DNA of 64,000 nt from Octopus sinensis. Its lineage: Eukaryota. The position numbers and the translations under genes were made by a program. The notes below the pieces were generated by a model. It made no database searches, had not been told where the DNA came from, and saw nothing but the letters and a program-made list of their open reading frames with translations. How positions within the stretch are numbered: position 1 is the stretch's first letter; each line of letters begins with the position of its first letter. Of the stretch, positions 1-64,000 are shown piece by piece. Location: NCBI RefSeq assembly GCF_006345805.1, contig NC_043006.1, forward strand, positions 14,198,001-14,262,000. Direction: 5' to 3'.

Positions 1-404
1 CCAGCTCGCCACCTTAATCTTTCTTAGCTTCATGCGTCTTCTCAAGCACAGCAGATCACCAGAAGTGTCGGTTGTTTGTCATCGCCTTTGTGAGACTCAA
101 CAACTGAGGATCATATTTCACCACCTCATTCCAGATTTTCCTGGGTCTGCCTATTCCACAGGTTCCCACCTCGATTAGAAAGCAGCACTTCATCCTCCAA
201 ATTAGAGTTCAGTACATCTTCCATCAAATTAAGATTTTCAAAGATTTTACAGCAATATAAAGACAAGGAATGATACAAGCAGACTGCTGGCAACCAGATC
301 TTACTTTTTATCTCTCATCAATATGATCGAATATTTGTTCAGTATTCATGTTGATATACAAGTTGTAGTAATCATTACAATATTCTTGTTTATTATAGCA
401 AGGT

Positions 405-620
405 CATTGCCAGTACCACCCGACTGGTCCCCATGCCGGTGGCACGTAAAAAGCACCCACTACACTCTCGGAGTGGTTGGCATTAGGAAGGGCATCCAGC
501 TGTAGAAACTCTGCCAGATCAAGACTGGAGCCTGGCGCAGCCATCTGGTTCGCCAGCCCTCAGTCAAAATCATCCAACCCATGCCAGCATGGAAAGCGGA
601 CGTTAAACAATGATGATGAT
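405..620 (+). mobile_element. RTE 3'-UTR fragment with (GAT)n tail
   Basis: GTGCCGGTGGCAC...GGAAGGGCATCCAGC...AAACAATGATGATGATG, matching the 3' end of the intact RTE. Confidence 0.85.
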
Positions 621-673
621 GTACAAAATAAAAACACAAAAGCAAAATGTATTAAGTAATTATATATTTTGGT

Positions 674-679
674 TTTATT
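674..679 (-). promoter_or_regulatory. Candidate poly(A) signal AATAAA of PHB2
   Basis: AATAAA on the minus strand about 145 nt after the stop codon, next to U-rich tracts; position-based only. Confidence 0.45.
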
Positions 680-822
680 TGCTTTTTGTTTACACAAATT
701 TAGAGAAAAAAAAAAAAAAAACTTCAATTTTTCAAACCAGTCTTACTACTGTAGTGGATTATGTATTCACGTGATTACATTTGGAAATTATGTTTCCAAA
801 AAGGAATAATGGTATGAATTTT

Positions 823-924
823 TTACTTTTTCAGACTGTTTGCAGACTCTCCAAATAAAGGATCCATAATGTTTAACATCAAGGAATTGGAATTCAAGAA
901 AGCCCGATTCTGAGAAGAAGCAAT
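823..924 (-). CDS. PHB2: Prohibitin-2 exon 8 (IASSQNRAFLNSNSLMLNIMDPLFGESANSLKK*)
   Basis: ttttgcag| acceptor; matches the PHB2 C-terminus (IA.SQNR..L....L.LN); TAA at 825-823. Confidence 0.93.
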   Translation of the reverse strand: MASSQNRAFLNSNSLMLNIMDPLFGESANSLKK

Positions 925-1090
925 CTGCAAAAAAAAAAAAGTACAAAATAAAATGCGTTGAAACGTGATGAAATACACTATTGTTGATGATGCTGAAACA
1001 CACACACACACAAAGTTAACACTGGTCCAGCAGTCTGATGCTAAAAAATGGTCCAACTGTGATCATCAAATCATTTTGTGTCTCAGAGAC

Positions 1091-1465
1091 TCATCATCAT
1101 CATCATCATCATCGTTTAACGTCCGCTTTCCATGCTAGCATGGGTTGGACGGTTCAACTGGGGTCTGGCAAGCTCGAAGGCTGCACCAGGCTCCAGTCAG
1201 ATCTGGCAGTGTTTCTACAGCTGGATGCCCTTCCTAACGCCAACCACTCCGAGAGTGTAGTGGGTGATTTTATGTGCCACCGACACAGGTGCCAGACGAG
1301 GCTGGCAGACGGCCACACTCGGATGGTGTTTTTATGTGCCACCAACAAAGGTGCCAGATGAGGCTGGCAGACGGCCACGCTTGGATGGTATTTTTATGTG
1401 CCACCGACACAGGTGCCAGACGAGGCTGGCGAACGGCCACGCTCGGATGGTGTTTGTTACGTGCC
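1091..1465 (-). mobile_element. RTE 3'-UTR fragment with about 59-bp tandem subunits
   Basis: (CAT)n tail followed by the conserved 3' end and repeated GTGCCACCGACAC units. Confidence 0.85.
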
Positions 1466-2229
1466 CTCTTTTTTTTTAAGGCATAAGAGAGATTAGCTGC
1501 TATTTCTAGCAAGTTGACTACCCGCACAGAAACTTCACACATTGGTTGATGAAAACATGATATAACTACCACAAGCAGGAATACTACAGTGGCATGGGTC
1601 AGACAGTGTCAGAGCTATGCCATCGGGAACTTCAGTTCCTGGTAGGGCCACTCAAGGTGGATTGGTCTAACACCAAGTGGTATTAGGGCCACAACCCGGC
1701 AGACGGGGCTCTGGTGAAAATCCTCGGAGTGTCTGTTTCGGCAACCGGCGGATCCTCAGTCGTTCTGTCCCTGCGTCTGCGGACAATCTGCGGCAAACAG
1801 GATGTCTCTACATGCGGGATTTTTGGGGACCGCTTGTCAAATCCACATATTCCCACAAAACTTCTTCCACTGCCATGGTTCGAGATGCCACGAGGGTGGT
1901 GGAAGAAGCCGACTCAACCCGCCCAGGGTGAATGTCGCCACAAGCGTGGACCGAGTATATTTTTATCCTTCCACCAACACTAAAGATGTTATGCCCAACT
2001 ACATCACAAGAGTCTGTTTTACTTTACACTGTCATCATTATTGTCATTTAATGTCCTCTTTCCATGAAGGCATGGGTTGGACCATTTGCCTCTATTTAAA
2101 TACATAGCTAAACTGAAAAATCATTTGAAGAGCATAGAGTAAAACCTACAATATTCTAAAGAGACTTAGTTTGGACAAAAAAAAATACCCAAAAAGTTAA
2201 GAAAAACCAATAAAATCAAAGATACATAC

Positions 2230-2307
2230 AGTTTTAGAAATTGATTGTGCAGCTCGTATCTTCCTCAACTTTAAATATCCAGGGTTTTGAGATATAGCAT
2301 TTCCAAG
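2230..2307 (-). CDS. PHB2: Prohibitin-2 exon 7 ([26 protein letters not shown])
   Basis: PHB2-specific [13 protein letters not shown] motif; AC acceptor and ACT|gtatgt donor. Confidence 0.96.
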
Positions 2308-2541
2308 GTAACAAGGTTAAAGAAAACAATATTTCATATTTTTTAAATAATAGATATTTTACTGCGTAAAATATGAGCATAAAACCTACTTGAAATATAA
2401 CAGTCCCTGTGAAAAAAAATGAAAGCCATGTGAAGTCTGAAAACTATTGGGGATTATTCTTTTAGAGCATAAATGATGGGGTCAGCTTTTGGTCCCCTTT
2501 ATCTCCTTCTTTCAGCTCTTAGTCAGTCCTTTCACATCAAT

Positions 2542-2968
2542 ACCTATTTCTTTACTACCTACAAGGGGCTAAACACAGAGAGGACAAACAAGGACAGACA
2601 AACGGATTAGGTCGATTATATCGACCCCAGTGTGAAACTGGTACTTATTTAATCGACCCCGAAAGGACGAAAGGCAAAGTCGACCTCGGCGGAATTTGAA
2701 CTCAGAACGTAGCGGCAGACGAAATACCTATTTCTTTACTACCTACAAGGGGCTAAACACAGAGAGGACAAACAAGGACAGACAAACAGATTAAGTCGAT
2801 TATATCGACCCCCCCCCCCCCAGTGCGTAACTGGTACTTATTTAATCGACCCCGAAAGGATGAAAGGCAAAGTCGACCTCGGCGGAATTTGAACTCAGAA
2901 TGTAGCAGCAGACGAAATACAGCTGAGCATTTCGCCCGGAGTGCTAACGATTCTGCCAGCTCATCGCC
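2542..2968 (-). mobile_element. MetaSINE-like family B, tandem dimer, inside the AT-AC intron
   Basis: Meta-type GCCTTTCATCCTTTCGGGGTCGAT...GTACCAG domain; body duplicated. Confidence 0.8.
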
Positions 2969-2972
2969 TTAA

Positions 2973-3193
2973 CCCTTTCGGTACCAACCTGGCTGAAACC
3001 GGCTCAGGCCCTCTAGTATAAATGTCTTGTTTTCGTTAGTTTTGATTTCAAATTTTCCACCAAATCTAAGTCACAATTTATGTTCCTAACACTAGCTCAA
3101 TGATAACGATGCTATTTTACTAAATTCTTTGTTATATTTAAAGTAATTGAAAGAAATACAGAGCATCTCAAAATAAATACAGTAACGAAAGGG
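2973..3193. mobile_element. piggyBac-type MITE inside the AT-AC intron
   Basis: TTAA|CCCTTTCG...CGAAAGGG|TTAA. Confidence 0.8.
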
Positions 3194-3355
3194 TTAAATG
3201 TTTAAACTAATAAGTCAACATTATTGTGATATCATCAGGAGTCAATCATCAATAAAGACAGTATCAACCGTCAATAAATAAAGCAAGGTTTCTTGCTTCA
3301 AGATCAACCAACTGAAATAGAGAAAGGAAAACACACAAACGGAATAAAAGGATAT

Positions 3356-3463
3356 CATTTTTGCGGCTTCGGCTTCACCTTCAGCCTGTACGATCTTCTG
3401 TTGACGTTCCTGTTTGGCTTTTTCTACAACAAACTGAGCCCGCTGAGCTTCTTGCTGGGCAAC
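3356..3463 (-). CDS. PHB2: Prohibitin-2 exon 6 ([36 protein letters not shown]; coiled coil)
   Basis: Hallmark motif; ttctag| acceptor; ends at the U12 donor |ATATCCTTTT. Confidence 0.96.
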
Positions 3464-3825
3464 CTAGAAAGACCAAAATAAACAGGGGTCCATCAGAAAG
3501 GTCACACAGAGGGGTTAAATTAAACGATGGTGGGAGAATACATAGAGGAAATGAGAGTGGAAGATGGGAGGGAAAGCAATAAGAATTACTATGGGAAAGA
3601 ACAAAGGAAATGGCAATGGGAGAGGTGGGATCGTAGTGTAAGCAGTGACCAACAAAATTGTTGTGGTGGGAGGTAAACTTTATAACAGATTTAACTTTTC
3701 TAGGACCACCTCATGAGACAAAAATTTCTTGTTTTAACACTTTAGTTACCATACCTCTTTCAAACTTCACTGCCTTTTCATTAAATTTTGAAAAATAATC
3801 AAGAAATTAATAAAATAACTTGACC

Positions 3826-4223
3826 AGGCATAGGAGTGGCTGTGTGGTAGGTAGCTTGCTTATGAACCACATGGTTCTGGGTTCAGTCCCACAGTGTGGC
3901 ACCTTGGGCAAGTGTCTTCTACTATAGCCTCGGGCCGACCAAAGCCTTGTGAGTGGATTTGGTAGATGGAAACTGAAAGAAGCCCATCATATATATATAT
4001 GTGTGTGTGTGTATGTTTGTGTGTCTGTTTGTTCCCCCAACATTGCTTGACAACCGATGCTGGTGTGTTTACGTCCCCGTAACTTAGTAGTTCGGAAAAA
4101 GAGACCGAAAGAACAAGTACTAGGCTTACAAAGAATAAGACCTGGGGTCGATTTGCTTGACTAAAGGCAGTGCTCCAGCATGGCCACAGTCACATGACTG
4201 AAAGAAGTAAAAGAGTAAAAGAG
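3826..4223 (+). mobile_element. tRNA-derived SINE family A (CORE-like CCTTGGGCAAG, internal TA/TG microsatellite)
   Basis: A/B-box-like head GGAGTGGCTGTGTGGTAAG...GGGTTCAGTCCC; tail GTAAAAGAG repeats; many copies in the window. Confidence 0.85.
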
Positions 4224-4409
4224 TTTAAGGTGGAGTTTAGAACAAAAATTAGAATGAAATTTTGAAGGTTTTAGTTTAGGTCACATTAAAAGGGGAAGTC
4301 TGTACCCTAAAACCAGCGAGGTGATCTTAGGCAGGTTGACATTAAAAGGGTTAAAATGTTGGGGAGGGAGGCAGACAGACAGACAAGAGAAAAACCTTCT
4401 GAAGCTAAC

Positions 4410-4595
4410 CTGTTTAGATTCTACGGCGGCTGTGTATTCCCGACCAAAACTCAGCTCTGTAATGGAGACGTCATCAAGGATGATGTTAAAATCCTTTGCA
4501 CGGTTGTGTAGTTCTCGTCGGATGAGCACACTGACCTGTTGTCGCTGGGTTATCAGTTGAGAGGCATTAAATTTGGCAACAACACTTTTCAGAAC
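4410..4595 (-). CDS. PHB2: Prohibitin-2 exon 5 ([20 protein letters not shown]...[12 protein letters not shown])
   Basis: Hallmark prohibitin sequence; ctccag| and CAG|gttagc splice sites; phase 0. Confidence 0.97.
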
Positions 4596-5180
4596 CTGGA
4601 GAGAGAAAAAAAATCAAAAGGCTTTTACATATGCTTTCTACTATAGAAAAAAAGGTCTGAACTTTAGGGGAAGGGACAGCCAGTTACATCAACCCCGAAG
4701 CATAACTGATACTTAATTTATAAACCCCAAAAGGATGAAAGGTAAAGTCAACCTCAGCGGAATTTTAACCCACAACATAAAGACAGACGAAAAAGGCTTT
4801 AGCATATAAGTACAAAGGTTGATAGACACAAATAGGCTTAATACATATATTTACATGGAATACAAAATCTATATATATATATAACAAAGTGGAGTTGTGG
4901 GGTACCGCACGAGTGGAATTATATACGAAAGAAGGTTTGAAAATGCAATTTAAAAGATGTTTATTTACTTTACCGGTTTCACTCTTTGGAAAAAGATTGT
5001 CAAAAATAACATGTGGCAGTTTGGTTGCATTAATTATTGGTTGTTGCAAATTGCTACATTACATATATACAGTCTTTGGTAACAGGGACATGTTAAGGAC
5101 ATAAAAAAGTTCAACAAGTTCCTTAAAATATTGGGCACAAAAGATTACTACATAAATAATCGTTCTCAAGGACATACTTA

Positions 5181-5213
<33 letters not shown>

Positions 5214-5218
<5 letters not shown>

Positions 5219-7454
5219 TATTATAAAAGGCAGATTTTATCTGCCTCCCTTTGTCTCTTATAGAAATCTACAATATAGGATTTCTTCAATTACAATTTAC
5301 CTAGCATTTTTAAGAGTATAATACATCAGGTCGTGCCAGGTCCAGTTTTTCAAATTTCAACCCCAATTAAGCAAAATTTAGAGAAAACTCACATTGTGGT
5401 GTGTAAGTGAAGTGCTTTTCTTAGTGTGGGCTACAGCACACACACACACAAACGGAGCAAACTGCTTCACTGATGCTATCACCCTAATTTCTCCTCCTTT
5501 CTCTTTGCAAGTGTTGCACCATTAAAGTGAAAGTATTTATATAAACGAGAGAAGTGTACCTTAAACCACTACTCAAAAAAAAAAACAACGCAGCAAACAG
5601 AAACAAATAAATACATAACGATTTATCCTCACACAATTTCTTCAATTAGAGTTTACCTATGATTTTTCAAAGTACTTCCATTCGGTCATGGCATACAAAA
5701 TTTCTTTCAATTTCACCCCCATTTCAGAAAAATTCGAGAAAAGAAAAGAAAACTAAATATTTTCATTTCACTCTTTCACTCTGCATTCCCACTTCCTCTT
5801 TACACACATAGACACGCAAATATATAAATAAAATTGTAAGCTAACGTGTGTGTGTGTGTGAGGGTGCGTGTGTGTGCGTGAGTGTGTGACAGGAAAGTTT
5901 TTTAGGACGAATATAAGATCTAAAGTATATCCAAGTAGCAGAAAGATCGCCCAAAAGTGTATATAGATATTTAAATGTATTTATATATTCATCTATACAC
6001 ACATGTATGTATAATGTGTGTGTATATATTTCCATAGAGGTAACCTTTCACTCCATACAAAGTTTTTTAGGACGAAAATAAGATCTAAAGTTATCTCTAA
6101 GTAGCACAAAGATCGCCCAAAAGTGTATATAGATATTTAAATGTATTTATATATTCATCTATACACACATGTATGTATAATGTGCGTGTATATATTTCCA
6201 TAGAGGTAACCATTCAATCGATACAAAGTTTTTTAGGACGAAAATATTTATATATAAAAGAAAGGTTGTGTGTCTGTCTACTCCGATTTAGATTCCTAAC
6301 TACTCCCACATTTTGCGATGCAGTTTAACCAAAACCGGGTATCTTATAGTCGTGATTCATATCGAGCCCTTCTGGGTATTAGCACGCGTCTGATGAGTCT
6401 ATGATTTTACAAATAAATTACCATCATTTTTTCCATTTTAATGCATATTTTTTTAAATAAACGGAAGTAACTCTCAAACTTCACACCAATATGCGTGCTC
6501 ATATGCGACGTAATATCACATCAGCAGCATTTCCTCACACACCCTCCTTGCACTTGGCGAAGGCAAAATACCAGGGGATGAAAATGGTAATATTGCCATC
6601 GATTCCATTTGTACCATTGTTAAGACGCCTTCTGATCTCAGAGATGCAGTGTTCCCAGATCTACAAGCTAATTATCAGAATATGGATTGGATTGGCAAAA
6701 AGGCTATACTGGCCCCGAGGAATAAAACTGTTCACCATATTAATGATGAAATGCTAAAACTCATTCATGGGGAAGTCTATGTATATCAGTCTATCGATAC
6801 AACTCCTCACCAGAGGACGTCATCAACTATCCAATAGAGGTACTCAATTCCTTTGAGCACCCCGGACTACCACCACACTTTCTCAAACTTAAAGTTGGTG
6901 CCCCTATAATGCTCATCAGAAATTTGGTTCCCCCAAAACAATGCAATGGCACACGTTTGATCGTTAAGTCCTTATCTCCCACCGTAAGCTTATATCAATA
7001 TTTGCCTGAATAATCATCATAATTCAGTGCAATCATTAACAGTACTTTCAAGCAATTCAGCCCCGAGCAACGCCAGGCAATTCTGCTAGTATATATATAA
7101 ACGGCAAAATGTTCTGTGAGCGTGTCCTTTATACAAATCCACAATTTTTCAGTTAGAGGGCTCGCACTTTCTATGGTCATTCAAAACAATCCAAGGGTGG
7201 TCGTGCACATCTTTACATTTCCCCAGTCACCCCGCAAAGCCATTAAAAAATCAATAGAAGTGACTTTTTTGTGAATTTTCTATCCAAAAACCCAATCAAA
7301 ATGCGCGAAACTTGATACGCCAATTGAATGCCAGCTAGCTGTATGTGATTGGTCATCAGAGATTTGGACAGTACTCGCGTGTATGTGCGCACGCACGCAG
7401 CTGTATATGCATGCACTAGCACTATGACCCAGCGTTGCCGGGTCATAGTGCTAG
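5214..7454 (+). mobile_element. Composite non-autonomous Helitron, copy A (PHB2 intron 4)
   Basis: A|TC...CTAG|T insertion; Pif1-helicase fragment (about 6500-6990, frameshifted); internal terminus hairpin+CTAG at about 7060-7089; two 165-bp repeat units. Confidence 0.9.
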
Positions 7455-7979
7455 TACAGAATAAAGAATACAAAGTAAACAAAACAAGTTACGTAACAGT
7501 CTTATCTCAACAGCTGTTTCGAGGGCACCATGACCTATGCTTTGACCACATTCATACATAATAAAGATCTATGATGTCATAGGTGTATATAATAACTCAA
7601 GTTCCTATGGACCCTTTAGGGGAAGCCAGATCAACCTAATCAGAAGAGCATGCCTAACTTTCTATGCTAGAGACACACTGGAATATGTAGCACATCACCA
7701 CTCCCCTTCTATCTTTGGCTGCTTTGCACACACAACCCCACCCCTGCCATTTTTTCCATCTTTTTAAAGTGTATATTAGTTTCCATCTATCTGAATGAAC
7801 ACTACCTCATAGATATCTATACCATGCTTGCTTTGCATTCTGCAAAACAGTGTGTGTGTGTACACATATATGTACACACCAATACACACTATATACATTT
7901 ATAAACATACATACTATATATGTGTGTGTGTGTGTGTGTATATATAGGTAATAATAATATAAATAATATATAAATATAT

Positions 7980-8210
7980 GCATATATACATACATATATG
8001 TACATACCTACATCTATGTGCATATATACATGCATATATGGGTAGAGGACATCAAAAAAAAACGTTGAACACAATGAGAAACGAAAACATAAAAACAAAA
8101 ACATAGAAACGAACTTTTTTTTCAAACAACGAAAAAAACAGAGAAACAAGACATACAACACAAGGAATATTCCCCTTTCTTCAGTTGTCCCTGTTTCATC
8201 TACTCCGCGC
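7980..8210. repeat. Unclassified interspersed repeat (second copy at about 29290-29500)
   Basis: Shared ...GGACATCAAAAAAAAACGTTGAACACAATGAGAAACG...CAAGGAATAT sequence. Confidence 0.7.
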
Positions 8211-8379
8211 TTATACACACATGTATATACACATATATATAAACACATGTGTATATAAACATGCACACACCATACACATTGCCATATATACTTTATGTTT
8301 ATAAACATACCACACACGTTGCATGAAGTATGTTTGCGTGTTTGAAAGTAATTGTAACTTCAAAAAAAAAAGATTTAGC

Positions 8380-8777
8380 AAATGCCCTTTTGAATAACTG
8401 CTGTTGCTGTTGAGCGAAGCGGTCTTCGTCCCAGAGCTCGTAGTGGGAGAAGTCCGAAACGTAGTCCTTTGCTATTCGTAAGACCCGCAGAAGAGAAAGC
8501 AGGTCAACCCCTCGACACCGAGAGCATCGACGGATGGATGAATGCGCATCCAGGCTCAACGGTTGCGTAGGAAGTCGGGGACAAGAAACAGGAGGAAAGA
8601 GTGAGAGAAAGTTGGGGCGAAAGAGTACAACAGGGGTCGCCACCACCCCCTGCCGGAGCCTCGTGAAGCTTTAGGTGTTTTCGCTCAATAAAAACACAAC
8701 GCCCGGTCTGGGAATCGAAACCGCGATCCTCCGACAGCGAGTCCGCAGCCCTAACCACTGGGCCATTGCGCCTCCAC
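8380..8777 (-). mobile_element. tRNA-derived SINE family C, tail type 1
   Basis: Head GGAGGCGCAATGGCCCAGTGGTTAGGGC...GGTTTCGATTCCC with A/B boxes. Confidence 0.8.
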
Positions 8778-8925
8778 TAACTGGTGCTGCTTCAAAGAAA
8801 CGAGAGTGGAGAGGGGAGCTAAAACGTGTGTTTAAACCAATTCGGTTTTACTAAAATCAGAGCAGGCTAAAGGGAAACAACTCTTTCTAATAATGTAACA
8901 CACTCACCGGTAAAATTTCCACTTA

Positions 8926-9333
8926 TTTCTTACTCTTTTACTTGTTTCAGTCATTTGACTGCGGCCATGTTGGAGCACCGCCTTTAGTCGAGCAAATCGA
9001 CCCCGGGACTTATTCTTTGTAAGCCCAGTACTTATTCTATCGGTTTTTTTTGCCGAACCGCTAAGTGACGGGGACGTAAACACACCAGCATCGGTTGTCA
9101 AGCAATGCTAGGGGGACAAACACAGACGCACAAACATACACACACATACATATATATATACATATATACGACAGGCTTCTTTCAGTTTCCGTCTACCAAA
9201 TCCACTCACAAGGCAATGGTCGGCCGGAGGCTATAGTAGAAGACACTTGCCCAAGATGCCACGCAGTGGGACTGAACCTGGAACCATGTGGTTGGTAAGC
9301 AAGCTACTTACCACACAGCCACTCCTGCGCCTA
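8926..9333 (-). mobile_element. SINE family A
   Basis: Full-length reverse copy. Confidence 0.85.
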
Positions 9334-9839
9334 TTTTTATTTCCCTAAAATTTTCGTTGCGTCTTGCAACCTTTTCAATACTTTCCAAGACGCAACAAAA
9401 ATTTTAGAAAAGTGGAAATTTTACTGGTGAGTGTGTTACATTATAAGGCACAAAAAGAAAATGACTTTCCCCAGACACAACAGAATATGCTTCAACACAC
9501 GAAAGAATCTTGCAAAACAAATAACTCTTTCTTAATTTGTTTCTAAACAAAATAAAATAAACGACCCCGCCCTGCTTAATTTTTCATACAATACTTTCAG
9601 GGGGCAAAAAACCCCCGAGTCTTGAAAGCATCTCTACAGTGAATTTGAACATTCTGAGACATGACTTCACGACTCATTCCATTATACAATTAGCATAATC
9701 ATTCAACACCATTCATCATCGTTTCAATGTATTTTTCTTGTTGGCAACCCTCATCGTTTACAAGCAAAGTAATATTTCCCCCCATAGTAAAGGCGAAATT
9801 ATCACAGGACGAAATGCTTACCACACAGCCACTCCTACG

Positions 9840-10790
9840 CCTATACTGTAAAGAAACTCCATACAGTGTCCCAGTACAAATTGTGGACACATAAGAGGTG
9901 AAGCAGTATCACCGGAAGACTAACAGAGAAAGTAGTCTTTATGTGTGGCAGATGTGGAACTACATTAAACACCAGGAATTAGCAAAAAAATAGACTCCTC
10001 TAAATATCGGGAGGAATCCTTAGAAATAGTAGAGTTTCCATTACTTGGGTGACCGAGTTAGTAGTTGGATGATTTGACTGAGGTCTGGAGAGCCAGTGGC
10101 TACACCAGGTTCCAATCTGGTCTGGCAGAGTTTCTACAGCTGGATGCCCTTCCTAATGCCAACCACTGTTAGTCTTCCAGTGATACTGCTTCACCTATTA
10201 TGTGTCCACAATTTGCACTGGGACACTGTATGGAGTTTCTTTACAGTATAGGCGTAGGAGTGGCTGTGTGGTAAGCATTTCGTCCTGTGATAATTAGTTA
10301 GTAGCATAACTGCTAGACTAAGAATAGGCAGGGCAAAGTTCAGAGAGCTACTATCTCTGTTAGTAACAAAGGGCCTCTCCTCCTTCAGAGTGAAAGGCAG
10401 ATTGTATGATGCATGTGTACAAACAGCTATGCTATATGGCAGTGAAACATGGGCTGTGACTACTGAAGATATGCAAAGGCTTGAAGGAAATAAAGCCAGT
10501 ATGCTCCACTGGATGGGTAATGTCAGTGAGCATATACAACAGGATGTAAGTGATTTCAGAGGAAAACTGGGTACACAAAGAATCAGATGTAGTGTGCAAG
10601 AGAGAAGACTGTGCTGTTATGCTCATGTAATGCATCTGTATGAAGGTAGTTGCATCAAGTGGTGCCAATTTCTAATTGCAGAGGGAACATGAGGGAGGGG
10701 TAGACCCCAGAAAGACATGGAGTGAACTGATGAGAAAGGATCTCCAAACATTGGGCCTCACAGTGAGTATGACAAAGACTGAGATTCCTG
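9840..10790 (+). mobile_element. Degenerate older RTE 3' fragment with internal rearrangement
   Basis: Frameshifted homology to the intact RTE: PHD remnant, LEIV..F.YLGD, KGRLYDACVQTAMLYGSETW, GRPQKTW. Confidence 0.85.
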
Positions 10791-11385
10791 GTGTATTGCT
10801 GTGCTTTAGTGTTTGCATTATTCTGCCAAAATTAATCCTTTTTAATCCACATTGTTTTGAATTAATCATGCATTATCTTGTAGCTATGAGATTTTGATGA
10901 GGTAGCTGTTAATTTTTAAAACGATATTGTAGGGTTGGTGTGAGAGACCAGATCTGGCCAGTTTGACCATAAAAAAGGCAGAATACTTTTGGCCGGATAT
11001 GGCCGGTTTAAATGCTAAAGGGTTAAGACAAGTCAAGCTAAGTAAAAGCATGGTTGTCCTTGCATACAGCATGTCCCCAGCATCCCTCTCCAACTGAGCA
11101 TTCCTAATCTTGTGGTCGCCGATGCCATGTAAAAAACAACCATACCGGTATCACAAAAACACACCTATACCGATCCTGCATAAAAGCAGCCAATACACTT
11201 TGCAAAGCGGTCGACAGTAGGAGGAACATTCAGTTGTAGACTGGAACCCAGGCATTTCTTCAGGTGACCAGCTTCTGTCAAACCATCCAACCCATGCCAG
11301 CATGGAAAACGGGTGTTAAATAATGAATTCAAACCTTAAATTTTGGATAAGATCTGAAATAAGTTCTAATAGATCATTATATCTG

Positions 11386-11537
11386 TGTGGTTGGCGTTAG
11401 GAAGGGCATCCAGCTGTAGAAACTCTGCCAGATCAAGACTGGAGCCTGGTGCAGCCATCTGGTTCGCCAGCCCTCAGTCAAAATCGTTCAACCCATGCTA
11501 GCATGGAAAGCGGACGTTAAACGATGATGATGATGAT
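11386..11537 (+). mobile_element. RTE 3'-terminal fragment
   Basis: Conserved 3' end plus (GAT)n tail. Confidence 0.8.
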
Positions 11538-11654
11538 GAAATTAGATTACTACAGCTTTTACATGACTACTGATTCAACTGATAAAAAAACCATCTATAA
11601 CAAAAAAAAAAAATTAACCATGCACCTAATTTAAAACAAATACTCGTTCCTTAC

Positions 11655-11779
11655 CTCGTTACAAATTGATGGTAGGACCCGCTCTTCATAATCTAATCCC
11701 AATCGTCGGTACATGACAGGTAAATGCATAGCATCTGGCCGAGAGAGAACTCGGAGAGAAATATTAACCATTTGTAAAT
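11655..11779 (-). CDS. PHB2: Prohibitin-2 exon 4 ([42 protein letters not shown])
   Basis: SPFH/Band-7 domain motif [12 protein letters not shown]..., [12 protein letters not shown]; ttgtag| and GAG|gtaag splice sites. Confidence 0.97.
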
Positions 11780-12018
11780 CTACAAACAAAAAAAATATCA
11801 ATTGATATAATTAGAAAATAAAAGGTAGGTTTATTTTTATGCTATTTCAAAACAACAGAATTGCAAACTGAAGAATGTTTGCAATTAGAAAATAGAATAT
11901 ATAAGCATACATGAAATTACAAGAGTTTTTTTTATATATTTTTTCAATCAAAAATATAAACCACTGATCAAGTTTTAATATTTCACTAATTATGTTTGGC
12001 AATGTTAAGGATTTCAAA

Positions 12019-12415
12019 CAGGAGTGGCTGTGTGGTAAGTAGCTTGCTAACCAACCACATGGTTGCGGGTTCAGTCCCACTGCGTGGCACCTTGGGCAAG
12101 TGTCTTCTACTATAGCCCCGGGCCGACCAATGCCTTGTGAGTGGATTTGGTAGACGGAAACTGAAAGAAGCCTGTCGTATATATGTATATATATATGTAT
12201 GTGTGTGTGTGTGTGTGTTTGTCCCCCTAGCATTGCTTGACAACCGATGCTGATGTGTTTATGTCCCCGTCACTTAGCAGTTCGGCAAAAGAGACCGATA
12301 GAATAAGTACTGGGCTTACAAAAGAATAAGTCCCGGGGTCGAGTTGCTTGATTAAAGGTGGTGCTCCAGCATGGCCGCAGTCAAATGATTGAAACAAGTA
12401 AAAGAGTAAAAGAGT
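12019..12415 (+). mobile_element. SINE family A
   Basis: Full-length copy. Confidence 0.85.
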
Positions 12416-12529
12416 ATATGTAATGTATAACAACTTAGCTAGGTGTAAAACACATCTAAGGGATATTAAATATCCAAAGAATTAACTGGTTTATATTACC
12501 TATATAAACCAGTAAGTTCTTGACTAGCT

Positions 12530-13040
12530 CTCGTGCCGATGGCACGTTAAAGGCACCATCCGAACATGGTCAATGCCAGGCCCGCTTTACTGGGTCCTGT
12601 GCCAGTGGCATGTAAAATGCACCAACCAATCATGACTGATGCCAGTACCCTCTGACTGGCTCCTATATCAGCGGCACTTAAAAAGGACCATCAAAACATG
12701 TTCGTTGCCAGGCCCGCCTTACTGGCTCCGGTACCAATGGCACATAAAAAGCACCAACCGATTGTGACAGACGCCAGTACCCCCTTACTGGTTCCTGTGC
12801 CAGTGGCACATAAAAAGCACCATCCAAACATGATCATTGCCAGGCCCGCCTTACTGGCTCCTGTACCGGTAGCACATAAAAAGCACCCACACTTGGAGTG
12901 GTTGGCATTAGGAAGGGCATCCAGCTGTAGAAACTCTGCCAGACCAGATTAGAACCTGGTGTAGCCACTGGCTCTCAAGACCCCAGTCAAACCGTCCAAC
13001 CCATGCCAGCATGGAAAACGGATATTAATCGATGATGATG
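12530..13040 (+). mobile_element. RTE 3'-UTR fragment with about 75-bp tandem subunits
   Basis: Repeated GCCAGGCCCGCCTTACTGG...GTGGCACATAAAAAGCACC, then the conserved end and (GAT)n. Confidence 0.8.
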
Positions 13041-13077
13041 ATTATGAAATAAATATATATATATATATATATATATC

Positions 13078-13377
13078 ACCGTGACCAACCAGGCTATCAG
13101 ATGTTGCTACACATCGCTGGTCACAATGCGCTTTGCATAGTTTTAGCCTTTAAATGACGCCACCTCGCTGGCTAAACAAGCAGGCCAACACAAGAAAGAG
13201 GGAGAGAAAGTGGCGTCAAAAGAGTACAGCAGGAATCGCCACCATCCCCTGCCAGAGCCTCGTGGAGCTTTGGGTGTTTTCACTCAATAAACACTCACAA
13301 CGCCCGGTCTGGGAATCGAAACCGTGATCCTACGACCACGAGTCTGCTCCCCTAACCACTGGGCCATTGCGTCTCCA
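13078..13377 (-). mobile_element. SINE family C, tail type 2
   Basis: Same head; tail shared with 18900-19210. Confidence 0.8.
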
Positions 13378-13621
13378 CACATATATATATATATACACAC
13401 ACACACACACGTATGTGTGTGTGTTTATCCCTCCACATTGCTTGACAATAAGTGTTGGTTTCTTTAAACGCCTGTAACTTAGCAGTTCAGCAAATGAGAA
13501 CCAATAGAATAAGTATCAGGGTTTGAGTTCTAAAAAGTTTTTAGGGCAGTATCTCCATCTAATGACAGAAACAAGTAAAAGATAGTGTTTTTTTATAATT
13601 CCTCCTTAGAAAAAATACATC

Positions 13622-13820
13622 GCAGGAGTGGCTGTGTGGTAAGTAGCTTGCTAACCAACCACATGGTTCCGGGTTCAGTCCCACTGCGTGGCATCTTGGG
13701 CAAGTGTCTTCTGCTATAGCCCCGGGCCGACCAATGCCTTGTGAGTGGATTTGGTAGACGGAAACTGAAAGAAGCCCGTCGTATCATCATCATCATCATC
13801 ATATGTATATATATATATAT

Positions 13821-13855
<35 letters not shown>

Positions 13856-14090
13856 TGTGTGTGTGTGTGTGTGTGTGTTTGTGTGTCTGTGTTTGTCCCC
13901 CTAGCATTGCTTGACAACCGATGCTGGTGTGTTTACGTCCCCGTCACTTAGCGGTTCGGCAAAAGAGACCGATAGAATAAGCACTGGGCTTACAAAGAAT
14001 AAGTCCCGGGGTCGATTTGCTAGACTAAAGGCGGTGCTCCAGCATGGCCGCAGCCAACTGACTGAAACAAGTAAAAGAGAGTAAAAGAGT
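13622..14090 (+). mobile_element. SINE family A with expanded internal microsatellite
   Basis: Full-length copy. Confidence 0.85.
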
Positions 14091-14114
14091 ATCCTTACGA
14101 GTCGCTTTAGAATA

Positions 14115-17100
14115 TCATCATCATCGTTTAGCGTCCGTTTTCCATGCTAGCATGGGTTGGACGGTTCTACTGGGGTCTGTGAAGCCAGAAAGCTTCATCA
14201 GGCCCAGTCAAATCTGGCAGTGTTTCTACGGCTGGATGCCCTTCCTAACGCCAACCACTCCGTGAGTGTAGTGGGTGCTTTTTACGTGCCACCCGCACTG
14301 GTGCCAGACAGAGCTGGCAAACGGCCACGAACGGATGGTGCTTTTTATGTGCCACCGGCACGAGGGCCAGGCGAGGCTGGCAACGGACACGAAACGGGGC
14401 GGTGCTGGCAACGGTCGCGAAACGGAAAGTTCTCTTACATGCCACCGGCACTGGTAACACATCTGCAATTTCCATTGATCGATTTCGATTCTGATCGTCA
14501 CTTGCCTCAACGGGTCTTCACAAGCAGAGTTTTGACATGCCACCGGCACTGGTAGCACATCCGCAATTTCCATTGATCGATTTCGATTCTGATCCTCACT
14601 TGCCTCATCACGTCTTCACAAGTAGAGTTTTGTGTCCCAAGAAGGGAAGGTATGCATACGTAGGCTGGCTCCATCCCATGTAGAAGGCCACGGGTTATGG
14701 ACTCACTTGTCCTGCCGGGTCTTCTCGCGCACAGCACACTTCCAGAGGTCTCGGTCTCTAGTCATTTCCTCAGTGAGACCTAAAGTTCGAAGGTCGTGCT
14801 TCACCACCTCGTCCCAGGTTTTCCTGGGTCTGCCTCTTCCACAGGTTCCCTCAACCGCTAGGGTGTGGCACTTTTTCACACAACTATCTTCATCCATTCT
14901 CGCCACATGACCATACCAGCGCAAACGTCTCTCTTGCACACCACAACTGATGCTTCTTAGGTCCAGCTTTTCTCTCAAGGTACTTACACTCTGCCGAGTG
15001 TGAGTACCGGCATTACACATCCATCGGAGCATACTGGCTTCATTTCTAGCGAGCTTACGCATATCCTCAGCAGTCACGGCCCATGTTTCACTGCCATGTA
15101 GCATGGCTGTTCGTACACACGCATCATACAGTCTGCCTTTCACTCTGTGCGAGAGGCCTTTTGTCACCAGTAGAGGTAAGAGCTCTCTGAACTTTGCCCA
15201 AGCTATTCTTACTCTAGCAGTTACACTTTCAGCACACCCGCCCCCGCTGCTGACTTGGTCACCTAGGTAACGGAAACTATCAACTATTTCTAGTTTTTCT
15301 CCCTGGAAAGTGACGGAAGTTGGTCTCAGAGCATTTTCAGTGTTTATTGTTCCTGAGCATCTGCCACATACAAAAACCATCTTCCTAGTTAGCCTTCCTT
15401 TGACATTGCTGCATCTCTTATGTGTCCATAGCTTACACTTGGTGCATCTTATAGAGTTTCTACCTACACCTTTTCTACAGATCGAGCAGGGCCATCTACC
15501 TGAAGGTGTTTGTGATTTGTCTACCTTCCTACTGATTACGACTTTGGTTTTAGCTAGATTGACTCTGAGGCCCTTCGATTCTAATCCTTGTTTCCACACC
15601 TGAAACTTCTCCTCCAGTTCTGATAGCGACTCAGCAATTAGAGCAAGGTCATCAGCATAGAGGAGCTCCCAAGGGCATCCTGTCTTGAATTCCTCCGTTA
15701 TTGCCTGGAGGACTATGATAAATAGGAGGGGGCTGAGTACTGAGCCTTGGTGGACCCCTACCTCTACCCGGAATTCTTCACTGTACACATTTCCAACCCT
15801 CACCCTACTAGCGGCGTCCCTGTACATGGCCCGCACAGCTCTCACTAACCATTCATCTATCCCTAGTTTCCTCATTGCCCACCAGATAAGGGATCGGGGG
15901 ACCCTGTCGAAGGCTTTCTCCATGTCAACAAAAGCCAGGTACAGGGGCTTATCTTTGGCTAGGTATTTCTCCTGCAGCTGCCTTACCAGGAATATAGCAT
16001 CAGTAGTACTTTTCCCTGGCACAAACCCAAACTGCATCTCATCTAAACTAACTCTCTCTCTAATTAGTTGGGCTATGACCCTCTCCGTAACCTTCATCAC
16101 CTGGTCCAACAGCTTGATACCTCTGTAGTTATTTGTATCTAGGGCATCACCTTTACCTTTGTAGCAGTTGACTATTATACTGCTACACCAGTCATTGGGT
16201 ATGACCCCTTTGTGTATCACCTGATTAACTATACGGGTGACTAGGCTATAGCCGACACTACCAGACATTTTGAGCATCTCTGCAGTGATTCCTGATGGGC
16301 CTGGGGCTTTCCCTGTCTTCATGCTTCTAATTGCCTTAGCTACCACGGAACTATCAACTCGGATAGCTGGTCCCTCTGTTGGGTCAACATTCGGCAGACT
16401 CTCTTTATCCCATTCATTTTCTTCATTCAGCAACCTTTCATAGTGGCATCTCCAAACCTCTCTCTTTGCATCCTCATTTAGCGCAAGTGAACCATCTTCC
16501 ATGCGAACACACTTCTCTCCTACCACATCACGATTCTCTCTCACACACTGTCTTGCAACACGAAACACCTCCAGTCTTTGGTCCTCACGGCGCAGAACAT
16601 TGGCAAATTTTTTCTTATCTGCTTCCCCTCTGGCTAAATAAACCTGTCTCCTAGCTTCTCTTTTGGCAGTCTGATACAATCCCCTGCTACCCCCATTTTT
16701 CCAGACCTTCCAAGCCTGTCTCTTTTCTCTAATAGCCCTGTCTACAATATTGTTCCACCACCACGTTATTCTAGGTCGAGAGGGGACTTTGCACCAGCCA
16801 CAGATCTGGTCAGTGGCTCTCAGCAGGTTGTCCCTTAGAAACGTCCAGCTGTCTTCTACCCCCTGTGATGCTCTATCCCCTTCTACTTCGTCAGAGGCTT
16901 CAAGTAATATGTCCCTAAATCTCTGTCCATTTGCAGGATCTTTAAGCTTCCAGATCCTTCTTCTCCATATTTGTCGTCTTCTGGTTGTCCTCCTAGTCCT
17001 GATCCTAAAGTCACTAACTACCAGTCTATGTTGTGGGGTACATTCTTCACCTGGGAAGGTTTTGGCATTTATAAGCAGCCATCTCTCCCTTTGCCTTGTA

Positions 17101-18160
17101 AGGATGTAGTCAATTTGGCTGGTATGTTGGCCCGATTGGTAAGTGACTAGGTGGCTGGTAGGTTTCCTGAAGTTAGTGTTGCAAATCATAAGATTATTTG
17201 CATCGCAGAACTCCAGCAGCCTGGTTCCCTCCTCGTTGCGGGAGCCATAGCCATAGCCTCCATGTACGCCATGGAAGCCCCCAGCATGTCGTCCAACGTG
17301 ACCATTGAAGTCACCAGCCACAAAGATAAGGTCTCTGTCGTTCGTCAACGAGGTAGTCTGCAGTAGAGTGTCATAGAATCGGTCTTTCTGTCCATCGGGT
17401 AGCCCCGACTGAGGAGCATAGGCTGATATAATGGTTGCTAAACTATGATGAAGCACTAATCTAATCTTAAGTATTCTGTCACATACTCTGATTACCTCAA
17501 TTACTTTATCTACCCATTTCTCAGCGATAAGTATACCCACGCCACCAACCCCGTCAGTGTTCCCTGCCCAGAAAATCTTGTACCTGCGTTCCTTGCCTGT
17601 GAGGAACCTAGCTGATCCTCCTCTCCACCTTATTTCTTGCATGCAACATATATCCACACATCTCCGTTCAAGCATCTCGACTATCTCACCAGACCTACCT
17701 TTCAGAGTGCCAACGTTGAGGGTGCCAACCCTGAGGGTGTGGGAGGCATGGGCTCTAGAGACCCTGGGACGGTGGACAGTAGCTTCGTGTACCTGAAAAG
17801 AAAGCTCGCATTTGGCAGAATTCATGTGCAAGAAATGAAGTAGTAAAGTAGCCTTCAGTACAACCTGCATAACGCTAGCCTTTCATATTTTGCACTGTAT
17901 GAACATTACCTTACATAGGTCGAGACTAGGGGTAGGGAGGGGTAGGGATGGTGAGAACATTTGCAGTCTTCATGGGAAGCAACCCCGGAATGGCAGAGAA
18001 TAGGAACTTCCGGCATGCGTGGTGGGGGTGGGAGGGCGGGTGCACCGTGTCTGAGTAAAGAGGTTCTGTTAATCGTATGAGCTAGCAAATGGGTTTGTAT
18101 GAATCGGGAGACAACACTAAACGAAAAATTGAAAAATCAGAGTGGCTATGAACCTGTAGA
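14115..18160 (-). mobile_element. Near full-length RTE LINE in PHB2 intron 3, same orientation as the gene
   Basis: Intact ORF, about 590-bp 3' UTR ending in a (GAT)n tail at about 14115-14125, and a 98-bp tandem duplication in the UTR (14438/14536). The 5' boundary is uncertain and no TSD was found. Confidence 0.88.
14703..17870 (-). CDS. RTE-clade LINE ORF: APE endonuclease + reverse transcriptase + C4HC3 PHD finger (1055 aa, intact)
   Basis: APE motifs TLNVG, QE, SAYAPQ, GDFNGH, SQIDY and QHRLV. RT motifs QFGF, DMEKAFDRV, GVHQGSVLSPLLF and YADD (15648-15659). RTE C-terminus LHGSETW, RRLRWYGHV and GRGRPRKTW. Confidence 0.96.
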   Translation of the reverse strand: MQVVLKATLLLHFLHMNSAKCELSFQVHEATVHRPRVSRAHASHTLRVGTLNVGTLKGRSGEIVEMLERRCVDICCMQEIRWRGGSARFLTGKERRYKIFWAGNTDGVGGVGILIAEKWVDKVIEVIRVCDRILKIRLVLHHSLATIISAYAPQSGLPDGQKDRFYDTLLQTTSLTNDRDLIFVAGDFNGHVGRHAGGFHGVHGGYGYGSRNEEGTRLLEFCDANNLMICNTNFRKPTSHLVTYQSGQHTSQIDYILTRQRERWLLINAKTFPGEECTPQHRLVVSDFRIRTRRTTRRRQIWRRRIWKLKDPANGQRFRDILLEASDEVEGDRASQGVEDSWTFLRDNLLRATDQICGWCKVPSRPRITWWWNNIVDRAIREKRQAWKVWKNGGSRGLYQTAKREARRQVYLARGEADKKKFANVLRREDQRLEVFRVARQCVRENRDVVGEKCVRMEDGSLALNEDAKREVWRCHYERLLNEENEWDKESLPNVDPTEGPAIRVDSSVVAKAIRSMKTGKAPGPSGITAEMLKMSGSVGYSLVTRIVNQVIHKGVIPNDWCSSIIVNCYKGKGDALDTNNYRGIKLLDQVMKVTERVIAQLIRERVSLDEMQFGFVPGKSTTDAIFLVRQLQEKYLAKDKPLYLAFVDMEKAFDRVPRSLIWWAMRKLGIDEWLVRAVRAMYRDAASRVRVGNVYSEEFRVEVGVHQGSVLSPLLFIIVLQAITEEFKTGCPWELLYADDLALIAESLSELEEKFQVWKQGLESKGLRVNLAKTKVVISRKVDKSQTPSGRWPCSICRKGVGRNSIRCTKCKLWTHKRCSNVKGRLTRKMVFVCGRCSGTINTENALRPTSVTFQGEKLEIVDSFRYLGDQVSSGGGCAESVTARVRIAWAKFRELLPLLVTKGLSHRVKGRLYDACVRTAMLHGSETWAVTAEDMRKLARNEASMLRWMCNAGTHTRQSVSTLREKLDLRSISCGVQERRLRWYGHVARMDEDSCVKKCHTLAVEGTCGRGRPRKTWDEVVKHDLRTLGLTEEMTRDRDLWKCAVREKTRQDK

Positions 18161-18339
18161 CAAGTCTAAACGAAAAAAAATGTTTGAGCTAGACAGGGTA
18201 ATGAGGGAATACTGAAAGAATGAGGGACAATACAATGAGATGGAAATTGAAGAATAGAGAAAGAATAAGAATAAGTGCAAGAAAGAAGGTAGTCGTAGCG
18301 AGAGCACAATCTCAAAACTGGGAAACTAATTATTAAAAT

Positions 18340-18686
18340 AGTACCGTGGCCGTTCGCCAGCCTCGTCTGGCACCCGTGTCGGTGGCACGTAAAAAAACAC
18401 CATCCAAGCGTGGCCGTTCGCCAGCCTCGTCTGGCACCTGTGTCGGTGGTACATAAAAAACACCATCCGAGCGTGGCCGTCTCCCAGCCTCGTCTGGCAC
18501 CTGTGTCGGTGGCACATAAAATCACCCACTACACTCTCGGAGTGGTTGGCGTTAGGAAGGGCATCCAGCTGTAGAAACACTGCCAGATCAGACTGGCCTG
18601 GTGCAGCCTTCAGGCTCCCCAGACCCCAGTTGAACCGTCCAACCCATGCTAGCATGGAAAGCGGACGTTAAACGATGATGATGATG
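18340..18686 (+). mobile_element. RTE 3'-UTR fragment, inverted relative to the intact element
   Basis: Reverse complement of the 1091-1465 subfamily; ends in (GAT)n about 46 bp from PHB2 exon 3. Confidence 0.85.
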
Positions 18687-18732
18687 AGTACAAATGAAAT
18701 GCAAAAATATAATAATGTGAAGCTCTTGTTAC

Positions 18733-18812
18733 CTTTACTACCAGTCGGGGAAGACAATTTCCTTGGCCGAGCACGAATATCATAAATAATAGGGTAGTGA
18801 AACCATGGAACC
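18733..18812 (-). CDS. PHB2: Prohibitin-2 exon 3 ([26 protein letters not shown])
   Basis: PHB2 motif [23 protein letters not shown]; ttctag| acceptor and G|gtaac donor; phases compatible. Confidence 0.96.
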
Positions 18813-18899
18813 CTAGAAAGAAATAATTCAAGAGTTCAATCATTAAAATGGAAATGGCTTATGAAGAAGGAAACAACTGAAAGTACTTTTTCAATATAT

Positions 18900-19210
18900 C
18901 ACTGTGACCACCATGACCGACCAGGCTATCAGATGTTGCTACACATCGCTGGTCACAATGCGCTTCGCATTGTTTTAGCCTTCAAATGACGCCACCCCGC
19001 TGGCTAAGAGAGCAGGCCGACAGAAGAAAGAGTGAGAGAAAATTGAGGTGAAAGAGTACAGCAGGGATCGCCACCACCCTTTGCCGGAGCTTCATGGAGC
19101 TTTTAGGTGTTTTCACTCAATAAACACTCACAACGCCTTGTCTGGGAATTGAAACTGCGATCCTACGACCGAGAGTCAGCTGCCCTAACCACTGGGCCAT
19201 TGCGCCTCCA
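18900..19210 (-). mobile_element. SINE family C, tail type 2
   Basis: As above. Confidence 0.8.
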
Positions 19211-19475
19211 ATATGTACTTCTCAAAATATAGTAGATTATATATAAGGTATTACAGTTTATAAAATATTAGCCTATAATATAAAACAAAATTTACAATAT
19301 TTGCCAGTTTTTAAGAAGCATTTTCTAAAACTTTGGGTGTATAACAAAATTGCTCTGCATTTAATGCAGTTGCATAACAGGTGCAAGACCAAGCACCATG
19401 GCCTAGAATTATGAAAGCATTTAATTTATATACCACAACATAAGCTCAAAAGTGCAAAAACAAATTAATTCTCAC

Positions 19476-19557
19476 CTGAAATGCAGCCCTTCTGCATAAA
19501 TGTCCTTTTTAATACCGCCAATTCGACTGAAAATAATGGCTCTATGACCACCTTCAA
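19476..19557 (-). CDS. PHB2: Prohibitin-2 exon 2 ([28 protein letters not shown])
   Basis: Hand translation; canonical prohibitin VEGGHRAI motif; ttgacag| acceptor and AG|gtgag donor. Absent from the ORF track because it is short. Confidence 0.96.
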
Positions 19558-19608
19558 CTGTCAAAAGACGAAAAAGAATTAAATAAAAATACAAGGAAAT
19601 ATCCTTAA

Positions 19609-19828
19609 CCCTTTAGTATTTAAACCGGCCATATCCGGCCAAAATAGTTAACCTGTTTTATGTTCAAGCATGACCAGATCCAGGCTCTCACACCTACCCT
19701 ACAATGTTATTCTACATTAAGTAATTTCACCATCAAGATCTTGAAGATATGAGATAATGCATGATTAATTCAAATCAATGGGAATCAATAAGCATTATGT
19801 TTGATAGAATAATCAGAACACTAAAGGG
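19609..19828. mobile_element. piggyBac-type MITE (related partial copies near 10840-11025, 20640-20802, 53140-53360)
   Basis: TTAA|CCCTTTAG...CTAAAGGG|TTAA. Confidence 0.8.
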
Positions 19829-20236
19829 TTAAAGGCAAAAATTAACATGGGTACAGGTATAAAAGACCCTTCCAGTCATGAAGGACTATGGGTTTGCACC
19901 TAGAAAGTTACCCTCCCAGGCAGAAGTCCAGGCAAGGCTGTTTATGGAAGACCAGCAGTCGCCCATGCATACCACCCTTCCTCCACCATGCCACTGATGT
20001 TATCCAAGGGAAAGGCAAAGGGGCCGATACAGCTGGGCACCTGTGATGTCGTGACTCACTTCTACAACTGAGTGAACTGGAGCAATGTGAAATTAAGTGT
20101 CTTGCTCAAGAACACAATACACAGCCAGGTCCGGGATTCGAACTCACAACCTCGTGATTGTGAACCCAACACTCTAACCACTGAACCATGCACCTTCAAA
20201 AGTATAGTATGTCTATTAAAAAAACATGCATTATAA

Positions 20237-20541
20237 TTTGTTGTTTGTTCCTTTTCGAGCCATGCCTGGCTCATAAGGGCCGGTTTCCCGGTTTCCTTGG
20301 CATATAGGTTCCCCACCTGGATGGAATGCCGGTCCATCGCAGGTGAACTGCAAGATGCAGGAGGAAAGAGTGAGAGAAAGTTGTGGCGAAAAAGTCAGCA
20401 GAAGTTTCACCATTAACTTCTGCCGGAGCTGCGTGGAGCTTAGGTGTTTCACTCATAAACACACACCGCCCAGTCCGAGATTCGAACATGAGATCCCTCG
20501 ACCGTGAGTCTGTTGCTCTAACCACTAGGCCATGTGCCTTC
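20237..20541 (-). mobile_element. SINE family C, tail type 3
   Basis: Head variant GGCACATGGCCTAGTGG; tail ...GGGGAACCTATATGCC. Confidence 0.8.
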
Positions 20542-21051
20542 ACATGCATTATAATAATTAGGTTTCAATCTCACAACATAGTACTTTAGGTGTCTTCTAC
20601 TACAGTCTCACGTGGAGTAATACTTTGTGAGCAGAATTAATCATGCATTATGTTGTAGCTTAGAGATTTCAATAGTGATCATATATTTTTAGAATGACAT
20701 TGTAGGGTAGGTGTGAGAGGATAGATCTGATCAGTTTTAACATAAAAAAAAAGGGTAGAATATTTGGGTCAGATATGGCCAGATTAAATGCTAAAAGGTT
20801 AAAAACTAAGTTTTATAGATATTCCTTTCAAAATAAAAAATCCGATTTCATCTATCACACATTCACTTGTGTAGGCTGAAATATGTAAAACATTAGAGAA
20901 AAAGTAACTAGCTGTTTATTACTGTGGACCCACTCTGCTCTTTACCTTGTGTGAACCCCCTATAATCTTATATGGACCACAAGGGGCCATATCAACCCCA
21001 GATGAGAACCACTGTTATAAATGAAATACCTTGCCTTCATTTCAGTTAATT

Positions 21052-21370
21052 CATCATCATCATCATCGTCGTTTAGCATCCGTTTTCCATGCTAGCATGG
21101 GTTGGACGGTTCTACTGGGGTCTGGGAAACCAGAAGGCTGCACCAGGCTCCAGTCAAATCTGACAGTGTTTCTACGGCTGGATGCCCTTCCTAACGCCAA
21201 CCACTCCGTGAGTGTAGTGGGTGCTTTTTACGTGCCACCCGCACAGGTGCCAGACAGAGCTGGCAAACGGCCACGAACGGATGGTGCTTTTTATGTGCCA
21301 CCGGCACAAGGGCCAGGCGAGGCTGGCAACGGACACGAAACGGGGCGGTGCTGGCAACGGTCGCAAAACG
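21052..21370 (-). mobile_element. RTE 3'-UTR fragment, same subfamily as the intact copy
   Basis: Near-identical to 14120-14420. Confidence 0.85.
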
Positions 21371-21784
21371 AAAAAGTGAAATTATCATCATTATTAACCC
21401 TGCCAAAGGACGGCAAGCTGGCAGAATCATTAGCAAGCTGGGCTAAATGCTTAGTGGTATTTCACCAGTCGCTACATTCCAAGTTCAAATTCCGCCGAGG
21501 TCGACTTTGCCTTTTATCCTTTCAGAGTCAATAAATTAAGTAGCAGTTGCATACTGGGATTGATCTAATCAACTGGCCCCCTACCCCCAAATTTCAGTTC
21601 TTGTGTCTATAGTAGAAAGGATTATTAATCTTGCCATTCCATGTTCCCACTCTAGTAGGAATAAGGGGAACATTGTCTCAGCTAGATTCCCAGTAAAGCG
21701 GTAATGAACAACAGAAGCAGAAAAAGTAGATGCAGCTGATTCTGTCCATTAGTTTGCCTGCAATTGTTACCCTTGAGCTGTCAT

Positions 21785-22060
21785 TATCATCATCATCATC
21801 GTTTAACATCCACTTTCCATGCTAGCATGGGTTGGATGATCTGACTGAGGACTGGCAAACCAGATGGCTGCACCAGGCTTCAATCTTGATCTGGCAGAGT
21901 TTCTACAGCTGGATGCCCTTCCTAACACCAACCACTCAGAGAGTGTAGTGGGTGCTTTTACATGCCACCGGCACGGAGCCAGTCAGGCGGTACTGGCAAC
22001 GTCCACGCTCGAATCTTTTACACATGCCACCGGCACAGGTACCAGTAAGGCGATGCTGGT
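21785..22060 (-). mobile_element. RTE 3'-UTR fragment
   Basis: (CAT)n tail, conserved end and GCCACCGGCAC units. Confidence 0.8.
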
Positions 22061-23004
22061 TACAACAATAACGATTACAGGTTATGGTGCACAGCAAAGA
22101 GTGAGTATGTGTGCGGTGTTTAAGGAGTAGCAGCTTCATAAATTTGTCAGTGCACATCTTCAGAAGTGAACAAAATCACTAGTCTCTGACCTACAACACA
22201 GCCCTTGCTTATTGGCTCCCAGAAGTCAGCAAGTAAAACTAACAACCATTTTACATACAGTTTGATAATTATTACAACTGTTCTTGTCCATAACCACAAG
22301 ACAATAAAAAAAAACACTATATACAACTATTTATTTTTTAACTTTGGAGCCCGAGTGGAAAGTAAAGTTAGACATAGGAGCCCAGGTCTGAGAGGGTTAA
22401 GCTGGTTCACTAAGGCAGCAAGCTGATAGAACTGTTAGCACTCTGGACAAGATGCTTGGAGGAATTTCATCTGTCTTTACATTCCAAGTTCAAATTCCAC
22501 CAAGGTCAACTTTGCCATTCTTTCTTTCAAGGGTCAATAGAATAAAGTACCAGTTAGCACTAGGGTTGATGAAATCAACTAAACCCCACCACTAAAATGT
22601 CAGGTCATCTGTGCCTATAGTTGAAAGAATTATCTAGCAGGTCTTCCGGACATAAGCTAACGCGAAATTTTAATGAAAGTTTTTAATGTAGAACACTTCA
22701 AAAAAACAAGCCTCTGTCATAGAACCATGGGTAGTCTCAGGTGGACTGGTATCAAAAGAGTTAATTTATAGCCCAAAAATGTACCCTATAACATAGTAGA
22801 AGACTAAGAACAGAGCTTTTGTTTTCAAACAAATTTTCGCGGCATCAAAGCACCATAAATATGAAAATAAAAGAGACTTCCATTCCATCACTCAAGGAGC
22901 TCCCATGCAGTTGCTTGATGTGCTAGAAATAGCAACAAAATTTCCTTTCAATAACACCTTACCATCTTAAAAGGATACATCGTATAAAGTAGTGTTGGTT
23001 ATAC

Positions 23005-23480
23005 TCATCATCATCATCATCGTTTAATGTCTGCTTTCCATGCTAGCATGGGTTGGACGATTTTGACCGCGGGCTGGCGAACCAGATGGCTGCACCAGGC
23101 TCCAATCTTGATCTGGCCAAGTTTCTACAGCTGGATACCCTTCCTAACGCCAACCACTCCGAGAGTGTAGTGGGTGTTTCTGACGTGCCACCAGGATGGG
23201 GGCCAGTCAGGCGGTACTGGCAATGACCTCGCTCGAATCTTTTTACACATGCCACCGGCACGGTTGCCAGTAAGGCGACACTGGTAACGATCACGCTCGA
23301 ATGGTGCCTTTTACATGCCACTGGCTCGGAAGCCAGTTAGCCGCTCTGGCAACGATCATGCTCAGATGGTGGTCTTGGCACCCTACTAGCATGGGTACAG
23401 GTGCCAGTAAGGCGACACTGGTAACGATCACACTCGTATGGTGTTCTTTGCACCCCGCTAGCATGGATGCCAGTCATCGA
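23005..23480 (-). mobile_element. RTE 3'-UTR fragment
   Basis: (CAT)n tail, conserved end and repeated GCCAGTAAGGCGACACTGGTAACGATCAC units. Confidence 0.8.
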
Positions 23481-24045
23481 ATTTGATTTGGCTGGCATAA
23501 TCAAGTGAGGAAAATTTGAGCAGCTGTTCACAAGAAACAAATTCTGAAGGAGACTGTTGTACCATGAAATTCTCAATACTACTTTAAGCATGAATATCCT
23601 TGTCTTTTAAGGTCCATCTTCCATACTAACATAAGCCAGATGATTTGACAGGATCCAATGGGTCCAAGGACTGCATCACGTTCCCATGTCTGTCTTTTAT
23701 GGCTGGATGCCCTTCCTAATGCCAACCACTGGCAAAATGGTTGCAGTGCTTTGTGGTGCCAGCAAAATCAGGTTGCCATGCAGCTCCCAAGGCTAAGATC
23801 CCTTTTAACTAATTTGGGCTACAATAGAGATGTAGGCAACTACACGAGACGCTGAAGTAAGAGAGAAGAGGCTAGAATAGACTAAGGTTTTGTACTATAG
23901 ATGAGCTACATGGCTACTTACATTATGGAAGAGGGGATGGGTGTAACTGAGAGGGAAATATAATGCAATAAAATATCCTTTAGCATAATTATAAATTAAA
24001 GAGCAAATAACCATTGTGAGGCAATAAGTAGAAATTTACAAATTA

Positions 24046-24295
24046 CACACTGGGGTCGATGTAATCGACTTAATACCTATGTCTGTCCCCTCTATGTTTA
24101 GCCCCTTGAGGGTAATAAAGAAATAGGTATTTCATCTGCCGCTACGTTCTGAGTACAAATTCCGCCGAGGTTGACTTTACCTTTCATCCTTTCGGGGTTG
24201 ATTAAATAAGTACCAGATACGCACTGGGGTCGATGTAATCGACTTAATCCGTTTGTCTGTCCCCTGTGTTTAGCCCCTTGTGGGTAGTAAAGAAA
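24046..24295 (+). mobile_element. MetaSINE-like family B, partial dimer (diverged monomers at 4650-4800, 21411-21600, 22418-22620, 57090-57300)
   Basis: Same domain. Confidence 0.75.
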
Positions 24296-24619
24296 CGGTT
24301 ATTTAACCTCCCCAACACACAAACCCATCTCATTTCACACACAAACACAATGCAAAACTGAATACTCGGATGACTGTAAACAAATATCTGTTTAACCTCT
24401 CAGTGGACAGAAAAACTACCAGCTTAACTTGGTTTCAGTTCTACTGGGGATCTGTTTAAAGGCTATGTATCCATGTGTCCATAGAAAGGGATCCTTTAGG
24501 GCTATTTTTAGCGAAAAACGTTCTCTGGGCTGTCTTAGTGAAGTTTTGATATTTTGGTAAGAATATCATGGTTTAACTAAAAAAGTTAAATAGTGCACAT
24601 AAATAGTGCATTTCAGATT

Positions 24620-24950
24620 CATCATCGTCGTTTAACATCCGCTTTCCATGCATGGGTCGGACAGTTCGACTGGGATCTGGGAAGCCAGGAGGCTGCACCA
24701 GGCTCCATTCTGATCTGGCAGTGTTTCTACAGCTGTATGCCATTCCTAACGCCAACCACTCCATGAGTGTAGTGGGTGCTTTTTATGTGTCACCAGCACA
24801 GGTGCCAGGCGAGGCTGGCAACAGCCACGATCGGTTGGTGCTTTTTACGTGCCACTGGCACAGAGGCCAGTCGAGGCGGCGCTGGCAACGGCCACTTTTG
24901 GATGGTTCTTTTACATGCCACCAGCACCATCAGAACGTGGCCGTTGCCAT
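24620..24950 (-). mobile_element. RTE 3'-UTR fragment
   Basis: Conserved 3' end plus hairpin subunits. Confidence 0.8.
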
Positions 24951-25049
24951 ACTGTTTGAAGCATCAGTAATTATATGCAGAACTGTAGAGTCATCCATGG
25001 TCTTGTCGGACCATGGATCTGCAGATGGATAGTCTTGTTTGGCAGAACA

Positions 25050-25400
25050 GTATATGTTGTGACTAGAAACCCACATGCGAGTGGCAGTCCCAGCTACAGT
25101 TGAAGACAATGTCTACTAGTCTTGTCTTAACGCTGCACTTTCTTCAAATATATATTTCTTAGCTTTCTAAACCCTTGTCCACTTCTCACATCAACGGAAG
25201 CAATCATCAGTAATATCTTCCCACTTTACAACGTTTATGTAAAGAGGCCCCATGTCGCTCTTGCAAACATCTTTAAAACGATGATGGTTTGTGAGGTGGG
25301 GGGGGCATCCATCTGCTCCCTAGCTAGAAGCCTGATCACTATATAGGCGTTTTGGGACCCTCCCATCTGACGTGGTGTACATTACGTGGTTAAGTGGCCG
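25050..25400 (-). mobile_element. Old RTE (BovB/AviRTE-like) C-terminal fragment
   Basis: Broken frames give RVPKRLYSD..., HRFKDVCKSDM and WED, resembling the RTE C-terminal P..LLYG / R.KD..K.D / WE..A.DR motifs. Confidence 0.55.
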
Positions 25401-25433
25401 TGTACAACAGTAGCGCAAATAAAATATTAACAG

Positions 25434-25850
25434 AGAGGCGCAGGAGTGGCTGTGTGGTAAGTAGCTTGCTAACCAACCACATGGTACCGGGTTCAGTCCC
25501 ACTGCGTGGCATCTTGGGCAAGTGTCTTCTGCTATAGCCCCGGGCCGACCAATGCCTTGTGAGTGGATTTGGTAGACAGAAACTGAAAGAAGCCTGTCGT
25601 ATATATGTATATATATATGCATGTGTGTTTGTTTGTGTGTCTGTGTTTGTCCCCTAGCATTGCTTGACAACCGATGCTGGTGTGTTTATGTCCCCGTTAC
25701 TTAGCGGTTCGGCAAAAGAGACCGATAGAATAAGTACTGGGCTTACAAAAAAAAGAATAAGTTCCGGGGTCGAGTTGCTCGATTAAAGGCGGTGCTCCAG
25801 CATGGCCGCAGTCAAATGACTGAAACAAGTAAAAGAGTAAAAGAGTAAAG
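25434..25850 (+). mobile_element. SINE family A
   Basis: Full-length copy. Confidence 0.85.
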
Positions 25851-26146
25851 AGAGAGAAATGAGAGGAATTTAGCGATGGTATGTGAAGGCAAGCAACAGT
25901 AAATAAGATAGAGTTAGGATCTCTGTGCTGTGAGATGGTTCTGGTATTTCGAGCAGAAATATCAGAACTCCGATATTTAACCTCTCCAACACACAAACAC
26001 AATTAAATGGACGGAAATGGTGTATATAGATTAACTGCCCACTCCTGAACCTGAATCGATTTATTCTACATTGCAAACATTCATTTCCACTAAAATAAAA
26101 GTGTGTAAGCTGGTTAACAGACGGAAATACTCGGGGTACTACTTAA

Positions 26147-26372
26147 GAAGAGTGGTCCCGGTGCGCGCACTCGCGTACTCGCGCTAGCTAGTCGTGACTA
26201 GTCGATCCTAAAACGACTACCTAGCAAAGTAAATAAAACACAAAATAAATAATTTTATTTACACAAAGTAAATAATTTTTTTAAAACAAAGTAAATAAAA
26301 CACAAAGTAAGGATCGACTAGTCACGACTAGCTAGCGCTGATGCGCGAGTGCGCGCACAAGGACCACTCTCC
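26147..26372. mobile_element. Kolobok-like MITE with about 65-bp CpG-rich TIRs
   Basis: TTAA TSD; purine-purine termini (GA/GG); arms 26140-26209 and 26310-26379. Confidence 0.65.
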
Positions 26373-27188
26373 TTAAGTAGGACCTCAGTTATGTTGATAG
26401 GGGTGAAAGGCAAACTAGTCCAAAGGCAGTGTTCATATTCAGTCTGTGAATGCGGTTAGGACGTTCGACTTTCAAATGAAACCAGTTCTTTGAGTAAAAG
26501 TTATGAAATCGTAAACTTTACTGTGCTGAAAACAGTTAAGTTCAAATAATTTAAAGAGACTACGTTTTCTTTCGATTAACACAAAAAAAAATGACGAAAT
26601 TTTCGGTAGGACCCCATTACCAAAATACTAGCAAGTAAAACAGTAGTAATAATTTGATGTAATTTATTGAAATAAACACAGGCTCTCAAGACAATAATTG
26701 TTAGGGACTGAGAGTTCACTTGACTTCAGCTCTTTACATAAACTTATTTTATTGACCCGCAAAAGAAGAAATGCAAAATTGACCTTGACAAGATTTGAAC
26801 GCAAAACACGACGAGCAACATAAATATTGATTTCTAACATTAAGAGATACGGAGCCCAAAACACGTGTTGAAGGGGGGGAAAAAAGTGGTCTGGTAATTA
26901 TTTACTTATATTACTGACCCCCAAGGAAATAAAAGTAAAGACGACAACAGGAAATTGCGAACGTAAAGTAATTTAGTCCGAGGCTAAATGCAGTGCTTTT
27001 AATTCAAATATGAACATTGGCTTTCCTAAACCGGTGAAACGAAACATATACTTGGCCAGATTATCGAACTCATGCGTTTAATTCATGTATCTAACACTGT
27101 GTGTGTGTAATTTAATTTAAATAGATAGATATGTATATTGCGCAGATGCTTGTCATGTGTGATTATGTTTACACTGGTATAAAAACTG

Positions 27189-27379
27189 CCGTATTTCGTC
27201 TGCCGTTAAGTTCTGAGTTCAAATTCCGCCGAGGTCGACTTTGCCTTTCAGCCTTTCGGGGTCGATTAACTAAGGGCCAGTTACGCACTGGGGTCGATAT
27301 AATCGACTTAATCTGTTTGTCTGTCCTTGTTTGTCCCCTCTGTGTTTAGCCCCTTGTGGGTAGTAAAGAAATAGAAATA
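27189..27379 (+). mobile_element. MetaSINE-like family B, 5'-truncated
   Basis: 13-bp TSD GGTATAAAAACTG (27176 and 27380). Confidence 0.85.
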
Positions 27380-28404
27380 GGTATAAAAACTGGTGTTGTT
27401 TTATGTCCTTTTCAAGCACCCCGTAACCCAGCAACTCGACAAATAAGTTTCGATAAAATAAGAGCCACACTTAAATAAGTGCTGAGGTCGATCAGATAGC
27501 TTAAAACGATTGAAGGCGTTGCCTCGGCCCAAGTAAGCCCGAAGTTCAATGACTGAAACTAGTCGCATGTATGTATGAGGACAAGGTCCTGGTCCGTGCA
27601 CAGGATGAAACTAATCATTAGCTGCAATTTTTATGGTTCTGGGAACTTTAAAAAATGACATAATATAAAATATAATTACTTTCGCTAATCAGTGACATTC
27701 AAATATGTAAAAAGCAATTATTTTATTGTCACTAATGGGTAAATGTGAAGACTGGCCTCGTAAGGTTAGGTTCGCGGATTATTCATTTAGCTCCTAGGTC
27801 AGCTCTGGTTCGAGCAGATCTATGATCGAAGACATTCCAAAAGTGACCATACCGTCAATTTTAGTGATATCAAGGAATATATTATATAACGTGTTCTTGC
27901 TTTTCTAAGGATGAGAGTTTTGACTGGGTTTTTCTCCTTTTCTTTTTATTTCTTTTCAGCCAGTCAAACTCACATGTTGGCTTCCTCGTTGACTGGGTTC
28001 TCAACGATAAATAATTCGAAAGTAATAATAAAAAATATTTCAGTCTATTTTCTTCAGAACATATCATACCAAATTGTTTTATAAACTAATTTTGGTGGGG
28101 CTATAATAGCTACAACCTAATTAGAAAGGAAAATGGGGCGGAAAAAAGGTGATTAGGTAAATGACCTTCGGAGGGCTTTTGAGCAGGAAAGTGTACAGAA
28201 ATGATAATATTGCATAAATTGTACTAAATATAATAATATCGACAGAAGAAGAGGAAGAAAAACAATTAAATCTTTCTGTTTTAAGAATTTAAACAAAAAT
28301 AAACGTAGAGGTTTGGGTTTTTTTACTCTTTTAAAAGGGTTAATTCGTTAATTAAAGGTTAATTGAAGCTGTAGGGGAGAAGGAAAGAGAGAGAGAGATC
28401 ATAC

Positions 28405-28534
28405 CGGTATAAATAGACTGGGAAATGCCGTAAGCGAGACCACCAGCCATGGCAAAAAGGCTGAGTCCGGCTGTGAGAGGTTTACTTCCACCTCGGAATC
28501 TGTTGAGCATATCTGCTAGCTTCTTTGGATCCAT
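28405..28534 (-). CDS. PHB2: Prohibitin-2 exon 1 (MDPKKLADML...GGLAYGISQSIYT; N-terminal membrane anchor)
   Basis: ATG at 28534-28532; GT donor (G|gtatga) after 28405, phase 1, matching exon 2. The 8 exons sum to 891 nt = 296 aa + stop. Confidence 0.93.
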
Positions 28535-28790
28535 TGTGGGAAATTCTGTCTGGCGATTTTTTTATTTCTCTTCTAAACAAATGACTGGCGTAATGGACGA
28601 ACAACACGTGTGCTGGCAAGGGTTTCAGCTAAATGTGGGAACGTGTTTGACGAAACGAAATGCTCATGAATGAAATTTCTTTTCTCCACAAGAACGTTCT
28701 AGATGCAGTTGTTGTTGCTGATGCAATTTTTTTTAATTATTTTAAATATAAGATTGCTTATATGTGTGTGTGTGTACACATTCATATATG

Positions 28791-28866
<76 letters not shown>

Positions 28867-28895
28867 TATAATATATAATATATATCTCTCTCTCT

Positions 28896-29284
28896 CTTTT
28901 ACTCTTTTACTTGTTTCAGTCATTTGACTGCGGCCATGCTGGAGCACCGCCTTTAATCGAGCAACTCGACCCCGGGACTTATTCTTTTGTAAGCCCAGTA
29001 CTTATTCTATCGGTCTCTTTTGCCGAACCGCTAAGTAACGGGGACATAAACACATCAGCATCGGTTGTCAAGTGATGTTGGGGGGACGAACACAGACACA
29101 CACATACATATACATATATACGACGGGCTTCTTTCAGTTTCCGTCTACCAAATCCAGTCAGAAGGCTTTGGTCGACCCGAGGCTATAGTAGAAGACACTT
29201 GCCCAAGGTGCCACGCAGTGGGACTGAACCCGGAGCCATGTGGTTGGTAAACAAGCTACTTACCACACAGCCACTCCTGCACCT
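28896..29284 (-). mobile_element. SINE family A upstream of PHB2 (a partial copy follows at 29546-29870)
   Basis: Full-length reverse copy. Confidence 0.85.
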
Positions 29285-29765
29285 ATGCATATATGCATAT
29301 ATACATACATATATGCATATATGTACGTACATACCTACATCTATATGTATATATCTATGCATATATGGGTACAGGACATAAAAAAAAAACGTTTTGAACA
29401 CAATGAGAAACGAAAACATAAAAACAAAAGCATGGAAACGAACTTTTTTCAAACAACGAGAAAACAGAGTACAAGACATACAACACAAGGAATATCCCCA
29501 TACATACATGTGTGGGGGGGTGCGTGTGTGGGTGTGTGTTCTTTTATTCTTGTTTCAGTCGTTTGACTGCAACCATGCTGGAGCACCGCCTTTAAGGTTT
29601 TTAAGTCAAAAAAAAATTGAGCCTAGGACTTACTCTTCGTAAGCCTAGTACTTATTCTATCGATATCTTTTGCCGAACCGCTAAGTTACGGGGATGTAAA
29701 CACACCAATATCGGTTGACAAGTGATGGTAGGGGACAAACACAAAGACACACACACAACATACAT

Positions 29766-29834
<69 letters not shown>

Positions 29835-30329
29835 CACGCAGGACGAGCTTCTTTCAGTTTCCGTCGCGTGTGTGTGGTTCTGTGGGTGTCTAAGCAGGCA
29901 AAATATGTCACACCAATAGGACAAAAAGGTGGGGGAAACAGACTCAAATATCTCTTCCTCAGCAGCTATTGAATGATGTTCCGCATTTCCAACGTGTGTG
30001 TGTATGTGTGTAAAAGATTTACACACATACACACACACACGCTGTCAGCTCCGCTAGTTTTTGTCGTTTTTCTCTCGTTGCCTTCTGTCCCTAGCCCTAT
30101 CAATGTTTCCTCGTGACACTTTAGAAACAACTAGTAACTGAAACCACCCTTTTAGACCTGATCTTCATATCCTCCACAGTAAAAAAAAATCCTCCAAATG
30201 GTTCACTCGTAGTTGCTCTACAGCTTTTAAGGTAAAAAATTTTAAAAGAAAAAAAGAGAGAAAGGGGGGGATACCTACAGCTGTAAAAAGAATCTTGTCC
30301 ACTCCCACAAAACTTGGTACCATTCACCC

Positions 30330-30580
30330 AGAAGTCTGAGTGACTTTTGGTACAAGAAAACAAGTGAAAGGTACCCACACCTTAAAGCGGCAGCTGAGCC
30401 ATTCCTTCTGGCATTTCCCAGCTCATATAACGGTGGAAGCTGGTTTCACCCGTGCAAACGCAATCCTCAGTAAATAGAATAATCGCCTGAACCTGGAGGA
30501 ACCAGGCGATTTGGAACTGAAACTGACCAACATTCAGCCTGATATCAATTCAGGATGGCCATGCTCATCCCTCACATTGA
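30330..30580 (+). pseudogene. hAT/Buster transposase C-terminal (dimerization domain) remnant
   Basis: SLSDFW...YPHLKAAAEPFLLAFPSSY / VEAGFTRANAILSK*NNRLNLEEPGDLELKLTNIQPDI / HAHPSH*, with two frameshifts. Confidence 0.75.
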
Positions 30581-30854
30581 TGTTGTCAATTTCAATAAAA
30601 GATATTCCGGCAATGGGATGTGTTCTTCACATTTTCTAACCGTGTAAACAATTTCATAAAAATTGAAAGTTTGATACTTGTATACTTGTACGCGTACTTT
30701 TAAATGTAAAAAATGTGTCATCTTCAACAGAACTTCTTAATTTGTCGTACATGTATATTTTAGCTAACATTTTAATTGCCAGCATCAGTGCCCGGTATGC
30801 ATTTAAGATATGACACGGTAGGGAAGGGTAAGGGTATTAAGATATTTCAAATGA

Positions 30855-31270
30855 GGCGGCGAGCTGGCAGAACCGTTAGCATGCCGGGCGAAATGCTTAG
30901 CGGTATTTCGTCTGCCGTTACGTTCTGAGTTCAAATTCCTCCGAGGTCGACTTTGCCTTTCCTCCTTTCGGGGTCGATAAATTAAGTACCAGTTACGCAC
31001 TGGGTCGATGTAATCGACTTAATACCTATGTCTGTCTTTGTTTGTCCCCTCTGTGTTTAGCCCCTTGTGGGTAATAAAGAAATAGGTATTTCGTCTGCTG
31101 TTACGTTCTGAGTTCAAATTCCGCCGAGGTCGACTTTGCCTTTCATCCTTTTGGGGTCGATAAATTAAGTACCAGTTACGCACTGGGTCGATGTAATCGA
31201 CTTAATCCGTGTGTCTGTCCTTGTTTTTCCCCTCTATGTTTAGCCCCTTGTGGGTAGTAAAGAAATAGGT
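30855..31270 (+). mobile_element. MetaSINE-like family B, dimer
   Basis: Head plus two bodies; imperfect TSD G(A/G)TATTT(C/T)AAATGAGG. Confidence 0.85.
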
Positions 31271-32298
31271 ATTTTAAATGAGGAAGGTGGTCAATGCAGA
31301 AGGAGAAGTGGCTAAAATGGGTTGATGCAGAAGAAGTGGCTAAAGAAGGTCGATGCGGTAGAAGTGGCTAAAGGGGGTCGATGGTCGAAAAAGTTTGGTG
31401 ACTCCTGCTGTAGACAAATACAAAGCCTCCGACTGTGTCTCTAATCAAAACCTTTCCCCTACGAGCTGCATCCACTTCTCGTTTCTTGAGTAGTTTCCAA
31501 TCGAATCGCACCTTTGCGACATGTGTTGATAGAACTCTTTCTCCTCCTGCTTCTGTCGATCTCCAGGATTCGGTTCTGCTCTCTACTTTCTTTCTTCTGT
31601 GTATCATTGACCTTTTTGCCGTCAAATCAGGTCTGTCGCCAGACTTTGGTGCCAAGGGGTGCTTCAGAACATTCTGAGTGGACACTAATTTGTATTGCAG
31701 GAAGATTTTTGTAAACTGTATTTTCTAAATCTGAGGGTGCACCGTTAAATAGCGAGGGTGAAATGCCGTCCAGTACTCCATCCCTTTTAGCGATGGGCAT
31801 GTATCACATCCAACAATGCCCACTGCAATGCAGATAACATGAACTTTCATTCTTCTCTGTCCTTCCTTGGCTATGTATCATCCAAACGCAGCCTAGCTAT
31901 CACACATCAAACCTGCAATGATTTTGTAAAGGGAGACCTTGAAAGCATCCTCCTTTGAAAGCCGACCAACAAAAAAACACTGAAGCACTGGCATAGCTAA
32001 GGAGGGTGGTAGGAGCGGTCCGCCCCGGGTGACACTTTTGGGTCTGCTATAGACAATATGTGTTTTTTTGGGGTCCGGAAGCGGCAAACGGAAGGGTCGC
32101 ACTGGGCGGCACACACTCTTGCTACGCTAGTGCACTCAAGCACTATTCATATCAAGAGTACACCATTGGATTCGGAATCCATTGGGCTCAGTCTTTCTTA
32201 CAACTTGCAATAATTGTTCTTGAAATTTATTGATGATTGTAAAGGATTGAGTTAATTCCCTTTAATTGTAAAATTACATTATTGTTTTATTTAATGAA

Positions 32299-35032
32299 CT
32301 AGCACTATGACCCGGCGTTGCTGGGTCATAGTGCTAGTGCATGCATATACAGCTGCGTGCGTGCGCACATACACGCAAGTACTGTCCAAATCTCTGACCA
32401 ATCACATACAGCTAGCTGGCATTCAATTGGGCATTTTAATTGGGTTTTGGATAGAAAATTCACAAAAAAGTCACTTCTATTGATTTTTTATTGGCTTTGC
32501 CGGGTGACTGGGGAAATGTAAAGATATGCACGACCAACCTTGGGCGGTTTTGAATGACCATAGAAAGCGCAAGCCCTCTAACTGAAAAATTGTGGATTTG
32601 TATAAAGGACGCGCACGCTCATTTTGCCGTTTATATAGAGAGATTATATTTGACTAGCAGAATTGCCCGGCGTTGCTCGGGGCTGAATTGCTTGAAAGTA
32701 CTGTTAATGATTGCACTGAATTATGATGATTATTCAGGCAAATATTGATAATAAGTTTACGGTGGGAGATAAGGACTTAACGATCAAACGTGTGCCATTG
32801 CATTGTTTTGGGGGAACCAAATTTCTGATGAGCATTATAGGGGCACCAACTTTAAGTTTGAGAAAGTGTGGTGGTAGTCCGGGGTGTTCAAAGGAATTGA
32901 GTACCTCTATTGGATAGTTGATGACGTCCTCTGGGTGAGGAGTTGTATCGATAGACTGATATACATAGACTTCCCCATGAATGAGTTTTAGCATTTCATC
33001 ATTAATATGGTGAACAGTTTTATTCCTCGGGGCCAGTATAGCCTTTTTGCCAATCCAATCCATATTCTGATAATTAGCTTGTAGATCTGGGAACACTGCA
33101 TCTCTGAGATCAGAAGGCGTCTTAACAATGGTACAAATGGAATCGATGGCAATATTACCATTTTCATCCCCTGGTATTTTGCCTTCGCCAAGTGCAAGGA
33201 GGGTGTGAGGAAATGCTGCTGATGTGATATTACGTCGCATATGAGCACGCATATTGGTGTGAAGTTTGAGAGTTACTTCCGTTTATTTAAAGAAATATGC
33301 ATTAAAATGGAAAAAAATTATGGTAAATTATTTGTAAAATCGTAGACTCATCGTAGACGCGCGCTAATACCCAGAAGGGCTCGATATGAATCACGACTAT
33401 AAGATACCCGGTTTTGGTTAAACTGCATCGCAAAATGTGGGAGTAGTTAGGAATCTAAATCGGAGTAGACAGACACACAACCTTTCTTTTATATATAAAT
33501 ATTTTCGTCCTAAAAAACTTTGTATGGATTGAATGGTTACCTGTATGGAAATATATACACGCACATTATACATACATGTGTGTATAGATGAATATATAAA
33601 TACATTTAAATATCTATATACACTTTTGGGCGATCTTTCTGTTTCTTAGAGATAACATTAGATCTTATTTTCGTCCTAAAAAACTTTGTGCGGAGTGAAT
33701 GGTTACCTCTATGGAAATATATACACACACATTATACATACATCTGTGTATAGATGAATATATAAATACATTTAAATATCTATATACACTTTTGGGCGAT
33801 CTTTCTGCTACTTGGATATACTTTAGATCTTATATTCGTCCTAAATAACTTTGTATGGAGTGAAAGGTTACCTCTATGGAAATATATACACACACATTAT
33901 ACATACATCTGTGTATAGATGAATATATAAATACATTTAAATATCTATATACACTTTTGGGCGATCTTTCTGCTACTTGGATATACTTTAGATCTTATAT
34001 TCGTCCTAAAAGACTTTGTATGAATTGAAAAAGAAAATGAAGTGAAATTTTTAAGAAAGGAATTTGTTTACATACATGTGTGAAATGGCAAATGTTTGTG
34101 CAGTTGTCCGAAATGGAACCAGGGTAAATGTGTGGAACTGATGTATTATAATGAATAGTCCTTCTTGTTGTGAATATTAATTTGATTAATATGAACTGAA
34201 AACCAGTGGTGTAGCATATAAGACCATAGGTGATCTAGCAAAAAGGATGACCAGTCTGACTGGTTCATCCCTGTCACACACTCACACACACGCACACACA
34301 CACACACACACTCACACACACGCACACACACATGCACACACACACACTCACACACACGCACACACACACACACACACACGTTAGCTTACAATTTTATTTA
34401 TATATTTGCGTGTCTATGTGTGTAAAGAGGAAGTGGGAGTAATATGCAGAGTGAAAGAGTGAAATGGTAAAATATTTAGTTTTGTCGAATTTTTTCTGAA
34501 ATGGGGGTGAAATTGAAAGAAATTTTGTATGCCATGACCGAATGGAAGTACTTTGAAAAATCATAGGTAAACTCTAATTGAAGAAATTGTGTGAGGAGTA
34601 AATCGTTATGTATTTATTTGTTTCTGTTTGCTATGTTGTTGTTTTTTTTTAGTAGTGGTTTAAGGTACACTTCTCTCGTTTTATATAAATACTTTCACTT
34701 TAATCGTTGCACACTTGCAAAGAGAAAGGAGGAGAAATTAGGGTGATAGCATGAGTGAAGCATTTCGCTCCGTTTGTGTGTGTGTGTGTGTGTGTGTTGT
34801 GTGTGTTTGCTGTAGCCCACACTAAGAAAAGCACTTCACTTACACACCACAATGTGAGTTTTCTCGAAATTTTGCTTAATTGGGGGTGAAATTTTAAAAA
34901 CTGTACCTGGCACGACTCGATGTATTCTACTCTTAAAAATGCTAGGTAAATTGTAATTGAAGAAATCCTATATTGTAGATTTCTATAAGAGACAAAGGGA
35001 GGCAGATAAAATCTGCCTTTTATAATAAGAGA
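32299..35032 (-). mobile_element. Composite non-autonomous Helitron, copy B (inverted relative to A)
   Basis: Same termini (A|TC at 35032, CTAG|T at 32299). ORF 32734-33252 has Pif1 motifs [24 protein letters not shown] and CNGTRLIV. Three 165-bp units plus about 260 bp missing from A. Confidence 0.9.
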
Positions 35033-35329
35033 TAAGAAGAGATAATATCTTCAATGCCAGTCAATCCAGCATTGGCCGCCTGATCAATAAGCCACATGTA
35101 AAGTCTCCTCTTACTTAATCCAATTATTTATACCGTTATAACGATTATCGTGGAAGGCTTTTGAAACCAAAATGTTGAGTCTCTTGGGTTCAGAAGTATT
35201 CAAGGAATGGAAAAAATTGTTCCCAGCAAATTTTCTTGATTTGTTTATAAACCTCTGGGACATGTGATAAGAATTAAAAAAAACGTAATATCCAACACCA
35301 AGGATGCTCAAGGCTTGTCAGTCTAGAAG

Positions 35330-36649
35330 TTACCGTCTATACTGAGGTCTTCTGTTTGTTTTGTTGGTATGTTCAAAGTCTTCATTGTATTTAAATGTTT
35401 TTAACATTTGATCCTTCTTTGCCAGTACACAACTATACCGCCATAATATCCCAGTATAAGTCTCCGTATTAACTGTTACTGAGTCTTCCCAAGTGTCTAT
35501 TTCGTTGCAGGGTTCTGTATTTGAACCGTCGTATATTACTACGTATTTTATTTTTTCACAGGCCGGGGGAGGGGAAGTTTTGGGGCTCTTGTGTGTCTGC
35601 GTTTTTCTTTGTGTCGGGGGGGAGTGGGGAGGTTTGGTGTCTGTAAGAGGAGGATGGGGCAAAATGGGTGTTGGTGGTTGTGGGGTGGCAGTGGGATGGG
35701 GGTCGACATCCAAATGGCTTATTTTCCCCCCTCTTTTCTCTTTTTCTCTTTCCGACCGCTCCCCACTCATTCCCTTCTTTGCTTTCTCTTCCTTAGCACT
35801 TGCGTTTTCTCCTGTTGGTACTGGAGGTTCGGCTTCCTTTCTGCTCACGGGTCCTTCTTGGGGCTTTTTGGGCGGCAGAGGACAGTCTGCTTTGATGTGG
35901 CCTTTTAGGCCATACTTGTAGCAACACGGGGTCCTGCCTTCCATTCTGATCCATGATGATCACGTCTTCTATAGCGATAGTTTGTACTATATTTTCGATG
36001 TCTTCTGGGGACCCCTGGATAATCATATCCAGGTTCTACTCTTGCCAATTCTTATGAGCTGTTCTTGTGGCCTGGAGGACCGCTATCTTATCTTCATTGC
36101 CCAGCAGTATGGCAGCTACTAGCCAGGCTACTTCAATCTCTGGTGGTATATCATCTACCCTAACTCTGGAAGCACGTCTCCCAAGGTATATGGATAGAAG
36201 TACCACTTCTGTTTTTAACGGGGTTACCGAGTGTAACCTAGCAGCAGCTACCTCTTGAAAACGCACCTCCACTGTTCCGAACTTCCTTCCACTGACGAGG
36301 TATGAAATTCCTTACCAGATTGGTTTCAAGGCTTTTTTTTTTCTACTTGTGTGGTCGTCGTTATTTCGATTTTCTTTATTTGTGTGGAGTACGTTCTATA
36401 TATTATAGTTTTCTCCTTGGGATCTTTCATAGTTTCTTGTGAAGGGAACACCTTTACTTCGCACCCCACCCTACAAAGCATGTTCTTATATTTACTCAGT
36501 TCTCTTAGTTCGACTTCGTTGCTGTGGATCTTGACGACAGCCGTAAAATTTCTTTTTTTCAACTGCTCATCCATTATTTCGACAGACTTCAATAGTTCCT
36601 CCTCAGAAGACGTAAGCTCCGAGGAGGTGAGGTTTTCGTATTCCATCAT
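35330..36649 (-). pseudogene. Degenerate gag-like ORF1 of an L1/Tx1-type LINE with a zinc knuckle
   Basis: Three colinear ORF pieces (36326-36649, 36036-36272, 35330-35944) broken by frameshifts and a stop; CCYKYGLKGHIKADCP knuckle; Pro/Lys-rich tail. Confidence 0.6.
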
Positions 36650-36853
36650 TAATACTTGCGCTACCCCCTCTTTCGAAGGGAGAAAGCGTCAACAGATTGC
36701 CGTAAGGCAGTAAAACAATTGTGACAAAGTATTTAAAAAAACACGAAACAACAAATATAACACTCGCGCACGTCAAAGCTGTGCAGAAAAAAAGTGAGAC
36801 TGGAACCAACAGAGGTCTGGAACGAAAGACATCGAGACGAGGAGAAGGTGAGC

Positions 36854-36930
36854 TTTTATAAGGAACAGTAGGCTAAAACGGGATTGAGAACAGGCTGCCT
36901 CGCGTAATCTTTTTTAGGGGCTCCGATTGG
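36854..36930 (-). promoter_or_regulatory. CCAAT box (36930-36926) and TATAAAA box (36860-36854) upstream of the ORF1-like sequence
   Basis: Canonical Pol II spacing (66 bp between boxes), then a pyrimidine-rich initiator-like stretch about 25-30 bp downstream. Confidence 0.5.
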
Positions 36931-37039
36931 TTATACGCTGCATATTGACACGACAGAGTAAGAGACAAATTGCACCAATACCAACTAATCAGAGTAGTGG
37001 ACACAACGGGGTCCAAATAGCGGTCAAAGGCTAGCTGTT

Positions 37040-37700
37040 ATCTGCTACGTTCGAATGTACGTATATACAATAAAGGGGAGAGGAATTTCACTCGAGTATA
37101 CGCTACAGATGGAAGCGGAGAGTGCTCAGGTGCTGCGTTCAACTCTCTCTCTTTGATCAATCTGATCAATTTCGAAGTGTCGCCTACTTTCCGCAAATGT
37201 GAAATTCTCGAGGAACTGGATTGATGCCCTGTTAGTGGCCAACATTGGCGTCTACTCAGTCTGAATGAGCTCCACATTTCCATTGCACTCAGAGTGGGAG
37301 TCGACGTGTATGGGCGGTTGGGAGTCACTGTGGTAAGTGTCTCGATTCCAGAGGCTTTCGCGGTTTGTCTTGCCGCTTAAATGCTGGTCGTTTCACACGT
37401 CACACCGAACCAAACCTTATCATTAAGCTGGCCCTGAGTTGCGTTAATATCCCTTCAGTTCTGGGGCCGGCAGGATTATCCAGATGCGAAGGGAAGAGAC
37501 CAGGTGGTCTTACCTTTCGTCCCACGGTGAAAAATAGGTACCTCATCTGGGAGGCTACAGTCTGTAACTCCTTTGCATCCGCTGCGACAAATGGGAAGGT
37601 CACTGAACGGAACAGAATCCTTAAGTATCGGATTGGTGAACCATTTCTTCCAGCCTATGACCTTCGAGACATTTGAAGGGGCTGGGCCAGTAACAGCGTA
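37040..37700 (+). mobile_element. CRE-like (restriction-like endonuclease) non-LTR retrotransposon fragment
   Basis: IALRVG...HCGKCLDSRG..GLSCR..AGRFTRH...IIKLALS.VNIPSVL.PAGLSR.EGKRP.GLT...YLIWEATVC: a CCHC finger plus a degenerate PD-(D/E)xK RLE pattern. Confidence 0.7.
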
Positions 37701-37730
37701 GTTCTCTCGTGGAAGCGCCATCCAACCAAA

Positions 37731-38020
37731 ATGCAAATATATGGGAAACTACCACCTGTGTCATCTCTTGTGAAAGGTAAGAGAGTCCAGTTTGCTGGAC
37801 ATTGTTGTAGAGCTGAAAAAGAGGTAATTTCTACTCTTCTCCTCTGGAAGCCATCTACCCGCAATACCAGAGGGCGCACACTCTCCTACCCTGATGTAAT
37901 CTCCAGGGATACAGGCATCCAGCAACAGGACCTCCGTAATGCCATGATGGACCGTGAAGTCTGGCGTAGCATGGTAAATTCCATTGTCTCGACCACGGTC
38001 GTACAATGATGATGATGATG
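37731..38020 (+). mobile_element. 5'-truncated RTE-type LINE 3' end with (GAT)n tail
   Basis: KRVQFAGHC.R....I..LLLWKP....RGR..SYPD.I.RDTG...DL..AM.DR..WR, then GATGATGATGATG. Confidence 0.75.
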
Positions 38021-38834
38021 TAGTTCTTGTCATCGTTAGCAGCTTGCCTCACCGAGGTATCAGGTGATGCCCGTGGGGGTGCTTGGCTGCATCAACGCCT
38101 TAGCCTCACCATCATCTGCAGTAACGCCGCGAGCGTGTGCTCGCGGCATTCACTCGCGTCATTGGCTTGCTTCAGTAGGTTCCGTTGAGCTTTGTAGTAT
38201 TCGACTAATTGATGCACCTAGTGTTGAATTGGTACTTTTTTTTCTTCTTTTTCTTCTTTCGTTTTCTTTGTTTTCTTGTTACGGTCATTTTTGTTTTCTT
38301 CGGTTTTAGCTTTGTCTTTTAATCTGGTTTTGCATTATATATGCATCATATATGTACGTGTTATATATGCAATTATTAAATTCAAATCTTAATTTTCATG
38401 GAGTATTTATAAAATAAAAATTTGGGGGCAATGCTAAAAAAGAAAATTTTTTTAATTACATTTCCAACCCGTATATTTTGAGACGCTGTGAGGATGCTGG
38501 ACTACTCACAAGAAAGTTTTTGCCTTAGTTAACGTCCCACCACCCAAAAATATCAGATGATGTTCAGGAAGGCGCCTGGCTATTCCAACGCTTCGGCCTT
38601 GCAATCCTCGACGTAATTCCGTGAATGTTTAAAGGGGGTTACAAAAAAAAAAAAAAGAAAAAATCGTGATCAAGGATCAAAAATCCGAGTTTTCACGTCC
38701 TCATTCTGTTTTCTAATTGCGCATTTGCAATCCAGTAACCATTATTGTAGGTGAAACAGAGATGAACTTAAAATAACCTATTTCGGCTTCGAGCCAAGTG
38801 AGTCAAGTGAACCGAGTGAGCATACTGGTCATTT

Positions 38835-38879
<45 letters not shown>

Positions 38880-38949
38880 TTTTTATGAACCATAAAGTTG
38901 AGAAAAAGAGGGGGCGATACGAGGACAGACAAAACAAACATTGGGGTCA

Positions 38950-39690
38950 GGGTATCGAATGAGACGAAATGTATGAATAAACAAACAATTAAAATATATA
39001 CAATTAAATGAGAATGAGTGATTTACAAAAAATGAAGCGGAGGACGCGGTCGACATAAGATCAGTCACCTTGGAGCATTGCACAATCGCGTGCAGGACAG
39101 TTTCACTGTCCCGCTCGCATCTTGCACAAACTGGCGAAAGCACACACCCATGTCTAAAGAGCTTAACTCGAACTGGTAAAGCTCCTCTGTAACATTGCCA
39201 GGCCAGGGACTTTTGGTAATTATCCATAGGCCCCGGACCGAATGTTCTTTGGAACAGGCTGGCCAGTTGATCTTCGTCGAAGCCTAGGGTTTCTCCCAGG
39301 ACGTCGTCACACTTAAACTCTACTAACCCTCTATAGAAGAACGAGGTAGTACTCCCGCCACCGGCGCTGCTCGACTAGGAGAGAAGCACGAGTGTCTGAT
39401 GGCATTCTACATACCACACGCCCAACCTCGGTCTACACTTGATCCATGGGTTCAGTTTGGTAAACGATGTGAACTGTGGAAATAACAGCTTGACGAACGG
39501 AGATCACACCTGCTCACCATCCAGGTAAAGCCAGAGGTGCCTAAACCTGAGCGCATAGAGAACAAGTAACTTCTTTCTGTCACGCTAACACGCTTCTTCC
39601 ACGCGAGCCTTGACTCTTTACTTTCCTCCATCCACCCGCTTACTGACTGGGTGTAAACAGACGGTTGTTTTAACAACTCAATAAAATCTG
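38950..39690 (-). mobile_element. L1/Tx1-type ORF2 C-terminal fragment (zf-RVT region)
   Basis: SLAWQCYRGALPVRVKLFRHG....VCARC....ETVLHAIVQC, with upstream broken ORF2-like frames. Confidence 0.75.
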
Positions 39691-39708
39691 CAGTAAGTTA
39701 TCTTATAT

Positions 39709-40084
39709 CTTTCACTTGTTTTGGTCCTTAGACTGCGGCCATGCTGGGGCATCGCCTTGGAGAATTTTTAGTCGAATGAACCGACCCAAGTACCTTTTTT
39801 TCTTAAAGCTTGGTACTTATTCTATCGGTGCCTTTTGCCGAACCGCTAAGTTACAGGGACGTAAACACACCAACACCGGTTGTCAAGTGGTAGTAGGGGA
39901 CAAACACAGGCACAATCTCTCTCTAACGCTTTCTCTCGTTCCGTCTGTCAAATCCCTCGCAAGGATTTGGTCGATCTTTGGCTGTAACAGAAGACGTTAG
40001 CCCGAGGTGCCATGCAGTGGGACTGAACCCAGAACCAAGTGGTTGGGAAGCAAGCTTCTTACAACACAATCACGCCTGCGCCTA
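39709..40084 (-). mobile_element. SINE family A, diverged
   Basis: Reverse copy. Confidence 0.8.
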
Positions 40085-40262
40085 TGCTACTGACTACTTT
40101 CCATCACCTACATTCGATACATCTAATAATTATTTAGCGTTTTCTCTGTTTTGATTATATATTTTTTATTTAATTTTTTTATTTTTTCATTAAGTTTTCT
40201 CACTGTTCAGTTTTGTAAAACTATTACTCTAATTTCACTGTTTTTTTTTTTTTTAGTAAAAA

Positions 40263-40645
40263 CTAGCAGTATCGCCCGGCGTTGCTCGGGTTTGTAAGGG
40301 AAATAACTATATAAGCATTTTTTAGAGATGTAAAGTATAATAGCCATCTCAATATGGCTAACCACAAAGGAAGGGGGTGTTACTGTAGCTTTTTACGTTC
40401 TGAGATTTAATAATACATTTTTAGAGAGTTACTTCCCTTATATAAACCGAGCGAAAATGCATTAAAAATACGGAAAAATTATGGTAATTTTTTTTTAAAT
40501 CGTAGACTCATCGTAGACGCGCGCTAATACCCAGAAGGGCTCGATATGAATCACGACTATAAGATACCCGGTTTTGCTTAAACTGCACCGCAAAATGTGG
40601 GAGTAGTTAGGAATCTAAATCGTAGAAGACAGACAGCACACAAGA
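40263..40645 (-). mobile_element. Short non-autonomous Helitron, 5' end truncated
   Basis: CCCGAGCAACGCCGGGC hairpin + CTAG terminus; shares sequence with 6255-6480. Confidence 0.75.
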
Positions 40646-40663
40646 TATTTTGGGTTAAACTAA

Positions 40664-40926
40664 AGAGTTTGACCCGAGCCAAAAAAAAAAAATGAGAAAT
40701 AGTGTAATAGGTGCAAAACAACTTGCTCTAAACGAATATGAAAACAAAATGCGCGCTCGCAAAAGCGGGGTGGGGGAGAGGCCTCGGAAAATTCCCATCG
40801 TGAATGTTCCGAATTGCCTTACCAGAGCCAAGAAAGAAAAGAAAAATAGTATATATTCGTTTAGAGCAAGTTGTGTTACACCTACCGCACTATTTTTCTT
40901 TTGTTTTTTGGCTCGGGTCAAACGCC
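40664..40926. mobile_element. PIF/Harbinger (Tourist-like) MITE upstream of SIRT4
   Basis: TAA TSD (40661-40663 and 40927-40929); about 75-bp imperfect TIRs starting (G/A)G(C/A)GTTTGACCCGAGCC. Confidence 0.65.
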
Positions 40927-41091
40927 TAAGTTCAATTAGTAAAAGTACAGCCTAGAATGTCATTTATTAACCCTTTCGCAAATGGGAAGACAACTCCAGG
41001 TTTTGTTGTAAGGAAGACGTAGTTATTTCCCCTTTTGGTTAAGAAGGCTTAACCAAAACAACTTTTGCTGTTTTTTTTTTGTAAGTTTTCG

Positions 41092-41784
41092 ATGTTATGT
41101 AACGGACGATCGGGTCCTGTTTATCGCACAAAAATGATCACCAGAGCAATCAAGGATACTTTCTGTGCGAATTTACTCTCTGTATTGAGAAACAATGATC
41201 TATTCGTGTTCAAGCGTTACCGGAGTATGTTCGTTCCAAAAAGCAAGGCCGTGGAAAACCACCACCTCGACATAATCAGGAATTTTCTGCAGAACAACAA
41301 AAGGATCACCGTGTTGACGGGAGCAGGTGTCTCCACCGAAAGTGGAATTCCTGATTACCGATCGGAGGAAGTCGGGATGTACGCACGAAGCAACCATACG
41401 CCTATACGATACCAAGAGTTCCTTAGAAATACCGACCGGCGACAGAGGTATTGGGCAAGGAACTTCGTTGCCTGGCCGCAGTTTTCTTCATTCCAGCCAA
41501 ATACTGTTCATTATGTTCTATCGTCCTGGGAAAAATCTGGCCAGTTACACTGGTTGATCACACAAAATGTCGATGCTTTGCATTCAAAAGCTGGTACTAA
41601 ACGATTGACAGAACTGCACGGTTGTTCCCATCGTGTCGAGTGTTTGTCTTGCCACATGAAGATGCCCCGGACCGAAATGCAGGTACTTTTAACCAACTTG
41701 AACCCTGACTGGCACGCTGAGTCCATTGATATTGCTCCAGATGGAGACGTTCAGCTTGATGATGAACTAGTACAGACTTTCCAG
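41092..41784 (+). CDS. SIRT4: NAD-dependent sirtuin 4 (mitochondrial, class II) exon 1; start could be 41092 or 41134
   Basis: Motifs TGAGVSTESGIPDYRS, RRQRYWARNFVAWPQFSSFQPN (class II), TQNVDALH, ELHG, CLSC zinc pair and APDGDV loop. Arg-rich presequence-like N-terminus. CAG|gtaagt donor. Confidence 0.93.
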
Positions 41785-42304
41785 GTAAGTTTAAGCTAAT
41801 AATAATGCAAATTAAAACAATTCGGTAGATGTTAGATTCCTAAACCGTTTCTGCCCTGCAAAATATTCGAAAACATTGCCTACATTTCTTTTGTTCTGAA
41901 GTTTTATCAAAATGCGAAAAACTTTTGGTGGCGCGAGTTGTGTATATCGAAATATATTTGTTGTTCAGACACACTAGTAATTATTTAATTATGGTCATTA
42001 TCATTAACCACTTTCGTTATATAACCGAAACATTGCACGAACAAATCAATGTTATAAACAATGAGGGAAGGAGTATTCTGTGTGGTTGTTCAATTTGCTA
42101 AACAGTACAGCCAAATCTCCTTCAAATCAAACATCGCAGTCTTAATAGAAGGATACCTTTGTTTGTATTGTCGCTTTTGTTGTTTTTATATGACATAGAG
42201 AAGGAAGGGTAAAGTCCAAGACTTTTTTTATAGGGTTTCCTAAATTAGGATGAAGGAAGCGAGTTGTTTTAGAACTGGAAACGTAACCCGAATGTTTACA
42301 GAGT

Positions 42305-42468
42305 GAACTCGGGTATAAGCACCAAAGATCCAGATGATATCGTTCGAACTCGGGTATAAGCACCAAAGATCCAGATGATATCGTTCGAACTCGGGTATAA
42401 GCACCAAAGATCCAGATGATATCGTTCGAACTCGGGTATAAGCACCAAAGATCCAGATGATATCGTTC
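42305..42468. repeat. Four perfect copies of a 41-bp minisatellite
   Basis: GAACTCGGGTATAAGCACCAAAGATCCAGATGATATCGTTC at 42305, 42346, 42387 and 42428. Confidence 0.95.
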
Positions 42469-42549
42469 GACAAAGTGACTTCTTAATTATGTAACTTCGG
42501 AATACACTGTGGCTTCTTAATTATGTAAGTCTGGAATACACTGTGACTG

Positions 42550-42830
42550 GAAGAAGAAGAAGAAGAGAAGAAGAAGAAGAAGAAGAAGAAGAAGAAGAAG
42601 AAGGAGAAGAAGAAGAAACATGGTCTAGGCTTGGAATTACTTGGATCATAGGTATGCTCGATTAGGGCTTACCTGAGGCTATATAATAACAATACACTGA
42701 CACATATCTGATGTAAGTTTCGGTCAGTATTCGTCAGAACCAAACCTGTTTTATCATCATCATCATCATCATCATCTTCTTCTTCTTCTTCTTCTTCTTC
42801 TTCTTCTTCTTCTTCTTCTTCTTCTTCTCC
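42550..42830. repeat. (GAA)n tract and (CAT)n-(CTT)n tract
   Basis: Seen directly at about 42550-42617 and 42755-42828. Confidence 0.9.
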
Positions 42831-43348
42831 CATCGGCCAGCTCTGACGAGCAGACTTATTATTATCAAAAGTGCTCCAGCTGTAACAAATCCATCTTTCA
42901 CCAGACATTGTATTTTTTTTTTTTTTCTACTATTTTTAACACGATTGTGTGATGTTGGAAGAAATTTTGGTTGCAATTTCTAGCAGATCTATCGACCACG
43001 TAGAGGCGCTCTCCTTGACATGTTTTGTTTTTTCCACAAATGTTTCACTGGGTCAGTGAGGACAATAACATCTATGGAATCATCTTATGTAACTTCGCTG
43101 CCTCTATAAAACATCTATGTATTTATAACTTCAGGTTTTTAACTATATCCCAGAAGTAAAGCATAAACAGTGAATTTTTTAAATATAGAAATATAGAAGC
43201 AAGGTCAAAAATTTGGAGGAAAGAGTTAGTCAATTATATTGACTAATAGTACTTTTCGAAATACTGTTAAACATTTTGTCTGACACATTAGCAAATTTGC
43301 CAGCTTGCCACTTTGATAAATCTTTCAAATTTTGACACAAATTTTAGG

Positions 43349-43744
43349 TGTAGGGGTGGTTGTGTGGTAAGTAGCTTGCTTACCAACCACATGGTTCCGG
43401 GTTCAGTCCCACTGTGTGTCTTCTACTACAGCCTAGGGCCAACCAAAGCCCGGTGAGTGGATTTGGTAGACGGAAACTGAAAGAAGCCCGTCGTATATAT
43501 GTATGTATGTATGTATATATGTATTATTATATGTTTGTGTGTCTGTGTTTGTCCCCCGCAACATTGCTTGACAACCGATACTGGTGTGTTTACGTCCCTA
43601 TAACTTAGCAGTTCGGCAAAAGAGGCCGATAGAATAAGTACTAGGCTTCCAAAGAATAAGTCCTGGGGTCGATTTGCTCGACTAAAGGCGGTGCTCCAGT
43701 ATGGCCACAGTCAAATGACTGAAACAAGTAAAAGAGTAAAGAGT
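43349..43744 (+). mobile_element. SINE family A
   Basis: Copy with a small internal deletion. Confidence 0.85.
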
Positions 43745-43889
43745 AACGTCAGCAATTTTTGAGGGTAAGGGGTTAATTTATTACATCGACCTCACCCTCC
43801 ACCTTACTTGATATAGTATTCTGTTGACCCCTAAAGGATGAAAAGCAAAGATAACTTTATGAGATTAACTTTATTATTAACAATAAGAA

Positions 43890-44487
43890 GGCGCCGAGCT
43901 GGCAGAATCGTTAGCACGCCGGGCAAAATGCATAACTGTATTCCGCCTGTCGTTACGTTCCGAGTTCAAATTTCGCCGAGGTCGACTTTGCCTTTCATCC
44001 TTTCGGAGTCGATAAATTAAGTACCAGTTACGCACTGGGGTCGATGTAATCGACTTATTCTGTTTGTCTGTCCTTGTTTGTTTCTTCTATGTTTAGCCCA
44101 TTGTGGGTAGTAAAGAAATAAGTATTTCGTCTGCCGTTACGTTGTGAGTTCAAATTCCGCCGAGGTCGACTTTGCCTTTCATCCTTTCGGGGTCGATAAA
44201 TTAAGTACCAGTTACGCACTGGGGTCGATGTAATCGACTTATTCTGTTTGTCTGTCCTTGTTTGTTTCTTCTATGTTTAGCCCATTGTGGGTAGTAAAGA
44301 AATAGGTATTTCGTCTGCCGTTACGTTGTGAGTTCAAATTCCGCCGAGGTCGACTTTGCCTTTCATCCTTTCGGAGTCGATAAATTAAGTACCAGTTACG
44401 CACCGGGGTTGATGTAATCGACTTAATCCCTTTATCTGTCCTTGTTTGTCCCGTCTGTGTTTAGCCCCTTGTGGGTAGTAAAGAAAT
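43890..44487 (+). mobile_element. MetaSINE-like family B, trimer (184-bp period)
   Basis: Head plus three bodies, each restarting at GTATTTCGTCTGCC. Confidence 0.85.
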
Positions 44488-44718
44488 ATTTATTATTAAC
44501 TATAACAATAATGATAATGGTTTCAAATTTTGGCACAAGGCCAGCAATTTTAGGGGAAGGGGTACGTTGATATCTTTGCCCCCAGTGCGCAGTTGGAACT
44601 TATTTTATCAAATGCAAAAGGATGAAAAGCAAAGTCAACCTCAGCAGCATTTGAATGCAAAACACAAAGCCAGAAGAGATCTGGTCACATTTAACCTCTA
44701 GCAATGCAGTGTTCCTGG

Positions 44719-45030
44719 TTTTGAGTTGTTTGTTCCTTCTCAAGCCATGCCTGGCACATAGGGCCAGTTTCCCAATTTCCTTGGCATATAGGTTCCCCAC
44801 CTGGACGGGACACTAGTCCGTCGCAAGTGAGCTGCAAAATGCAGGAGAAAAGAGTGAGAGAAAGTTGTGGTGAAAGAGTCACCATTAGAAGTTCGCCATT
44901 GCTTTCTGCCGGAGCCGCTTGGAGCTTAGGTGTTTCGCTCATATACACACACATTGTCCGGTCTGAGATTCGAACCCACTATCCCTCGACCGCAAATCCA
45001 CTGCTCTAACCACTAGGCCATGTGCCTCCA
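44719..45030 (-). mobile_element. SINE family C, tail type 3
   Basis: As above. Confidence 0.8.
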
Positions 45031-45427
45031 CCCTGGTATTGAGTAGATGATTTAAAGTGCAAGAAAGTCCTTTCCAAAATGACTGTGATACCAACAGAAA
45101 GGTGAAGAATTCCTGAAAATGCTGTAAAATCTCTTTCTCAAAAACCTCCAGCCTCAAGAATTCAAGCTCAGACAGAACCTTGGAAACTCAAGCTTATCCT
45201 TTAGGGTTTGTATTTTCTCACCAGTCATCTTACAAAACAATGCCAGCTTGAAGGATATCAAAGATACAAGAGAATAAGTTTCAGTATTACTGGTGTTTGG
45301 AGATAGAATATCCATAATACCATCTGCTAATTCCTGTAACTGATAAACAGAACTCTGCCCCCTTATGGTTGTTAAAATAGTTTGTGCATTAGGGGGAAGG
45401 CAGAAAAAGAAAAACCACCATAACATA

Positions 45428-46117
45428 TGTGAAGTATATTTGCCACTTAAATGTGGCTAACCACTAAGAGTGGATGCTACTGTAGCTTGTAGCCCCAGGA
45501 GGACACCTCCTCCAGCTGGCTATTGACACACTTTCTGTGCCCTATCATTATTTGCAAAGGGAAGCCATCCTTCCCATCATGGACCTGACGTGATACACAC
45601 AGACCTGGGTTTCTGGATATTTACCCGTCATCAGCGCATGACAATCACCGGTCTTCGATGCAAAGGGGTCCCAATGCAAATACATTTATCCTTTTTCCAG
45701 CGATGAATATACTTCATATTGTCTTGCAGCTACTGTTTATAACTCATTCAGAGACTTATTATTGCTTGTTTACACTTTTTCGAGATTAGTAACTTTTCAT
45801 CACTGGAAAAAGGATATATGTATTTGCATCGGGACCCCTTCACATCAAAGACCAGTGATTGTCGTGCACTGATGACAGGTAAATACCCAGAAACTCGGGT
45901 CTGTGTGTATCACATCAGGTCGACGATGGGAAGGATGGCTTCCCTTTGCAAACATTGATAAGGCACAGAAAGTGTGTTAATAGCCAGCTGGAGATGTTCT
46001 CCTGGGTCTACAAGCTACAGTAGCATCCACCCTTAGTGGTTAGCCACATTTAAGTGGCAAATATACTTCACAATGTCGTGCAGCTACTGTTTATACCTCG
46101 TTCAGAGATTTATTATT
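45428..46117. mobile_element. Penelope-like element with inverted arms and hammerhead cores
   Basis: 11-bp TSD ACCATAACATA (45417-45427 and 46118-46128); about 280-bp inverted arms; (TTA) tail; HHR cores in both arms. Confidence 0.7.
45863..45907 (+). ncRNA. Minimal type I hammerhead ribozyme motif (antisense twin at 45602-45634)
   Basis: CUGAUGA-C-AGGU-AAAU-ACCC-A-GAAA-C-UCGG-G-UC; the twin reads CUGAUGA-C-GGGU-AAAU-AUCC-A-GAAA-C-CCAG-G-UC. Stem I is weak (G-U rich). Confidence 0.6.
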
Positions 46118-46514
46118 ACCATAACATAGATTCTTTGAATGGGTTGTCTTCAGCCAAATCATGCATTCTTCTCAGTTGAGAAGGTCGATTATCACCTGGT
46201 GTTTCCTTATGGAGGAGTTGATGGAATTTCTTCTACTTGAACATAAAAGTATGTCTCAAAATTTCTGCTTCCATACTTTGGTACGACCGGTAGATTGAAT
46301 GACTAGTAACCAAGTGCTTAACTTTGCTGCCCAAAACAGGTGGCAAAACACTGACCAGTAGATGGAACTGACATGTATCAGAGGATATCTTGTTTGCCAC
46401 AAAGTTGATCCAAGCTGCAAAAGCCAAATCAAAGGGTCCCCTGTGTGAAGTGATGATATGAATGATTATGTTGTTTGCATTGTTAGACTGCCATTGTTTT
46501 CCAAGGAAATTGAA

Positions 46515-46820
46515 GGTGGAGGCATATGGCCTGGTGGTTAGAGCAGCGAACTCGCGTTGACGGATCACGGGTTCGAATCTTAGACCGGACGATGTGTGTG
46601 TTTATGAACAAAACACCTAAGCACCACGCGGCTCTGACAGAAGGTAATGGCAAAACTTCTGCTGACTCTTTCGCCACAACTTTCTCTCACTCTTTCCTCC
46701 TGCATCTTGCAGCTCACCTGCAACGGACCGGCGTACCGTCCGGGTGGGGAACCTATGCGCCAAGAAACCGGGAAACCAGCCCTTATGAGCCAGGCGTGGC
46801 TCAAGAAGGAGCAAACAACA
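46515..46820 (+). mobile_element. SINE family C, tail type 3
   Basis: As above. Confidence 0.8.
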
Positions 46821-47054
46821 AAAAAGGAAACTGAAGGAACAAGAGAAGTTGCCATTATAGTGTCATTAAGAAATGAAAAATATGGAGAGATAAAAATACT
46901 GGCTGTTCATGAGCTGTAAAAAAAAAAAGATTTCTTAATGTTGCTAATCAGCTCTAACTGCTATTTTGAGGGAAAATGAAATAGCAGCTAATATCCAATA
47001 GTGGCTTTTATCATTCTTTCACTGATCCAACAGTTTGACATTTTATGCCAGAGA

Positions 47055-47458
47055 TAGGCGCAGGAGTGGCTGTGTGGTAAGTAGCTTGCTAACCAACCTC
47101 ATGGTTCCGGGTTCAGTCCCACTGCGTGGCATCTTGAGCAAGTGTCTTCTGCTATAGCCCCGGGCCGACCAATGCCTTGTGAGTGGATTTGGTAGACGGA
47201 AACTGAAAGAAGCCTGTCGTATATATGTATATATATATATATGTTTGTGTGTCTGTGTTTGTCCCCCTAGCATTGCTTGACAACCGATGCTGGTGTGTTT
47301 ATGTCCCCGTTACTTAGCGGTTCGGCAAAAAGAGACCGATAGAATAAGTACTGGGCTTACAAAGAATAAGTCCCGGGGTCGATTTGCTCGACTAAAGGCG
47401 GTGCTCCAGCATGGCCGCAGTCAAATGACTGAAACAAGTAAAAGAGAAAGAGAAAGAG
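47055..47458 (+). mobile_element. SINE family A
   Basis: Full-length copy. Confidence 0.85.
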
Positions 47459-47582
47459 AGAGATAAGATATTTTTTTGCTAATTCTAAGCATTTTACATT
47501 GAAAAATTTGATCGGATATAGTGATAGTTGTTTTAGTAAACAGTTAAAATTAAATTTCATTTGTATGTTTGTTTTTTTTTAG

Positions 47583-47726
47583 ATTCCGCCATGTCCAAAT
47601 TGTGGTGGTTTGTTGAAGCCAGAGGTCGTGTTTTTTGGTGACAATGTAGAAAAGTCAAAGGTAGACTTTGTATATGACAAAATCAGTGAAAGTGATGCAT
47701 TGTTAATACTTGGGACATCACTTCAG
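47583..47726 (+). CDS. SIRT4: SIRT4 exon 2 (IPPCPNCGGLLKPEVVFFGDNV...DALLILGTSLQ)
   Basis: Second CxxC, KP.VVFFG and GTSL motifs; tttttag| and CAG|gtatgt; 144 nt, phase 0. Confidence 0.95.
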
Positions 47727-48210
47727 GTATGTTGCTTTAAGTCCTTTCATTTCAGCTCTCAGCTAATAATGTAAGATTGTTTTACACATCCAAGAAATAG
47801 GTGTTTGAGAAATGCATGTGTGTGTGTGTGTGTGTGTGTAATAATGGCTAATATAAATGTTGGTTGGCTGGTTTACATTGTATAGGGAGAAAGTAGAGAG
47901 AGAAATAGAGAGATGCAGAGAGCGGGTTAAAATAAGAGGTGCTAGATGAGTGCACATACTATGCTTGGTGACAGGTAATGAGTAAAGAAACACTCTACAC
48001 ACACATGTACACACAGTGAGTGAGGAAATATCATGGAGATGAAGGAGGAGGAGGGGGAATGTTAGAGTTGTTATGGAAGGAATTATACAAATGAGAAATT
48101 CATGTTATTTAATTCTATGTTAATTTTTTGTTTTGAAAATTAGTATTTATTTCATCAGTTTCCAGAAGCAGTAAAAAGTTTGATAAAAGTCAAATTATAC
48201 TTATTATATA

Positions 48211-48717
48211 CTAGCAGTATTGCCCGGCTTTGCAAAATGGTCACATTTAATTCAAAGCATTAAAAATGTTATGAAAACAATTGGTATGTGTTCACAAAGT
48301 CCAAAAAATTAATATGGAAAAACCCTCCAGGCTACATCCCGAAAATTCATTTCTTTGCTGAATTTCTACAATGTTTACAGTGATTCGTTTTTATATCTTG
48401 ATTTTTTATTTTTCATGCAATTTACGCATGCTTGCACACGTGGTGAACACAGTTTACGTCAAACAGCTGACTGAGTAAAATTCACTATTCAATGCATGGG
48501 ATAAGGCCTAAACAAACACATTATCGATTTTTGCACTCGCGGGATGAATTTCGGAACAGAAATAGCGCAGGTCAATTTTCATTCGCCTAAACTTTAAGTG
48601 ACCCATTTTTGGTGGTTCTACGATTTGTTGGCTAGGAGGAGATGTGCCGGGAAGTTAAACACACAAACACACACAGATATACACACAGACACTCAAGTTG
48701 AGTTTTATATATATAGA
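48211..48717 (-). mobile_element. Short non-autonomous Helitron
   Basis: A|TCTATATATATAAAA 5' end; GCCGGGCAATACTGCTAG|T 3' end. Confidence 0.7.
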
Positions 48718-48867
48718 TGTATATATTATTGTATATTTCTTGATAATATCCATGGTGACAAAAGTATACTTCCTATTTTACCTGTCATATGACCAGTAAC
48801 ACTCTAGCATGTGTGTGTGTGTGTACGCATGTATAAAGTGTTTGAAGTGATGTACAAATATTGTATA

Positions 48868-49245
48868 CTAGCAGTATCGCCCGGCGTTGCTCAGGTTTGT
48901 AAGGGAAATAACTATAAAGCATTTTTAGAGAGTTATAGCCAAAAAATAGCAAAAAAATGGAAGAAAATGATGGTAAATTTTTTATTTTAAATTAAAAAAG
49001 GTGGAGTTGCGTCCCCTAGACAGTTTGTGTTTATGATTCTCGACCCCATGTCGAATTTATCGATTTTTTTCAGAACTGGGGGAACTTTTCAAAATTTTCG
49101 CTGCGTTAGTTTTGAATTATGACATTGGGCTATGTGTGTGTCAAGTTTCATCAGAATCGGTTGAAAGCCATGGTCAGGGTGAGGGTACAAGCAAACAGAC
49201 ACACAGAAGCACGCACAGACAAACTGCCGTTTATATATAGAGAGA
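48868..49245 (-). mobile_element. Short non-autonomous Helitron
   Basis: A|TCTCTCTATATATAAACGGC...hairpin CTAG|T; near-identical to 60371-60756. Confidence 0.85.
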
Positions 49246-49394
49246 TTAAGAAAAAGGAGGCAGTCAGAATTTTGGATAATTCTTTATTCATGAGGATTCT
49301 TCAAATAAAAAAGAAAAAAAATTTTTTTTTTTTTTTAAATCCTCATGAATGCATGAAAGGGCTAAACAAAGAATTGTCCAAAATCCTGACTAAA

Positions 49395-49715
49395 TCCTTT
49401 TCCTTCTCTATCTCTCTATCCGCCTTTTCCTTCTCTATCTCTCTATCCGCCCAGTCAAAGTCGACTCTCGGTCACTCGTTGGATCAGTATCCTCCAGTCA
49501 GTTCTATCCTGGGCCGCTTCCCTCAGATTGGCCATGTCCATTCCGGTATCACTCCTGATGGTGTCAAGCCAGCGGGTTCTTGGTCGGCCTTTTCCTCTCT
49601 TGCCACTGACCATTCCGAGCATGATGTCCTTCTCCAGGGATTTTCTCCACATAATATGACCAAAATATGCCAATCTATGCTTGGTGATCCCAGCTTCTAG
49701 TGACATTTTCAGCCT
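49395..49715 (-). mobile_element. RTE-BovB-like LINE 3' end
   Basis: ORF 49455-49706: RLAYFGHI.RKSLEKDIMLG.VSGKRGKGRPRTRWLD...QDRTDWR...ESRL; 27-bp duplicated tail. Confidence 0.85.
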
Positions 49716-49743
49716 GATCTGCTTAAGAACTTCTCCTTTTCCT

Positions 49744-49805
<62 letters not shown>

Positions 49806-50129
49806 TGTCTTTTACTTGTTTCAGGCATTGGACGGTGGCCATGCTGGGGCACTGCCTTGAGGGGTTTAGTCAAAGAAATCAACCTCACCATTTATTTCTT
49901 TAAATCTGGTTCTTAATTTATCGGTCTCCTTTCTTTTTTTGCTGAGTCAGTAAGTTACATGAACATAAACAACCCAACACCAGTTATCAAGCAGCAGTGG
50001 GAAACCAACTTAAACAAACATAAAAACACACATAGATATATAATTTATTTTTTTTATAAATGAGTAACAGAGATGTACAGGTGTCAATTCATTACAGCTG
50101 TTTCACGTGACTCCTTTAATTGATCAATG

Positions 50130-51114
50130 TGCAATGATGCCATATTGGAAATGTCCAGCACACATGTGCAGGGCTGGAGTCTTCCGGAAAACTGGCAGCA
50201 GCGACATTCTCTTGTATCGCTCTCTTGGACGCTAGCAGCTGAACAAGACAGACATGTCTCCGTCAGCTCTCTCGAGCTGCTACCTCGTGGAGCATCTCCG
50301 CTATGCTTGAACGGGGGCAGGATTGACTCACTCCACTTGACTACTGCCGACAAGCTCTTAGGTTGCCGATTCGCCCAGAGGAAAGAAATGTTTATATTGC
50401 GAATCAAGGAATAAATATTTATACTGTTGAAATTAATCGGAAATCTTGACTCTTTCTTCGATTAATATTTAATGTAAAGGATGTGAACTGCACCCATCCA
50501 GTGCAGGGAATCTCTCATCCTGTTACAATTGGTGACCCCAACGTGATTTATTCTTTGATTCGCAGTATAAACATTTCTTTCCTCTGGGCGAATCGGCAGC
50601 CTAGGAGCTTATCGGCAGTAGTCAAGTGGAGTGAGTCAATCCTGCTCGTTCAAGCATAGCGGAGATGCGCTTGGACGCTAGCTGTTGAAATTAATCAGAA
50701 ATCTTGACTCTTTCTTCGATAAATATTTAATGTAAAGGATGCGAGCTACACCCATCCAGTGCGGGGAATCTCTCATCCTGTTACAATTGGTGACCCCAAC
50801 GTGATTTATTCTATGATTCGCAGTATGAACATTTCTTTCCTCTGGGCGAATCGGCAGCCTAGGAGCTTATCGGCAGTAGTCAAGTGGAGTGAGTCAATCC
50901 TACCCCCGTTCAAGCATAGTGGAGATGCACCACGGGGTAGCAGCTCAAGAGAGCTGATGGAGACACATCTGTATCATTCAGCTGCTAGCGTCGAAGAGAA
51001 TAATACAAGAGAATTTCGCTGCTGCCAGTTTTCTGCATATGTGCATGAGGGAACTTCCGAAAGACTCCAACCCTGCACATGCATGCTGGAGATTTTCAAT
51101 ATGGCGTCACTACA
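50130..51114. mobile_element. Palindromic LTR/PBS fold-back integrant (Gypsy-like, tRNA-Trp PBS)
   Basis: LTR 50130-50527 (TG...TTACA) and PBS TGGTGACCCCAACGTGAT twice (50530, 50788). The antisense LTR ends at 51114. 4-bp TSD AATG. Confidence 0.8.
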
Positions 51115-51648
51115 AATGAAAACATTACATCATTTGAAAGAAACCTTTCTCGCCAGATAACCACATAGACTTCAAACATAAAGCGCACAACCATTTCCTT
51201 GACATATTCACGTCAATAATGGAACTCCAAATATTTACATTGTTTCCTTTTGTCATATCTGTGGCAGAACGAGTTTAAAAAATAATGCATACCTTGCTGA
51301 GTCTACTATAATTTAGAGAGTAGCAGAGGAAATAGCAAGGGTCAGGATAAAAAGATGGTGACCTAGTTACTTACATTTAGAAGACTTTATGTAAAATGTA
51401 GTCTTCAACCGTTTAGAATCAAATCCGTTGGGAGTTGCCAACTGCATTCCAGTTAATTTGTGATAAATCAATTCATGTCAGACAATCTGCTAGGCTCTCA
51501 ATATACTGGAACCATATATCTAGCATTATCTACACAAAATGGTAGGCGTAGGGTTAGTAGTAAGGGGATGCCTGATGGAGAAGGGGTGATAATTGGAAGA
51601 AAGAAGGATAGGGGTGGCCAATACTTACCTTGATTATCATATTGTATA

Positions 51649-51851
51649 CAGTGCTCAGGTGCACCACAACTTGTCGAAAGTATGCATATAAAGCATATGC
51701 AGTAATGTACATATTACTTATTTTGATTATCATATCAGATACATGCAAGCATGTATCTGACTCATACACTGTTCGCTTTCCAGACATTTGTACATTACTG
51801 CGTATACTTTATACGCACTCTTTTGACAAGTTGTGGTGCACCTGAGCACTG
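51649..51851. mobile_element. Tc1/mariner-type MITE or long hairpin in SIRT4 intron 2
   Basis: TA|CAGTGCTCAGG...CCTGAGCACTG|TA; about 70-bp arms. Confidence 0.6.
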
Positions 51852-52138
51852 TATACAATAATTTCATTATTATTATTATTAAGGGGGAATATAATGAAAA
51901 ACCAAAGGGATAAGTAGTATAAACTTCAGGGATGGAATTTAGAATCAAAGGATAAAGGAGTTTATGTATTTATATACCCTCTTACACATTTATGTGACTT
52001 CTATAGCTTATAAAAGGTTTGATAGTTTATTATTTCTTTTCATAAAACTCATTTATAATATAGTATATTATTTATATTTGTAATTACACATTTTATACTT
52101 GATATTTTTATACATTTGTATATATTTTGATTATTTTA

Positions 52139-52505
52139 TCATCATCATCATCATCATCATCATCATTTAGCGTCCGCTTTCCATGCTAGCATGGGTTGGA
52201 CGGTTCAACTGGGGGCTGTGAAGCCAGAAGGCTGCATCAGGCCCAATCTGATCTGGCAGTGTTTCTACGGCTGGATGCCCTTCCTAACGCCAACCACTCC
52301 GTGAGTGTAGTGGGTGCTCTTTACGTGCCACCCGCACAGGAGCCAGACAGAGCTGGCAAACGGCCACGGACGGATGGTGCTTTTTATGTGCCACCGGCAC
52401 TTGGCCAGGCAAGGCTGGCAACGGCCACAATCGGATGGTGCTTTTTACGTGCCACTGGCACAGGGGCCAGGCGAGGCTGGCAACGGCCACGAACAGATGG
52501 TGCTA
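52139..52505 (-). mobile_element. RTE 3'-UTR fragment in SIRT4 intron 2
   Basis: (CAT)n tail; same subfamily as 14120-14420. Confidence 0.85.
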
Positions 52506-52673
52506 CGTTCTTAATTATTTTGAAAATCAATTAAAACAAAAGGATATATTTCAACAAATATAATAACAAAATGTTTAAGGTATTATTGCTTTTAAAAATG
52601 TTGCATGTTCTTTTTGTTGGGTGGGGTTTGTGTTACGTTGTTACCATTCTAAAGTGTTTGTATTTTCTCTTAG

Positions 52674-52820
52674 GTTTATTCTAGCTACAGAATTCTCTTG
52701 GCTGCTCATAAACAGAAAAAACAGATCGGGGCAATAAACATCGGCCCAATACGTGGCGGACATTACCTCGACTTCCACATAAAAGCTAAGTGTGGTGATC
52801 TATTCTTACTTCTTGGATAG
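52674..52820 (+). CDS. SIRT4: SIRT4 exon 3 (VYSSYRILLAAHKQKKQIGAINIGPIRGGHYLDFHIKAKCGDLFLLLG*)
   Basis: VYS.YR, INIGP and CG motifs of the sirtuin C-terminus; ctcttag| acceptor; TAG ends at 52820. Confidence 0.9.
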   Translation, partial: VYSSYRILLAAHKQKKQIGAINIGPIRGGHYLDFHIKAKCGDLFLLLG

Positions 52821-53413
52821 CATTTCAATAATTTAAAGCGGATATTGGTATTTAAGTGACTGATTTTTTTAAATTATGAACTGTATACTTGTATATTTAA
52901 AAATATGTTTTCCCAATTAGTGAAAGTACCTATCCTAACATAATATTATTAATGAAATAATAATAATGTTAATGATGATCATTTAACCAAGAATTCGTCA
53001 TTATATAGAGAGTACATCACAAAATCAGATGTTGGCAGGGTATATATAAAAATATACAGGTGGTAGAGTGTTTAGTGCAAGGAGAAGTTATTTATTAAAA
53101 TTGCCGTGATTGGAATGGAAGTATAGCTTAGAGAAATTCCACCTTTAGCATTTAAACTGGCGATATCTGGCCCAAACATTCTACCTGTTTTATGTTCAAA
53201 CTGGCCAGATCCAGCCCCTCATACTTATGTTACCATGTCATTTTAGAAATAAACATTTACATCATCGAAATCTCGAAGCTACAAGATGATGCAGGATTAA
53301 CTCAAAAGACTGTGAATTAATAAGTGTTACATCAACAGAATAATCTGAATGCTAAAGGGTTGAATACCATATAACAACAGGAAAGGAAAACAGAATGAAA
53401 CTTTACAAATTAA

Positions 53414-53721
53414 CCCCTTACCCGGCAGAAACGAATATATTCGTTTTGACCGAAATCGTTTTTTTCTATCTCTGGCGAGTTAACTCGTCAAAAGATAGAC
53501 TCACCAAAATCGACAGCAAATGAGTTCCTTCGTCTAAAAACGGGTTAACTCGTTTCTGCCCAAAGCGGTAATTTAAAATCAATATTATTGAATTAAAATT
53601 CATAATAAATAAGGTTTGAAATATACCTCGAAATCACCATTCAAAACATAGTAAAATAAAACAATTCAAAAATATGTCTGAAAAAATACATTTATTTTCA
53701 AAATAATTGTTGGGTAAGGGG
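53414..53721. mobile_element. piggyBac-type MITE
   Basis: TTAA|CCCCTTACCC...GGGTAAGGGG|TTAA; subterminal GGCAGAAACGA / TCGTTTCTGCC inverted repeats. Confidence 0.8.
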
Positions 53722-53821
53722 TTAAAAGCTGGAGGCAAGAAATCCACACATTCTATTCTAAGGACACATCTATCGAAAATAAAACAAAAGTTAAAAAATA
53801 TAATGTAACCCTTTTGATACC

Positions 53822-54050
53822 TATTTCTTTACTACCCACAAGGGGCTAAACACAGAGGAGACAAACAAGAACAGACAAACGGATTAAGTCGGTTACATCA
53901 ACCCCAGTGCATAACTGGTACTTATTTAATCGACCCCAAAAGGATAAAATCAAAGTCGACCTCGGTGGAATTTGAACTCAGAACGTAACGGCAGACGAAA
54001 TACGGTTACGAATTTCGCCCGGCGTGCTAACGTTACTGCCACCTCACCAC
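53822..54050 (-). mobile_element. MetaSINE-like family B inserted into a MITE TIR
   Basis: 16-bp TSD TAACCCTTTTGATACC (53806 and 54064). Confidence 0.85.
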
Positions 54051-54066
54051 CTTATAGCCCTTATAA

Positions 54067-54266
54067 CCCTTTTGATACCAACCCACCCTATACTGTCTCT
54101 TGTTTAAGGATACTCCCTGTAAAACCTTGCATCAGAATTTCATGTTGATCTATGTTCCAAACACTGGTTTAATGCTGATGAAGATATTTTGTTAAATTCT
54201 TCATTATTTTCAAAGTTAAGTGAATCAAAGACAATATATTTCAAGAGGATTGTGATGACAAAAGGG
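54067..54266. mobile_element. piggyBac-type MITE related to 2973-3193; left TIR duplicated by a SINE insertion
   Basis: CCCTTTTG...CAAAAGGG|TTAA. Confidence 0.7.
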
Positions 54267-54812
54267 TTAAAGAGAAATTCTTGTAAAAATCAAATTTGTG
54301 AAAATACAAATGAAATTATTTCATAGTAAGTACCTCGGTAGAATACATATTATATAAATTTGACTCTTTGAAAAGCAGGAATCTATTGTTAACAGCCAGA
54401 AACTGGAAGATTGAATATGAAGAACTTAATAGTTGTAGCTCTGACTAATGATGGCATTTATGGTGCTACAAAGAAATCAAAAAAACAAAAGAAAATGAAC
54501 ATATCTGAAAGGGAATTTATATGTTGGGTATTTGAAGAATTTACTGAAATAGTTGACTGTTTATTAAGTTTTCAAAACAGGTAATGTTCACATATGCATA
54601 TAGACAGAAGTATTGATCTCAGTGTCGCTCAAGCTAAATTCTCAGGAACTATAAAATGGAAGTTGTAATATTCTGTCTCTTATTCTCTGTATCAAAACTA
54701 ATAAATCTAATTTAAATATCCGTGAGTTCTTATATTCTTTGTTATTGGAGTGTTACATGATTAATTCTTCTTTGAAATGATCTGTTAGTTCTAATATATA
54801 TGGAAAGTTGAA

Positions 54813-55198
54813 TGTGGAGGCGCAATGGCCCAGTGGTTAGGGCAGCGGACTCGCGGTCATAGGATCGCGGTTTCGATTTCCAGACCGGGCGTTGTGAGTG
54901 TTTATTGAGCGAAAACACCTAAAAGCTCCACGAGGCTCCGGCAGGGGATGGTGGTGATCCCTGCTGTACTCTTTCACCACAACTTTCTCTCACTCTTACT
55001 TCCTGTTTCTGTTGTACCTGTATTTCAAAGGGCCGGCCTTGTCACTCTCTGTGTCACGCTGAATATCCCCGAGAACTACGTTAAGGGTACACGTGTCTGT
55101 GGAGTGCTCAGCCACTTACACGTTAATTTCACGAGCAGGCTGTTCCGTTGATTTGGATCAACAAGAACCCTCGTCATCGTAACCGACAGAGTGCTTCC
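54813..55198 (+). mobile_element. SINE family C, tail type 4
   Basis: Near-identical to 60795-61179, inverted. Confidence 0.85.
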
Positions 55199-55345
55199 TC
55201 CTAGTTCTAATATATATGGAAAGTTTAACAGTTTGAATCTTAACCTCATCCTTCCAAGAAGTTTTCAGTTCCATTAAAATTCATCATGATTTAACAAACT
55301 TTGGAAATTTGGTGGGAAGATTCCTTTGACATTATTGCATAAACA

Positions 55346-55872
55346 TGTAGTGACACCATTTTGGAAGTCTTCAGCACACATGCGCAGAGTTGGATTTCTT
55401 CCGGTAGGCCGCCGGAAGCTCCCTCATGCGCATGTGCAGAGAACTACCAACAGCAGGATTTCCCACTGGATCTGTCTTTTTCGAAGCTGCAGCCGAATTG
55501 AGTGGACATGACCTCGTGGGTCTCCCAAGCAAGCCAACACGTAGAGAAGCCCTTCTATGCTGGAATGAGACAGCATTTGGCTCACACAAGTTAACTAATG
55601 TGACTAGTTTCATGGGCCATGGCTACTGGTTCGCTCTGAAAGAAATATATTCTTTTCTTTATTCTTTTACTTGTTTCAGTCATTTGACTGTGGCCATGCT
55701 GGAGCACTGCCTTTAGTCGAGCAAATCGACCCCAGGACTTATTCTTTGTAAGCCCAGTACTTATTCTATCAGTCTCTTTTGCCAAACCGCTAAGTGACGG
55801 GGACGTAAACACACCAGCATCGGTTGTCAAGCAATGCTAGGGGGACAAACACAGACACACAAACATACATAT

Positions 55873-55911
<39 letters not shown>

Positions 55912-56282
55912 CGATAGGCTTCTTTCAGTTTCTGTCTACCAAATCCACTCACAAGGCATTGGTCGGCCCGGGGCTATAGCAGAAGACACTTGCCCAAGAT
56001 GCCACGCAGTGGGACTGAACCCGGAACCATGTGGTTGATAAGCAAGCTACTTACCACACAGCCACTCTTGCGCCTATGTATATATATTATTGCGAATCCA
56101 GAAAAATAAATATTATTTATTGCTGTTGAAGATATTCGAAGTCTTGGTTTTCCTTTCGACAAAATAATTTAACGTAACAGGATAAGACCGGCACCCCTCA
56201 AGTGTTCCAGAGACCTTCATCCCTGTTGCAATTGGTGACCCCCGACGTGATTTGAACATGCAGCCTTCTGATCCCTGTTACA
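55346..56282 (+). mobile_element. Solo-LTR-like integrant of the related family, with a captured tRNA-Trp 3' half and an inserted SINE
   Basis: TGTAGTGAC...TGTTACA ends; 4-bp TSD AACA (55342-55345 and 56283-56286); tRNA-complement at 56233-56273. Confidence 0.8.
55648..56075 (-). mobile_element. SINE family A nested in the LTR
   Basis: Interrupts LTR homology between 55610 and 56085. Confidence 0.85.
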
Positions 56283-56529
56283 AACATACAAAGTCCCAAT
56301 CAAATTTAATGTAAGTCTTATGGACAATATACGATAAGACAAGTATCTAAAACCCTTCGAAATATTCTGCTGTAACTTGTTACTTCATGTGTATTGGAAT
56401 GTTTCTGTGATGCAGACCACACTTGGAATTTCTTTTGAATAAAGAAAGAATTGAAAATGAATGTGTTGAATTTGTTCGTTGTTTAATCCGTCTTTTCTCG
56501 TGAGATTTGTCCATCACTGTCCTTTTATC

Positions 56530-56740
56530 AACTACCACCACCACCATCACTACCATCAGAGCTATCACTACCACTGCCATTACCATTACCATTACCAACA
56601 ATACCACCATCACAATTATCACCACTTCCACTACCACCTCAACCACTACTTTCACTACCACTACAACTACCACCACCATCACTACTACTACTACTACTAC
56701 CATTACCTCTTTCACCACCACTATCATCACTATTACCTCT
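56530..56740. repeat. Degenerate (ACC/ACT)n trinucleotide repeat
   Basis: Explains the poly-Thr/His/Val ORFs in the track. Confidence 0.9.
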
Positions 56741-56769
56741 GCTGCCGATATTTTGTATGTCTTCAAGGC

Positions 56770-57090
56770 GGTGAGCTGTTTGCTTTGTTTGTTCCTCCTC
56801 GAGCGATGCCTGGCTCATAAGGGCCAGTTTCCCAGTTTCCTTGGCATATAGGTTCCCCACCTGGACAGGACGCCGGTCCATTGCAGGTGAACTGCAAGAT
56901 GCAAGGAGGAAAGAGTGAGTGAAAGTTGTGGCGAAAGAGTCAGCAGAAGTTTGCCATTACCTTCTGCCAGAGCCGCATGGAGCTTAGGTGTTTCACTCAT
57001 AAACATACACATCGCCCGGTCTGAGATTCGAACCCGCGATCCCTAGGCCACGAGACCGCTGCTCTAACCACTAGGCCATGTGCCTCCACA
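56770..57090 (-). mobile_element. SINE family C, tail type 3
   Basis: As above. Confidence 0.8.
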
Positions 57091-57815
57091 AGGTGGTGAG
57101 CTGGCAGAACCATTAGCATGCCAGACAAAATACTTAGAGACATTTCACCCATCTTTACATTCTTAGTTCAATTTTCACCAAGGTCAGTTTTACCTTTCAT
57201 CCTTATGGGGTCAATAAAAAAAAGTACCAGTTGAACATGGGGTCAATGTAATTGACTTATCCCCTCCTCCAAAATTGCTGGCTTTGTGCCAAAATTTGAA
57301 ATCAACATTTTGTATGTCTTAAATTGCAGTTTCTTTATTTATTGGAAGAATTTGTAACTTAGTTTCTCTCCTACCTTAATGCTCTTTTCCTGGATACCAT
57401 AGACTTCTAGATCTCATCTCTTCTTTACATTACTTCTTAAATCCCTACCCTCACCCAATGAAACCTGCATTCATCTATTCACAAACAGGGGATACTGACG
57501 AAATTTAAATCTTTGTAGCTGTGCCTTACTAGAAACATTTATAATCAGACAGCCATTTGTAACATTTGTAGAAGACTTACTGACTGGTGGAAGGCATTAA
57601 GGAGGTTTGGTAATAGAAGAGCCAACAAATGCTGGAATAACTGATTGTATTAAATAGTGAGTCCATGGCCATGTTAGGAAACTAAGTGGTTTCTCTTAAT
57701 GAAATGATTTTAAAATTGATTCAGCCCAACCAACAAGTACTTGTTTCATGACCAAACTCAAAAGTCACATTATACCACTGTTGTGTATATATATATATAT
57801 ATATCTTTCTCTCTC

Positions 57816-58217
57816 TTTTCTCTTTTACTTGTTTCACCCATTTGACTGTGGCCATGCTGGAGCACCGCCTTTAATCAAGCAAATCGACCCCGGGACTTAT
57901 TCTTTGTAAGCCCAGTACTTATTCTATTGGTCTCTTTTGCCGAACCACTAAGTGACGGGGACGTAAACACACCAGCATCGGTTGTCAAGCAATGCTAGGG
58001 GGACAAACACAGACACACAAACACATACATACATATATATACATATACATATATACGACAGGCTTCTTTCAGTTTCCGTCTACCAAATCCACTCACAAGG
58101 CATTGGTCGGCCCAGGGCTATAGCAGAAGACACTTGCCCAAGATGCCACACAGTAGGACTGAACCTGGAACCATGTGGTTGGTTAGCAAGCTACTTACCA
58201 CACAGCCACTCCTGCGC
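57816..58217 (-). mobile_element. SINE family A
   Basis: Full-length reverse copy. Confidence 0.85.
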
Positions 58218-58813
58218 ATTTTTTTCCCCAAATTTAAAGGTCAAAATTCCTACTGCATACTATATACGAGGTTAAAAAAGAAAAATATTTTCTAAGCAAT
58301 GTCCAAGTCTCTATTTGTTGTCCGGTAATGTTTATTCAGATGCATTTTGTGATGTCAGGTGTAGAAATACCTTAAGCTAAGCCTGAAAGCAATGAAGTCA
58401 TAAAAGAATCATCCATAACTTGCAGTAAGCACCATTTATTAAAATAAAAGTATTCAGAACACAGAATAACATGTAACAAAAACAATTTGCAAACATATTT
58501 ACATTCCCATATAACAGTTAAGAACATCACCATTATTGTATTACACATGCGCGGAAGTGTTTGTTCGACTAGGTGCTGCTGGCTTAATTACGCACGACTC
58601 AAGTTAGTGAAGGGGTGCATATTATACAAAAGGTTTAGGTTTTTCAGAAGTACAGCCCCCTAAAAATCCCCTGCGTATTATACTCAAGGGCGGACTATAC
58701 TTGATGATTTACGGTAAGTGGTTTCCCTTAATGAAATAATTTTAAAATTGATTCAGCTCAACCAATAAGTTCTTATTTCATGACCAAACTCAAAAGTCAC
58801 ATTATACCACTGT

Positions 58814-58882
<69 letters not shown>

Positions 58883-58913
58883 TATACATACATACACCAC
58901 ATATATATATATA

Positions 58914-59132
58914 CAAGTGGGATGCTGAAAAGTTCCTGGCTTTAAGGGTATCGCAAAAGGCCTGGTTGGAGGCCCAACCTTCCGAGTTCTTTTACAAGGC
59001 TTAGAAAAACTGAAGGACTGCTACAATAAGGGTGTGAATCTGGGTAGGGAACTCATTGGATAAAATTCATAATTAACTGATCCTCCTGCATTTTCTTTTA
59101 CCCAAAGCCAAGAACTCTCCAGTACCCCTTTG
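58914..59132 (+). mobile_element. Mariner deletion derivative
   Basis: TIR-like TA|CAAGTGGGATGCTGAAAAGTTCCTGG / CCAAGAACTCTCCAGTACCCCTTTG; remnant FFYKGLEKLKDCYNKGVNLG resembles the mariner C-terminus. Confidence 0.6.
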
Positions 59133-59839
59133 TGTGTGTGTGTCTGTGTCTGTGTATGTGTTTATATAAGTTCATCAGTCAGAACAACTAGGACCTTAAG
59201 GATGGTCTTGCACATTGACTTTGTTTAAAATGAAGAGAAGAGTCATGCAATACCAACCTCACCTTTTTGTCCGTGATCATCTTTAATCCAGTGGCAAGAC
59301 CAGGTCAACATGAACAGCTGATGGAAGTGGATGCAGTGGATGACCAAGATGTCTTACCTGCCTGTTCTTGCTCTCTGCAATCCACGATACATTGCTGCAA
59401 CCATTTTCGCCTCTGTTGAACCATGAAGGCTTCTTCCACAAAGTCCACTGGATCCAGCCCTCAAATGCATAGTTAACCAAAGTCTAATACCCTAATTAAC
59501 CCATAGCTGGACCCTAACAGTTGCTACTACACCAGGTCAGAGTAGACCTGGGAACAGTAGGGGCTAAGAGATGGTTCTACATTCTACACACCTTAGAACT
59601 CTGGGACTCCCAAGCCAAGACTCCACTATCTTTTATCTTTTATCTAATTCAGTTATTAGACTGTGGCCATACTGGGGCACTGCCTTCAAGAACTTTTAGT
59701 TGAATGAGTCAACTGCAGTACTTATTTTTTTTGGTTCTTATTCTATCAGTCTCTTTTTAACAAACTTCTAAGTTATGAGGATGTAAACAAACCAACACTG
59801 GTTGTCAAGCGATGGTGGGAGACAAGCACACACACGCAC

Positions 59840-59886
<47 letters not shown>

Positions 59887-59890
59887 TATA

Positions 59891-60044
59891 TAGGCACAGG
59901 TGTGGCTGTGTAGTAAGAAGCTTGCTTCCAACCACATGGTTCCAGGTTCAGTCCCACTGCATGGCACCTTGGGCAAGTGTCTTCTGCTATAGCCTCGGGC
60001 TAACCAAAGCCTTGTGAGTGGATTTGGTAGACTGAAACTGAATC

Positions 60045-60106
<62 letters not shown>

Positions 60107-60312
60107 GTATATGTTGTATGTCTGTGTTTGTTCCCTCACCATTACTTGACAACCAATATTGATGTGTTTACATCCTCGTAACTTAGTGGTTTGGCAAAAG
60201 AGACTGATAGAATAGGTACTAGGCTTACAAAGTGCTGGGGTCAATTTGTTCAACTAAAGGCAATACTCCAGCATGGCCACAGTCAAATGCCTGAAACTAG
60301 TAAAAGAATAAA
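59891..60312 (+). mobile_element. SINE family A, diverged (partial copies at 49806-50030, 59625-59835, 61245-61410)
   Basis: Homologous to the other copies. Confidence 0.8.
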
Positions 60313-60370
60313 AGAATATATATCTATATAAATATAATGTATGTATATATATATATATCTTTATACATTA

Positions 60371-60756
60371 TCTCTCTCTATATAAACGGCAGTTTGTCTG
60401 TGCGTGTTTCTGTGTGTCTGTTTTCTCGTACCCTCACCCTGACCACGGCTTTCAACCGATTCTGATGAAACTTGACACACACATAGCCCATGTCATAATT
60501 CAAAACTAACGCAGCGAAAATTTGAAAAGTTCCCCCAGTTCTGAAAAAAATCGATAAATTCGACATGGGGTCGAGAATAAAAAAAAACAAACCACAGACT
60601 GTCTAGGGGACGCAACTCAACCTTTTATTACTCTCAAAAAAAAAATTTACCATCATTTTTTTTCCATTTTTTGGCTATTTTTTGGCTATAACTCTCTAAA
60701 AATGCTTTATAGTTATTTCCCTTACAAACCTGAGCAACGCCGGGCGATACTGCTAG
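60371..60756 (+). mobile_element. Short non-autonomous Helitron
   Basis: A|TCTCTCTCTATATAAACGGC...CCTGAGCAACGCCGGGCGATACTGCTAG|T. Confidence 0.85.
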
Positions 60757-60794
60757 TATTTATATATACATACATATATACATATATATATATG

Positions 60795-61179
60795 GATGGA
60801 AGCACTCCGTCGGTTACGATGACGAGGGTTCCAGTTGATCCGATCAACGGAACAGCCTGCTCGTGAAATTAACGTGTATGTGGCTGAGCACTCCACAGGC
60901 ACGTGTACCCTTAACGTAGTTCTCGGGGATATTCAGCGTGACACTGAGAGTGACAAGGCCGGCCCTTTGAAATACAGGTACAACAGAAACAGGAAGTAAG
61001 AGTGAGAGAAAGTTGTGGTGAAAGAGTACAGCAGGGATCACCACCATCCCCTGCCGGAGCCTCGTGGAGCTTTAGGTGTTTTCGCTCAATAAACATTCAC
61101 AACGCCCGGTCTGGGAATCGAAACCGCGATCCTACGACCGCGAGTCCGCTGCCCTAACCACTGGGCCATTGCGCCTCCA
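60795..61179 (-). mobile_element. SINE family C, tail type 4
   Basis: As above. Confidence 0.85.
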
Positions 61180-61243
<64 letters not shown>

Positions 61244-61581
61244 AAACAAGCTTCTTTTAATTTCCATCTACCAAATCCACTCACAGGGCTCTAACCACCC
61301 TGAGACTATTGTAGTAGAAACACTTACCCAAGGTGCCATGAAGTGAGACTGAACCCAGGACGATGTAGTTAAGAACCAAGCTTTTTACCACACAATCACA
61401 CCTGTGACTATATATATTATATTTAGTGAACCTTTAAGTGGCCCATTCTGAATTGCATTTATTTGAATTTTGAGAAAATTTTTTAATTGAAATAAAAAAA
61501 AAGAGTCAAAATCTATTCAGAAATATTTATTATCAGAAAAACCGAAAAACCAAAAAAAAAAACAGAAAGATATGTACAACT

Positions 61582-61995
61582 CTACACATCTGTTATAAGT
61601 ACCTCATTTGTAGAAGGTAAAGATTCATCATTATAAACAGCTGTTGTCAAGGTATGGAAAGCATGGATTGCTACCTGGTTCACACGGTTCTCTCTCTCTG
61701 CTTTACCATTTGGCATATCTCGGAAAAAGTTCTCAATCAAAGCATCTTCAAGTTGATCTTTCCGTTCGGATTTGAGGTATTTGATAATCATGATAATTAT
61801 AGCAGCAGAATAGAACACCAAGACTGCTACTATATATATTAATGCCCCGCTATCAGATGCTGGGCCTGTCCTGTGCACAGTTGGATATTTCCTACTGAAA
61901 TTTTCTGGAGGAAACTGTACTGTTCGGAAAGTCTGATTAGGAAAACCTCTGCACAACAAAGCCAACATACTTGAGGTACTGTTTTGAATAACCAT
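61582..61995 (-). CDS. 137-aa single-pass type III membrane protein, KCNE/MinK-like
   Basis: Intact non-repetitive ORF with no signal peptide. N-glycosylation sequons at N5, N20 and N32. One TM segment (ALIYIVAVLVFYSAAIIIMII, aa 51-71) followed by KYLKSERKD. AAAAAATG start context. KCNE assignment rests on a remembered alignment only. Confidence 0.75.
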   Translation of the reverse strand: MVIQNSTSSMLALLCRGFPNQTFRTVQFPPENFSRKYPTVHRTGPASDSGALIYIVAVLVFYSAAIIIMIIKYLKSERKDQLEDALIENFFRDMPNGKAERENRVNQVAIHAFHTLTTAVYNDESLPSTNEVLITDV

Positions 61996-62020
61996 TTTTT
62001 ATTGATGGTATTGATTGGGG

Positions 62021-62244
62021 AGCTGGCAGAATCGTTAGCACGTTGGGTGAAATGCTTAGTGGTATTTCAGCTGCTGTTACGTTGTGAGTTCAAATTCCGC
62101 CAAGGTCGACTTTGCCTTTCATCCTTTCGGGGTCGATAAATTAAGTACCAGTTACACACTGGGGTCGATGTAATCGACTTAATCCATTTGTCTGTCCTTG
62201 TTTGTCCCCTCTATGTTTAGCCCCTTGTGGGTAATAAAGAAATA
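62021..62244 (+). mobile_element. MetaSINE-like family B just upstream of the KCNE-like ATG
   Basis: 14-bp TSD GGTATTGATTGGGG (62007 and 62245). Confidence 0.88.
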
Positions 62245-63477
62245 GGTATTGATTGGGGATTAAGATGAATATTAAGATGCTAATTATAATGATGGTAACA
62301 TATACTGTTAATCACCGAGGATGTATATTTTCATTTGTGAACTTCATACAAAATTACATTTTGTAAATTGTATTAAATTACACTAAGCTTGAAGCACTGA
62401 TGATTGTTAGGAATGAAAAGCATTTCAGTTCAAGTGATGCCTTGTTGGTTGTAGACGGCCAGTCTCCAAAGTAGAACATATGCAAGTTCTGTTATATCTC
62501 ATAAGTTCTGTCAAAGAGTATTGTTAGAAATCTTTCATATTTATTGTTTGAAAATGGAAAATAAATCCTGCTGAATGAGTGACACCATAACTGCAACCAT
62601 TCTTGTAAACACCTTGAAAATATCCCAATAAAAGTCATTGCTTCAATGTTTTTCTCAAAATTTCTTATCTCAGTGAAAATTCTGTTTACCAAAATAACTT
62701 AGTCTTGTATTTTTTTTTAAATCTTGGTATTGCTGTGGTTTTATTTATTATTGGTTGTTATATTAAAAACCATTTCAGTTCAAAATAAATCTTCCTTGGT
62801 TTGAATATTTAAAACTTTGTTTGGCCAAAATATTCTGAAATAGAAATAAAACAGTAATTAAAAAAAATACAATCATTCAAATTTGATTAAGATTTCAAAA
62901 TCTTTAAGTCTCATTAGAATTGCCAAGAACAGTCTTGAAGTTAATTAGTTTAATAACATGTTTTGTCTTTGGTCAGAAAGTGGTGTTTCTTATTTACTTC
63001 TATCTAGAAATCAAAGAAAATGACTACCATTCCCTTCAAACTTTGCTTTTATGAGTTGGACATCAATGTTTTGAAAGTGACCTATTTTGAAACTGACCTA
63101 TTTTCCATTACATTTCAGATACATTTTACTGAGATGCTGAAGCAGAAATATCATTATAGCAAATATTCTGCTCAGTATCACAGATTTGCTTGTCAGTTGC
63201 TTGACCTTAGCCACTTGAGCATGTCCTTAGTGACTGACAATATGTGCATCTCTGATCATGAGCAGGAGTTGTGAGGGAGCATCATAGCCATGTGTTGAGA
63301 GAGATTCTTTGAAGTTTGAATAAGTGTGACAAAAGCAAAGTTTGAAGGGAATATTGGCCATTTTTCATACTTTCTAAGAGAAAGCAAACAGGAAATAACA
63401 GTCACTACCTGAAGACAAAAATCGTGTTACACTGTGTAATTCTATAGTAATACTTGGTTTCCTAATTTTCAATTAGT

Positions 63478-63808
63478 CATCATCATCATCGTTTAACGTC
63501 TGCTTTCCATGCTAGCATGGGTTGGACGATTTTGACTGAGGGCTGGCAACCCAGATGGTTGCACCAGGCTCCAATCTTGATCTGGCAGAGTTTCTACAGC
63601 TGGATGCTCTTCCTAACGCCAACCACTCCGAGAGTGTAGTGGGTGCTTTTTACGTGCCACCGGCATGTGAGGGGGGGGCCAGTCAGGCGGTACTGGCAAT
63701 GACCTCACTCAAATCCTTTTACACATGTTACCAGCACAGGTGCCAGTAAGGCGACTTTGGTAACGATCACGCTCGAATGGTGCCCTTTTACATGCCACTG
63801 GCACGGAA
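63478..63808 (-). mobile_element. RTE 3'-UTR fragment
   Basis: Same subfamily as 23005-23480. Confidence 0.8.
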
Positions 63809-64000
63809 GTGTTATGAAAATCATTTCATTTGTTAGCTTCGTTTGTTGAGTTCAAAAATAGCAAGCTTTATGTTTAGATCATTTTAACCTTTTTGACACC
63901 AGCCGGTCTGAGCAAAAAATTTACTTTGTGTTCTAAGATAAGTTAAAATGATAAATACTTTTGTTTCACTGTATCTCACTAATTCTACCTGAGGTTTATA

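What the first reader, a model, noticed from the sequence alone, without database searches (positions are those of the whole stretch)
61582..61995. Candidate cephalopod KCNE (MinK/MiRP)-like potassium-channel beta subunit
Seen: an intact, single-exon 137-aa ORF with no signal peptide, sequons at N5, N20 and N32, and one TM helix followed by KYLKSERKDQLED. Against human KCNE1 (recalled from memory) it aligns without gaps: YIVAVLVFYSAAIIIMIIKYLKSERKDQLED vs [35 protein letters not shown], Y, S and the distal D are identical and most other positions are conservative. The N-terminus MVIQNST parallels MILSNTT with the same N5 sequon. Established: KCNEs are roughly 100-170-aa type III single-TM proteins with single-exon ORFs, generally described as vertebrate, with only distant nematode MPS analogues. 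Inference: a molluscan KCNE homologue could modulate cephalopod KCNQ/Kv channels.
Basis: partly seen in the sequence, partly recalled or inferred. Interest (0 to 1): 0.85.

Follow-up and report, generated by a model that had tools for sequence, protein, structure and literature searches.

The report
Octopus KCNE-like single-pass membrane protein gene
A small, strongly conserved octopus gene encodes a one-helix membrane protein from a previously unnamed invertebrate family that is probably a distant relative of KCNE potassium-channel helper subunits, which the literature describes as vertebrate-only.

Summary
The ORF is real: 137 aa, on the MINUS strand at 61582-61995. It is under strong purifying selection (dN/dS 0.07 against Argonauta; 0.02 for the TM plus tail). 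DNA conservation with Argonauta is confined to the ORF.

It belongs to an unnamed family of single-pass membrane proteins, all annotated 'uncharacterized', found in molluscs, annelids, a spider and shrimps. Shared features are a glycosylated N-terminus outside the cell, a conserved TM helix, an acidic juxtamembrane helix, and a class I PDZ-ligand tail (here ITDV).

The window protein itself does not hit Pfam ISK_Channel (KCNE). Even so, ISK_Channel is the commonest Pfam match across the family (67/143), and at least five members pass Pfam's curated cut-off, including a mollusc protein 44% identical to the ORF. A KCNE HMM built here scores the ORF 21.9 bits (0/5000 shuffles reach it; max 12.3). 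hhalign gives 92-95% probability against 0.1-11% for controls. KCNE2 is the top hit among all PDB sequences, though not significantly (E 0.66).

The similarity is short, essentially TM plus juxtamembrane, so homology is probable rather than proven, and channel modulation is untested. Papers from 2024 and 2026 state that no invertebrate kcne genes are known.

The parts
61582..61995 (-). Complete coding sequence, 137 codons plus TAG stop, of the KCNE-like single-pass membrane protein
   Evidence: ORF list. It is identical to the O. vulgaris protein P0144. Orthologues exist. dN/dS is 0.07. DNA conservation with Argonauta is confined to 61553-61998.
61846..61995 (-). N-terminal ectodomain (aa 1-50), with sequons N5, N20 and N32 and a short helix at aa 6-16 (family motif LLxxLxxxC)
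   Evidence: Sequence. AF2 predicts helix 6-16. Sequons are 7 times denser on the N-terminal side than the C-terminal side across the family, and 3 times above shuffled expectation. This is the faster-evolving part (omega 0.24).
61777..61845 (-). Transmembrane helix (aa 51-73, ALIYIVAVLVFYSAAIIIMIIKY), bounded by Y54 and Y73
   Evidence: AF2 helix 47-92 with pLDDT about 90. A51, Y54, I55, L59, F61, Y62 and Y73 are nearly invariant in 143 family members. Y-to-Y spacing of 19 occurs in 130/139 members and in 120/120 KCNEs. This segment carries most of the KCNE score.
61720..61776 (-). Juxtamembrane cytoplasmic helix (aa 74-92, LKSERKDQLEDALIENFFR): basic, then acidic; S76 aligns with KCNE1 S68
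   Evidence: Alignment to the KCNE HMM. The family consensus is YLKxExxExEEE. The AF2 helix continues to residue 92.
61633..61707 (-). Second cytoplasmic helix (aa 97-121), holding the subfamily motif VNxVAIxAFHTLT; KCNEs have no counterpart
   Evidence: Alignment A4: A109, I110, A112, F113 and T117 are invariant, and V105, N106 and H114 nearly so. AF2 helix 97-121. There are no amino-acid changes in aa 49-137 between two Octopus species despite 14 synonymous ones.
61585..61596 (-). C-terminal ITDV, a class I PDZ-ligand-type tail ([ST]-x-[VLIF] at the C-terminus)
   Evidence: 89 of 143 family members end this way, against a 3.4% background for the motif at internal positions. The mollusc subfamily consensus is LLxTDV.
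61526..61531 (-). AATAAA polyadenylation-signal candidate about 50 nt after the stop; a second lies at 61458-61463
   Evidence: Read from the sequence. The first is conserved in the related octopus contig L002. Its function is inferred only.
62007..62258 (.). 224-bp SINE-like insert (62021-62244) flanked by a 14-bp target-site duplication (62007-62020 and 62245-62258), 11 nt upstream of the ATG
   Evidence: Read from the sequence. It is absent from the related species' contig L002, which has one copy of the target. It is present in O. vulgaris.

Best explanation
Window 61582-61995 (minus strand) is a genuine protein-coding gene. Its product is a 137-aa single-pass membrane glycoprotein with no cleaved signal peptide. 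The N-terminus is outside the cell and carries three sequons and a short helix. One TM helix follows, bounded by two tyrosines 19 residues apart. A basic-then-acidic juxtamembrane helix continues from the TM. A second conserved cytoplasmic helix comes next, and the protein ends in ITDV, a class I PDZ-ligand tail.

It is the cephalopod member of a mollusc-wide subfamily. That subfamily sits inside a larger unnamed family found in molluscs, annelids, chelicerates and crustaceans. The family is most likely the protostome counterpart, a remote homologue, of vertebrate KCNE (MinK/MiRP) subunits.

By inference from that homology, the TM helix would lodge against the voltage-sensor and pore domains of a voltage-gated K+ channel (KCNQ/Kv7 or another Kv) and tune its gating or trafficking. 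The tail would tether the complex to a PDZ scaffold of the Dlg/PSD-95 type.

Shown here: the gene is real and constrained; the family exists; the predicted topology; order-specific similarity to KCNE. Inferred: common ancestry with KCNE, channel partnership, PDZ binding.
For: Gene reality:
- Orthologues exist at 96% and 83% identity.
- dN/dS is 0.074 overall and 0.019 for aa 49-137, at dS 1.3.
- DNA conservation with Argonauta is limited to the ORF, plus a syntenic SIR2 exon.

Family:
- 141 representatives at E<1e-3 among 1.84 billion proteins.
- Named members come from Mollusca, Annelida, a spider and shrimps, and all are 'uncharacterized'.
- Subgroups are linked to the octopus-type group at 99.1-99.9% hhalign probability.

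KCNE link:
- ISK_Channel is the top Pfam family, matched by 67/143 members (best E 1.6e-6); the runner-up is matched by 31.
- Five of ten tested members exceed the curated 22.1-bit cut-off. One is P0010 (24.1 bits, 44% identical to the ORF, aligned from residue 2 through the TM). Another is Penaeus P0140.
- A KCNE HMM built from real KCNE1/3/4/5 scores the family at a mean of 19.3 bits and the ORF at 21.9. Reversed sequences score about 0, and the 99th percentile of segment shuffles is 7.
- 0 of 5000 shuffles of the ORF reach 21.9; the maximum is 12.3.
- hhalign gives 92.4% (mollusc group) and 94.6% (the rest) against KCNE. Controls give 0.1-11%.
- All five subgroups (plus an unclassified remainder) match KCNE independently at 85-95%.
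- The rest-of-family HMM scores real KCNE1 and KCNE4 at 18-25 bits.
- KCNE2, which was not used in training, is the top hit of 177,635 PDB sequences.
- KCNE-invariant Y/Y(+19)/S(+22) correspond to Y54/Y73/S76.

Topology: sequon enrichment and flank charges; AF2 helices.
Against: - The window protein has no Pfam ISK_Channel hit even at E<=10 and no KCNE hit among PDB sequences.
- The mollusc profile scores real KCNEs at only 7-14 bits.
- The KCNE2 PDB hit has E=0.66, which is not significant on its own.
- The similarity spans about 36-80 columns and is essentially TM plus juxtamembrane. In that kind of region convergence and inflated HH probabilities are known risks.
- A bacterial TM family (CrgA) also gives weak hits in 31 members.
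- The KCNE DP[FY]xxY motif is absent from the ORF. The subgroup that carries a literal DPFN does not hit ISK_Channel.
- Foldseek found nothing.
- No transcript, interaction or electrophysiology data were available.
Confidence: 0.55

Rival explanations
1. The gene encodes a conserved single-pass, PDZ-anchored membrane protein from an independent protostome family. Its resemblance to KCNE is convergent: a similar TM helix bounded by tyrosines and followed by basic residues. It would work as an adaptor, trafficking factor or accessory subunit for some other membrane protein (a receptor, transporter or non-Kv channel), or as a scaffold-bound signalling stub.
For: The KCNE similarity is short and TM-centred: 19.9 of 21.9 bits come from aa 45-95. 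The window protein fails Pfam ISK_Channel. The mollusc profile scores KCNEs at only 7-14 bits. The most constrained part of the protein, the VNxVAIxAFHTLT helix and TDV tail, has no KCNE counterpart. Weak CrgA hits show that TM composition alone produces some signal.
Against: Reversed and block-shuffled controls remove the signal, so it is order-specific. Among 24,736 Pfam families, including many single-pass ones, ISK_Channel is clearly the commonest hit and several members pass its curated cut-off. KCNE2 ranks first among all PDB sequences. The overall architecture matches KCNE: an N-proximal sequon, an ectodomain helix, Y-x18-Y TM boundaries, size, and an intron-less CDS.
Confidence: 0.33
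2. It is a true KCNE-superfamily member, but its partner is not KCNQ/Kv7. The Shaker-like xTDV tail would instead place it in Dlg/PSD-95 clusters with Kv1/Shaker or other synaptic channels. It would act mainly on localisation and surface expression, not on gating.
For: Class I PDZ-type tails occur in 89/143 members. The mollusc consensus LL[VE]TDV resembles the Kv1/Shaker C-terminal PDZ ligands (own knowledge, not tested). Vertebrate KCNEs are known to be promiscuous among Kv families (stated in PMC11659587).
Against: No data on partners at all. The tail motif is only four residues long.
Confidence: 0.1
3. The ORF is a chance open frame or a pseudogene in repeat-rich non-coding DNA, not a functional gene.
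For: The region is full of SINEs, LINEs and microsatellites. A SINE sits 11 nt upstream of the ATG. The deposited O. vulgaris model is a truncated 69-aa product.
Against: dN/dS is 0.07 at dS 1.3. There are 14 synonymous and 0 non-synonymous changes in aa 49-137 between two Octopus species. The ORF keeps the same 137-aa length in Argonauta. Homologues occur across several phyla.
Confidence: 0.01

Closest known systems
Vertebrate KCNE family (KCNE1/MinK, KCNE2-5/MiRPs, KCNE6, lamprey KCNE0; Pfam PF02060 ISK_Channel)
   Same: About 100-170 aa with an intron-less coding sequence. No signal peptide, with the N-terminus outside the cell. A sequon at about residue 5, followed by a short ectodomain helix. 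One TM helix bounded by tyrosines 19 residues apart. Y-[IL]-[KR]-S plus basic residues at the cytoplasmic boundary (Y54/Y73/S76 correspond to KCNE1 Y46/Y65/S68). Order-specific profile similarity.
   Different: The window protein itself is below Pfam's threshold. It lacks the DP[FY]xxY[IV] juxtamembrane motif of KCNE1-3. Its juxtamembrane segment is strongly acidic (ExxExEEE). It has a conserved second cytoplasmic helix (VNxVAIxAFHTLT) and a TDV PDZ-type tail with no conserved KCNE counterpart. The named members are all protostomes; most members are unnamed and of unknown taxon. Function is untested.
Caenorhabditis elegans MPS-1 to MPS-4 (MiRP/KCNE-like single-pass subunits)
   Same: They are invertebrate single-pass proteins described as KCNE-like accessory subunits of Kv channels (as cited in PMC13516689).
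   Different: That paper describes them as nematode-specific. No MPS sequence was compared here, so their relationship to this family is unknown.
C-terminal PDZ ligands of Shaker/Kv1 channels (xTDV), which bind Dlg/PSD-95
   Same: The same kind of four-residue class I tail (T-D-V at the extreme C-terminus).
   Different: This is a motif-level resemblance only, recalled from general knowledge. It is not a homology claim and was not tested.

Membership tests
KCNE (Pfam PF02060 ISK_Channel) | The protein itself scores above Pfam's curated gathering threshold (22.1 bits) for ISK_Channel | tested here: not met
   No ISK_Channel hit for the window protein at E<=10 (repeated). Relatives do pass: P0010 (44% identical) 24.1, P0135 28.3, P0140 25.2, P0098 24.4 and P0094 22.2 bits.
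KCNE (Pfam PF02060 ISK_Channel) | Profile-level sequence similarity to KCNE beyond composition and topology controls | tested here: met
   The KCNE HMM built here gives 21.9 bits, against a maximum of 12.3 in 5000 segment shuffles. hhalign gives 92.4% and 94.6%, against 0.1-11% in controls. ISK_Channel is the commonest Pfam hit, in 67/143 members. Caveat: the signal is short and TM-centred.
KCNE (Pfam PF02060 ISK_Channel) | Single TM helix, N-terminus outside and C-terminus inside, no cleaved signal peptide, N-glycosylated short ectodomain | tested here: met
   By prediction only. One long helix at 47-92. Sequons at 4.0 per 100 aa on the N side against 0.58 on the C side. Acidic N flank and basic C flank. 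The sequon at N5 lies ahead of the only N-terminal hydrophobic stretch.
KCNE (Pfam PF02060 ISK_Channel) | KCNE-invariant residues: Tyr at the outer TM boundary, Tyr at +19, Ser at +22 | tested here: met
   Y54, Y73 and S76 in the window protein. Y/Y/S is found in 120/120 KCNEs, and Y/Y in 130/139 family members. Position +22 is S in only 14 members, and otherwise mainly R, T or K.
KCNE (Pfam PF02060 ISK_Channel) | Cytoplasmic juxtamembrane DP[FY]xxY[IV] motif (KCNE1-3) | tested here: not met
   The window protein has EDALIENFF at that place. Some other subgroups have YDNYFMEYVKRD-like or DPFN-like versions. KCNE4 and KCNE5 also lack the canonical motif.
KCNE (Pfam PF02060 ISK_Channel) | Small size with the coding sequence in one exon | tested here: met
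   A 137-aa uninterrupted ORF in the window and in Argonauta.
KCNE (Pfam PF02060 ISK_Channel) | Assembles with KCNQ1/Kv channels and changes their gating | not testable with these tools
   This needs co-expression electrophysiology or a multimer structure prediction; neither is available here.
Unnamed protostome single-pass family, mollusc TDV-tailed subfamily (defined here) | Core DxGA(V/L)xYIVAVLVFYSxxIxxMIIKYLKxE(K/R) TM, an acidic juxtamembrane segment, the VNxVAIxAFHTLT helix, and an LxTDV tail | tested here: met
   All are present in the window protein. Alignment A4 has 15 invariant and 9 nearly invariant columns. Profile hits reach E 1e-18 to 1e-53 in gastropods, bivalves and cephalopods.
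C. elegans MPS (MiRP-related) proteins | Sequence relationship to MPS-1..4 | not tested

The most novel reading that the evidence does not exclude
KCNE-type accessory subunits are not a vertebrate invention. A bilaterian-ancestral single-pass subunit gave rise to vertebrate KCNEs and also to a diversified protostome family with at least five subgroups, most carrying PDZ-ligand tails. The octopus gene would be a PDZ-anchored Kv-channel beta subunit, and molluscs, annelids and arthropods would hold a whole unstudied layer of K+-channel regulation.
Probability: 0.4. Interest if true: 0.8.

Novelty: new variant of a known kind. Interest (0 to 1): 0.66.

Why it matters
[quoted passage not shown] If this family is truly KCNE-related, the origin of KCNE-type regulation moves back to the protostome-deuterostome ancestor.

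It would also supply concrete candidate accessory subunits for Kv channels in cephalopods, Aplysia/Lymnaea-type model molluscs, annelids and crustaceans. Native K+ currents in these animals often differ from those of the cloned alpha subunits.

Finally, it would link such subunits to PDZ scaffolds. The question is directly testable with standard oocyte co-expression. Even if the KCNE link fails, this is a deeply conserved, very strongly constrained and completely uncharacterised membrane-protein family.

Tried and rejected
- Direct Pfam and PDB-sequence searches with the window protein gave no KCNE hit.
- The mollusc profile against PDB sequences gave no KCNE at E<=10.
- Foldseek of the AF2 model against the PDB gave 0 matches, as expected for isolated helices.
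- I suspected that the family members carrying a literal DPFN(V)Y motif would be the bridge to KCNE. They give no ISK_Channel hit at E<=0.01, and the motif lies about 13 residues further from the TM than in KCNE1. I dropped it as evidence.
- CrgA (31 members, best E 5e-4) was treated as a TM-composition artefact, since it is a bacterial two-TM protein.
- Transcript evidence was not obtained. The Logan contigs L002 and L003 are collinear and unspliced and have no poly(A) tail, so they cannot be told apart from genomic DNA.
- ARAGORN found no tRNA gene near the ORF.
- A Gumbel fit to the shuffle scores fitted poorly (P about 1.5e-3). I report the empirical 0/5000 instead.
- The taxonomy of most ENA/Logan-only family members could not be resolved, so presence or absence in non-vertebrate deuterostomes and cnidarians is unknown.

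Full report

Yes. The ORF runs ATG to TAG at 61582-61995 and encodes 137 aa, but on the minus strand. The plus strand of the same interval is full of stops.

**2. Is it a gene?**

- A search of 5.8 billion proteins found orthologues at 96% (another octopus, Logan contig L002) and 83% (Argonauta hians) identity, both exactly 137 aa.
- The protein is identical to one encoded in the O. vulgaris chromosome assembly (P0144) and differs at 3 residues from O. bimaculoides A0A0L8HI49.
- The window DNA is about 97% identical to the O. vulgaris record OX597822.1, and the ORF differs by 2 synonymous substitutions. The window therefore comes from a very close relative or another haplotype. O. sinensis is my inference.
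- Against Argonauta, nucleotide similarity is confined to 61553-61998, apart from repeats and a syntenic sirtuin exon.
- Nei-Gojobori dN/dS is 0.074 overall (dS 1.33). It is 0.24 for aa 1-48 and 0.019 for aa 49-137. Between the two Octopus species, aa 49-137 carry 14 synonymous and 0 non-synonymous changes.

This is a protein-coding gene under strong constraint. The constraint is strongest on the TM helix and the cytoplasmic part.

**3. What family does it belong to?**

An exhaustive HMMER search of 1.84 billion cluster representatives with the three octopod sequences found 141 proteins at E<1e-3, 37 of them below 1e-10.

All share a core of the type (D/N)-x-(G/D)-A-(V/L)-(M/L)-Y-I-V-(A/V)-V-L-x-F-Y-S-x-G-I-x-x-x-I-I-x-Y-L-K-x-E-x-x-E-x-E-E. 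In that core, A51, Y54, I55, L59, F61, Y62, Y73 and E77 (window numbering) are at least 90% conserved over 143 sequences.

Sources name members from these taxa, and every name is 'uncharacterized' or 'hypothetical':
- gastropods: Arion, Lottia, Elysia, Physella, Biomphalaria, Bulinus, Candidula, Batillaria;
- bivalves: Mya, Mercenaria, Mytilus;
- annelids: Ridgeia, Owenia;
- a spider: Uloborus;
- shrimps: Penaeus.

The window protein belongs to a mollusc-wide subgroup. This subgroup has a second conserved cytoplasmic motif, VNxVAIxAFHTLT, and the tail LLxTDV (alignment A4; profile search). I sorted the rest into four further subgroups by their post-TM motifs. All four are related to the octopus-type group at 99.1-99.9% hhalign probability (P 1e-19 to 1e-31).

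**4. Anatomy and topology**

AlphaFold2 with the mollusc alignment (mean pLDDT 68) predicts the following:
- a short helix at aa 6-16;
- a disordered linker;
- a long, confident helix at aa 47-92 (TM plus juxtamembrane, pLDDT about 90);
- a helix at aa 97-121;
- a disordered tail.

Across the family, N-x-[ST] sequons occur at 4.0 per 100 aa before the TM and 0.58 per 100 aa after it: 314 observed on the N side against 101 +/- 9 in composition-preserving shuffles. The 12 residues before the TM have a mean net charge of -1.7. The 9 residues after it hold 3.4 Lys+Arg on average. This supports an N-out, C-in glycoprotein.

89 of 143 members end in [ST]-x-[VLIF], a class I PDZ-ligand pattern, against 3.4% for the same pattern at internal positions. 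In the window protein the tail is I-T-D-V.

**5. The KCNE question**

*Evidence against, or weak:*
- The window protein gives no Pfam ISK_Channel hit at E<=10.
- Neither it nor the mollusc profile recovers a KCNE chain from PDB sequences.
- The mollusc HMM scores real KCNEs at only 7-14 bits.
- Foldseek finds nothing.

*Evidence for:*

(i) I scanned all 143 sequences against the 24,736 Pfam families. ISK_Channel is matched by 67 (best E 1.6e-6). The runner-up, the bacterial CrgA, is matched by 31, and no other family by more than 6.

(ii) Five of ten members examined exceed Pfam's curated 22.1-bit cut-off. One is P0010, a TDV-type mollusc protein 44% identical to the window ORF; it aligns from residue 2 to the end of the TM (24.1 bits). 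Another is Penaeus P0140 at 25.2 bits.

(iii) I retrieved 120 real KCNE1/3/4/5 proteins and built an HMM from 23 non-redundant ones.
- It scores the family at a mean of 19.3 bits (max 32.7) and the window ORF at 21.9.
- Reversed sequences average 0.2 bits (max 9.5).
- Shuffles that keep the N-flank, TM and C-flank separate have a 99th percentile of 7.0.
- None of 5000 such shuffles of the ORF exceeded 12.3.

(iv) hhalign of the mollusc alignment against a balanced KCNE1/3/4/5 alignment gives 92.4% probability (P 5e-7) over 80 columns, from the N-proximal sequon to the juxtamembrane segment. Reversed or block-shuffled KCNE profiles give 0.1-11%. The 88 non-TDV members give 94.6%. Each of the five subgroups, and the unclassified remainder, gives 85-95%, with reversed controls at 0.2-4.7%.

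(v) In the reverse direction, an HMM of the non-TDV members scores real KCNE1 at 18.6 bits (max 24.9), KCNE4 at 21.5, KCNE3 at 14.9 and KCNE5 at 11.2. Reversed sequences score about -1.

(vi) With that superfamily profile, the top hit among 177,635 distinct PDB sequences is human KCNE2 (2m0q). This paralogue was not used in training, and the alignment is in register through the TM to DPYHQYI. Its E-value of 0.66 is not significant on its own.

(viii) The three residues invariant in all 120 KCNEs examined are Tyr, Tyr at +19 and Ser at +22. They correspond to Y54, Y73 and S76. The Y-x18-Y spacing holds in 130/139 family members.

*Caveats:*
- 19.9 of the ORF's 21.9 bits come from aa 45-95, so the evidence is essentially one TM helix plus its boundary.
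- HH probabilities are not calibrated for such segments.
- The KCNE1-3 DP[FY]xxY motif is missing from the ORF.
- The literal DPFN motif in one subgroup is out of register and does not help.

I conclude that remote homology with KCNE is probable, roughly two in three, but not proven. The octopus subgroup is a derived branch of a family whose other branches look more KCNE-like.

**6. Mechanism**

*Shown:* a constrained, single-pass, N-out glycoprotein architecture with two conserved cytoplasmic helices and a PDZ-type tail.

*Inferred from KCNE biology:* the TM helix packs against a Kv channel's voltage-sensor and pore interface and alters gating or surface expression.

*Inferred from the tail:* attachment to a Dlg/PSD-95-type scaffold. 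The resemblance of LL[VE]TDV to Shaker/Kv1 tails is from my own knowledge and was not tested.

The main rival is an unrelated PDZ-anchored adaptor family with a convergently KCNE-like TM helix.

**7. Novelty**

[quoted passage not shown] Two further full-text searches found no paper linking KCNE to molluscs or annelids.

Automatic Pfam annotation may already flag the few members that pass the cut-off, but all names seen here are 'uncharacterized'. I rate this a new variant of a known kind. It is a protostome family probably related to KCNE, with its own cytoplasmic module.

**8. Local context**

A 224-bp SINE-like element with a 14-bp target-site duplication sits 11 nt upstream of the ATG. It is shared with O. 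vulgaris but absent from the species of L002.

The deposited O. vulgaris model CAI9728398.1 (69 aa) starts inside the TM helix. It splices from a GT at codon 131/132 to an exon about 7 kb downstream, replacing VLITDV with HLKCHH. Conservation across molluscs argues that the 137-aa TDV-ending product is the functional one.

A sirtuin gene lies tail-to-tail downstream. That synteny is kept in Argonauta.

Noticed in passing
window 62007-62258: A 224-bp SINE-like element (62021-62244) with a perfect 14-bp target-site duplication is inserted 11 nt upstream of the ORF's ATG. It is present in O. vulgaris too, but absent from the related octopus contig L002, which has a single copy of the target. It must lie in the 5' UTR or core promoter of a strongly constrained gene.
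   Followed up: partly
window 61600-61605 (GAG|GT at codons 131/132) and about 54445-54465 (minus strand); L004 17374-17394: The deposited O. vulgaris gene model (CAI9728398.1, 69 aa) starts at M69 inside the TM helix. It splices from codon 131 to a distant exon encoding HLKCHH*, which removes the conserved VLITDV tail. In the window that exon reads HHKCHH*. This is either a mis-annotation or a real alternative 3' end that would delete the PDZ ligand.
   Followed up: partly
window 14703-17870 (minus strand); L004 7130-11308: An intact 1055-aa LINE ORF with endonuclease, reverse-transcriptase and PHD-like domains. A 98%-identical copy sits in O. vulgaris between the KCNE-like ORF and the sirtuin gene, at a place where the window has none. 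This suggests a young, recently active element that differs in location between close relatives.
   Followed up: partly
window 41065-41799 (+) and 52663-52834: Exons of a Sir2-family (sirtuin) gene, convergent with the KCNE-like gene. The neighbourhood is conserved in Argonauta hians and O. vulgaris.
   Followed up: partly
window 32734-33252 (minus strand): A 172-aa ORF with a Pif1 helicase 2B domain. It is probably a fragment of a Helitron-like or Pif1-like mobile element.
   Followed up: no
window 61080-61245: A tRNA-like SINE head next to a long (CA)n/(TA)n microsatellite, about 350 nt downstream of the ORF's stop. ARAGORN calls no tRNA there.
   Followed up: no
window 56380-56851: Overlapping ORFs of 113-128 aa on both strands, made of Val-, His/Tyr- or Thr-rich low-complexity repeats. 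This looks like a coding-like artefact of a tandem repeat and not a gene.
   Followed up: no
family members P0022-P0033 (e.g. Batillaria P0025): Some members of the TDV subgroup carry 200-400 extra, poorly conserved, Ser/Arg-rich residues between the conserved cytoplasmic helix and the LLVSDV tail; the one named member is a caenogastropod (Batillaria). The N-terminal module and the extreme tail are kept while the spacer varies greatly.
   Followed up: no
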